Positions 1 through 64,000 of a stretch of 64,000 nucleotides of DNA are shown here, in pieces (within the stretch, counting starts at the first letter, position 1; every line of letters begins with the position of its first letter). The DNA comes from Marsupella aquatica (Eukaryota > Plantae > Marchantiophyta). The translations under genes were made by a program, and so were the position numbers. Under the pieces are notes generated by a model that searched no databases, was not told the DNA's origin, and saw only the letters and a program-made list of their open reading frames with translations. The stretch lies in the NCBI GenBank assembly GCA_973895155.1, contig OZ316891.1, forward strand, positions 9,239,875 through 9,303,874, given 5' to 3'.

Positions 1-1018
1 GAAAAATTAATGAAATCTCTTGCGTAGTCATCTTTCTTCATTCAAGCAAAACTTCTGCCACTCTAATTCCATGGGAGTGGACTTGTACTTCTAAATATTT
101 GTTAAATATTTGTTATTCCAACCCTAGTCTCCATTGTACACGCCTTGTGACTATTTAAAGCTATTCCAGTTCCAGGAACAAGAATTTCATTGTTGTCAAT
201 GGAAAGATGTAGTGTGGAGAGTTTGGCCGATGGATTGCAGCTCGGGTAAAGAGCTTTTGGTAAATTGTTTAAGTTTGGGGCCAACAGAAAATTAGTTTGT
301 GCAAAATTATGCAGTCATAGAAATGCTATGGGCACAATTCACCCTGTGATTGTAAATTGGTTCGTGCTCATGCAATGCAGAAAAGGTTGATTGTGGATCG
401 GAAGTCTACCTTGAGAAAGTAGGGTGTCATTAACCCTGAGCCTTATTCTCGATCTGCCAAACTTAACTTGAGCATCACTCACGCTATCGGGCAGCTTCCT
501 AATCCTCCTCAGTCCCTTGGTGGGGTTTTGCGGCCAATTACATAATTCCGTGCAGGCAAGCACTTCCGACTCCTGGTCGATGAAAAGCAACGGTGAGGCT
601 AGGAATTTCAACCTCACTTTACAGATCTTAGTAGAAAAGGGATAATAGACCCCTCACTAAATAAATGAGTATTTGGTAGCAATACAAAATACATTTGTCA
701 CCTCCATCCTTAGCGGACATCAAATGGACGTCCACAGGTCAAACCGCCGGTCCCTGCTTCTCCTTTTTGTAATGTGGAGTACACGAATTGAAGGTCAACT
801 CTCGTTGAACAAGACCTCTCAGAAATCCTACTATAGTCCCAGTAGGATCTTTGTTCCTCTGTTTGATGAACATTGCCTGAACTTAGATTCGACGCTGTTT
901 GACCACAACCTTCAAAAGACTTACATCTGTCATGTTGCAAACCGTCCAACGCTGGCAATCATCCAGAGACCCCCAGGAAAAGACACGATCTATCAATTAT
1001 GTTTTGACACAGAAATTG

Positions 1019-4000
1019 TTAAATTCCACTTGTGCCCCGTTTCACCTTCGGCTGATCCCTCTCTAACCAGTCTGGACCATAGATAGCAACATTGGTCCGC
1101 CCATATCTTCTGTCCTTGATCTGAAAAAGTATCAGCACAATAGTAAGTAAGTATTCAAGCAAATCGCAACGCCTCCGGGATTCATAAACAAAAAAGAAAC
1201 TACATGATGAACAAGAACCTTGAGACAGAACAAACCTTAATAAGTGCGCCACACGAATCAGGCATCTCATTCTTGGATTTTAGCGGATACTCCACAACCT
1301 GGACAACCACAAGATTCTAGGAGAGGTAAGCATGTGCCAGTCAAAGGACACTTAGTATGATGTTGATTTGTTTAATCTTACTTGTCCCTGATGTGTCAGA
1401 TCAAGTGAAGTGCGTATCACTGCGAGGAAACTTTGTTCATGATTCTTCTAACGGCACAGTGAAAAAGTCACGCTACACAGAAAGACACAATACTAGACAT
1501 GCCTCCCTTACACCACCGCCATCCTTCAATGGAACCCCTGAGATTGAAACAAACTCACCATAAACGTGTCTTCTTTCAATAGCGGTGATGCAGAAAGCTG
1601 CGCCATCAGCTGTGTGTACGAGACTGCTTCATATGGGGGGGTCACACTGACATAATCAAATGGACCACCAAAAACTTCGGCTGCAGTATACAAAACAGAT
1701 GCAAAGGGTCAAAGGTGGACCATTTGAATCTGCGTTAGTCCGGCCAGCTGTACTGGTTATTGACACTAATTGTAGCCTCTTGGCCATTCGCGTACTACAA
1801 AAAGTTTGATTTACGGTGATGGGACCTATTGCTCTTGTGTTGTTAGACCACCCTGCAACGAAAGAACTGGATCCTAATTGGATGATGACATTGTTGGAAA
1901 ACAAATTCTTACCCCCGCGTTTTGAGGCTTGTTCAAGCAAGGTCTCGACCTTGGATGTATGTATTACTGTTTGATTGTGACAGTTTGTGTCCTCAAGATT
2001 AGGGCGTAGTACATTAGTGATCACCCACGGATCCATTTCCACAAAATGTGCTTCCTGACATGCAAGCAACAGAAACTCCGGACTAGTCGCGAATGTACAA
2101 CCGATATCCAATCTCATACTTAACGTGAGACTTAGAGCAACAGAACTTGAGCAAAATAAAGCCAATGCTGAACAAAGCTCTGTCCCATGCCACGCAAGAA
2201 GTTCCAACAATGAGTCCTAGTTCAACTGTAATGATCAACTTCCAAAGCTCTATATTCCGTACAATATAACATCATTCAACCCTAACGACAACCCTTGCTT
2301 CAACACGTCAACAACGATTTTTCAAAGGAGTTTAGTTCAACAGCAAAGTACACATAAGAGACTTTCCCACTGGATTTAGGACCTTACAAACATTAGAAAA
2401 AGCTTTCATCAAGCTAAGAAAAGACTTACTGCACAACAACCTCTGCTCATAGCCTCAATGGCAACTGAACCTGTGCCACTGTAGAGGTCCAACCATCGCC
2501 CTGATGGAGAGCTTGGATTCCAACTATCCAGAGACTGTTGACAAACAACGTATATCAGACGATATCTGCGTATTTCTTTGCAACCAAAATTTTGAGACTT
2601 TAGTGCTCAAAGGTAACTGAGAAATTGGTTTGTCGGAGGAGGACCAAATTTTGACTGCTCCACGGATCACCCATGTAAAATTGTGACTTCATACTCGGTT
2701 CAACAGTTCTGTACTAGAACAAAATATGATACCTTAAGGATGTCGAAGACAGCCCCTCGCACCACTTCCATCATTGGCCGTACTTTGGCATCAGCGGGAG
2801 ATGTGAGCTTCTTTCCAGCACATCTTCCTGCCATTACCTGCAACACACGCGGATACTTGGAGAGATTCACAACTGGGACCATAATATTGTGTCGCAGGAT
2901 TCAGTTGGTTTTGGTTCTTCAAGGCTTACAAGAGACAGAGCTTTTTCGAAACACAGGGTTGACACGATTGCCGATTGATAGGTCAGACAGTACTGTTTGC
3001 CAACAAATTAATCAAGACAGACGCCCTTCAAATGTATGAATTCTCTTTGCTTTGCTGCCGAAGGGCAATCATTATTCATCTCCTATGGAAAATGACTATA
3101 GCTTAGCGATTTCTTTTCACGGTCGTTGAAGAGATCAGTACCTTCAACAGCTTATGAGTGGCTCTCGGAGGTTCTACTGGAGTCTTGTCGACAATCGCCC
3201 TTTTTGTGCGTCGTACACTCTGAAGTTGTTGCTTCAATCTCACTGGCATTTGAACGCCAGCAACCTCCATCATCTGTATGTTCAAAATATCGAAATCAAC
3301 CTTAGATGCAATGATCAGCAACACAATTACAACATTATTGATGCTTACCGATAATTGCCAATTCATCTACAAGATCTTGTTCCATGTTAAATAAAAATAA
3401 ATACAGAATGTAAAAGTCTACCAAACCCTGGTGACCATTATAGCGTGATGAAAACTTGTGGAGGAAACTCGTTCACGCAGGTATAGTTGGCAGAAATCTC
3501 CTACTTTGTTCCAACATGGCGATAAAGGTTTGTAAAGAGACCAGCCTCCAAATAATCCCAATCTCCTAACGCAAGAATAGGCATTTTCGCCTGACAGAAG
3601 AGAAGACCTGTTCGCAGTTTCAATAAAACAGGAGCAATAATATGCAAAAACACTCACCTCTTCAGAGGCTGCAAAATCGACCTTCCAACCATCATCGATG
3701 GTATAAATATCCTCTTCTCTCATGTCTGTGCGGTTTCCCTTGGTTTGGTCTCTGCCATCCTCTTTGTCTCTCCCTGAGCCTGAATGAAATTATAGTGAAA
3801 GGATTGACAAAGAGTTCGGACGGAGCACAGGGTCCAAATCTCAGTACGAACGTCGGAGAGAGTTTTGCCTAGCCGAAAGTGAGCTTAGGTCCCTATTTAT
3901 GAATGTCAGCCCTGTTCAGTAAGGTAGATGGCAGATTAATGTCCGAAACTTACTTGTCCCAGTCGTTGCAGGTCGTTGCGAAGCACATCGTGAAGTAACA

Positions 4001-4725
4001 CTGGTTGCAAGAGTAGAACTAGAAAGGCCACATAAGGTTCTCCTTCCTTCAGATGTCCAGGCGTGGACCCTTCAAATACATGCACGGGGAATTAGGACAA
4101 GACCCTCCACGACGGCAATTTTATCCCTCGTATTATAATCTACACCCATTATGAAACCCTTTTTGAATGATCTTACAGCTTGAAGACTGGCATTATAGAG
4201 ATCCGATTGTCTCATCCGACAGTCCTTCACTGTAGATTGTCAAGTTTGAGTGTTGTGTCTGCACAGTTAAGATCCGCTTCCAACGAGAGCTTTTTATTTT
4301 CTTTTTTTGAACAGAACCTCACCAAAGAGGTATCACGAAATAGAGGATCCCATGAGCAGCGCATCTAGTTTACATCACAAAGTTGGGATTCTTGAAGGGA
4401 ATTCTTCAAGGAACCCAAATCTCGGATGGAAAATCATCTTCTTTTTAGTGGAAATTTGAATTACAGAACAAGCAATAGAATCCATCGTTCTCAAGAATTT
4501 TTTCCCTATTTCGTGCGTAAAAGTCCCGGCCATGGAAATTCACTTGAAGGAAGGACACGATGCAGTCCTCAGAAGAAATTCCGTTGAACATTTGTAGCTA
4601 GGTTTCCTTTCCAGTGGCACCCTACAGAGCTAAATGCAACACGCAGCGTACCTGACAGACAGCGGCAACGCAGAGCAGCAGAACGGAGAGAGGTGCAGCA
4701 TGGCAAATTTCTCTGGTCCTGCCAT
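1019..4725 (-). CDS. rsmD: RsmD/YhhF-like SAM-dependent rRNA methyltransferase (plant organellar type), 10 coding exons, ~360 aa
   Basis: Phase-consistent GT-AG exons: 4725-4652, 4069-3954, 3779-3658, 3273-3142, 2837-2733, 2534-2430, 2054-1913, 1680-1559, 1298-1236, 1120-1019 (sum 1083 nt). Motifs VRPMMEVVRGAVFDIL, WLDLYSGTGSVAIEAMSRG, AHFVEMDPWV, FDYVSVTPPY, VVEYP, DRRYGRTNVAIYGP. The first three exons and the start codon (alternative ATG at 4758) are less certain. Confidence 0.88.
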
Positions 4726-4941
4726 GGCAATGCCTTGAACTTGAGGATGCACGGGCATCGCATGCCCCACATCCACCAGCCTTGCAAAATGAGTCACTAC
4801 AAAAGCCGTTTGCTATGATTGTAATGAGCGTGCGGTGGTGTTGTGCACATCTTGCTTCCTTTTCCGTAGAAGCTATTGAGGTCTGAATCTTAAACCCTTG
4901 GACCGTAAACCCTTGAACCCGTCCCGAGTGGGGACCTTGTA

Positions 4942-5278
4942 GGCTTCTTCATAAAAAGGATCTTTCTTGAAACCAAAGCGTTCCATGATCATCGAAGATT
5001 TTTTAATCATTTTGGAGACTACAACTTTGGAGTGAGAGGCTGGGGCTTCTTGGGCTTCTTCATAAAAAGGATCTTTCTTGAAACCAAAGCTGTTCCATGA
5101 TCATCGAAGATTTTTTAATCATTTTGGAGACTACAACTTTGGAGTGAGAGGCTGGGGCTTCTTGGGCTTCTTCATAAAAAGGATCTTTCTTGAAACCAAA
5201 GCTGTTCCATGATCATCGAAGATTTTTTAATCATTTTGGAGACTACAACTTTGGAGTGAGAGGCTGGGGCTTCTTGGG
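4942..5278. repeat. Tandem repeat, 3 near-identical copies of ~112 bp
   Basis: Unit ggcttcttcataaaaaggatctttcttgaaacc...gagaggctggggcttcttg occurs three times; copy 1 differs by a 1-nt indel. Confidence 0.95.
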
Positions 5279-6974
5279 ACATCAGAGGTTTCAATCCCAA
5301 CAGGTTTGGCTTCGGGACCCTCCTTTGCGGTTTGCTTAGGAGCTTTTCGGGACCCTCCTTTGCGGTTTACTTAGGAGCTTTTCAGATCTCCAGTTCACTA
5401 GAGTGTTAGCCTTCAGGGCTCCTTTGTAGGTTACTTTTGTTGTCTTTGTTCCTTCATGGGGCTTTTGGTTGGGAACCCCTCTGCTTGTTTTTCTTGTGGC
5501 CATTTTCCCTCTTTTTCTCCCCTTCATTGGGTTGCTTTGCCTTTGGGATCTTGTCCCCCAGTTGGGTGTTTTTTGCCCTTGGGCACTGTGATATATCTTA
5601 GGCATCCAACCCATTGCATCTGAGCACAAAAAGTATAAAGTAGTTGAAGCCATGGTTTTTGTGGGATACTCCTTGACTTGTTGGGCCTCTTTGGTCTTCT
5701 CGGGGTCTTTCCCTTTCCCCACTTATTGGGTTCTTTTGCCTTTGGGACCATCTCTCCCTGTTCAGAGTTCCTGTCTTTTTGGCAGTGTGATGTATAGCCA
5801 TGACAGGTGTTTGGCGCTCATGTTGAAAGACTATATTCAAAGCCAGACCACTCTTCCTTGAAGTCAGCTTTCGGTTTGAAAGCACAAAATAGCTAGCTCA
5901 AACTTTGGACTTTTTATTTAAAGGATAGTATAATAAAAAACATTCCATTTAAATTGTCAGGTAGATGTGATGTTTTACGGACAACTTTGGGCTCTTTCCT
6001 ATCCAAATTCATGAAATAATAATATAAGGTATGATGATGAGATCATAAGGAGCACTATTTAGGAGCACTTAGGACAATCATCACTCATTTGTTTTTCAAG
6101 ACTTTTGTTTAATGTTCTTTAAACCACAACTGCTCATATTGGGAGAAGTGTCCAAAGACTTCTCCCATTTTCCTCATTCCACTCACTTCTTTCCTCTAAG
6201 ATGCCAGTCTGTTCCACTTATGTGGGAAAAATTTACTGTTAATAGTGAAACTTGGATCCTATGGGAAATAGGGAACACATAACTACAACTGTAGGGAAGC
6301 CAAGTTGCAAGAGACAGCAATTGACCACAAAAGAGTAATTTTCACTTCACATTGAAAAAAGAGAAAAAGGACCAATTTTCTGAAATGGTCCAAAGAAAGT
6401 ACAAAGGAGATAAAGTAAACCAGAAAATAAAGAGTACATACAGCAAAAGAAGAGGGCAAATGCAAACCCCCAAAACCTAGAAAGACCAATAAAGGAGAAA
6501 TTAAAATTCTATCTCCGGGGAAGTGTGTGATGTTATGATCTCCATTTAGTTTTGTAACTAAGTCTCCAAGTGTAACATGGACGTCCTCTAATATATGGGG
6601 CTCTAAGGGGGCAAGCCTTTGCTGCTGCATACTAATACCACTACTAGAGATCTATGATGAATCACTCAGGCTTGATCACATTGTAACATCACTGAAATCC
6701 ATTGCCAAAAGCGCTTTGTCAAAATGGTCCTGTGGAATGAGCCCGTGATTGAATGTCTTCCTCGAGCTGCCTGTCAAAGAAGCCCATTGAACTGATGATA
6801 GAGTCTACCAAATATCTCAAATAGCAAGGCGGAGAAACGCATTTCAATAGCGAGGCGATGATGCTTGTGCTCCATATTTTCTCACCTTTTGCCGTCGGGC
6901 CCCATGTTGCCACTATCCCAATGATATCTTGACACAAAGGGTTGGTTCTAGAGTGGCTGCAGATTTCCTTTTGA

Positions 6975-7199
6975 GAGAGGATTAATGCACAAATCACCTA
7001 TTGTCAATCACTTCTCCAATTTGTTCAGAGGATTGGCCAAAACTATGCACAATCAGCTCAGTGTGAACAACATCATGGGCTCATGAATCACTCCTCCAAT
7101 TTCTTCTGAGGATTCGCAGACAATGCACAATCATCTCAGTATGGTGCGAATGTTGCCCTCATCAATCACTCCTCCAATTTGTTCAGAGGATTCGCCAAC
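6975..7199. repeat. ~80-bp tandem triplication of the cyanamide hydratase stop-codon/3'UTR junction
   Basis: aatcact(c/t)ctccaattt(g/c)ttc(a/t)gaggatt at ~7006, ~7086 and ~7164; the first two copies are followed by atgcacaatca. The 7164 copy contains the real stop codon. Confidence 0.85.
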
Positions 7200-8202
7200 A
7201 CCCCTTCCGAGAAAGCCTTCATTCCCAGCCTCGTCGTTGACGCATACGGCTTCAGAGTGCAGTCTTTGTCAATCACTCTAGCGAAGCATCTCGACCACTT
7301 CCCCCTGGGAAACGAATTGTAGATATCGTCGAATGTCTCCCTTGCAACCAGCTGCTGGTGTCCTCCCATATTATCTGCCATCCCAAAATCAGATCCTGAC
7401 ATTAGCCCTTCCTTCTCCTCTCTAGCTCCAGGCATCAAAATCAAGGCACTTACGAAGAGAACAAGCAGCACTGAAATCCTTCTTGTTTTCTCAATCTATT
7501 GCTGAAACTTCTTTCTCTCGACAAAGAGAATGAGAGGAAAGGAGCATTGAAAGCAAGGCAATTGAGAAGAGACCACGGAGAACTGAAATTATACGTGATC
7601 CTACTGCAATTCCATTGTTTGAACCTCTTCCGTCGGAAAACAGAGCAAGTTGAGAGGAAAGGGAGGAAACAGAGGGGAAATGATTCACCGAATAGAGTGG
7701 CAATCTGAATCAACTGCGTGTTTGCGCTCAAGTACCCTCTGCGGCCGACATCCTGGTGTCTGATTATCGTCTCCGCGACACTATCTCCCATCTCGGGGTC
7801 GCCTCCGTTCTCCTCCACCACCAGCTTGCGCGCAAGGAAGCCGCCGTAATACTCGAAGCTCATTTTCGTGGCAGCGATGTTTGCATCAGTCGTCCCGATG
7901 TCGTGAAGCAAGCAGCTCAAGAAGTACGTCGTGGGATCCTCGACCAGAGACGGCCAGGCCTCGCGAAAATGCTCGAGAAGCACTGCCTCGCCGATGTAGT
8001 ACACGCGCATGCTGTGGTTGTATGTCTCCGGCGAGAGCTGCGCTTTGGCGAAGGCCTGCACGGCTTGGGCGAGGGGCGACGCCGGAAGAGGGAGGGACGA
8101 GACGGAGTACACAGTGGTGGTGCTGGAGGTCAGGTTGAGCTTCAAGATGACCTCCTCCACGTCTCGGAGGACGGGCTCAAAGCCATGTTTAGTCGTCGGC
8201 AT
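7166..8202 (-). CDS. cah: Cyanamide hydratase-like HD-domain metalloenzyme (fungal Cah / yeast Ddi2-Ddi3 family), 2 coding exons, 240 aa
   Basis: Exon 8202-7689 (ATG CCG ACG...TTC G), intron 7688-7375 (gtgaatc...ggcag), exon 7374-7166 (AT AAT ATG...TGA); 723 nt in frame. Motifs HGFEPVLRD, TYNHSMRVY, LLHDIGTT, TKMSFEYYGG, VAETIIRHQD, LIQIATLFDNMG, FPRGKWSRCFA, KPYASTTRLG. Probable 5'UTR intron 8347-8222. Confidence 0.9.
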
Positions 8203-9494
8203 GGTCAGTGAGACTAGTGTGCTAGAAAACAGAAATTTGGAGGCTGGGCCGGAATGCTCCAAGATGTATAGATCAAATTGAGCAATCGGAAAGCAATCGA
8301 GCTAGCTAGAGACACTTACACACTTGATTAGATTTTGCGAGTGATACCTGAAAGGTCTGCGGATTGACTCACTACAGTACTAGGTGGAAAGGCGTCAAGA
8401 GAGAGTTGAGCCCCGAATTCATTTGTGAAACAGTACACACTCAGTGCAGAAGATTGAGATATCGGATTCCGAATACGATATGAAGAACATTAGGTGAGTA
8501 CGTTTACGCAAAGCAAGTGAGCAAACAATCGGGCATAGATAGTACGTACTGTCTACACTATTTTCTGAGCGTCTAGTATTTAAGTCAGGAACTGGGAAGA
8601 AAGATTGGGAAGAGGCAAACTACAAAACCCGAGTCCAGATTGGACGACCACATAAAGCCCAGAGCTCTCCTCTAATCTCACCAGACAATTGAGAAGCGTT
8701 ACTCACAGAGATTTATCAGTTCAACTGGATGGAACTGTCTCCTATTCACTGGTTTAGAATGGAATTGAAAGCTGTCGTCGGAACAGCGAAGTGTTGGGTC
8801 GAGGTCGTCTCAAAAGGTGTAACAGGTCAGACAAGTAAATTGTCCGCTGCAGCTGTCAATTCGCACAGTTTGTTGTTCCTTGGATGAGACATACTCGTTT
8901 CCTGGACTGAAGTGGGCGGACAGTTTGCATTCTGGTGTTCAACGTTTCACAGTGTGACAGACACAAAAGTAAAGCTAATCAGGTATCAAACTCTGTACCA
9001 CATCAGAGATGCGCGGCAATTCAACGATTACAAATTAAGGCAGCACTTCGAGCATTGATATACCACAATTCAGATTTAGAACATATAAATACGGATCTGG
9101 CAATATGTCTTACAATTGTGAGCTTCAGATTAAACCGGAGGCAGAAAACAACGAGGGTAGTTCAGCAACTAAGGAGGTCAAGAAGATCGACTAGACAACG
9201 AAAGCATATCCTCATGTTGACCCACTTCCCCGACGTCATTTTGACCCTCGAAATCACAATCTGCACACGTCAGGAACGGTCAAATTTGACCCACTGTGAC
9301 CGCGAAAGGAAGTGAGTCATTCATATTACACAGTTAAAATTGCTGGACTTGCATTGGTACCAGAATGGACTCTGCACTAACTTCAAATTTTTTGATTGCA
9401 CTTTAACTTCAAACACGGTCCAAATTTGAAGAAGAGATATTAATAGGGCCTCGAAATATATATTATGTTGCTAGTGAAAACAAAAGGTGCCCAT

Positions 9495-9616
9495 CCACGA
9501 GAAAGTATCCGAGAGGCAAGAGACCCAATAAAAGGAAGGCCCCAAGAAAAACACCACGAGAAAGTATCCGAGAGGCAAGAGACCCAATAAAAGGAAGGCC
9601 CCAAGAAAAACACCAC
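9495..9616. repeat. Tandem duplication, 59 bp x2
   Basis: ccacgagaaagtatccgagaggcaagagacccaataaaaggaaggccccaagaaaaaca at 9495 and 9554. Confidence 0.95.
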
Positions 9617-11616
9617 AAGAGCCAAAAAGCAGGGGAGTCCTTACGAAAGTCCCCCACAACCATAGACTAAGGGCCTACTAACCTGTCAACAAACTGAAAA
9701 GCCAGGTAGAGCTCCAGGGCAGACTGGATAGGAGGGTCACATAGTGATATTTTGACTATTAGTCCTAAAAACAAGTGTCTCATCCCCATGAAGATAATGA
9801 ATGCATAAGCCCTCTGTAGACAGACAGACATCCATTGTCTATAGAAGGTCATCATGACAGAAACTGAGGGATAAGGACTGTTGAACTCAAAAGATGGTTC
9901 CAAGTAGAAGTGAAAGCTATGTCAAGCAAGAGGGACATCATGGTAATTACACATAAAAAAGTAGCTCTCAGTTATGTAGAATGAACAACACCCAGGGAAA
10001 TAACAAAACAATCTGGTTTTTATTGGTATGTAAAATCCTTCCAGCCTGTGGGAAAATGCCATGTCACCAATTACACCCTACAGTGCAATATTTGATGTGC
10101 ATCTACCAGAAAAGTTACTTGACATTGCAGTGATCTCCTCTTTTGAAATTAGAATGTTTGGGTGATAAGATGAGTGGAAGTTGTGTACAGAGCCAACGCC
10201 ATAGGGGGGTTCACGATGTTCTAAAGCAATGCTGCGGAACACACTAATCCCATGCCTCAGGGGAGTAGTATGAATGCAACTGTTTTCCTCTCTAGACTTA
10301 AAGTCATTTTCTAATTGTTATTATTTTGGTACCTCAAGGTACCTTAGTGCTGGGAGACATTGGGCAAGCAAGAATGCAAAATCATGCTCCTTTTTGTGAT
10401 ATATATCAGTGTCAGCCAAAGTTATATATATGGCGATGGCACTATACCGGCACCGTTGTGACACAGCTACTCCTACTGGCAGGATGCAGTTGCAGTGCAG
10501 TCATTGTCTGAGAGAAACACCCTCCTTTGCCTTACTGTAGGGAAGACCAGATTTGCGAAATGCCATAAATATTTATCTAGATTTCATTTTTTGTACTTTC
10601 AATAAATGTATACTTAATATATGAGTGTTTTGCATCAAAATGCTTAGAATATTCCTAAAATATGCTTTGTGAATTATTTTCCATTCACGTTTCACTAACA
10701 CTACCAAACTAAAAGTTTAATGACTAGCACATTCTGTGGGCTGACAGGACTGAGGCTCGTCATGTATATTCCTACTCACAAGCATAGTCTATCTATCTAA
10801 AAACGCAGGTCTGATCAAAAGTGAAAGTTAGGATAAGGGCCTATGGTCCAGCTTTGATCTAGTAGGGGCACAACTACGGTTAGGGGTGGAGATGCAAATG
10901 GACAAGATGGTACTCGCCTTCTATTTATGAACAAAGCTTGAGCATTTGGATTAGTATATCAAAATTATACATTCACCAGAGAAATTATAGAGTGGTTCAT
11001 GGTTTCACTCTACTGACTAGGTCATAAAGTAAACTTGATTGTGAATTATAACACAGACTAGCCTCAATGCCTGAGCTTTGCTTGTAAATAGGTGATTACT
11101 CACCATTGTTGTCACTGTGACTGTAGGCACGTACTCTACCGTTCTATCACAGAGTATTAGATAACTGAGCTCCCGTTCTTTGAGCAGAAATAGAGATGAG
11201 TACATTTTTAACTCACATTCCCAACTTCAATTACACTCCCTGAGATATGGTCTAGAGTACTCAATTTAGATTGATCCAAGGCCTGAAGAGTAACTTTAAA
11301 TTGAAATTATGATATAGTTAGATTACATTATTATTTAAGTTTTTTGGTTAAGCTCATGACCTGATTGTCCCTATGCTCTTAAGGTGCCCGCTCTCTGTCC
11401 AATTCCTTGTCATTTGATTCGAAGTCTCGCACAGGGACCCACTGTGGCAAATTCCGCTGGTTCCTGCTCACTGGCCGGTCTCCCGGAGTGTGCCACTCCC
11501 CCTACAATAGATAAATCCCTGGGTTGGCTTCCTTGTTCTTAGGTCTTGCTTCTCTCTTGATACCAGCCTCTCTGGTTTTGTTTTGTTTTTTGCCTCCCAA
11601 AAATCAATTGAATTTG

Positions 11617-11769
11617 ATTCAAAAAGCCTGCATACAGAAATTCAAAAAGCCAGCATACAACATATGTTGGCCTCTCTGGTTTTGGGCACCATACTTTGGT
11701 CCACCCCTGGTGCCGATCCCCTTGTGGGCCACCCATGGGCCACCCATGTTGTATGCTGGCTTTTTGAAT
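11617..11769. repeat. Perfect 24-bp inverted repeat with 82-bp spacer (MITE-like or hairpin), plus an extra partial left arm
   Basis: attcaaaaagccagcatacaacat (11640-11663) is the reverse complement of atgttgtatgctggctttttgaat (11746-11769); partial copy at 11617-11636. Confidence 0.85.
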
Positions 11770-11783
11770 GTAATTCAAATGGG

Positions 11784-11848
11784 TGATTTCGAGACAAAAA
11801 GTTTAGCACACTGATTTCGAGGCAAAAAGTTTAGCACACTGATTTCGA
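11784..11848. repeat. Tandem repeat, 28 bp x2.3
   Basis: tgatttcgag(a/g)caaaaagtttagcacac at 11784 and 11812, partial at 11840. Confidence 0.9.
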
Positions 11849-12049
11849 TACTTCGCAAGCAAGCTTGGCCTGTGAGGACGTGTAATGCGTTCAACCTCAA
11901 ATCCAATTCATCCAATAATTCATACATATAAAACTGGTGTAGGTGGACTCGGATGAGCCAGAAAATATGCTCGTCCACGACAGACTAGGCGAAGGCCACA
12001 AATGTTCAGCTCCTAATTCACCTACTGCAATGCCAACTGTCTGCAAGAG

Positions 12050-12352
12050 CTTGAAGCACTTGGGTGAGCTGAATTTGAGGGATTGGGGATCGGGAGTCGA
12101 TAATCCTTTGAATTTTCCGAGATAAAGAGATTGGGGGTGGAGGATTCGGATGATTGGGCTTTCTGAATGACGCACAACACGTTTGTATTTTGGTCATTCA
12201 AGACCTTGAAGCATTTAGGTGTGCTGAATTTGAGAGATTGGGGATCGAGAGTCGTTGATCCCTCGAAATTGCTGAGGTAAAGAGATTGGGGGTGGTCGAT
12301 TCGGATGATTGGGCTTTCAGAACGACGTATAACACTTTTTAATGCTGGTCAT
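12050..12352. repeat. Diverged tandem duplication, 155-bp period, upstream of the DUF6817 gene
   Basis: cttgaagca...gctgaatttgag...gattggggatcg...taaagagattgggggtgg...gattcggatgattgggctttc at 12050 and 12205. Confidence 0.9.
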
Positions 12353-12832
12353 GCACCTGAGCCAGCCTTTTTCTGGCACCGTACTTGTGAACTGTCAGTT
12401 GGGTGGCAAAAGGCGAGCAATTGACATGAAAGAGTGCTGCTAGAGCTTTCCACGACCTTTTATAGCATGGTGAGATGATGAATGTCTGAGTTACCAACTA
12501 CCCACTTTGTCAATGTCTGTCTTCCAGCAAGGTACAAATTGAGATTGCGGTGTCTTTGACGAATTGGTACTGGAAGAGCTCTGCAAATTGAAAAGTTTGT
12601 CGATGACTTCGAAGCATTTCAGCTTCTTTGATGATTCGAAGCTCCTGAGACAGAAGCCTGAGTGTGAGTCGCCGCAGTGATACACCGTTGGATTGGAGAC
12701 TTGGATGAGGTCAATTGAAATCAGCGATACACGTGGAGGTAGTGTGGTCGAGAAAACTTGCCAGAGAAGAGACTTGATCACGGATACGAAGGTCTCAGGT
12801 AGGACCTCTGATCTAGGTTTCACAGAGGCAAG

Positions 12833-14059
12833 ATGTGTGACGAGGACGTGAGCCTGTCAGCAAGGCTCGACCAAGCTCGGTTGTTCATTCGCAAGGCTTA
12901 CAGCAAGATTGACCCGGAGCTGCCTGCTTTATTGGAGGTCTTGGAGGATGCGGGAGCGGCCGAATGTTGGCACAAGCATAGTACCTTTTTCGACCATCTT
13001 CACAATGTTTACCGAACCCTGAAGCTGTGGAATTGTCCAGACTCGGTCGCTCGCTGTGGTTTGTTCCACTCCTCTTACTCCAATTCGTATGTGAATCTGG
13101 CAATCTTCGAGCCCAATGTAGACCGGCAGAAAGTTCGTGATCTCATTGGTGACGATGCAGAGGAGCTTGTCCACTGGTTTTGCATCGTTCCCAGACAGGA
13201 GCTAATTTTTGATATGCTTGTCTCGAATGTATACGGCGATCAAAAAGCTGGGCCCGGTCGAAAACATCCGGAAACGTTGGGCAAGTCTGCCAATGACAAG
13301 CGGACGGTGTTGGTCCCGCCTGAGGGTTTAGTTGTGCAACATATTCGTACCGGAGAGGATCTCCTAGTTCCCAGACGACTCATCGCCATCTTTCTTATAC
13401 TCACCATCGCAGACTTCAGTGATCAGTGGTATGGTTGGCAAGATAGCATGTTCGGAAACGCAGATGGTAAGATGGAGTTTGCAGAAAACGATGGGTCACC
13501 ATTATGGCCGGGAGACGGAAAACCTGGATTATGGATGCCAGCTATCTCTCGCATGGGAGTAATTCTCAGTGAGATTTTGAGAGACGAAGAGGAATACGAA
13601 GCTGCTGAGAAAGAACAGGGCAGAGGAATGGACTCAAGGCCTTTCAGCCACATAGAAATCAGGGCTCCTCCCGTTTTGAAGCATTGCACTGAGACTGTCT
13701 CCCCGTCAGATCAAGTTCAGTCCATGAACCTGTACTGGGAAGCTTTATGCAAAAAGGACCATGGTCAAGGCAATGATTTGGCTAAGTCCTCTCTTATGAA
13801 AGCCATTCAACACAACCCTTACCTTGCAGAGCCTCACATCGTGCTTGCTCAAATACTCCTAGCAGAGGGAAAGTGGGAAGAAGGTCAGGAAGAAGCCTCG
13901 AAAGGATTGAAACTCCTGCTTGAGTGGGGCACTCACTGGGACAAGAGAATGACTTGGGAAGGCTGGATTGCATGGGCGCGCGTGTTAAGGACGAGTGGAG
14001 AACAAAAGACTTGGCCCAAAAGTGGATGGGGTATCATTAACCTTGGCCTGGTGACGTGA
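12833..14059 (+). CDS. DUF6817 (HD-like) + TPR-like protein, intronless, 408 aa
   Basis: Long open ORF with GAAECWHKHSTFFDHL..YRTLKLW..PDSVARCGLFHSSYSNSYVNLAIF, TIADFSDQ, LWPGDGKPGLWM, NPYLAEPH and WGTHWDKRMTWEGWIAW. These match a conserved plant/algal family of unknown function (recognised from memory). Confidence 0.85.
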   Translation: MCDEDVSLSARLDQARLFIRKAYSKIDPELPALLEVLEDAGAAECWHKHSTFFDHLHNVYRTLKLWNCPDSVARCGLFHSSYSNSYVNLAIFEPNVDRQKVRDLIGDDAEELVHWFCIVPRQELIFDMLVSNVYGDQKAGPGRKHPETLGKSANDKRTVLVPPEGLVVQHIRTGEDLLVPRRLIAIFLILTIADFSDQWYGWQDSMFGNADGKMEFAENDGSPLWPGDGKPGLWMPAISRMGVILSEILRDEEEYEAAEKEQGRGMDSRPFSHIEIRAPPVLKHCTETVSPSDQVQSMNLYWEALCKKDHGQGNDLAKSSLMKAIQHNPYLAEPHIVLAQILLAEGKWEEGQEEASKGLKLLLEWGTHWDKRMTWEGWIAWARVLRTSGEQKTWPKSGWGIINLGLVT

Positions 14060-15986
14060 AAGGCTACGCATTCGAGGAAAGTTTCTTATGAGAGAAGATT
14101 TCCCAATTGAGGAGGTTTTCTCCACGATGGCCAGATGCATTACAATTTAAGATTTTAGCATGAGTTGCATGCTACATTGTGAACCACATTGATTAGTTGA
14201 GCAGGTGCAGATTAATTGAGGTACTGACAAGTCAAGAAGAGCTATAATACATACTGTAATAGATCTGGACGGATCATATCAATCAGTCTTGACGAACGAC
14301 GACTTCATGAGAGGCTGGATGAGCCTTTTACTACTATTCCACCGACTTGGATTTTTTTGTTGTATTCGAGCAGCGAGATGTAATGGCATGATACTGGAGG
14401 TTGTTTACAAGACCCCAATTGTAATACAACCCTAATCCGGATCATGAATTTGTAAGATCAACAACGTAGAAAGTTGTATGGAGTTGATAGTTATCTCATG
14501 GCAAAAGGACTTCATGAACCCACTGTAGATAGCCAGAAGATACTCTCACTTAACTTTCTCTACATTCACTCGCTCAACATGTACCGCTGTACATCCAAAA
14601 TCAAATTATCCGAGCCATTTTGTTGAGTTTTTTGAGGATTGCATGTCTGCCAAGTGACTAAGAAAAGGACAGGAATACTGTGAAGGCAATAATACTTTGA
14701 CCCGGATCAAAGTAGGATCAGTTTATTGAGGAAGTGTGTGGCGCCCACCGAAAGAATGGTAAGAAAAGAGTTAATGACCTCAAGACTGTAGTTGCAGATC
14801 ATTTTTTCACAGCTATTCATCATTTGCAGCTGTTCTCCCCCTGATCTTCCCTCAACTCCCTGCCGGGCTGCTGATCATGCTTATCAGTAGCCATAATTTG
14901 TGGTCCCCTGTTCGGCTCTGTTCCCTTCGTGAACCGCCCAGTTGTATCCCGTTCATCTTAATCAATTCAGTTTGGATTTTTCAAGGAAAAACAAGTCCTT
15001 CTTGCTTTCCTGACGACCTCTAAGCACAAAGAGAAAGCCAGTTTATGTCCCAGGACGAACATGCTATATCTGGAACCTACTGAACAAATTTCAACAAGAA
15101 ATCTGCACCATATTCTGCAACCTACCGAACAAAAATTTTCACCAGGCAATCTGCAATAATGAGACGTGACCTAAGTGACCATCCAAGTGTGTTCAAAGTA
15201 GAGGGAGTACATTCCCATTCTGTCCTTAAGACTGCAAAAACATTCCAGAGGCATGCTGGCGGGGTGGTTACACTGTTTGATCGCCCTGACAAAAAACCGA
15301 CCTCGATCGAACTTGGCACTAGTTGAATCTATCTCTTACATGCACTATACTATACGTCGATTCTGTCCTTGATAGAAATTTGGCCCAAGCTGGAACCATT
15401 ACTTGCCTGTGATAGAAATGTGGATTGCATGCGCAAAAAGTGATCCGGGCAACCAAATGCTAGGTAGACAAATCTACCTGTGATCCTGGCTCTGAGCTAC
15501 TGTACGACTGACTATTTAGACTATCAATTGGGTACCATACCTATCATCCTGACTGTATTCTTGATTCAGAACTGACAGAAGCACTGTTCATTCAGTTCAA
15601 CAGGAGTCTTTGAAATGAGTGTATCCAGTTCGTACCAACTATCTACCAACTGTACCTGTATTAGTGCAACCTGCAGGCAAAATTACGTTCCGCATTCAAA
15701 GCTTGCGTTACCGTCGTGCTGAAAGTTGAGACATCATCAGTACAGTCCCGAGTGTACTGATGATGACGATATCCAGTGGAGAAGTGAACGCCAGTCATTT
15801 CCCCCTAACGTGTTTTTTTCTTTGTAAAGATACCAATAAATGTAGTTTTCATGAGTGCATCTCAATCTTCACTAAAGGACAAATACACAACTATACACAT
15901 GCATTTATCTTGCGTAAATCTACCCAAAACTGCGGCTTTCAGAAGTGCATGTCAACCTTCATAAGCGCGTTTATCAGTTACTGCAT

Positions 15987-16098
15987 AGACTTCACCAGAT
16001 GCTTTTATTGAAGAGCTTGCAACTATCACAAAGAGTAATTACAGACTTCACCAGATGCTTTTATTGAAGAGCTTGCAACTATTACAAAGAGTTATTAC
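15987..16098. repeat. Tandem duplication, 56 bp x2
   Basis: agacttcaccagatgcttttattgaagagcttgcaactat(c/t)acaaagagt(a/t)attac at 15987 and 16043. Confidence 0.92.
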
Positions 16099-17036
16099 TT
16101 GCGCTTATACAATTTCCATGGGCTGTATGCCTGTATGAGGGTTTAGGGGACTTTGGGGTGTGGGAACTGACAGCAGATTCATGATGACTTAACAATTCCA
16201 GTTTGCCATGCAGAACTCCAAACTCCAAGCAATTGAGAGAGCAATACATTTGAGCATGGGGGTTGGGCTTAGAGTGGGGATGGTCAAGCCCCTAGTTTAT
16301 TCTAATGCTCGAACTACACGTGTTGCATTCTGGATCATGCACATACACAAAAGTGCATAAACTTAACTCCCTGCACTCATAAGTTAGTGCATATAGTGGA
16401 TAAGTGCAGGGTTGGGGGGAGTGCGCTTATACAGTTACAATCTTACTAATAAAGCCCAATGCAAACTTACTTTCAAGGTCTAGAGTGAATACTGTAAACT
16501 CTAAATCTCAATAGGACAAGGACAAAACTGGAAAAGGATGGGAGCAAACTGACATCGACTCTAAATAAGGACAAAATTAAGAGTGAATCAATAAAGACAA
16601 ATAGAAGTGAGGGTGAAAAAAAGAGGGATCTCAACAGCATTGAACCCGTTCGCATCCCACCTCGGTCGCAAAGATTGAACGGGTAATCAAGCTAGTAGAT
16701 TGTAGAGTGTTTGATTGAGCACCTGACTCACTCAATGACTCACCCAACATTCATGGGCTGCAAGGGTGTGACAATCCTTCTTGCAGAATCAAAGTCACTC
16801 CTAGGACAGTAGTATTTCTTTAGACCGTAAAATGGACACAGATCTTCGCGTTCTCAACAATGTTTCTCAGTTCTCAAGCTCCTGTGATCATCATACAGTT
16901 GCCACGAAGGACAATTTATTAAAGCACGGAGAATTGACTTCTAGCTGAGAATTCCAAGCAGCCGTTGCTTCAAGAGCCAAGCCTAGCCAGCAGAAGTCAC
17001 GTTTCCTACCGGCTACTGACAAGAAGATGACAATGT

Positions 17037-17546
17037 CTACCCGTAATAATAGGCTTCCTGGGTGTACTCCGTAACTTCCCCAGAATGATAGACGTGGGAG
17101 CCTGAAGGCAAGGACTCTGTGTTGGACGCAAGCATGGGTATGCCCCGAGCAGGCAAGTACTGAGTGCGGCTTCCCGTGATTCTTAATTTGTCTTTCTTCC
17201 GACTCGTTTTTCTTTGGACGTAACTCCAAAAGCTGAGAAATGCCCTCCCAAGTCTCGAGTGCTTCATATGATGCCCCATCAGCTTCCTAGCGTTCCTGAA
17301 CATCTGCGACCGATTTTTCTTCCTCCTATGCTCGTCGTAGGCGGCGTCATTCACGATGGCTCTGGAAATCGATTGTCGAGTGGTGACGACTTGGGCATTG
17401 AGGTGCATCTCTCGTCCTATCTGCTGAGGGTTGTAACAGTCACTGCACAGATGGTGGTCACATCTGTCCCCTGAGCACACCAGGTGCTCATCGTCTGGGC
17501 TGGTGTTGTTTGCATCGCATTCACAGCACAACCAATGTAACTCCAT
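17037..17546 (-). CDS. Orphan 169-aa protein with N-terminal Cys/His zinc-binding motif and basic (NLS-like) segments
   Basis: ATG at 17546 just downstream of a plausible acceptor (ctag|gttgtggtaATG). Motif WLCCEC-x13-C-x4-CDHHLCSDC; basic patches HRRKKNR and RKTSRKK; no internal stops. Confidence 0.55.
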   Translation of the reverse strand: MELHWLCCECDANNTSPDDEHLVCSGDRCDHHLCSDCYNPQQIGREMHLNAQVVTTRQSISRAIVNDAAYDEHRRKKNRSQMFRNARKLMGHHMKHSRLGRAFLSFWSYVQRKTSRKKDKLRITGSRTQYLPARGIPMLASNTESLPSGSHVYHSGEVTEYTQEAYYYG

Positions 17547-17712
17547 TACCACAACCTAGTAGCTTATCAAATCAACTTCTATAATCTGAGTGGAACTAAT
17601 TAAAGAGAGATTGAGACCAAGACCGAGACCTGCCAAGAAAACCACATTGGTTAATTAGAATACGTAGACGAGCTAGACATGCCCCAGACAGGCAACACCA
17701 CAGCTTAATTAA

Positions 17713-17790
17713 GGGAAATATCTAAGGATCTCATCAAAGAGACTAGCACGAGGGAAACATCCAAGGATCTCATCAAAGAGACTGGCACGA
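17713..17790. repeat. Tandem duplication, 39 bp x2
   Basis: gggaaa(t/c)atc(t/c)aaggatctcatcaaagagact(a/g)gcacga at 17713 and 17752. Confidence 0.88.
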
Positions 17791-18887
17791 GAAATAATCT
17801 GGAGAGATTTATTAAAGGACCGATCCTTGGGTTAGAAGCCCATGTTGAGACATCGCAAACTCCCATTTCGTCAGAAATTCATACAGAATGTGCAGAGCAT
17901 TTTGTACCTGTAGTCAAATCAACAGTTTGAAAGACATGTAATTGCTATTTAGTAAAGGCTCCCTCTGCTTAGGTCCATGATTGTAAACTACGGTAGTAAA
18001 CCAACTATATTACAAATATGATTAGAGAGACTCCCCCCCCCCCGACTTTCATTAGTTGTGTTCCCTTGAGCTCTAGTTAACGGGGTGCAATTGAACAGTC
18101 CGTGTTTTCTCTTCCTTGACTGTCTCTGTTACCAAACCAAGAAGCCATTCTTTCACTCGAGCCTGGAATCTGGAATCGAATCCACCCAGTAATCGGTAAT
18201 TCATCCATAACAGCGGCAGAGAAAGAAAGAGAGCTCAGCCCAACTGCTAATCAGTTGTGACTCACATTTAACATAAGCAGACAAACTGCTGAGCGACATT
18301 TTATTCAATACAACACATGATCGAAAGAATATCTCTACTGCCAATATCTCGGGTTGGGATTTGGAAACTCAGCACCGTCCCTCTGGACGCGGTCCAGCTA
18401 CTGTAACATTCAAACGAGGCCTGCCCAAAAGCGGCGAGATCCGAAAAGAAACGCACTTTTCTATTCTTGAACCGAAAAAGTATCTTCTATCGGCCAAGCT
18501 CGTATCAAGTAAAGTGCATGCATACATACTTCCATGACGATCAGAATCTCTCACCTGGTTCCAAGCTCGAAAGAGATTTCTATCAACCAATCTTCGACCA
18601 GATCCTCGCCGAGGAGCCCACCCACACACAGCTACAGCACATGCCAACCGAGTCCAAGAACAAGAACAAGCTGTTCGATCGAGCTGGCCTGCGAGGCCAA
18701 AGATTGCTGCTCACGAAAGGAAGGAAAAGCTTTAAGTAATGGAAAGCGCCAAGTCACTCTCTCGATTCTGATCAGCCAACCTGAGCTGAGCTGAGCTTAC
18801 CAAGCAAAAACCAAAACCGACAACGGGAAATGGTCCATTCAACTACAGACTCACGATTGATACCATCACTAATCTCTGCACAAGCCA

Positions 18888-19173
18888 ACTTACTTTCCCG
18901 CAAATCCACTTCCAGTCCTGAGTCACTTACTTTCCCGCAAAATATACTTCCAGTCCTGAGTCACTTACTTTCCTGCAAATCCACTTCCAGTCCTGAGTCA
19001 CTGAAAATCCGCAGCACAGTTTTCCGTCACTACTACAGTACCATACTGCCATCGTTAGCCACAGGGAAGATTTACCATGCTCATTCACTGAAAATCCACC
19101 AGCACAGTTTGCTCTCCGTCACGCTACTACAGTACCATATTACCATCGATAGCTACAGGAGAAGCTTTACCAT
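18888..19173. repeat. Compound tandem repeat: 37-bp x3 followed by ~88-bp x2
   Basis: acttactttcc(c/t)gcaaa..acttccagtcctgagtc at 18888, 18925, 18963; then cactgaaaatcc..cagcacagttt...ctacagtaccata...tttaccatgc twice. Confidence 0.88.
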
Positions 19174-19789
19174 GCCGGCCACGCTATTTCAGACTTGCGT
19201 AGCTGAACTAAATCAATAGTGATGGGTGTTTTAAGTTTTCTGGTGCGTCCAGAGGGCCATTGGATTCCAAGATGGACGTCCACTGTTAATCCGGGACAAG
19301 CAATATCTGGAAAAATAGTATTGCTATGCTATCTGTTACGGGGAAACGGAAAAGAGGTCAGAAGTAGGGGCGGTGGGTGCAAACGCTGAGTGCATGTGCT
19401 CGTGAACAGTCACTATGGAAGTGAGGAATTGAGGAGATGCACCGATGCAGACGGTGACTTTACCATTTAATTAAAACACGTTGGGACTGCTGTACTGTAC
19501 TGAGCACGGTGTTTCAAGTCGCACTTTGACAGAGTGACAGTCGTTGCAAGTGTGTCTTGAAAAGCTTGTGTGTGGGGAGGAGAGCTCACACAGGGACTCC
19601 AGTGACATCACGGTCTTCCAAATTTCAGCGCACAGTCCTGCCGTGTCCTCTCACTTCATGTCCATTTCTGTCATTTCTATCATTTCCATCAGATGTCATC
19701 TCTTGTCTCCTCCCTTCATTTCCATTTCCATCATTTCCATCCCTTGTCATGAAATGTGAAGTCATGCCTCCGTCCTTCCCAATTCGTTA

Positions 19790-20683
19790 GAGCATATTTA
19801 CTCTATTCCTTAGCGATATATACACTACAATAATTAAACATCGTATAATGAATTGCCATTTTTTAGTGATCTCACTTGTGCCAAAATGGAGGTTTGTGCT
19901 TGATGGACCCCCAAAATGAAAATTGTTACTTGGTGGGCCTAAGTGTATGCACTAATTAAACACAGCATAATGAATTGGTATTTCTAGTGATCTCAATAGT
20001 ATGCCAAATTGGAGGTATATGCTTGATGGACCCCTGAGTGATCCTCACTGTTGATAGACCACAGATCAATGTACCCAAAACCTCAGGGATCCCATCAATT
20101 AACACTTTTCATGTCAGGGTCCATTAAATAAATATCTTTGCCAAAATGCAAGCTCCTTTAGTTAGTGAATAAAATTATTAATTATTATATACAAGCATAA
20201 TAAGTGGCCATTTTTAGTATTGTAAGATATGCCAAAATGCAAGTATATCACACAATTGCCACAAAAGCACTAAACAGTGAGACTAAATCCCAAAGGCTAA
20301 AAACCCAATGAGGTGGAACAAACGAGGGAACAAAAGGAAAAGATGCCCTGTGTTACGTCCTTATTGTATACATTTATTCAACATAGCATACTGAGTTGTC
20401 GTTTTTCAGTGTACTGTATGATATGCCAAAATTCAAGCCCATAGTTACTGGGATTTTTATACCTCCTCGAAAAGGCACCTTTGGATAGTGATAATTAGAT
20501 CTTGGACAATGAATCCTTTACTTGAGTCAAAGCACTATGAGTCCCTCAAATGTAATAATAATAATAAAAACAAGTAAGCTGAGAGCTGAATTATAGTGAA
20601 CATTCCAATAACCCATTGGGGATAACTTTTTGGTCCAACATTAAAGGTACAGTAGACAAACCCAGTAACGGTTGAAGATGCTC
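19790..20683. mobile_element. Non-autonomous PIF/Harbinger (Tourist-like) element, 894 bp
   Basis: Termini GAGCATatttac...ttgaagATGCTC flanked by TTA on both sides (19787-19789, 20684-20686). AT-rich interior with degenerate repeats of gccatttt..tagt...tgccaaaatg. Confidence 0.65.
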
Positions 20684-23600
20684 TTAGCTAAAGATTGCAG
20701 TCATCAACGTTTCAAAAATTTACGTGCATACAAAAAGTTGATCTATGCAGCTAACAGTCTCCATCCTAAATTTATATTGCAAGTGTCATCTAATAATTAT
20801 ACATTAGAGGCATACGTTAAAGATTAGGGTGAAACGAAGGCTGATCACTGTTAATAAGCTCAAAAAATGTTTGACTGGAATTTCCTGCACTAAGATGGAC
20901 TATTGAAACTCTGATTGAGAGTTGTGGGGCAGTGTATGAACTAGAAGTTGTCTCATTCTGGTTGTTTCATGCTCCAGCAAAACTGTCAGTGACTTAGAGC
21001 AAAGCACATCCAGGAGCCCTTCTGGCAGCTTCAGCCCCTATTCAAATAGTGAGTAGTTCAACTGAGGATGGCACTCAATCAACCCAACCTTGATCAGTTC
21101 CTAAACAAAGTAGACTCACACCGATTTGGCCACATTTTTTACAAGTCTATGTGCATCTATCCTATCCTTACGCACTTTCTTAATTAAGGTGGGTTATGTA
21201 GTGATGACAGATCTTGTTAGCCCTTGTTTTCTCACTAGATTAGAGGATTCTCTTCTCTCCATTCATACTTCATTGGTTAATTATTGAGCACCTCAGCATG
21301 CTAGTGTAGTTACATCAATCTCCTCATCAAGAGCATATTCAATGGCCATTGTTTTTGGCTCCTTTGCAACCCCCAATCAACTAAGCACATATCGTGCTAA
21401 AGGGGGACTATATGGCTCACTCTTGTGTTGGGCTAGCCATGGGCCAAACAGTACAGTACTGTAGATTGTCGTTCCATCTCTGTCATCCTGACAGTCATCA
21501 CAAGGATAAACCCCTTTGCTTGTCTTGTGTGTATTTCCCCCCTATTTAATTGGTGCAGAACCCTTCTCCAAATTAGGATGTTTAAAAATCACTAGCCTAA
21601 ATAACTATGTGTATGCACATGAAGGCCTCCCCGCACCCAGAGTTCACATAACCTTCCCTACTCACAAGCATAATCTAAATATTACAAACTTCTATTACAG
21701 AGAAATCACCGCCTATGGCTGCATTCTATGGACTAGTTCATTGACAATAGACTTCAAGCATGACTAATTGTATAGATTCAGTTAGGTTCTTCAACCAAAG
21801 ATAGAGTCCTCAACTTTAGAATACTCCATGTGGTCTCTCAACTAAAATTTGCAAGGGAAGTTAAAGTCACATAATTCACTGAATTTGCATTTCACCAGGG
21901 CAAATTTGGTACCACTCTGTACAAAGACTGACGTGGAAAGTGCTTGCAGCTTTTCTTTATGTGGGCTAGGCCACGAGAGCAGCATGGACCTTATTTCCCG
22001 AGACAAAGTACCATGAAAAGCAAACTAGGTCCAAAGAGGGACATACACCAAACTCTAAAGAAAGGGCCCTATTTTGCTTCTTCTTCACTATACTTTGTTT
22101 GGCCCATTTTTGGAAATACACGGAAGTCCTGGAATGCCAAAATTCTAGAAAATAAGAAAAAATAAAAAGAGAGGAGTGACAAAGACCAAACTTGAAAGAA
22201 AAGGGCAAATGCAAACTTACCCCAAGAACCTACTGGTGAAATAAGAAAAAGATAAGAGATTGCAGGGAACTCTGACAATTTCTCACCAAACAACGGTTGC
22301 AAATCCCACACAAAACAGAATCTATTTAGCCACATTGTTCCCACAACATATAGGGGTAGCAGTTAAGGTGGTTCTATAAGACTAGGCACGTGTGACTTTT
22401 TCCTTCACAAGGCAAGTTGGCAAATTGGAGGGTCTCTTCCTGTTCTAACTTGCGGGTGACCGTGTTATGGTCACAATAGCTCAAACAATAGGGTTTGTGA
22501 GAATATGGAGTACAATACAGTTCCTGACAACACATTTGGGACCATTTTGCATCACAATACTGATGTAAAGTTAGGCCAAAGTAGACTCTAGATAACAAAT
22601 GGTTTGAAATGAAGTTCAATAGATGCAAATGGCCTGAATAAAGGAACTAAAGGTTGAAAATGTTAGGACCATATCTGGAAGTGGTATAGAATTCTACACA
22701 AAATAAGCTATTGCTCTTCACATGAGCATTCCCTTGGGCCTACTCCTTGCCATGTAGGATGTGTAGACACCATATTTGAATGGGCCTCGAGTTCTTGTAA
22801 AGTCACCCTTACTTTTCTTTTCCAACCAGTTATTGAGATTACTTACATATGTTGCAGAACTTGTTTTTCCACTCAAACCTAACGCATATGGGTCTATCCT
22901 ATGTGAATAAAGGAAAAGGAAAAAATCTTCCACATTGGTGAAAGCTGAGACATCAAGTTTTACTTTCTATCACTCAAAGTTAAGTCCCCCCTTCAGGCAT
23001 CAGGTATGGGGCCTATCCTCTGTGAAAGAAGGTAAAGGAAATCTTGCACAAATAAAAGCTAGCACATTAGTCCATTTTATCTAATGCAAATTAACTTTTT
23101 AAAACCCTTTTGGTATTCTTATGGGCTGCGTCCTACTTTTTGCAGCGTGATTCTTTCTTCTAGTGATGAGAAGTTGAAAGAAAACAAATTTCTAATCATA
23201 TGGCAACTGAAAACAAAGAAAAACCCCATAAGCGTAGAATCATTATTCACAGCAGACAAAGAGAGACAATATACAATAAGCTAGCTTCATGGTAGGATAA
23301 TCACTTGGTTTCCTTAATCACGCATAAAGAAGTGAAATCTGAGAGTACTACATAGTCACCTTTTTCCTTGGTAAATTACTACAGTAACTTGCCACCCTTC
23401 GTAGTTTCATTAGTGAACTGTCACTCTTTTTCTCATGGGTTAAGTTAACCATGTAAAACTAACCTGAGATAATCCAACGGCAGGGTTTGCATGATCCAAT
23501 AAAATTGATGTCAGGTGAATTCCTACCATTTTTTTCCCCTTCCAGTTCAAGGCTTGTTTTCCGGCTCATTTGACGATCATATATTTACGTTCAAAGGAGC

Positions 23601-25236
23601 ACTATGCTAGTCCCCATAATAACTACGGTTAGCTGGAGGGTAACTCAGGGTTCACTTAGTATAAATACTGTACTGTACTGTATGAGCGACAGCAGGGGCG
23701 GGCAGGCGGGCAGGCGGGGCGGTGATGGTCTGCCCGGGACGGCCGGACGGGGGACATAAAATTATCCAGATTCCGAGAATAGATGGAACGTGTCGGGTAA
23801 TGACGGAGTCCAGTCATTTTTTTCCCTTTTGGCCCGCGGGCACGGAAGTAGGTGGCATACTCCTTTTAGACGAGCGTGGCAGCAGTCCTTGCTGCCCGGA
23901 CTGCTATCACCACGTGTCTGACGGACAGGAAGCGATGTTGATAGATGGCAGTCAGTCGTACAGAGCGCCACATGTACTTACCCCTTTCCAGATGTTGCAA
24001 CCACTCCCCTACGGCCTACGGTAGTCCGTATTCCCTCGTACAACACCAATATAGTACGGTACCATGTACCAGAGTAAACTTCCTAGCCAGAAAGTTTTAT
24101 TGGTTCATTTTTCTGTGTATTTCGTTTATCAGCTTTTCAGTAACGTCCCCCAAACAAACCAAATTACACCATTTTGTATAAAAGTTAGTATAAACTCGGG
24201 AACAGGTTCCCATTACCATTTGGCAAGGTGTCATTGGCTAGCCTTTATCCGCCACAACCCCACTTCCCCATTACAGGGCATTGTCGCAGGCCCAGGAGGG
24301 GCAAAAACACATCATTTTTCCAAACTCGCCTCACAAAACTCAGGCAGTCTCCATCCTCGGTTTTACTCAGGAAAACGGAGGAAAATTTGCACTTTATTGC
24401 CCCAATCATGTTTTCACGCAAAATACACCTACTGCTGAAAGTTTTCCCCCCAGTTTTCCCCCAGGAATGAATTTGATCAAGCCGAAAGGGGAGGGGGCAT
24501 CAGCCTTAGACGCTGCTGGATGTGTTTCTGTCCCTCCCAAGCCTGCGACAATGCCCCACAATGGAGAGGGGGGGGGGGGGGGGGTCACTGTGGGTTAAGG
24601 CTAGGCAATGGACTCACCACATGGCAACAGGGACCCGTTCACGAGTTAATACTAACCTGTGTATGAAATGAGGGGCGGGTTGATAATTTTTTCTGTTTGG
24701 GGGGCAAGTCACTACTATTGGGTAGTTTGGAAGACAGGTTAGTGAAAATCTCTTTTGCTTATCTAACCAAAACATGTGCTGGGGCCAATTTCAAGAGACT
24801 GCATAATTATATAAAACACTGCAAAATAACAAAGAAATGGCATATATAGAGACATGATACCAAAAGCAAGCAATATAAGAAAAGGGGCAAAACAGCGGAA
24901 TACCCCAATAATCACATAGCTCAAGAGTCCAAAACACAAGAACTAAAACCCTATTGAGTTTTATGCTCTTTGTTATTTTTCCTTTTGTATTTTTCAGGGA
25001 ATTTTTCAGGGTCAAGATTTCTCCTCTAATTTACTAAAATTAGTAAATATAAAATCTCTCAGGCCTTTGAGAGTGTTAAGGTTTTGTTTCCTGGCCATTG
25101 TAGGCAATAATAGGCACTCAAAACTAGATTAAGCTGTGGTTGTTGTTATATCCCACAATGCCCTTAAACAGGACATTACTATATACAAACAACAACAGAC
25201 AGCTTTGCTTTCCAGGGATTTTGCCTCAAGTAAAAC

Positions 25237-25329
25237 TTTCTGGCCAACGGTCTCTGAAATTTAATTGTCTCCCCAACTTAGTTTTCCAGAGACCTTTGGC
25301 CAGAAAAATTAAATTAATCCAAGTTGGGG
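25237..25329. repeat. Interleaved inverted repeats (20-bp stem; loop complementary to downstream sequence)
   Basis: tttctggccaacggtctctg (25237-25256) pairs 19/20 with cagagacctttggccagaaa (25287-25306); loop ccccaactt pairs with aagttgggg (25321-25329). Confidence 0.75.
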
Positions 25330-25855
25330 GGAGTAAATCTATTAGAAAAAATTACCTTACTCCCCATTTCACAAGACTCTCTGAAGTGTATTTCAATCCC
25401 AACATATTTGGAATGTCATTTGTTTGCCTTAAGAGTCAGCAAAATATTTCCTTGCTGTTTTTTGCAGGAACCAAATGACCAGTACGCTATTCCAAGTTAT
25501 GTGTAGCAACTAGTGTCAAAGAGAACAAGTAGACAGAGATTTACAGAAAGGGCCAAACAAAGTGCAATAGACCAAACAAAAGAGGTCCAATGCTGACAAA
25601 AAACAAACTTAAAAGAAGTGAGCAAAAGGAAACCCCTAAAAACCCAGAAAGAGGCAACAAAACAAAACCAACACAAATGTACCTAGTTACTCATCAAACC
25701 TAGCAAATGTGACAAAAGCTAATGATCCACATGGGGTGTAAAAACTAGTGTGAACCGGACACACCTTTTAGCTTAATTTATTGTTGTGCTTGGTACCAGC
25801 AACCTGGCACAGGTTGGTTGCTCACTGATCACTGCCTCCCAGTTTGCCCTGTGAA

Positions 25856-26595
25856 GCCCGGTTTTCACTGTCGGACAAGATGTGTCCTTGTCCGACAACA
25901 CAAATGACAATTTGTCCGCCCAAAAGTGGCCTATGTGTCCAATATTCCCTTATATTCCCCGGCCGGGACCAAAAATTCCCGGCCCATCCCCGGCCCGGTC
26001 TTGAATTCTCCCGACCCCTCCCGGCCAAGTCCCACCCCGTCCCGACCCTCCCGGCCCGGTTGAAAAGACTCCCGGCCGAGTCCCGGACTTCCCCGGTTAA
26101 GTGAGGCAGCCCCTGGTTTAGGGTCCCGACCTTCCCGGCCCGGCTTGCACTCTCGGCCCGGCTTCCAATTCCCGGCCCTACCTCCCTTCCCGGTCCTCCC
26201 TACCTCCCCTTCCCGGCCCTCTCTCCCCTTCCCGGCCCTCCCTCTCTTCCCGGCCAGGCCTCCTTTCCTGGCCCGGCTCTCCCCTTCCCGGCCCTCCCTC
26301 CTTTCCCGGCCCTACCTCCCCCTCCCGGACCTCCCCCCCTCCCAGCCCAACCCGGCTCTCCCCCCCCCTCCCGGCCCTCCCCACCTGACTCCCGGCCGGC
26401 TCTCCCGACCCCCCCCTCCCGGCCCTCCCCGCCCGACTCCCGGCCGGCTCGACCCCCCCCCCTCCCGGCCCTACCCGGCCAACCCCCCGACCCTTCTCCC
26501 GGCCCGACCCTGTCACCCGGCTGGGATCGACCGGGATGACATATGTCATTTGTCGTCCCAAATCCTCCTATTTGTCTGACAAGTCCAAACCGGGC
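25856..26595. mobile_element. GC-rich non-autonomous TIR element (740 bp) with direct-repeat target duplication
   Basis: Ends GCCCGGTTTtcactgtcggacaa / ttgtctgacaagtccAAACCGGGC; TGTGAA on both flanks (25850-25855, 26596-26601). Interior has many cccggcc motifs and is strongly C-rich on +. Confidence 0.8.
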
Positions 26596-27499
26596 TGTGA
26601 AAACAAATGAAGTATCTCTGAAACAGTTGACTATCTTGCCCAATGCCCTTATGGGTTTTCTTTTGTGTTGGCACTTATTGCGTGCTGTGAAGCCTTAGCT
26701 TAGCAGAAAGTTTGATTCAGCGCCAAGTACAATGCAGGGGATAATGCTGTGGCCGCACACTCACTGCCCGCAGCCCTGTTCCGCAGCCCTGTTCCGCAGC
26801 CCTGTTTGTCCACTGACCACAAAAAGTGTGCGGTTATATTTTCCAAGTGTCAAAAGCAATGAATGAACCCCACTTTTGGGTAGGGTTTGTGTCAAAAGAA
26901 AGTTGCAGCTTACCAGATTTGAACCTAACTCGGCTATTCTACCAATATCCCAACATTTGTTTCACATCTAGCCTCATTCCCACCTTGTACTATTGATATT
27001 GATGTTTGGCAATAGCTTCCCTCGTATCATGCATTAATGTGCATCAGAATTATCAATCATACTAAATGAAGTTTGTCTGGTGAAGTTACGACTCTTGGAT
27101 TCAAATTAATTTTGGTGAGTAATCAATAGAAAATTTTAAATAAATCTTTGTATAGATTTCAAGCCACCTCACTCAGTACCTCACTTGGTAGCAAAAATCT
27201 GCTAAACATTTGTACAGAAAGGACACAATAGTGCCCACACCCAAACATATTTGTAAGAATTGCTAGGAAGTCTAAAATCAGCTGTTCTGTGGAGATTTTA
27301 TATGATCAAAATGTTGTGGGTTGGGTTGCCCTACAAAATCTGTGCACGGTTCCCAAGAAAGCTACAACCACTAGCTTGGGCTCCAGTGCACCTGAGTTGC
27401 AATGGCATCCGCACCAAAATTGGTCCGAGCAAGCCAAATAGTTATTGCCAAAAGTTGGGTTTTAGTCAGGGTCATTGAGGGAAACTTCCCAAGGCAGCT

Positions 27500-27776
27500 G
27501 ACCAAAACACAGGATCTGCTGTGACCAAAACACAGGATCTGCTGCATCTGCTGTGTTTTGGTCCCTAATGCAATCCTGGTTAGTGAAGGAATTAGGGACC
27601 AAAACACAGGATCTTTACTTGTTGTGATACCTCCTGTCACAGAATAGTGCTTGAATGGCACCTGGATTCTCATTTGATATGTGCTGTTTACATAGGCAAT
27701 TGGACACCCAGGGCACCCACCTCCGCACCCACATCCAAAAGATTACCCTAATGCAATCCTGGTTAGTGAAGGAATT
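27500..27776. repeat. Complex of direct and inverted repeats with a perfect 19-bp hairpin
   Basis: gaccaaaacacaggatct x3 direct; ctgtgttttggtccctaat (27551-27569) / attagggaccaaaacacag (27591-27609); 31-bp core duplicated at 27746-27776. Confidence 0.85.
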
Positions 27777-28078
27777 GCAAAGATAAGTAATTATTGTTTA
27801 TTCCAGGAAATAACACAACTCCAAAATACTAAGTCTCTCCTGATTTAGGTTTTTAATTTTAAACATAAGGTACACACTACAAAGTCAGTCTTCGTAATTA
27901 TCAAGATACATAATACATCTATTTTGAGATTTCATTAGCATTTTGAGATAACAAGTTGTCAGTTAGGTCCAAAATTTTAGTAATTATTAATCTATTGAGC
28001 AAACCTGAATGGCACTACTGTATAGTAACCATCAGTTTTGAAAATTAACGAGGAAAACTAAACATAAGTCTGACCAGC

Positions 28079-28138
28079 TGCTGATATGTGGGAAACTTAA
28101 AACTTAATTTCCCACATATCAGCATATTAAGTTTTAAG
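28079..28138. repeat. Perfect interleaved inverted repeats A-B-A'-B'
   Basis: A tgctgatatgtgggaaa (28079-28095), B cttaaaacttaa (28096-28107), A' tttcccacatatcagca (28108-28124), B' ttaagttttaag (28127-28138). Confidence 0.92.
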
Positions 28139-29086
28139 GGACGTGCCTCAAACTATGCCAAACAATGCAATTCATCAGTGAGCTACATAAGCTTTTGTGG
28201 CCTCCATGTGTAGAGCTTGTGTAAATCATATGTGTAGACCTTCTATATTTACTTGTTGGGTGTTCTTTATTTGGACTTACAAATGCCTACTAAGACTCTT
28301 CCTGGATTTCTCTTTCAATGATGGTGATGTAAGGGGGATCTAATGGACTATGGCTAATGTCAAGACGTTTTGTCTTGTGGCCATGTCACAAGGAATGGCA
28401 AAAGATGGGGAGAAAAAATGGGGGGGAACAAGGAATTTATGGCAAAAGATGGGATCAACCTCCAATGTTCATAAACCAGCCCCAAGAGTGAGTGTCTGTT
28501 TCCTTTCTAAGCAATTCTTACTGCAGTGTGGAAGAAATGCACTTCACATTAGAAAAGGGCTAACGAAAGGAACAGTCTCCTAAATTCTCTTCCCTTTCAC
28601 AAATTTGATGCTTGTTCCATAGTAGAAAAGGAGTGGACCCGGACTGATGTCTAGCTCAAACAGAAAATTCCATGCATCCTGACCCATACGACCCAGCAGC
28701 GATAAGGTAAAAAGATATATGGGGTTGATACCCTTTCAGCTGCTCGAGAAGAGATTTGGGACAAAGTATTCTTTTGGAGAGAAGCTTGCCATCGATCTCG
28801 TTAGGGAAAAGAGAAGAATCTGTCACAGAAAATTCCTCTAGTGGGGCAAGGTAGGAAAGTTTCGCGAGGGTCTTAAACATCTGAATCTCGCATTGAAGGC
28901 TAGAATTTCTCAGAACACCACACTGAATTCGGCATGCAGCTCACGTAGTAGCCACCGGTACATACACACAAAGGAGAGAGACATAGAGATCATAGAAGTT
29001 TACTGTAGAGGGAAAGCGGATTGAACATGCTGGAGTTTTTGCAATCATACACTGCAGAGTGAGAGGGGACCATTTCTCGATACGAA

Positions 29087-32000
29087 ATGTTGTCTTCCGT
29101 AGTGTGCTGCTCGTCAAGTCAGTCATGCTCTCCTCTCTCATTATCTGCTGCAAGTCCCAGAATTCAGGATGAGAATGGAAACCGTTCTTCAGCTAGATTT
29201 GGCCTCAGGAAAGGATCTTCCATCCATTCCTCACGGCTGATTGGAAATGAGCTTGTTGTGTTTGAGTCTCGACGCCATGGTGGAGTCTCGAGCAATGGGA
29301 AATGGAGTCGTTCGTCTGCGGTTTGCTCCACCGCATCTCCACCTGCAACGCCAACTCCACCTGCCACAAAGTCTCGGACGCAGGTGCTCCCTCCTGTACT
29401 GTTTGTTGATATCTAATTTGCTGAGCTTTCTGGCTCGCAACATTCTCATGATACAGCTGGCTAGCAACGTAGCCTTTGGAGTGTCTCTAAACTTTTCCGT
29501 AAGTTCCGAAATTGGTTGGATTAGCGTATTGGGGAACTAACAGTAAGAAGCAAATTTTGGGTTGGAGCGGTACAAAATTTGAAGCTTATCTACCAATTCC
29601 TGATTCCTAATGCCCCTGTCCATTATGACCGGAGGAGTGACCGTAGTTGGGTGATGTCATCCTCACTTACAGAGGCAGTAGGTTTGGACTGGAAGTCTTC
29701 AATTGCTGCAATTAAATGCCTCAGGTGTACATAATGTGCCGTCGCTTGGGTTGGATCGAAATCTTCCACGCTGTTTTAAATTGCTTCCAAGTTCCCTTCT
29801 CCGGTTTACAGTTTTTGGGGAGATGGCTTGCCATGCGAGGTAGCACCGGGATATGGCAACGATGGAGAATTCACCCAGGACTATCCCACTTGACAGGACT
29901 TTTCTTGTCGCCTCCACTGAAAGTTCACAGTTAGAGGATATTCGTTCTGAAAAGCTCTGTAATGATTTGCAGCGGATAATGGAAAGCCTACCGAGAACTG
30001 AAGAAGCAGGAGGTGCAGGAGGGACGTCTTCATATCAAGCACTGAAGCGTGCAGATGTGCAATGGGAGAGGATGCGGAACTCTGGGACAGGTAGGAAGTC
30101 AGGCACCCGTTGATGTGATAATCAGAACTCCTTCCCTGCAGGGTTTTAGTTCAGCATCTCAATATCACTTGAAAGCAGTCACCATCATAACTGGCATGCA
30201 AGCGGAGACAATGCATAGGCAGGGAAGGTTGAATTTTGGGCCAATCACAGAAATAGAACAACTCTTAGGTACACAGGGGTAGCTTTTCAAATATCAAACC
30301 AGATGACATTTCTCAACCTTGCACTTCGTTGAAAAAAATCAACTTGAAAGATCAAATCAATGTGCATGGCAATTCTATTTGTTTTAACGAACGCATTTTT
30401 CAGCACTAAAGGTGATCATGAGTGAGTTTCCTGCGCCTTTCCTGATTTCCGAAAATTGCATGAAGGAACGTATTCCCTGATTGGGAAGTGGAAAGGTATA
30501 GGTTCGACGATTAAGAGTCGAGGTTTAAGAGTGCCAACATTCTGGTCTATTCCTTGAGTGAGTTTTTTTAAGCTCCGAGAACTTGTGGACTGATTGAATG
30601 TCAGCATTTGCATTGGAGGGAACAGATCTTGGACCTGCTCCGGAAGTAGTAAGACGATTACAAGGCCAAAGTTCCCCAGCTAAAGAGTCCTCTACTCCCA
30701 CTGATCTGTACGATGCTGTCGTCTGTGGTGGTACTTTGGGTGTATTCGTTGCCACTGCTCTTGCTCTAAGAGGGTGTAAGGTGGCTATCGTTGAAAGAGG
30801 TCAACTTCGAGGGGTATGCACTCCCACATTTACTTAGCGGGCCACTGAAAAGTTCTCCATTTTGAGTACAATTGAACCTTTTCGAGTGGTACATTTAGAC
30901 GATAGTGGATGCTGGGACCATTTGCATCTTGCTTGCAGAATATTTAATTCACTTAAGATATACTTTAGATATGCGACTCAGCATCTACTCTTTATACTTC
31001 TCTACACTTGCCAAATGATTGTGACCCTTAGAGTGGGGAGAACTTATTCTTTGACCTTTCTGTGTCCTCAGCGACAGCAAGAATGGAACATATCAAGGAA
31101 GGAATTGGATGAACTCGTGAAGATGGGTCTGCTCAATGCTCAGGAGGTCGAGGAAGTTACAACAAGCGAATTTAATCCAGTAAGTTCTGTCCCACTACGC
31201 TGATTGGTATACTTTATTTTATCTATAGGGAGCTCGGAGGATCTAGAGATGACTCTAACGAAAATGCAATGTCTTCTTCTCTCGGAAATATATTTTCTAT
31301 GCACCTTCAAGTGTAAGTTGACGAGTTGGTGGAACCGAATTCTTCCGGCATAAAAATTATCCAAAGCTACATTGACATATGAAGCAATTGATAATGTCGT
31401 CGTGCTCTTAAACTTGGGCACGGAAACCAAGTTAGAGAAGCCAGTAAATGTTCAATGACTCGGGGAATGCCAATTTGACTGTTCATGCATGTTCTGTTCT
31501 TCAGAATCGAGTTGGATTCGGTGGGGGTCCAGAAATTTGGGTCACAGACGTTCTCAATTTGGGTGTATCGTAAGTTCTGCTCTTTGCTGCTTGCTTCCGC
31601 AAGTTTCTTTTAATGAGAATGCATTTCTTCAGTGAAATTAGGTTGCGCTCAAAACTATAATAACTCATGAACCTGTTCCCTATGACAGGCCAGCAAAACT
31701 CATTGAGATTGTTAAACAGCGGTTTCTTAGTGCTGGGGGAACAATTCTTGAAGGTATCGGCCTTTCAAAGGTGGATGTCTTTGATGATGAGGCGGTATGC
31801 TGTTCTTCCAAGCCTGCATTCTCCTGGAACGTCTTACTTAATAAATTGGTCTCGGCCTTATCACCTGTTAAACCTGTCACGGCAGCTGTAATTGGTGCAA
31901 GCTCAAGCAAATTGTGAACACTTGCAGATCACTTTACTGGATAACAAGCAATCTATCAGGTCAAGACTTATTCTTGACGTTATGGGAAATGCGTCCCCAA

Positions 32001-35000
32001 TAGTAAGACAGGTTAGTCCCTCCTCGTCTCTGCCCAACTTGAATTATTTCACTCAATTTCCTGACATGTATATTAGGAATAATGTTCATGTTGTATATTA
32101 ACCCTGAACAATTCTGGATTGTTCTGTGACCGGAGCCAGATGATTTCCAGAGATAGTACCTATGCAATGCATGTCCTCTGGATGGAGATTCATTTCTATT
32201 TTCTACAATGGGAATGATCGTTTTTGGTGCTGGAAATTGACAATAGGTAAGATGGGGACAGCGCCCTGATGGAATATGCTTGGTAGTAGGAAGTTGTGCA
32301 CACGGGTTTGAAAGTAACACCACTAGCGATGTCATTTTCACGACCACGCCGGTGACTGAGATTGGTAACTCTAAGCTTCAATATTTTTTCGAGGTAACTT
32401 CTTCATTCTGTTAAATAACTTTCACTCGCAAGGCGTTTCAGTCATGGCCATTTATGTTTTGAATCATTTTGTTTGTAGACAAGCAGACATGATTGCTAAC
32501 CAAGTTGAGCACCTATGGATACAGGCCTTTCCGGCAGGCTCTGGACCCAAAGATAGGACCACCTATCTTTTCACATACATAGATGCAACACCTAGTCGTC
32601 CTTCTTTGGAAGAGTTACTGGAGGCATATTGGGATCTCATGCCCAACTATCAGGTATTCTAGAACAGCATTCACTTCCTGATCCATTTGCAACTGCTTCG
32701 AAGTCGGGATGCATGTATGCCTGATGCTCGGTTCTCTGCAACTTCCAACAGAAGCTCCCTTGTCTATAGTATTGTGGTTTGAGAACATAGTCTAGGAGCT
32801 TCATAAAATGCCTGGACTTTCGTCAGTGAGTAGAAATGTGGAACTACTTCGTTTGTTCAGTACTAGAAGCCGACTGGCGGAATTCACTTAGCTTTTCTAA
32901 GGGCCGTACCAGAGCAGTACAATATTTTTAGGAAACTAAGTTTGTTATGGTTGTGCACAGGGTGTGAAACTGGAGGATCTGAAATTCCTACAAGTGTTAC
33001 ATGGTTGCTTTCCTACATATCGGAAAAGGTTAGCGTCAGGCTATGAACTTCAATAACTTCAAGTGATCATTAGAAATCTAATTTGTGCTCATCCTGGTTA
33101 CTTATCACTTCCTGGATTCATGTCTAGAATGTCAGGTTCCAATTCCGGCACCTGTTTTTGGGTCTTGTCATGCAAGATGATGATGTAAATTTGATACCAA
33201 TTATTTCCCAGGCTGGTCTTGCAAGTATTTGTAAGTTCCCCGTGGTTGTTGTTGCTAGTTTAAAATAGGAAAAGCTGAGAATGGTAGTTGACGATACCTC
33301 TGCTTTAGTTTTGTTGATATTTGAAAGGCCCCTCTCTCCATTAAACTCTGCTACTTGCCATTTTAAACTCGATATGGATCATAGATATCCAGGTTCCTTA
33401 GGTTGTTAAGTCAACAGTGTGTTTGTGTCCAATGAATATTTTCTGGAGCAGTCAGTTATTCACTTATGTCTAATATTGTCTAAAAATGGCGAATCAGAGC
33501 ATAGTTTTTCTTCATGTTTGTTGTGACGGATACGTTCCAGCAAATGCAACGAGTGATCTCTCTATATCATCTGCCCTGAATTCAAGTTTTTGTACAGCAA
33601 CATAAGATTCTGACAAAACCGACTTGGAACATTGCAGCCCTTTGCCTTCATCTTTTGATCGTGTCCTGCAGGTAACTATTGCCTCGGAAACTTTAGTGGA
33701 TGCAACATTGTATTGGGAACAAGCTCTTGTGTCAATCGCAGTTTTATATCTCTCCAGTTGCTGAAAATAACCCCAAGGCCTTCCAACGTGCAGATAGGTG
33801 ATGCAAGTGGGATTCAATCACCTCTATCGTTTGGTGGCTTTGGCAGTCTTACTCGACATTTGCATAGACTCACCGATGGTACTCTCCAGGGCCTAACTTG
33901 CTTCCACTTGGTGTTACTTTTCTTGTTGGACAAGCAGTTGTAAACGTCTTTGAAAGGTCTTACAATCACGTCCATGTCGAATTTTGAAAATTTCCTTCAA
34001 GTTGTGCCCATTCCGTCTTGGATGTTTACATGATCTACCCGAATTGATTTGTAGTTGCAACTCTATTTTGCAGGACTCGTTGATGCTCTTGACGGAAACT
34101 TCCTGGATAGAAAGAGCCTCTCTCTTCTTAATCCGTACATGGTAATAAGGTAGCCTTTGAAATGATCATGAAAACGTGTGATGTAGCTACTGATTTTGGC
34201 GTGACAAAGGCCCTTCTTACACATTCCAAAATTGCTAGTGTCTCTAATATTCTGCCTTCCTGTGAGAGCATCCTTGATTTTATTTATTTATTCCTTTCTG
34301 CTAACTCCATGTACAAAATTAGGCTCAGTCAAAAATCCCGTACCACCAACCCGAGATTGTTTAAAATGTTTCGCAGCCCAATTTGAGCGGAGCTTGGCTT
34401 CTACAAAGGTCCATGTCTGTGCCACCAGGAGGGAATCCACCACCGGACTTCATAAATGACCTTCTCTCGACAAACTTCAAGTCTATGGAGGTATGTTGGA
34501 AAGGTCCACTTGGATTCCTAAAATTATTACTTATTTGTACAATTCTATATCTATACTCTCATCTGATTTGCTTCTGATTTCTGGATGATGAGGTTTTCTC
34601 ACTCTAACTGTACCTAATATGTATGCTTGGTCACAAGTTGTATCCTCCGAGACTGACTTCTTAATGTTCTCAGAGACTTGGGGATCCTGTTCTGCGGCCC
34701 TTCTTACAGGTTTGTTTCAAATAATTTCTGGAATGGAATTTGTTGGACTTGAGGGGGAGAGATAGTCAGTTTCTGATCACAGATGATCTAATCCTTTCCC
34801 AGTCGTTCTCCAACTGTTCTATCAGTCTCCTGTTGAATTTCATGGAGTGGTGAAACTGGCAAATGTTTCTACTGTGCATGTAGTTCTTACTTCTCGAATA
34901 TTTGAAGGGAAACCCAACCCCCAGCTGCCCCTACCCATATATTCAAGTGTGTCCGTGACAGTTTTTCGGAAATCTAGTCGAGCGAGAGTACGCGTTCTCA

Positions 35001-35942
35001 ATATTAGAATTTTTGTCGTGTGACGAACAGGATATTGTCCAGTTTGGTCCTTTGGCTCGAACTATGGGCTCTATGATGGTGCGCAATCCCAGGATCTTGC
35101 CAACTATTTTCGGGCAGGTTGTTAAATCTTTCGCACCTCTCCCTCATTCTCTGGCGTGGAATGGTTCTAGCTCAAAGACTACAGCAGACGCTATACGAAT
35201 ACAGTTTTTCGTGTTCAAGAAGTTTTCAGATTTGGTTATCTTCTTGGTTCTACATGTTGTTGCTTTGAATATTTTTTATCGAAATGTTTTGTGCTGTCAT
35301 TGATTATATAATTGGTAACTCATTATTCCTATGTCTACTAGGAAGTGCATCAAGTTCGTGATGTTCAGGCTTTAAGAAAAACATCTTTACACTCATATGC
35401 TTTGCTGAACACAAGCACACACACTGTACACTGCTAATTGGATGGCCCGTGTTGAATGAATTCCTTCCTCCAGGTTGGGTTGGTGCCATTGTTTGACTGG
35501 CTTATCCACTTTGTTGCATTGGGCTGGTACACATTTCTTGCAGCTGTGGTTTCACCAAGACTACGGTAAATAAGCAGTGGATTTAAGTATACCTCGTTGT
35601 CATTTAGAGTCCCCGAAAGCCAATTAGCTTTAGCATGGATGTTTTTGCCTTGTTGCGATTCTATGTGTCATATTATGAGTGTTGCATGTGGGAAGTAGGC
35701 AGGACGGATTGGGATTGCCGTGCACTGTTTCCCTGGACAATGTTTTGATCAAAATTGCCACCTTGAGGGTGGTGTCTTGGTTTCTCAGATTAGAGATACC
35801 CATTGACAAAAATGAACTGTCTTTGGCTCTTAGGACATGGGTGAATGGCCTCAACAAGCATCAACAATTTATCTGGAAGCGACGATTTGAGGCGTGGGAA
35901 TATGGGTCTGGTTTAGATTACACTAATTTATTGGAATCATAG
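29087..35942 (+). CDS. cruP: CruP-type lycopene cyclase paralog (FAD-dependent oxidoreductase, plastid transit peptide), ~18 exons
   Basis: Ser-rich N-terminus (exon 29087-29383); SRTQ|RIMESL..EAGGAGG (exon from 29973); Rossmann motif YDAVVCGGTLG..VAIVERG (30626-30813); QQEWNISRKEL; DVMGNASPIVRQ; RPDGICLVVGSCA; AFPAGSGP; IGDASGIQSPLSFGGFGSLTRH; PFLQDIVQF; last exon 35834-35942 WKRRFEAWEYGSGLDY. All junctions inspected are GT-AG. Confidence 0.9.
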
Positions 35943-38300
35943 TTTGTGAGGTAAATTTCCGGTGTAAAAATGCTTTTAGGGTTAGAGAATGACTCTTCGC
36001 ATCAGGAAATCTGTTGATCATGAATTTCATCTCTTGCACTGAGTCCAGTGGCCACTAAGTATGTATGTCAGCACTGAGCCTAGATGTTAGATACAAATAG
36101 AGTTAGTGGTCTCTTTCTATGTAGCTCTAGTGTACAACATAAAATATCACGAATTGAGACTTTTACGCCACTACTCCAGTGCCAACAGTGTCGCCAAGAG
36201 CTCTTGAGCACAAGTACTATGCATTCTGGCTATCAAATTTTCGTTTGTACTATTCTAGCACTGTCATAAGAACTTTTTGGACTGTGTGTCCGTTGGTGAG
36301 TATCCCATCCAACGTCCACCTCACTCCATTGTGGAGCGTATTCTCATTATTGTCACCAAAAGTTTTCTAAACCAGTTGGTCGAACATTTGAATCATACTC
36401 AGCTTGCCATCCTACATTGAGAGGATGACTGCGCTGGCATGTAGTTTCAAGGGTGTTGTACTCAATAACTACACAAAAGTAGGTTGTAGTGGTCACAGAT
36501 AGTGACTCAAACATTTAATCCAGGAGACGTTATGGAGCATTAAGCTTTTGCTCAAAATCATATGATAAGAACAGACCGAAGTGCAAGGAAACGAAGTTCT
36601 TACGTGAGTGTGCCAGGTGGTAAGGACATGAAAGGTGCGGTACATTCCACGTATACTGAAGTACAAGACTAGGCGTCTAGGCACCACCATACTCCAGATA
36701 AGCCCCAACCTGACTTGCAAGTCAAAAGCAGCCCAAATAGCACAATGACTATATCGATGACTTGCATACAACGGTATGGAAGATCTCCTGTACATAGAGA
36801 ATTCAGGAGAAGTCATTCTTTAGAGGAATATCTCAGTTGTAACATACAGATGATAGCAAAGATTTTGGGTCTTTGTCCATTCTATCGGGAAAATATCTAA
36901 CGTTGACACCGACTTCAGTGCATATTTGGAAGAGCACAAATTCTCCAAAGTGTATTCAAGCCATGGAGAGTTGGAGAGGTGGAATTCAGCCGTGAAATCG
37001 CTGTCTGATAAGGCCAAACAAATCATTCATGAGTTTCAGCTGGTAAAATGCAACAAGAAAAAGAACAAAGCCAAAAATGGGATAGCCCATCAAGACATGA
37101 TACAATTGAAGGGCCATATAACATGAGCCCGGAGGACATCCACCAACCGAGCAAAAGAAATGTGTGCTCAAAGAAAGCATCATGAGTAGAGTTGAGAAAA
37201 TGCCAGTGCTCGTTCAGGTCTCTTCGTCATTGACCTTCATTTTCCAAGGAAGACAAAAAGCTCGGCTAAATGGCCGAAAGTAGTTTACATGTTTCTCCAT
37301 ATACATTTCTTACCACACTATCCCATCCACTCCCAATAAACTTTCGAACAGAAGCAATTTGAATCAAGTCACCAGGGTGAGGGGTTAGTGTACGAGATCC
37401 CAAATTTGCAGAGCACATAGGTCCAACAAAATCATAAGGACATAGGTCCAACCTTGGCTTTTCACCATACATTATATGTACGAAACTGTCCTTATGTGAC
37501 CACATGTTGGTCTTCTTTACACCAAAGGACCAGTTAGGGAAGGAGATCTACTATGCAGAATTTTGAGATCCACCTCTAAACCGTTCCTATTTTTTATTTT
37601 ATGTCTAAGCATTCTGGCTTTGAATAACTACACAATTTTGTCCAATACCTACTTTCTATATCATTAGTGATGTGTGCCCTTCACAGAGTAAAAAGAAGCG
37701 CATGTACATTTTTTTAACCTAAAAAGCGGGCTTAAGTGAAAACTGTGTCATTTTTCAAAATCAAAACGCTTAGACATGAGAAACCAGTTCTCATGGTAGT
37801 CTTGATGTATAACGAAACTCCTCAAGAAACAACTCCTCCATGAATTGACTCGAAAGACATATGAGCCGTAAGTACTTGCAAGTACAATCATGAGAGTAGA
37901 TATTGGCTCACTCTTATATAATTGTCTTTCATTATGTTTTGTCACTCCATGGAGGAGTATTGTATCGAGACAAATTTACACATGCTCTTTCCAGATCTTT
38001 GAATTGGTTTTGTAAACGGGGGCAATACTGACATATATGTCTGAAAATCTCACTCCTCCATAGGGGACATAATTAAGTGACAGGTGACTGACTACGATGA
38101 CAGCATCAATTGGAGGGGAAATGCGGTACTCGAGCGGTTTCTCAAACCGAGACGAAATTGTTTAGAAGGCTTGGCTTGAAAATAAGCGCCGGAAGCCTAA
38201 GATGGCAGAGCACTGGCAAATAGGAGCAGAAGGGTTGAAGTCCGTGAACTGCAAAAGTGTCTAAGCAGAAGTACACATTCCATCACGTCAATATAGGTGC

Positions 38301-38631
38301 AATTTAGTGTCCACGGGAACAGACAGACAAAAAAGTTACAAAGACTCCCACATGCAACGGCGACCAGGCCGATGAATAAAATGTAAGAACTGTCATCTCC
38401 ATGATGTCCAGCTTCGGACAACAAATCAAAGCTCGGCGGTGATCGACAACCAGGGCCTCCTTGGAGAGGGACATGAGGCACAAACGGGCTAAAAGAACAC
38501 ACATAAGTATGGGTGAAATTTACTGTCCCCGGGAACGGACAGACGACAAAGTTAAAAGTAATCCCAATGCAACAAAGACCAGGCTGACGAATAAATTGTA
38601 AGAATGTCAGTCATCTTCATGATGTCCAGCT
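38301..38631. repeat. Diverged direct duplication (~113 bp, 216-bp period)
   Basis: aattta.tgtcc.cgggaac.gacagac...atgcaac...gaccaggc...gaataaa.tgtaagaa...catgatgtccagct at 38301 and 38517. Confidence 0.85.
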
Positions 38632-39521
38632 GACTCACATAGCACACACAACAACTTCAAAGCTCGTCTTGGGCTGCACACGGAAGGACGTATGTCTTAA
38701 CCTCAGCCGTCCAATCAGACCACAGCACAGCAAAGAACGGAACTACCTAAGCTCCGAACCGACAGCAGAAAATCTGAAAATTTGTCACGGTTCCGTATAA
38801 TGCTTTATAAGTACAACCAAGATAGAGCCCGAATCATCAAAGCCTATACAGCAGAATGACCGCATTTCCCGTCAGCCTGCCAAGCCACAGGTATTGACCG
38901 ATCAATTCACGCGAATTCTTGCAATACAAAGCGTCACGCACTCAGGGTGCAATAATTCTTCAATGAATCCTAACAGCTCTAGTCATTAGAGAAACCGATA
39001 GCGGGAATGGGAAGCAAACGAAGAGACGAAACACCAGCACGAAACAAAATCGACCCAAAACGATCGTGCATGCAACAATCCCGCCCGACTCAGCAGATCT
39101 GAGAAATAGAGACGAACAAAGAAGGCTAGAATTTCTCAAGCAAGTCCTGCCGCGAGTGTCTTCATGACTGTCACAACTCGCCTCTCCTTCAACCCCCACC
39201 TACAATACAGTTGTATTTGCGCTGTAGGTACTTGCTAATTCCACCCCCACCTAGAAGACAATGTGCACTGCAGCCATTTCTGAAGGTACTTGTTGCTTCC
39301 ATAATCGTTATAGGTGAGTTTTTCCTGACAAGGCAAGAACTCGTGATGGGTAACCTTTTTAAGGACAACTATTAAGTAATGTAAACTAAGGAGGCTAGCT
39401 ACTGTAGCTCTGGGCAGGATTCTAGACTGAAGCTATTCTCAAACTCCGAGTGTTCTAGCAAATAGTTTAAATCTGACCAGGTTCAAATCAGGTTAAGTTG
39501 GAGGTTTGATTCTAGTCACAC

Positions 39522-39689
39522 TAGGGCGTCTCAAACCTTGGAGTTGCGGGAAAAAATGACGCCTGGAACTATCAGTTTTGGTCACGGTTCAGCAGTGTGC
39601 GACACGGAGTTTTGTGTCCACCACTTTTTTCCCAGGACTCCTTCGCTGACCACGACCGGAGACAGCAACGCGACATTTGATATGCCCTA
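39522..39689. mobile_element. hAT-like MITE, 168 bp
   Basis: TIR tagggcgtctcaaa / tttgatatgcccta (12/14); inner inverted repeat ggagt..gggaaaaaa / ttttttccc..actcc. No 8-bp TSD retained. Confidence 0.55.
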
Positions 39690-39774
39690 CTGGAGAACAT
39701 CTACTTTGGTCTACTGGATGCGCCACTTATGACTTGTTTTTTCACTTCTCCCGGGCCTTCTCCTCTCTCTTGCA

Positions 39775-40007
39775 TTCAGGACTTGGAATGTTTCTTAAAC
39801 CACAAGTGCTCCTATAAAGGGCTACGGGTGGTTTCATTTTCACTAGCAATGAACTTGAGCTCTCATTATAAAGCTTACGTTCAGGACTTGGAGTGTTTAT
39901 TAAATCACAAGTGTTCCTATAAAGGGCTACTGGTGGGTTCAGTTTCACTAGGAATGAGCTTGAGCTCTCACTATAAAGTGCGCAAGTTCAGGAATGAGCT
40001 TGAGCTC
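39775..40007. repeat. Tandem duplication, 105 bp x2 plus a partial copy
   Basis: ttcaggacttgga.tgttt.ttaaa.cacaagtg.tcctataaagggctac...cttgagctctca.tataaag at 39775 and 39880. Confidence 0.9.
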
Positions 40008-41456
40008 CACCTTTTATGGTGAATATACTGTTCACCACTAGACAAGAATGAGCATAAGGAGGAGGCAGTGAATGGGGCCTCTATATGGGCAGGTGTCAGT
40101 GTTTTAAGATGTCCCAGAGTAAAGGATACTGAATCATTGTGTCACTCTGGTTTGAAGTGCAATTGTTTGTTCTCTCTCTAATTCACACTTGCCATAACCA
40201 CCCTGCTCCCATAACCAAAGGAACCAGCCTACATGAGGGCCCTGAAAGCCAAGTGGAAGGCCTGATGAGCCTTCCACTCCAAAGTTGAACTCAAGGGCTA
40301 TTGACTGAAGTCAACATATATTGGCTGAGATTGTTTCCAAGAAGTGCAGAGATTTGAGAGTAATTGGGGTCAGCCAGCCTTGAGGGCTGATGAAATAGAA
40401 CTCTAATGCTTACTTTGTGCTTATTATAGGGTTACAAGCTAGCAACCCAGCCCATGTCCACTGTTATCCTGTACTAAGCGCCTCATCATAGGGCCAGGTT
40501 GAAATCATGTTGTTGGGAGCTTGGGAGGTGGGGTTTGACCCCGAGTAGGATAACACTGTGGGGTGTGATAAGTTGGTTGGGCTATGGTAGTTCTGGGTTT
40601 AAATCCTTGCGTTTGATGCTTGGGTGGAGTCTGCCAAGGAGTGTACGGGGAGATAATGGCCCGTTAGGGGCAAGTTCAAATCCTGGCGTTGGAAGCTTGG
40701 GTGAGGCAAGAGGGTGAGGTTGACTCAGACTAGTAGATTAGCACTTTATTGATCTATTTGAGACCAATTTTTTATAAGAGTCTAGCATTGGGCAAACTAT
40801 CCAGTCCATTTGGCAGCCAGGCCTCTGGTGATAGAACTGGGCCCAATGGGCTCTCCGCCCATACCATACACACATACACTGAGTACTTTTGGTAGCACAA
40901 GACCACAGAAGGTCCAACATCATCAGTGACTGACGTTATTCCATCACAGGTACAATCCACAAATTGGACGGTCATTTCAGTTGGGATAACATGTATCTGT
41001 CTGGCCCGGCACATATGGAGCACATGACTGCCAGCCTAATAGGAATTTTGGCAGGGCCAACACTCAACTTTAGTGAAAGCAAGGCCATGTTCAAAAAATT
41101 AAAATTTTGGACAGCAGACTGATAACATCATTTTTGCAATGGGCTGCCCTTTTCCTGGACGAGTGGGAATGCTCTTACAAGATGCATACTTGTGGCTTTC
41201 ACCAAAGCAAACGAGAGGGACATTTCTTGTTCTAAAAATGAACTCCAGACCATAAATATTTTGAAATAAAGCTCAATAAATGCAGACCCCTTGAATGAAG
41301 GAGCCAAATGGAAATATTTGGACCACATCCATAAATAGGTGGTCCACAATTCTACACAAAAAATGACTCCACTTATCAGCATTTCTTGGGCTGCCTGGGT
41401 CTTGGGCACACTGCTTACTTCAAAAGATTAGAGTATGTACCTGCATGGGTCCTTGA

Positions 41457-41536
41457 AAGCCACATGTAGCTGTGTCATTACACATGTCATTACACATAAG
41501 CCACATGTAGCTGTGTCATTACACATGTCATTACAC
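41457..41536. repeat. Tandem duplication, 41 bp x2
   Basis: aagccacatgtagctgtgtcattacacatgtcattacaca twice. Confidence 0.92.
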
Positions 41537-43492
41537 AGTCCAGATTTTATATAGGATGGAATAAGTACCCACATCTTTTAAAACTGCCCTTAGATTTTTG
41601 CTTGCCATGTAGGATAGGTAGACACCATTCTTTTATGCATGGGCCCCATAAGCTTTTCTTCAGTAGTGAAAAATCAGGGAATTTTACCCCATCTAAAAAG
41701 TCTCTATCACTATTGGCTACAATTTGCCCGACCTTTTTGTCTTCATTGTTAGAATTGGGGTGACAAATCCCTGGAAAGTCATTTATGGCACTGTCAGGCT
41801 GTTCTTGCCTGTTGCCTGAGTTGGGGGCACATGCTGTCAATATATATACCAAGAATGGGATCTATATATCTGTCCAACAGGCTATGGATATTGTGATAGA
41901 CCATATTGATGGGGAGGCAGAGGAGTTGTGTTTGAAACCAGTTTGAGGTGCAATCCTTTTTACACAAACTCCACCCAGAAATGGGATTCAGACTAAACTC
42001 TTGACACTTTGAAGAAAAATGCTGATTGTTCAGTTTTAAAGTGCAGCAGACTGGCAGTGGACTGTCCAAATGCCATCAATGACTTTCCAGGGACTCGCCT
42101 TGCTGAATACTGTTAGCCAGTTTCCCAATAGCCATTGAGTCCATTAGCTGGGATTCAATAGGATCTTATATGTATCCAGACAAATAGGAAAATTAGGTGA
42201 GGAACACTCTTAGCATCTTCTCCTTCACAGAAAGTGACATTCATCACTTTAGGAAAAAGGAAAAACTTTTAAAATCACCCTGGCCCAAGTTCTTGTAAAG
42301 ATAGTTACACTAGAGTTGTTCCATTCATTATACATTCCAAATTTAAGAGTGAATAAAGCAATAAGACCACATTTCTTTGGAAAAGTCAACTAACTCATTA
42401 CACATTCCAAATTTACACTCATTATAATTTCCAAATCAGTTAAATAATGTAAGTGGGAATAAAAATAAACAATGAGACAGATTTCTTGTAAATTCAATTT
42501 CACTCATTATAGGGCCAATGTTTAAATATCATGCGGAATAAAAAAGAAACTTGATACTTGATTTCTTGTAAAGTCAATTTGTCTTATTATTACACAGTCA
42601 AGAATAAATCTGAAAGGGAATAACAAAGAAGGTACTAACCCGAGTCTCCTAAATACACCTTACACAACCTATACAGTCTAATCATTCTAAGTGCAAAATC
42701 CATAATTGCAAACCTAGGTATGTGCAAGTCATCCTCTTTCCCCCTATCTTGCATGGAGTTGCACTTTCTGCATCGTTTCTAAGTCACAAGTCTGTTCACT
42801 TAACAAAGGAATGTAAGGTATGCACACTTTAGGGGGTTTGCACTTATCAAAATGTGTAAACCTTGATATATGATTTAGTGTACATCGGATACTTTAGATC
42901 TAGAGTTACTATATAATTGCAATTAATGAAGCCATAATCAGATGTTTGGTTATGATTAGATGTTCATTATTTATATCAGCTGGACTTAGTTGGTGAATTT
43001 AAATTCATTATTATGAAGCTACTCACTTGGGAGATAGGAAGAGATGAGTCTTTGGAGACTCGTTATGGTCAATAGATTTAGAGTTCAGTTTCTCTTGTGT
43101 GTTAAAATGGACATAACTTTTGCTTAAACAAACCAAATATTTCCCGTGTCTATTTACTGGTGTATCCAATGTATCATACATTTATGCATGCTATTTTCTG
43201 AGTAACTAGCCCCGACTACCCATTATTTGTATGTGAATTATAGCGGAGAGGACAATAAAAGTGTCACCAAAGTATATTTTATATTCACATTCTTTGAATA
43301 TTAATGAAATGATAAAATATTATCATGCATGTCATAATTTTAATACTAATATATAACATATCATTCTTCTCTCTATATACATTATCTTTAAATTTTATGC
43401 ACATATGTTATGGTGGGGCCATAGAGTACATGCTTGTAAATGAAAATTAGAACAAAAAGCATGTAGGATAATTATCATTTGACATACATCAT

Positions 43493-43747
43493 AGTCATAA
43501 GTCTTCTCATTCACATGGTGGGTCATGGAGTCACATTCTAGAGGTTTCACTCTAGAAACGTAGCTTCCCACTCTAACTTGTACTTTCACTCTAGAAACCT
43601 AACCCCCAACTCTAAGTCATAAGTCTTCTCATTCACATGGTAGGCCATGGAGTCACATTCTAGAGGTTTCACTCTATAAACCTAGCCTCCAACTCTAACA
43701 TACTTTCACTCTAGAAACATAGCCAGCCCCCAACTCTAACTTGTACC
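43493..43747. repeat. Tandem duplication, 122-bp period, with internal tttcactctagaaac subrepeats
   Basis: agtcataagtcttctcattcacatggt...catggagtcacattctagaggtttcactcta at 43493 and 43615. Confidence 0.9.
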
Positions 43748-44983
43748 TGGCAGTGTCATTTTAATCAATAGATGGATCATTCCGAAAGTGTGCACTTAGA
43801 GAGTCTACTAGTGTACTTTAGTCTTAGAGTGAACTCATGGAGTAAATGTACACTCGCTTTCTAGCCGTGCAACAACAGCTTCGACGACGTGTGTTGATGT
43901 CGCTGCCTACTTAAATGCTGCCTCACATACCGAGAGCGCCTCCGGGAATGGATTGTCAGCAGCATTCAATATTCTTGCAATGCTCAACCCACCCAATACC
44001 TTGCTTCCCCGTGCCTCCTATCGATCCGCTTCTGCCTTCATCTTTTTGTTTGTTTGGTGGGAGCGGGTCAAAAACTTCATAGCAAAATAATAGTATATTA
44101 TCGGGAACAACCAGCTCTCGGTTTCTTCATTCTTAGAAGGGATCGCCCAGCGTTTGCCTTCATTTAATTCACGGCCGCACTCGCCACCCAATTCGTCCCA
44201 TGCACTGATCGACAGTCTTGATTCCAGAAAATCAATTCAGGCTATGGGCTCAAAACGAGAGCTCAGACTATGGGCTCAAAAAACGAGCTAAGAATGTGGA
44301 GGCACCGAAAAGAAGAATGGTGCGCTCTGTCCCCTGCCTGCCCTGTTCCCCAAGGCCATGATCCGAGTGTGTGGTGTGGGGAGCCTGAGTGGTTTATGGA
44401 GCTCATTCTGATTTTAGTGGTGTGTGGAATAAAGAATTCTTCCGAGGTGAAAGGAAAAGAAGAACTTACGGCTCGCAGAAAAGGATTGTAATTGTGGGGG
44501 AGTGAAATTCTTTGGTTTTTCGTTGTAAACGATCGTACAGAAATCTGTTTGTGTTGACGTTGTATTAATGACTACTGGATGGGCCGGTGCGAATGTACGA
44601 GAGAGATTCACAAAGTTGATAATGTCGTTTCGCTCTCGGCCTTCTCTTGATCATTATGAGATGGTGACCACGGAGTGTACCTTGCTTGATGTCCGGTCTC
44701 GTTGCTATTATTTCACCAAATTCCCCCGCTCACTGGCATAATCTCACTAGCTGGCTTGCCTTATAGCTGGTCTGGACCATGTCGATTATTCGATCCACCT
44801 GAATGTTGTTCGTCTGATGATGATACCCGTCTCCACTTTAGTGACTTCTTTTGTCCATGAGAGCCTGAGAAAAAGGTTTGGACACACTATGAACGCGTGA
44901 TCGGCAAGTGACTCGCGGCTATCTATCGACATCCACCTTCAATTCTTGCATTGGAGGAACCGAATTCTCGAACTCATCAACAA

Positions 44984-47377
44984 ATGGACATGATCGCAGG
45001 GTTTGCTGTCCTCGTAGCCATAATTTACTACGCTGGGCGCTTCTTTTGGAAGCGCCCTCTGCACATTGCGTCGTTGAAGGGGAAGCATGTGTTCATAACG
45101 GGCGCATCGAGTGGAATCGGCTTAGCTCTTGCGGAACAGGCACTTGTGGAAGGAGCATACGTGACTCTGACCGGACGGAACTCTGCTACTCTAAAAAATG
45201 CTGTTGCCTCCCTGTCCAACCAGATCGATGATAGCGCTCATCGAATCGAAATGAAGGTCTGTTTGACTCCCTCTTACTCGATCCCAAGTCTGGAATTCCT
45301 CCTCTCTTCGACTTGGGCTTGTTTTCTTTGCAAAGAAATTTTAGGTTGGTCTTTATACAGACTGAGGCTTTCAAATAGTTTTGGCGATTGTTGTTTTGAA
45401 CGTGATTGAATGGTTTCGAGGGTGAAGGCTTAGAAGCATCATTTGGTCTCCCAGCCCTTCGGTTGTGTACGAAACTTGAACTTGAACGTGGGGGTCAGAT
45501 TATTGGTTGTAAACAATATGCATTCTCTCCACAACCAACTCCACGAGATGGTACCGCCCTCTAGAGACGTGGGTCGATAGCAGTTTCAATCTCTCCGTTG
45601 GAGCAGCTTCGCCATTGCACTACTTTCGTTGCTACATCTGTAGATAGCAACTCTGATATATCATCCTTGTCACGTTTCTATTATCGGCGGACAACGGTAC
45701 ACTGATGGAATTTAACGGAGTATTTCTGGGTTGCTGTTGGATTTTCCACACAATTTCAAAGACGCACAATCTAAATATGTTGACGCGCGCCAGCATCTCT
45801 TTTTTGTAGATATAACGTCTAGCTGCACCGATATAGCGTACTGTGATGATCGAACGCTGAGTTCCTCACTTCTCCACCGTTAATTATCATCTATTGCTAG
45901 AATACTAGCAGTTCGCCTACCAAGCTCTGAAAGATTAGATAACCTTCTCGTTAGATGGTGATGAATCGCCGACGATTGGTCATGTGCAGGTTGCAGACGT
46001 AGCTGATTACGAGGCAATGGTGGGTGCAATTTCTGAATCGTTTTCATGGAGACCCATTGACGTTTTGATATGCAATGCGGGTTTGACACGGAGTGGTTAT
46101 CTGGACCAAGTAGCTGTTGAAGATCTGGAGCTCACTGTAAGAACGAACATTTTGGGCGTAATCTATGCCGTGCATGCCTTGCTTCCTCTGATGAAGAAAC
46201 GCAGTCCCAAGCATCCTATGGCTATTGTCCTCATGGGATCACTCGCCTCACTGGTAAACATTCTTTCACTGTGCCAGATATGTCACTCGCCTCACTGGTA
46301 AACATTCTTTCACTGTGCCAGATATGCACTTCCGTGCTGGCTCTATTTTATGATATCGTCGTTTGCAAAGCTTTCTTCTCGCTGCCCTCTTCTAGCTCTG
46401 TTGTGTGACTTTTGAGTCAAGCTTTAAAAGTCTTGTAACATGTTTGGCCCCTGATCGATTTGGGCGGACTTTATATTCATCCTTCCATTATTTGAGTTCG
46501 TCTGAATATACTCTATTGCGATATCGTTTCATTCAAGAGTCTAATAAAGAGTTTGAATTGTGGCTTCTTGGTTGTGCAGTTTCTCATGTATGGCAATACT
46601 GTCTACACGGCGACCAAATATGCGCTGAAGGGTATTGCTGAGAGCCTGCGGCTAGAGCTGCTTCCATACAGCATCAAAGTTACCTTGATGTGCCCAGGCT
46701 TTGTCCGAACACCGCTCCTTGATGAAGGTGCGTCACTCTCGCGAAGTTCACATGTGATTGGGACTGTATCAGAAATCTAAACAGAACACCTGATCATGCT
46801 CAATTCCTCATCATCTCTTCGTTAATAGACTCACCTTTCCTGCCATTTATTCCTCCACAGAAAACTACAGAAATCGAGCTCTAGAACTGTGATTGCAATT
46901 CGGAAACTGAGAATTGAAATGGCCAGAAAATATTATGGCTTGTAAACGAATCGCGTTCTTTGACACGTAAATCTCACGTTATTCTCTCACTAGTCACTCC
47001 TTTCCCATGCTTGATTATCATTCACAGCCGAGAAGGCCGACGACCTCCAGACGTTAATGAAGGTGGTCAATCTATACGACCGGAAGCAAGCTCATTCAGC
47101 AGAGGAGGTTGCGCTACGCACGCTGCAGGCCGTGAAGGAAGGGTCGTCCACTGTGACCATGACCCCGGTGCTCGGTTCTGCTCTTCTCATCCTGGCACGA
47201 GGGTTCATGCCTGCCGATTCAATCCTCAAGACGCTGCAGGAAATGTTGCTGTATCCATTAGTGAGACTGTTTTCCATGTTCGCACAGTTCGAGATGCATC
47301 GGAAAATTCGCGAGTATCACCGGAAGAAGCCCATAGCCGAAGTTGTCAGTAAGCGAGCAAAGATTTCTTTGGAGTAA
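44984..47377 (+). CDS. TSC10: 3-ketodihydrosphingosine reductase-like SDR (KDSR/TSC10 family), 4 exons
   Basis: Exons 44984-45256, 45990-46253, 46580-46727, 47028-47377. N-terminal TM segment, HVFITGASSGIG, ADVADY, PIDVLICNAG, catalytic S (MGSLAS) and YTATK, AESLRLELLPY, CPGFVRTP, hydrophobic C-terminus. Confidence 0.88.
46239..46326 (+). repeat. 44-bp tandem duplication spanning the exon-2 splice donor of the KDSR gene
   Basis: tcactcgcctcactg|gtaaacattctttcactgtgccagatatg at 46239 and 46283. Confidence 0.95.
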
Positions 47378-47742
47378 GCTCCACTCCTGATCGAAGTCCA
47401 GTCCTCCTGATGTACAACAGTTCACACTCATGATCAAGTCCAGTACTCCTCATGTACAACGAGTTCAGCTATGTACTCAATCGGCAATTGGAAAATAAAT
47501 GTGTCATCTTCACACCATTTCACACACTAGAGTGACTCATTGCAAATTCGAAGTGGTCATCATCTCACAAGTCTGTGAGAATCTATCGTACCTTGGAAAT
47601 TTGAGTTATGCTTAATTAATTACAGTTTTTTACTAAACCACCCTCCAACTGAGCCTTATTACAATTTTGCACCCAAAACTATTCTGTTTCGCATAGTGCC
47701 CCCAAATCGTATGAAAACTGTCTATTCTATTTCGCATAGTTT

Positions 47743-48781
47743 CGCCCCGACCACTATTATTGTGCCCTGACTCCTATCGGGACCGCCTCTCAGCCCCCCA
47801 CGTTTCCTTCGGGAACTAGCCAACAATGTTGGCTTTTTCGAATGCACTGTGTACTCCGGTTGAGGCGCGAACGAGAAGGTGGGGCGAGGGCAGAGAATGA
47901 AACGGCTGCCAAGGGGGGGAGTGCAGGATGGGGCACAGCAGCTGGATGACTTCAATCTCATTTTAAGTGTCTATGCGGGGTCCAATCCCAATCCGCAGCC
48001 CCGTCTTCTCCTGGAAGAAAGCACTTTGAATGTTGCTGGTCTTGTGAGTACTCAAAATATATGAGTACGAGCCCCATGTCCATAGGGAGTAGGGCCGGCT
48101 ATTTATGGGGCAGCACCACCAGGGGTGCCCATTTTCTACATCGATGGTTAGGCTATATATCAATGGTTAGGGAAAATAATCAATCAAATCCCATTTTCTA
48201 CATCAATGGTTAGGGAAAATAATCAATCAAATCTTATTTTTTACATCAATGGTTAGGCTATGTATCAATGGTTAGGGAAAATAATCAATCAAATCCCATT
48301 TTCTACATCAATGGTTAGGCTATATATCAATGGTTAGGGAAAACAATCAATCAAATCCCATTTTCTACATCAATGGTTAGGTTATATATCAATGGTTAGG
48401 GAAAATAATCAATCAAATCCCATTTTCTACATCAATGGTTAGGCTATATATCAATGGTTAGGGAAAATAATCAATCAAATCCAATAGGTGTGCATCTTTC
48501 CCTAATAGGAGATTTTTTGTATTGGGAAGAAGGAAGAAAAAGGGTGGGATCTTTTATTATAGTTGTAGATGAAGTAACTGTAGACTATCCTCAAAGCTAA
48601 TAAAGACAGCAGCATGGTTTACAGGTGTGAAGGAATGAAACCATGACTCCTTGCATGTCTGGGGTATCTGTTTGTCATTTCTTTACCCCTTTCTATACAT
48701 ATCTGAACATTGTTAGCTTACCTAGTCCCTGAAAGAAAACTTGGGGGCTGGGAGTCGGGGCACAATAATAGTAGTCAGGCG
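47743..48781. mobile_element. Probable non-autonomous element bounded by ~30-bp inverted repeats
   Basis: cgccccgaccactattattgtgccctgactcc (47743-47774) vs ggagtcggggcacaataatagtagtcaggcg (48751-48781). True ends and TSD not resolved. Confidence 0.5.
48128..48483. repeat. Minisatellite, 62-bp unit x6 (one unit shortened to 43 bp)
   Basis: cccattttctacatcaatggttaggctatatatcaatggttagggaaaataatcaatcaaat starting at 48128, 48190, 48233, 48295, 48357, 48419. Confidence 0.95.
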
Positions 48782-49572
48782 CATTTTTGGGCCAGGTAGG
48801 AGTCACCGGCAAATGGAGTTAAGGCTGGATGTGGGGCCGGATAGGAGTCCACTGTTGGGCCCCGACCACAACTGCAGCCATGGGTTGGCGCGCCAGCCAA
48901 CGGGAGAGGTTGCTTGTTTGGGAAGCTAGGTTGAACGTAACTACATATATATGATTTGGGGGGTAGTATGCAAATAGAATAGATTTGGGGGGCAGTCTGC
49001 TTCCCAGCACGAATCCTGGTGTTGTGCCACGGTTTAGAGGCTGCACTGCAGACAGACCGATAGTTTTTAAAAACCTATCGCAGACCCACTGGAAGGAACC
49101 TCCCCGGAATCTGTTCACTGGCCGGCCTTTAAGAGTCTCCTGCTCCCACTGTAGTTTTAAACTGCTTGTTTAGTGACCTCCTTCAGAGGCTCAGTCTCTT
49201 TCCTGGTGCTGGTCTCCCCGGTCTTAGCACATCGACTTTTGGTCCTCTGGGTTGGTGTCACTTTTTTGGGGCCCCCTTTTTGTATGTTTGCTTTATGAAT
49301 GGAATTCATTTGATTGTTTCGAGGCTAAAAACAAAAGTGGAATTATGAAACTTCTATCAAAATTGAGCTGAAATCTGCTCAACACTTACAGAGTACTTGA
49401 CAAAGCATTTGTGGGGATACGTTTGAAATACTCAGCCTATTTGCTACGTTATGAACCAAAGAGCTCAATAGTATAATATGCTTATTTGCTCCGTGATTAA
49501 GCTCAGTTTCTGATTTATTTATTTTAATTGCTTGGTCCCCCTCACTTATCTGTCCAGCTCAGGAACCTAATA

Positions 49573-50072
49573 TAGTGAAACCTCATGAGTGCAACTTTAA
49601 TAAGTTAAACCCTATCATAAGTGCAAGGATTCTCCTAATATAGTGAAACCCTATCATAAGTGCAAGGATTTTTGTGTAGCAAAATGTTAACACATTAATT
49701 GTAGCTTCTTTCAAAACTGGATTAGTGTGTCATCTAAGTCATTCAGGTCAAGTTCTATAGCTGAATCCTAGGATAAGTGCAAGAATTTGAATAAGTCAGA
49801 TAAGTGTTATTTCTTGATAAGTGCAAATATTGTAATGCAACCATTTGAATTGTCCTTGTATGTATTGCACTTTCTGAAGTTGCAATGTGTTGATAAGTGC
49901 AAGTGTACGATCAAGGATTCTGATAAGTGCAAAGGCCTCAAGAGGTTGCACTTACCAACACCTGGAATTTGCTTACTTTCTTGTTAGTAGTTATCCACCA
50001 ATTGCAATGTTCAATTCATTAAGTGCAATCGTGAGCTGTAACAAAGCCCTTGCATTTATCAAGGTCTCACTG
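49573..50072. mobile_element. Degenerate Tc1/pogo-like MITE
   Basis: Left TA|tagtgaaacc..taagtgcaa (locally duplicated); right ttgcatttatcaaggtctcactg; many internal (g)ataagtgcaa motifs. Similar motif clusters at ~16330-16440 and ~42670-42882. Confidence 0.5.
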
Positions 50073-53000
50073 GACATGAATTGAATGTATTTGAGCACAT
50101 TTCAGGTCTGGCAGCTCTATTTGAAAGAACAAGTAAAACCCCAAAGTTGTGTTCCACTATTCTGAGATTGGCTTTCTAGGGGAAAAAGAGGGTTTTCCTC
50201 AAATAGATCACCCTTTGCTTAGAGTGTCCAGATATGATAGAGAGTAATTACTACAGCAGACCTGGAAAATGTGACATTGTGGGATTGAATTTCCAAGCAC
50301 ATCCCCAAAATAATTTCTAAGGGATCTTTTGGAAAACTGTGTAGTCTCAGTTGACTAGAACAGCAATGCGTTATATTCAATAGAGTGCCCCCCAGGTGTT
50401 CTACTTGAGTACGACGACTGGGCATTCGTTTCAGGGGAAAACGGTACCTATATGTACTAGTGGCAAGCTCTGCACAAAGTCTCCTCTTTCAAAGTACAAC
50501 AAATTGTGAAGCTAAATTGATCATGATTGAGAGTTTTGCTTTTCATTCAAGAGCTTTAATGCATAGCAGTGTTGTAGGAGCTCACAAAGGGCATGTCTCT
50601 TCATGGAACCTATAAGTATCTTAGAAAATTATAGGCACCTCTGAGGTCCTACATCCCACATGGTAATGCATTGATATTCTAAACATGGGAAACTATAAGG
50701 GAAGCTAGAACCTCAACTTGATCTACTTCCCAAAACAATCTTAATAGTGATAAAAAAAGCTTTATCTACATCTGCTTCAAGTAACTAGACTTTCAGCAAA
50801 GATCCCCAAAATTTTCTTTCAAACTATAGAGGTAATTATGGAGATCATGTAGTCGTAAGAACTGAAGGTTTCTAGTGTTCATATGAACAATTGATATCAA
50901 AGTTCAAGGTTATGTAACAAACAACTAGAAGAAATTGACAATGGCCATCTTTGTATGGGTGCCTCTTGTCCTTTGTTGAGAGATAGACCACCCTCAAGTT
51001 ATGTTTTACTCAGGCAATCTCTGCTTTGACATATTCCTAATGAGACAGAGGTACGAAGAAGCCTCACATCTCTCATAATAAAATTAGCCCTTGTCAGATC
51101 AAGGTCCAAAGCTAATCAATCTTTCTTAGAGATGAAAATGGCAGGCCCACAAAGCTATAAAAGTAGATCGATTAAAGATTATCAAAACCTTGTAGGATGC
51201 CGGAGAGTACCAAAAAGTTATAGTTGAAATGCATAGGAGATAAACTCTCAGTCCAAGAAATTTTGTCATATTGTGGTACGAAAAAGTAATCTTCTTAACA
51301 TCTATTTACATAAACACATTATACATTTTTCATATACATAGTATGCACATCCTCAAACCTCCCTTAGATTTTTTCCAGTTTGGATATACTGTGATTGGGA
51401 CTGTGATATTGGAGCAAGTGCTGCAATAGGTCTTATGATTGTTTCCAGCAAAACATTATTGGATGATGGAGATTTTTGAGGGGATCTGATTCCAACTGTT
51501 GTCTAAGTCTTTAAGGTTCTCCTTTACACTCACATATGCAGAAGCAATCAATTCTTCTGAGAAAAGAAGCTCAGCCAAGTTTGCCCAAAACTCTAGGAAA
51601 TCCTTTATTTTTCCAGGCTTCCTAATTGTGACAGTATTAGATCTAACTTCCACTATTTGAATACTACTCATAGAGTTTAGAATACCTGCAGGACTCACTC
51701 TTATCTTTGAGAAATTGGAATTAGAGCAAAAAAGGCTAAGATTTGTCAGTTCAAAATCTGGCGGAATAATTGTGAATCTAATCACTATAACAAAGACTGA
51801 GAGCACTTGTATTGTTGTCCTTTGAAACTGTTCTCTTTGATTGACCTTATTTTGTTGGCATTCTTGGTTTTTAAATTGAGTTGTTGGAATAATGAATTGC
51901 TCTATCACCCTCTCAAGTTATTTTGTTGTGTCAAACATCTGGGCTGGAAAAGAACATTGAAGTGAATTCTTGTTGTAGTACACGGAGTTAAGAGTACTTC
52001 ACCCAAACAGAAAAGTTGGTATTCTAATTACTGTATACAGGGGGAAAGTGGTTTCACTTTCAAGTAAAAAATCCAAATCCAAAACCAATGAACCCTCAAT
52101 CATTGACGATTCACTAGAGTTCAAACTTGACGAGAAGGAGATAAATAAATCTTCTGAGCCAAAAATGAAGATTTTCCGAAACACCTTTGAGAAGAATAGA
52201 AGGTTGATCAGCTTTTATAAATTATATTTAGTTATTATCACTTAATTATGTATCTTAGATACTTACATGTAAATCTTGAGATAACACTGTTTTCAAACTT
52301 ATCTTTCATTCTGAAAAGTTGTTGCTACGCCTAAACTATTCTTTTATGAAATTAATCACGTACACATGGTCATACATCTGGACTTCCCCAAAGTAGGTGG
52401 ATGAATATGGCTCATATTCATTGTACATGTTATTTTTCTAGTAACTTTGTTGTGACACTTTTTAAACTCTAGCTAATCTAACCATGCCAACCAACCATAG
52501 TAAGGTATTACTCTTATCTATGGTTACCTAGCTGAAGAAAAATCTTATAACATGATCCAATCTTAATCATGAGTAGGAAACATAGGTCCATTCAGTCCAT
52601 GTAAAAAACTCGTTACATGGGACCCACATAGCTATTAATTTTAGAGGCATCTCCCCATTAATAGTTATTTTCCAACTTGGTGAAAGTGCCAAACTCTTGC
52701 AAATGGACGCCCTATGTCCTAATAATTCAAATAAACTTTGTTTCTATAAACCCATTATTTGTGTGGTCTTGCTGCAATAGGGGTCACAATATTCAACATC
52801 CATTAGTTTTTGGCAAGAGAATATGTGGACTGCAACTCTTGACAGCAGCTATTTTGCAATACACAATTCTGACAATACACTCCTAAAAATATTGCTGAAA
52901 TGGAAGAGCTGTCAAAAGCAGTTAATAACCTCTTCTTGTGTTGTTTAGGAGAAAGTTACGGCAAGCCATAAGGGACTGTGAGGCCAAACGTAAAGCAAGG

Positions 53001-54730
53001 GATGAAGAAAAGCAGAAAGCAAAAAGTGATGTCACATTGTCAAGTGTGTAAGTTGTGTGGGTGTGATTTGGACTTGAAGCCACCAATTCTGATGTGCCTA
53101 TACAAATTGGTTTGGTGCCCCCACGTCCCTTGCTGATTGATTCATGAAGCTAAGGGCAGCTCTACAAGACATTGGAGCACATTGCCTCTTTTAAGTCCCT
53201 CTAAGATTAAATCTGGACTGTATAATAAGTAGAATTCCGGTGGGGTGTGGGGGAGAACCGAGATGCATTAAGTGATAAAACACGGACTCGTCTCCCTGAA
53301 TGTATCATGCATGTCAAATCACACAGGAGCATAAAGATCCATGTTTACATATTTTTGTTGTATTGAAAGCCTGATGTTCACAATTTTTACTTTGTACTGA
53401 GAGGTTGCTTCTTAATGCTTCACCTGGGAGGATCGGTTCACATTCCTTAGTGCTGTGCCTTGGGGCCGACTAAGATCCAGAGCCAAGCCCATCATCCTCC
53501 AAACATGGTTGTTCTTTGTCACAGTGATAATGAATGCCACTGAGTCGTTTTATACACTCTATTATGATTCTCCTTGTGGGCTCAATATGATGGGAGCACT
53601 ACAATTAGTTTGATTAAAATTGTGATTTGCCCTGTGCACTCTATATGACACGAGCACCCCAATGTGTGATTAAAAGTGTGAATTCATGTGAGCTGCAATT
53701 AGAGTGACACCAAAAATAATGTCACTCACACTTTCTGTGAGACTGAAAAATGTAAGGGCTAGGCAATTAGTGTGGCAAACACTGATTGCACTAATACTGA
53801 GTTCTGCCAAACACACTTTGTCCAGATGTTGTGTTCAAAAATTCTCAAAAAAAAGGTTTTTGGGGTTCTAAACAGGCTTTGGCAAGAGTGCCCTTCCAGG
53901 TGTGAAATCACCAAATTACCCTTTCTCGATAGAGGAGAAGTTTCATAACATTGCTAACGAATTTTAGAAATTCAAAGGCTGGATGGACCTAGAAATCATC
54001 AATTTGGCCAATGATGCTTCTCTATTATGAAAGACGTTGGAGTAATTCTTCCGAGCATCTCGGACTGCTAGTTTTTCGGGTACTCATTATCCATTTATAC
54101 AACTTTTGGATGTGACCGGAAACACCATGAATAAATAAATGTAGATTGAGAGTAGACGAGAAGCAACGTGCAATGAAGTCTCCGGCCCGGGAAGGTAAAA
54201 TAAAATGATCGCGGGTCTGCAACATAATTATTGACACTGGGCCGACGGTGCCACGGTGGACCCCCTCCCCGCAACCCGGCCCACTCCACGGTCTTTTATT
54301 TTTTCTGCCTGCCCGTCGCGGGCAAGGAAGTGGGTCGCTCCCTGACTGGTGCCAGACTGCCAGTGCCCGTATTATTATTATTGAAACCACGGTCTCTCTC
54401 TGCCCGCGAACTGCCCGTAGCCCCCGGTCAGCTAGGGCAAGGTCAATGGGCCCCACCACGCACTAGCGGGCTCTCAGTCACTCAGTCAACTCGATCCGGC
54501 CCGCGGCCCCTTGTTGCGGTCTCTGGCCCCACATCGCAGTCCCATAATTATGTGAAACTTATTTGAACGGTCTAGATCTCCGTCCTTACTTAACTCCTTC
54601 GTCCGGAGCCGTAGGATCCTCAATAATTCAGTGCAAGAAAGAGGCGCCGTCGGGCGGATGCTCCGGCTCCCCGGGCTGGGCAGCGGGCACTATGCGAAAA
54701 ATTTGCACCGTCTGGTGTTCTTTTTTTTCG

Positions 54731-54749
54731 CTCTCTCTCTCTCTCTCTC
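54731..54749 (+). promoter_or_regulatory. (CT)n microsatellite / Y-patch near the presumed WDR11 transcription start
   Basis: ctctctctctctctctctc downstream of a GC-rich tract (54180-54700) with ggccc motifs and upstream of a long leader before the ATG at 56208. Confidence 0.45.
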
Positions 54750-56207
54750 AATCTCTGTTCGTTTTCCAGGCAGACCTGTTTCCTCTTCAGCTCTCGGAAT
54801 CTCTCCTGCTCGCGCTTTCTCGATCGACGAGTTTGCTTTCTCGATCGACGAGTTTGCTTTCTCGATCGTGGAGGACAGTAGTTTTGTTACTCGTCACTAG
54901 TCTGCAAGGCAAGCGAAGTCCTGCGGAAGGAGGAGATGAGTGCTCCTGGGTTTTCTGAGAGGTAAAAACTCTGAATGTTTGTTTTTGTTTGGTTTGGTTT
55001 GGGTTGGGTTGGTTTTGGGGATGAGGATTCCATGTCCTTACGACTGGGATTTGGTCGTCGTGAGGTTGGTCACCTTCTTCACCTTCCGTTTGGGTCGATC
55101 GCCTGCTGTGAGTGCGTTTTCTTGCTTTGGAAGCAACCGTGGGAGCGGAAGAGACGACGAATGTGGGTTTTTTCTTATTCTTTAATGTACTTGTGTAGAT
55201 TAGGAATTTAAATATTGCAGCAACACATTGGTCATTTTGAAACTGACTGTTGGCGAGCTGGATGTCAAAAGCGTTTGGTTCTGTGCTCGTCTAGACACAC
55301 GCTCACGGAATGCAGATAGATTGTGTCTGTCATTGGACTATTGGGAATTGAAGAATTGAGCGTTTCAGTAATGTAGTGAAGTTGTGATATCGTTTTTGCT
55401 TCGAATGTATGGCCAGCGGGTTTTGGAGAAGGCCTGAAACTCTTGCTGAACACTAGAATTGACCGGCAATGACAATGTGCTGAGGCTAGAATTGCTTTGG
55501 ATGGATGCCTAGAGTTATTTTGACAGAGACTCAAAATTTGCACCATAATTGCATATTTGAATCTTTGCAAGTTCGCCTCGTTTGGACTGAGTTCTGCAGC
55601 GGCAATGCAGTTCCTACAATGTAATACCGGGAAACAATCGCTTCTGGTGAGGAAATGTGAATCAGCATGATTGAGCTGGACAACTAACGAAAACAATATG
55701 GAGAAGACAGAGATGGAGCTTTTCTTTCTCTCTTGTAGCTGATTTGGTTGGTACGCAGGTAGTTTAGGTGTTGGATCGGGACAATGTGGCTGCATCCATT
55801 GTTAACCTGGAGTCACCACCTTCAAGATCCGTTCAGTGACTCGGTGATGGAAAGCCACTACAGTAGCAATTCACCTCCTCTGCCCACCCTCAGCACCAGC
55901 TCTCACAATGTAGGGTGCCTGGGAACTGGAAGAAGGTGACCCCTAATAAGTGCACGGAGAGGAGCACAACGAGTCACATGGAATGGTAGCATAATGCAGA
56001 CGACAATTGCAGTGCAATCTTAAAGCTAAGCGTGAGAATTTCTTCTGAGAGTTGGGCATGAAACCCTGGATCTTCACCATTCACGGTTGTGGGTCTGCTG
56101 CGTTTGTTCCTTGGGTTGGAGAAACAAGAGGAATCTAATTGAAAGAAGGAGTAGTCAAGACAATGGGAGGAGAAAGAAGAGTCTAATTGCCGGCAGGAAT
56201 AGTGAAG

Positions 56208-59200
56208 ATGATGGGAGGATCAGGAGCTGGAGTGATGATAGCAGGACCGGGAACAAAGGAAAACGGAGGGTCCTCACATTGCAGTGCACATGGACTGTTG
56301 GCTTATGGGGCCGGCAGCTGCATAGTAGTTGTGGACGTGCGGTCAATGCAATTGGTGGTGGTGCTACCCATGCCCTCACCGCGCAGCACTCCCTCGCTCC
56401 CGGCTCCCTACGTGACTGCTGTGCAATGGATTCCCGAGACGATGTCCCGGGATCTCACCCAAGAGGTGTCAACGACACATTTACGTTTGGCCGTAGGCGA
56501 TCGCCAAGGCAGGATTGCCATTTGGGACGCAGCAGTGAAAGATATCGTCTCCTGGCTGGAATTGGAGTCCGAGAAGGGGAGACTTGGCATTCAAGACCTC
56601 TGCTGGATTTATGGCATGCCTTGGCTTTTGGCAGCTATTCATGGACCGTCGCTGATTGTGATCTGGGACCCTCAGTTAGGCCATCCCATTTGGAAGTATG
56701 ATGCGGGTCCGGAGTACTTGGGCAGTGTCAGATGCGACCCTTTTGATGCTCGCCAGGTTTGTGTGGTTGGTTTGAAAGGCCTCCTTCTTGCGCTGCTCGT
56801 GCAAGGAACCGGAGAGGGTGATGTTGTTGTAAAACAGTATAACCTCCCAGCGTCGGAGGAGCGCAATAGTGGGAATTTGGGAGTCTTGGGCCATGGGACT
56901 GGAAGTTTTCAAAAGGATGCAGGGTTTAGTTCTGGGTCGAGTTCTACTGGAGCCCCCGCCCTGGCTGCAACCCCGGGAGTCATTGCGCGGGCCATGTTTT
57001 CTCCACGGACTAGGGGCTTACTGTATGTGGTTTATACAAGAGAGATAATCGTGTTTGATTCGAATTTTGGAATGGCATTGGCATCGACGCCACTGCCGAG
57101 AGGAATTGGCAAGCTTTTGGATGTGCTGGCTGTTGCAGATGGTGATATTCTCTACTGTGCGCATCAGGATGGCAAGCTTAGTGCTTGGACAAAACGAGAG
57201 TAAGCTTTCCGACCGTTTTGTAATCGAGGAGTAGCGCTGATCATCATTGGGTTCCTGATTGTTCTTTGGATCTTACCTCTCCTTCCTCCATTCCCGGGGC
57301 CACCTTCCAAACTGAGCCTGTGGATCACATATTTCATTTGAAGTCTGTGTCTCAGGTACTGCTATCGAAGTCAACAAGAATACAATAGGCTGCTGAATTT
57401 CCTAATGTAGAGGGATAGGAGTCCACTGCCTGTCAGAAGATCTGGCTTTTCAACCTTCATAGTCTCAGATATTCGAGAAATTGAAAGTCTTTCGGTTCCT
57501 TGTGGTTAGGCATAACTTTTTGAGGAAGTTTGCTCTGAAATGAATCTCCCTCTTTAAGACTAAATCATGGCAGGATGATCGCTGACAAACTAATCGGCCT
57601 GCTGTTAAACCGTTGTAATGTTTCTTCCTAATGGTAACGTTCGGGACTCTAATATGTGACAACTACCTGAAAAGAACCTTGAAGTATGAAAGAATCGGAA
57701 TCGTCCTCCCCATGTAGCGAGCGCATGGATACAAAAATTGGATGTGGAAAAACTCGCGTTTCATATAGAGCATGAGATAATTAAGAGTCCGCGATATAAA
57801 TTGTATAGCTCAATCCCCTTCTGGCTATTCCTAGTTGAGGTCGGACATTTGGCTGTGGCTTACCGGCATCTATTCTATGAAAACTGACTCTTCTTTGTCA
57901 TGTTATGGATAGGGGTAAACAGGTGTTCACTCTATCTTTCACGGAATCTTTGATGCCTTCCATGGGGTCACCGGTGCCTGCTCCAACAGTATTAGCTGTC
58001 GTACACTGCCCACTTCAGGTGCAGGTGCAGAAAACTGGAAAGGGGAAGGAGGACACACCCTCACTGCAGCTCTCTTCAATTCCTCTGCCAGGAAGCTGTC
58101 CAGCACCCACAGGATTCCGTGATAGTCCAAGACAGGAGAAAGAGTCTAGTGCATTGTGTGCATCAAAAGATGAAGAAGTCCTCCTGGAGGCCACTTTTGT
58201 CTGTGTGACGGATGATGGGAAGCTTTGGCAATGGATTATGGGTTCTCAAGTACACTTGGATGGACACCACCACCCACATGAACCAGTTTTTAAGGTAGAG
58301 CGTTTGCCTTTTGATGCACAAACACTCAGGCCATTGTACGAGACTAAGTCTGTGAAACTGTGTCAGACTTGGTCTGGTCCCCCTTTTATGTCAACTAAAT
58401 GCACGAACTCTTATGTCATTGATATTGTAAATTTCCCTTTCTGTGTGCTTTTATGTTGGTAGTCACCTGTGTGAATTGGACTCTTTCCCACCGCTTTTTC
58501 TATCCCTCGACCGTTAGTTAGTCTCAAATAGAATAACCTTGCTTCTTTCATTTCACTCAAACTTAAGGCAGACGATTAGGATCTAAGTGTCAGTGCGGAA
58601 GTCTGGATGATTTTAGTCTAATTGTGATCTAACAAAACGAATAACTGGAACTACGACTCTGATGTACGTCTGGCCTTCACGTGTCTCATTTTTTGGTTGC
58701 TTGTCACAGTTGGATTTGGTGATGCAGCTCCAATTGCTTCCATCAGCAATAACCACATTAGCAGTCCCAGTCCCGTCACAGCTTTCCATTCTATCTGGTG
58801 AGTTCACTCTGGAACTCTCAAAGTCTGTTACGTCAACGAGCTGATTCACATTCCGAGTGGCTCAACTACTAGTGACATGATTTAGGTCTGACCGTTGTCA
58901 GTGCCTGGGAGATGCAGGTGGAGGTGGGGGAGGAGCTGTGGCAGTTCCACTTGTAGCGTTGGCTACACAAGGTGGGACAATTGAGCTGGTTGATGCCGCA
59001 GCCAATGCCATTACCTCCTCATTTTCAGTGCACACTGGTACCGTTGTCCGAGGTGTACGCTGGCTGGGGAATACTCGCTTAGTCTCGTTTTCGTATTCTG
59101 AGGTTTCCCCTCCACACATTCCCATGTTATGAATTCCTAGTTAACCAGTGGCAAGCAAAGAGAACACTCGCCTTGTGACTATGAAACTATAGTCAGGTTT

Positions 59201-62200
59201 TTATCATTATTGTCAAATTGTATCCCTTACTGACAATGTAACAATATGAATTGACTTGTTGCTCCCTAGAACTTCATTGTTTTGAAGAGCAGATTTGGAC
59301 ACTAGTTGTTCGAATTCGGTTATAAATTATCATTCACACCTTCCGTGGATTATTTGTGCTTGTAGGTAAAAGGGAAGGGTGGTGGGTTTGTGAACAAGTT
59401 AGTAGTGACGTGTGTAAGGAGTGGTCAAAGCAAGCCATTCCGTGTACTGCAGAAACCAGAACGTGCTCCTATGCGTGCCCTGCGCGCATCTCCCTCTGGA
59501 AGGTACTTAATCTTTTCGTTTAGAAATGCTAGCCAAGTCTTTACTTCACAGCCTATTTTCTAATCTGGTATAAAAAAAGTTTTGAAGGTTGAGCGAGAGA
59601 TCTTCAATTTAGACGAGTTTCAATATTTTGAAATCAAGTTAGAGTTATACGGATGTTGCATTTGATAACCAGTGCTGGTTTCAGTTTCTCGATTTATTCT
59701 AATCTTGCATAAAAAATCCTTCCCCGTTTCCTTTCCTTTTCTTCCCATTGTCTGAAATGAGTTCTGAGTTTTTTCACAATATCAGCCAGCTGCGCAATCC
59801 GGGCTAGACACGTTCTTATAAATCAATTCCTTAACTCACTGGGACAGTCTGTATTGTTATCCTCAAAGAGAAGAGAATATTATGTCTGTCCCTTCAGAAA
59901 GTTCCTATATTTTCCCCCATGTAGCGAAATGTGATTTACAATTTTGTGTGAATGGAAAAGCTTCACGCAGAAACTCAAGATCTCTGCGTGTATTGAGACT
60001 GGAGAAGGTTTTCTACTACACCATGAGTCTTGCATCAAACCTTCGAGAAATAATTGATTTGATTAGATTCTAAATCTTTAAGACATGATCAATTAATGAA
60101 TACTTGGTATGTTTTGGGGCATTTCCATAAAACTAGGGCCAAAGAAATAAGAAATGAAAAGAGGTGGAAGAAAGGTATTTGTTAAATGGATATGTAATCA
60201 CAGAAATTGCATGTCATAAATATTATATAAGTTGATTGAAAGTCTTCGAGGGAAAGGGTTGTTGATATTTTTTACCGTTTTGACTGGCAGATATTTGCTC
60301 ATTCTTTTCCGGGAGGCTCCTGCTGAAGTTTGGGCAATGACAAGGGTTCCACAGATGGTAAAATTTCAACTCGTTCAATGGCGAACTTCTAAGTGGAACA
60401 TCCGATGGCTTGGTCATGCAATCCAACATCAAAAGTTAATTACCCAAACGTTTGTCTGATATTATTGTTCTTACAAAATATAATCTTTGGTTAGAGATCT
60501 TGAGCAATAATTGGAGCCTCCTGCTGTTCAGAAGATCTCATGGGCCCTCCTCCTTTCCTAGTAGCTCTTAAACATTATCAAAACAAATTTGTTTCAAACT
60601 CGGTCCTATCGAACTTATCTCATGGGCGCTTGAGATTCCTTCTGACCATTTGGTGATCTTAGTGGGTGGTCATCAATTCTCTCATGGGTGAAGGAAATGG
60701 GTTCAGATATCTGTTTGCTCATTCTCGTCAGAAGGGACATGAAAAAACTAGGTAGGGGTTGATAACACATGCGTCTGCCAAAGTCAGGCATTATGGAAGA
60801 TCATCATCTGAGACAATATCGGGACAACAAGCATTGCCAAGTAGTCATGAAACACTCTTAATCTTTGACGTCTTTCCTGGAATGATTTTCGCTTCCCTGA
60901 TTTCTGGGTATTCTAGGCAAGTTAAAAAACAGCACAAGCTATCTTAGGTAGTAGTTTGGTCATTATTCCCTGATTCCTGAAGCATCTGTTGTTCATCTGG
61001 AAAATTAATTTTGCCCGAAAGGTTACTGTAGATGGAAAGACATCCATTCTTCCATTTCTTCACTGATTGTAACATTCTCATCTCAAAATTGAAGAAGAAT
61101 CTTGTCTTTTTGTAGTTGCGGTCTTTAGCTCTGCCATTTACTGTCATGGAGTGGGCACTACCACCAGCCCCCCGGTCTCCAGCGCCATCAACTTCAGGCT
61201 CGTCACAGAAGACGGCTCTATCTCTATTTTACTCTTCCGCCCCAACCATTGCCTCTACTGCAGCAGCAGCAAGTGCCGCTGGAATAAATTCACCACAATC
61301 ATCTGGCCCAAGTATGTTGGTCAATTTTGCTGTCCATTAAGTCCAGTTTACAGTGTGCACCAATGTTTTCAGGAGATCTTCTGTTCCTAATTCGCATGTA
61401 AGATTCCGTCATTCTGATCAATTTATAACATAGTTCTCAGGGGAGAACGTGTTCGTTAGAGACTGATACACCTGTCTTCTCAGAGACTACGGACGTTACT
61501 GGGGCTCCTGACCAGCAATATTCTGACTCAGACGCAGCAGAAAGCTTTGCATTTGCATTAGTAAATGGTTCACTGGGAGTATTCGAACTACGCGGCAGAA
61601 GAGTTCGTGATTTCAGGTTTGCTGCGGATTGACGATCTTAAAATTCCATGGTTTGTGTGATTCAGGCTAGAACCTTGATATAGATTCTGGCTGTGAGCTA
61701 TTTCCAATTTTCTACCACCGGTTTGTCAAAACCTCTATGCTCAGGAATTTTACTTCATTTCCAGGTCTAAATTGTTTTTATCGTGAAGTCCTTCTAGTAC
61801 GAACTAGTCAATTCGTGAAGGGGATGTGTGTTACTAGCAATGGAGCTGATGAAGAGAATATGTGGTATTAAATTTCCCGGAGCATATTATTTCAAATTGA
61901 GTCATTGAGAAATATTGTTTCAGACCAAAGTGGCCAGCTGCATCATTTGTGTCAGCTGATGTTCTAGTGACAGCAATGGCTTATCGCATGCCTCATGTGG
62001 TACGTTGCCAACATCCGATATCATTGGTGACCTAATTTTATCAATTTGCAATAAGTAGGAAGGAGCATCGTCATAGGAAAAGACTGCCTATATATATTCT
62101 CTTGTGGCTTGAGAGTACATATCTTTATCCTTTCTGATCAAGTCTTGTTTTCTTCTACAAGGCTGTTGTGGTTGGTCTTAAAGCTAGACTGAAGAAAGCG

Positions 62201-63705
62201 TTTTGTTCTTCTACCTGTGGGCAAGGATCATGTTCTCAAATTTGTTTGTTGTCATATACCACGGAACGGATTTCAGGTGATGGGTGATCGTATTGGAAAC
62301 ATTCGGTGGTGGGATGTTACATCAGGTCTTTCCTCTCTTTTCAATACCCATCATGGTGGAATTCGGCGAATAAAGTTTGCTCCAGTGACGCTTGGAGATC
62401 CCAGTAGAGGTCGCATTGCAGTCCTCTTCAATGACCACACTTTTGCAGTGTACGATCTTGTAAGTATACATTATTCATGCGCATGAGAGAAGTTAGTTTT
62501 TTATACCAACTAGCTGACATTGTGAATATTGCTTCCTGCTTTTCAGAACAAAGTTATAGCTTCTTTGCCAGGAAGTTTTTACTTGCTAGGATAGGAACTG
62601 TTCTGTGAGTTGTAGAGGTGGGAGAAAAATGCCAGTACTCATATCGTTCCGTTGGATTATCGCAATCTTTTGATCGAAAACATCGTTGAAAGACAGATGT
62701 CTCAGATTTTACGCGCATTCGATGGACCTCATTGCATTATGATGACCTTTCTGGCTACAGGACACGCAGGATCCCCTAGCAAATGCTCTTGTGCAGCCAC
62801 AATATGGGGGGATTTTAGTTTTGGAGCTTGACTGGTTTCCTTTAAGGGCTGATAAGCATGAACCACTACTCCTGTGTGTCGCCGGAGCAGATGGGAGTTT
62901 CCGTCTTCTTGAGGTTTACAGGTATAAATCTGTTTTTTCTCTTAAAGACCCGTGTTGTGCTGGATGCTGGTCCAATTTATCTTCTTACTATACGTGAGTT
63001 GGTGTATGTAGATTACTGCTGAATCCAGACTCAGTTACTATAGGGCAGACCTCAGAATGAGACGTATTCTTGTGAACCGGGGGTTAACGTTGTAATGAAT
63101 AGTTTCTCCTTTTTGCTGTAGCAGTGTGTTCGTGCTCTTGGATGAAAAATCGACTTCGTGAATGCACATGGTAACATAAGATTTTGTTGATTATTCACAG
63201 CACCGTAAAGTCTGGGTCAGGGTCACAGAAAGTGAGGACATCTGTATGGCAACGATGTCGTCCAGTGCCGATCTGCTCTCCAGCTCTTATTCCTCCTCCG
63301 CATGCAATGGTATAAGGACATCTTCGCTAGTTATGTTTAATGTTTTCCAGCTATGATTTTTCGTTGTGTTCATGAGCCTAAATTCTAGTGCTTTTTTGAA
63401 TTTAGGAAAGGAAAATTGCCTTCCGAGGTTGATTGTGGTACTCACGAATATGGTGTTCTAGATTCGTACGAGTATCTGATGATTGACCTTGCTGACCATT
63501 ATGTGACAGGCCTTTCGAATGCTACTCCAGCTTGGTATTAAACCGTCTTGGTTTTATGTGACAAAGTCTACGTCTGCGGACACAATATTGAGCTCTAAAA
63601 ATGGTGATCTTCGAGGTTTCCTGCTGGAAACTTCTTTGCCAGGGATTGGAGAGACGGTTGCCGCGGAAGTGCTCTTGAAATCTCTGGAGCCTTATCGCAG
63701 ATCGG
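56208..63705 (+). CDS. WDR11: WD repeat-containing protein 11-like (WDR11), 5' portion; gene continues beyond the window
   Basis: Exon 56208-57199 (GLLAYGAGSCIVVVDVRSMQL, LRLAVGDRQGRIAIWD, IQDLCW, VRCDPFD, LYCAHQDGKLSAW). Later exons give VTDDGKLWQW, VPLVALATQGGTIELVD, VRGVRWLGNTRLVSFSY, QKPERAPMRALRAS, LRSLALPFTVMEW, ESFAFALVNG, MGDRIGNIRWWD, GRIAVLFND, LELDWFPLR. Last visible exon ~63511-63705. Confidence 0.9.
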
Positions 63706-64000
63706 GTATCTGGCCTAGACTCCGAGCCACGTTGAATTTTGGTTTGAGTAGCGTCCATGAAATTTCTACTTCTAGACAGACTGCTACAGTTGGAGTGATT
63801 CATAGATGAAGAAGAGCTGTAGTTGGTGTTGGAAATTTTGATCCTGTCCTAGTACTTCGAATCTCACTCTTTGAAAGCCTTTCGTCTTTGAAATTAGACC
63901 TCGGTAAACTCTGCAACAAGCTGGTGGTTATAATCAGCAGGGAATATCCAAGCTGGTTGGGATCTTTGAGAATGTGATCGCTATATTGCTTGTTAAAAAC

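What the first reader, a model, noticed from the sequence alone, without database searches (positions are those of the whole stretch)
7166..8347. Intact fungal-type cyanamide hydratase (Cah/Ddi2 family) embedded among plant housekeeping genes: candidate fungus-to-plant horizontal transfer
Seen: a 240-aa two-exon ORF with the full family motif set (YNHSMR, LLHDIG, TKMSFE, IIRHQD, ATLFDNMG, FPR.KW..CF, KPY..TTRL). Its CDS is GC-richer than neighbouring genes: hand counts on sample 60-nt lines gave 58-72% versus 50-52% in DUF6817 and CruP lines. Known: this Zn-dependent HD enzyme converts cyanamide to urea and is characteristic of fungi (Myrothecium Cah, yeast Ddi2/3); it is not a standard land-plant gene and has been used as a foreign selectable marker in crops. 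Inference: a horizontally acquired, domesticated detox or nitrogen-scavenging gene, with a host-like 5'UTR intron (8347-8222).
Basis: partly seen in the sequence, partly recalled or inferred. Interest (0 to 1): 0.9.

Follow-up and report, generated by a model that had tools for sequence, protein, structure and literature searches.

The report
Fungal cyanamide hydratase gene in liverwort
A leafy liverwort carries, among ordinary plant genes, an intact and conserved gene of the fungal cyanamide hydratase family that it likely acquired from a fungus and that is predicted to detoxify cyanamide or a similar small nitrile, although its real substrate in nature is untested.

Summary
The gene is real: minus strand, 240 codons, two exons (8202-7689, 7374-7166). 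It passes the cyanamide hydratase HMM (TIGR03401) and keeps every checked active-site residue of yeast Ddi2. The host is a leafy liverwort (neighbouring gene 84% identical to Calypogeia). The gene is present in DNA contigs of three studies at roughly host-like depth. Coding changes are few and mostly silent while the intron varies freely, so it is under purifying selection. In the tree it sits among fungal enzymes, beside jelly fungi (Auricularia, Exidia; about 60% identical), and its one coding intron lies exactly where many fungal homologues have one. A single origin with a separate Cah-like group from fern and gymnosperm transcriptomes is rejected (AU p=8e-6). Open: no contig bridges it to a plant gene; no RNA run; the donor is unresolved, because the jelly-fungus gene does not group with other basidiomycete copies; activity untested. 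Fungus-to-liverwort transfer is a common, known kind of event. I found no report of this enzyme as a native plant gene, but could not read the main bryophyte transfer catalogue. The scan's notes showed no earlier finding of this gene.

The parts
7689..8202 (-). Coding exon 1 (ATG at 8202; residues 1-171 plus the first base of codon 172); holds H63, H100, D101, H149, Q150, T169
7375..7688 (-). Coding intron, 314 nt, GT-AG, phase 1, splitting the codon of the invariant Asp172; same site and phase as in many fungal homologues
7166..7374 (-). Coding exon 2 (residues 172-240 and stop); holds N173 and the C-terminal motifs
8222..8347 (-). Predicted 5' UTR intron, 126 nt, GT-AG; not confirmed by RNA
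   Evidence: signals; three indels in run X5
7004..7201 (.). Three tandem copies (spacing 78-80 nt) of the last codons, the stop and the start of the 3' UTR
12833..14059 (+). Neighbouring plant gene (DUF6817, intronless, 408 aa) that identifies the host as a leafy liverwort; context, not part of the transfer
   Evidence: 84% to Calypogeia fissa, 56% to Riccia and Marchantia

Best explanation
This is an intact, conserved cyanamide hydratase-family gene in a leafy liverwort assembly, likely a true nuclear gene taken up as DNA from a fungus, and predicted to encode a zinc enzyme that adds water to cyanamide or a similar small nitrile. Shown: gene structure, family membership, active-site residues, plant neighbours, constraint on the coding sequence, placement among fungal enzymes, an intron site shared with fungi. 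Inferred: a piece of fungal genomic DNA with its intron entered an ancestor within the leafy liverworts, gained host expression signals and was kept by selection. Inferred mechanism, by homology to yeast Ddi2: H63, H100 and D101 hold one Zn ion, the nitrile binds the zinc in place of water and is hydrated, so cyanamide gives urea, which a plant could reuse as nitrogen. My odds by step: resident nuclear gene 0.9; fungal origin 0.9; hydrates cyanamide in vitro 0.8; cyanamide itself is the substrate that matters in nature 0.3.
For: Family: TIGR03401 176.5 bits on exon 1; yeast Ddi2 E 2e-31; 8 of 8 checked active-site positions as in ascomycete enzymes (Zn ligands and T157 from PMC8177086); model of the 85% identical P0001 matches Ddi2 at TM 0.87, rmsd 1.6. 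Host. Residence: 4 of 6 listed runs hold at least half of the stretch; contig depth at the gene against single-copy flanks is 17.2 vs 16.2-20.7 (X1) and 41.8 vs 36.5-52.2 for five of eight listed pieces (X3); a third study (X5) covers it too. Selection: X3 differs at 5 of 723 coding against 16 of 314 intron bases (Fisher p=1.6e-5), X4 at 3 of 723 against 9 of 303 (p=0.0014); 6 of 8 coding changes are silent where 23% of sites are, the other two are E/D swaps; indels in X3-X5 fall only outside the CDS. Origin: the clade of the window gene, its unnamed relatives and Auriculariales has 97/93 support, inside a larger group of mostly ascomycete enzymes; union with fern/gymnosperm homologues rejected, p-AU 7.7e-6. 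Intron: same site and phase in 6 of 80 metagenome loci, plus 4 with a 36-nt GT-AG gap; 56 of 364 homologous proteins read through into unrelated sequence at this point, 2 of them false hits on inspection, among them the Exidia-like P0007 and named ascomycetes.
Against: No listed contig bridges the gene to a flanking plant gene; the X1 contig ends in repeats. X1 is identical to the window and may be its source. Depth is about twofold higher over exon 1 in X2 (113) and X4 (152), three of the eight listed X3 pieces are deeper (63-89), and the tool warns that contig depth is no copy number. The four nearest relatives (P0001, P0002, P0003, P0121; 83-86%) and P0122 (71%) are unnamed: that they are liverwort genes is inferred. 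The Auriculariales copies do not group with other named basidiomycete copies (p-AU 0.0003) and P0122 is unplaced, so donor and local direction are not fixed. 61 of 80 loci lack the intron (some are probably transcripts, and the list favours unbroken matches). High GC3 can also reflect expression level. No bacterial sequence was in the tree. No activity data.
Confidence: 0.8

Rival explanations
1. Contamination or a chimeric join: DNA of a fungal endophyte was assembled between liverwort repeats.
For: Contigs break at repeats on both sides, none bridges to a plant gene; nearest relatives are unnamed; leafy liverworts carry basidiomycete endophytes (recalled).
Against: Found in five runs with organism labels A or B from three studies; depth close to single-copy flanks in X1 and X3; intron of 314 nt, longer than 9 of the 10 introns at this site in the fungal loci (36-105 nt; one is 720 nt); no similarity of flanks or intron to the 80 loci.
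Confidence: 0.06
2. Vertical inheritance: an old eukaryotic or land-plant gene lost in most plants, with the fern and gymnosperm sequences as orthologues.
For: TIGR03401-passing proteins exist in Pteridium and Welwitschia transcriptomes and in Adineta vaga.
Against: They are 25-29% identical to the window protein against 60% for Auriculariales; one clade is rejected; no named plant among the listed hits (120 of 195, 120 of 461), although Calypogeia, Riccia, Marchantia, Sphagnum and Ceratodon proteins are in that database.
Confidence: 0.03
3. Serial transfer: the liverwort lineage got the gene from an ascomycete-type or chytrid source and passed it on to Auriculariales, or both got it from one unsampled donor.
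For: Auriculariales copies do not group with Tulasnella, Mycena, Rhodosporidiobolus and Pseudohyphozyma copies (names); the next relatives are a partial Rhizophlyctis (chytrid) protein and an unnamed fragment; the tree with P0122 beside Auriculariales is 5.2 log units better than the free tree; P0122 and Auriculariales share a loop insertion that the window group and the outgroups lack.
Against: Needs P0122 to be a plant gene, which is unknown; ancient paralogy with losses explains as well; only one derived residue supports any of the three groupings; p-AU 0.74 does not show a clade.
Confidence: 0.11

Closest known systems
Yeast Ddi2/Ddi3 cyanamide hydratase (PDB 6DK9, 6DKA, 6DKD)
   Same: HD fold, Zn ligands H55/H88/D89 = H63/H100/D101, T157 = T169, H137 = H149, N161 = N173; about 41% identity and TM 0.87 for the orthologue's model.
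   Different: Lies in a plant genome, has a coding intron, and belongs to a distinct long-stem subclade; activity not measured.
Putative cyanamide hydratases of Auricularia subglabra (EJD53860.1) and Exidia glandulosa (KZW03943.1)
   Same: Closest named proteins, 60-61% identical; sister group in the tree; the Exidia-like P0007 breaks at the same intron site.
   Different: Uncharacterised; carry a longer loop insertion; themselves not grouped with other basidiomycete copies.
Fungus-to-liverwort gene transfers (RDS1, YANB, EUPF, FB lectin; Dong et al. 2025, PMC12513842)
   Same: Fungal gene among plant genes in a bryophyte; bryophytes average 229 transferred families (section 8).
   Different: Cyanamide is not mentioned in the main text; the supplementary lists could not be read.
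Myrothecium verrucaria Cah, used as a transgene marker in crops
   Same: Same family; a CAH coding sequence used in maize transformation is cited in PMC4122164 (one passage).
   Different: Here the gene is a natural part of a plant genome and already spliced by plant machinery (inferred). I did not compare sequences with Myrothecium Cah directly.

Membership tests
Cyanamide hydratase family (TIGR03401, Cah/Ddi2) | HMM score above the curated cut-off | tested here: met
   176.5 bits on exon 1 alone, cut-off 109.85; exon 2 covers profile 165-228
Cyanamide hydratase family (TIGR03401, Cah/Ddi2) | H...HD zinc ligands (Ddi2 H55, H88, D89) | tested here: met
   H63, H100, D101 (definition from PMC8177086)
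Cyanamide hydratase family (TIGR03401, Cah/Ddi2) | Threonine in place of the last HD-family aspartate (Ddi2 T157) | tested here: met
   T169 aligns with the residue changed to Val in 6DKA
Cyanamide hydratase family (TIGR03401, Cah/Ddi2) | Second-shell H137, Q138, N161 (roles recalled from Li et al. 2019, paper not held) | tested here: met
   H149, Q150, N173
Cyanamide hydratase family (TIGR03401, Cah/Ddi2) | Ddi2 fold | tested here: met
   By proxy: model of P0001 (85% identical), pLDDT 93; the 15 matches with E<=0.001 are all Ddi2 chains. The window protein itself was not folded.
Cyanamide hydratase family (TIGR03401, Cah/Ddi2) | Zn-dependent hydration of cyanamide to urea | not testable with these tools
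   Needs an assay
Fungus-to-plant horizontal transfer | Flanked by vertically inherited plant genes in the assembly | tested here: met
   DUF6817 4.6 kb away, best hit Calypogeia; WDR11 and an SDR gene further on
Fungus-to-plant horizontal transfer | Physical link to plant genes in independent reads | tested here: inconclusive
   Only short-read contigs; none bridges; depth matches in X1 and X3, is higher over exon 1 in X2 and X4
Fungus-to-plant horizontal transfer | Nested among fungal homologues; plant monophyly rejected | tested here: met
   46 rows chosen from 194 and 78; midpoint root, no bacterial rows
Fungus-to-plant horizontal transfer | Identified donor lineage and direction at the transfer node | tested here: inconclusive
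Fungus-to-plant horizontal transfer | Domestication: purifying selection | tested here: met
Fungus-to-plant horizontal transfer | Domestication: spliced transcript in the host | tested here: inconclusive
   No RNA run of the host; uninterrupted close relatives P0001 and P0002 on 1.4-1.7 kb contigs suggest spliced transcripts of orthologues

The most novel reading that the evidence does not exclude
The enzyme has crossed kingdoms repeatedly: an ascomycete-type gene entered leafy liverworts and went on from there into jelly fungi (a plant-to-fungus transfer), while ferns and gymnosperms hold a second, separately acquired version with a changed active site. Repeated capture by plants of legume-poor habitats would point to a widespread natural substrate other than legume cyanamide. 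The two-acquisition part alone I put at about 0.55 (the fern and gymnosperm rows are transcriptome-derived and unverified); the plant-to-fungus step at about 0.1.
Probability: 0.1. Interest if true: 0.85.

Novelty: new member of a known kind. Interest (0 to 1): 0.55.

Why it matters
Cyanamide hydratase has puzzled people since 1991: a specific enzyme for a compound that is rare in nature (four legumes of more than 550 plants tested, PMC4650597). A liverwort that took the gene and keeps it under selection gives a new, testable handle on what the natural substrate is. It would also be a naturally plant-adapted version of an enzyme that has been put into crops as a foreign marker, and a clean case of DNA-level transfer with a fungal intron kept. 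The event type is common in bryophytes, which limits the surprise.

Tried and rejected
No whole genome is held for this window, so copy number and other transferred genes could not be surveyed. No RNA holder listed: no evidence either way on expression. Scan of prokaryote genomes: 39 pattern matches, none a relative; the patterns were fungal, so this does not exclude remote bacterial homologues, and the Atlas lists bacterial HD clusters at 0.94-0.96 by features. The metagenome scan returned 80 of 142 loci, none above about 55% identity except short segments, so no contig of the liverwort-like group with flanks was obtained. blastn and tblastx of flanks and intron against those 80 loci found nothing. 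Other GT/GC-AG splice pairs were enumerated; only 7688/7375 restores the family motif. Counting derived residues to place P0122 gave 1, 0 and 0: uninformative. Literature: 'cyanamide'+'liverwort' 0 papers; 'cyanamide hydratase'+'land plant' 0; +'plants'+'fungal origin' 0; +'horizontal gene transfer' 4, none on plants by title and abstract start; none of the 20 papers listed held the term; one search gave 2 general papers. Li et al. 2019 and Maier-Greiner et al. 1991 are not held. Earlier scan notes: nothing on this gene by words, sequence or place; one search listed one yeast note beside DDI3, with no bearing. Run X6 (small share) was laid but names no habitat or species. No complex prediction was run.

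Full report
Observation. The minus strand carries an ATG at 8202, a 514-nt first exon, a 314-nt GT-AG intron (7688-7375, phase 1) and a 209-nt second exon ending in a stop at 7166: 240 residues. The intron splits the codon of Asp172, a column that is invariant in 20 of 20 diverse family members. Exon 1 alone passes the cut-off of TIGR03401 (176.5 against 109.85 bits) and exon 2 matches the remaining profile. The only solved structures matched by sequence are three yeast Ddi2 variants. The GC excess is real but mostly at third positions: GC3 0.74 against 0.37-0.59 in ten stretches of four host genes; overall GC is 58.7% in exon 1 and 51.5% in exon 2. The 5' intron is predicted from signals only.

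Host. The intronless DUF6817 gene 4.6 kb away is 84% identical to a Calypogeia fissa protein, 56% to Riccia and Marchantia, and about 50% to mosses and seed plants. The window is therefore from a leafy liverwort (inferred). WDR11 and a short-chain dehydrogenase lie further on. No whole genome is held.

Is it in the plant? Six runs hold the stretch or part of it, four of them at least half, from four studies. In X1 the contig with the gene (6451-9524) has depth 17.2, its four longest neighbours 16.2-20.7. In X3 the gene's contig has 41.8, four other listed pieces 36.5-52.2 and three 63-89. In X4 the intron and exon 2 have 69.3 and exon 1 has 152; in X2, read to 57%, an exon 1 piece has 113 against 24-71 elsewhere. 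A third study, X5, covers it at low depth. A contaminant at host-like depth in several samples under two organism labels is unlikely. But contig depth is no copy number, X1 may be the assembly's source, X3 and X4 share a study, and no listed contig bridges the gene to a plant gene, since contigs end in repeats on both sides. The higher exon 1 depth may mean a second, partial copy in some samples.

Is it functional? All 25 differences of the X3 contig and all 18 of the two long X4 contigs are listed. X3 differs at 5 of 723 coding and 16 of 314 intron bases (p=1.6e-5); X4 at 3 of 723 and 9 of 303 (p=0.0014). Of the 8 coding changes 6 are silent, where 23% of sites are, and 2 are Glu/Asp swaps. 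Indels in X3-X5 lie only in the introns. Run X6 holds more diverged copies; of the differences shown (48 rows of the table were hidden) 9 coding ones are silent and 2 are not, and one contig has a 1-nt and a 10-nt deletion in exon 1, so some relative may carry a dead copy.

Relatives and tree. The nearest proteins are unnamed: P0001, P0002, P0003, P0121 (83-86%), then P0122/P0004 (71-74%), then Auricularia and Exidia (58-61%), then ascomycetes at about 50%. No named plant protein is among the listed hits (120 of 195; 120 of 461). A profile search of 1.84 billion representatives gave 755 hits, 150 listed; I named 20 of them. They include a partial chytrid protein (Rhizophlyctis rosea), other basidiomycetes, Umbelopsis, a cluster with Adineta vaga, and two plant transcriptome proteins (Pteridium aquilinum, Welwitschia mirabilis). 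Fast trees of 194 and 78 rows guided a 46-row IQ-TREE run (LG+C20, midpoint root, no bacterial rows). There the window gene and three unnamed relatives form a clade (100/99); with P0122 and Auriculariales 97/93; with Rhizophlyctis and an unnamed fragment 99/95; all within a group otherwise made of ascomycetes (92/91). Holding the liverwort group with the fern and gymnosperm rows is rejected (p-AU 7.7e-6), which removes vertical inheritance as the simple reading. These tests were chosen after I had seen the fast trees.

Donor. The first guess, a jelly fungus, is not established. A clade of the liverwort group, Auriculariales and the other named basidiomycetes is rejected (p-AU 0.0003), so the Auriculariales gene is itself either transferred or an old paralogue. 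P0122 fits beside Auriculariales at least as well as beside the liverwort group (5.2 log units better, p-AU 0.74), and shares a loop insertion with them. If P0122 is fungal, the direction is plainly fungus to liverwort. If it is a liverwort gene, Auriculariales would nest among plants. Either way the gene's deeper ancestry is fungal.

Route. The single coding intron lies at a site that fungi use: same codon and phase in 6 of 80 metagenome loci (three distinct types), 4 more with a 36-nt GT-AG gap; 61 are contiguous, 8 had alignment offsets, 1 could not be scored. Of 364 homologous proteins, 56 run on into unrelated sequence at exactly this point (2 are false hits), as expected when a gene caller reads into the intron; they include the Exidia-like P0007, the close relative P0121 and named ascomycetes. 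This favours transfer of eukaryotic genomic DNA over a bacterial or mRNA route (inferred). Flanks and intron show no remaining similarity to the 80 loci.

Mechanism. In Ddi2, H55, H88 and D89 bind one zinc, T157 replaces the usual last aspartate, and cyanamide binds the zinc in place of water (PMC8177086, passages). The window protein has H63, H100, D101, T169, and also H149, Q150, D172, N173, identical to the ascomycete enzymes at 8 of 8 positions (roles of H137 and N161 recalled, the structure paper is not held). A model of the orthologue P0001 (pLDDT 93) matches Ddi2 at TM 0.87. So it most likely hydrates cyanamide to urea in vitro. Whether that is its job in nature is doubtful, as cyanamide is known from four legumes of more than 550 plants tested (PMC4650597, passages). 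I favour detoxification of a cyanamide-like compound from microbes or litter, with nitrogen recovery as a side benefit; this step is inference.

Known context and novelty. Dong et al. 2025 (PMC12513842; passages and section 8 read) report 1,809 transferred families and 229 per bryophyte on average, several from fungi into liverworts. Cyanamide is not in the main text; the one readable supplement has no hit and the two large ones, with the family lists, could not be read, so a prior listing is possible. Searches found no report of a native plant cyanamide hydratase in the held library, which lacks most subscription papers. PMC4122164 (one passage) confirms use of CAH in maize transformation. 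The scan's own notes had nothing on this gene.

Verdict. A real, constrained, fungal-derived cyanamide hydratase-family gene in a leafy liverwort: a new member of a known kind of event, apparently unreported for this enzyme. Interest 0.55. It rises if the fern and gymnosperm group proves a second acquisition or if the direction to Auriculariales proves to be plant to fungus.

Noticed in passing
P0412, P0424, P0396 (with P0485-P0498), P0476; not in the window: A second Cah-like group passes TIGR03401 in Pteridium and Welwitschia transcriptomes and a 25-member unnamed cluster; Ddi2 Q138 is K/R and N161 is V; it groups near Adineta vaga and Umbelopsis rows, far from the liverwort gene. Possibly an independent acquisition in vascular plants; not verified in genomes.
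   Followed up: partly
P0123, P0006 and relatives: Auricularia and Exidia Cah proteins do not group with other basidiomycete homologues and sit with a chytrid fragment among ascomycete enzymes: possible fungus-to-fungus transfer or old paralogy.
   Followed up: partly
P0512 (cluster of P0408): The bdelloid rotifer Adineta vaga has a TIGR03401-passing protein on an 18-Mb contig.
   Followed up: no
window 7004-7201: The end of the gene (last codons, stop, start of 3' UTR) is present in three tandem copies, 78-80 nt apart, 77-93% alike.
   Followed up: no
window 7679-8274, runs X2 and X4: Contig depth over exon 1 is about double that over exon 2, with a loose end at 7685 in X4: possible second or partial copy.
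   Followed up: no
window 7669-7930, run X6: A diverged copy with a 1-nt and a 10-nt deletion in exon 1, beside several intact-looking diverged copies.
   Followed up: no
window 8422-8372 (- strand): A 16-codon upstream ORF before the predicted 5' intron (ATG; frame read by eye); may lie outside the transcript.
   Followed up: no
window 1659-2216 (- strand): Exon of the left neighbour with a weak Pfam hit (PF03602, E 0.005, below cut-off); resembles plant RsmD-type methyltransferases from recall.
   Followed up: partly
window 5000-6500, 9495-9612, 11600-12350: High-copy host repeats and local tandem units (112, 35, 59, 155 nt) flank the gene on both sides.
   Followed up: no
window 25800-26700: A GC-rich (about 60%), strongly skewed low-complexity tract.
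   Followed up: no
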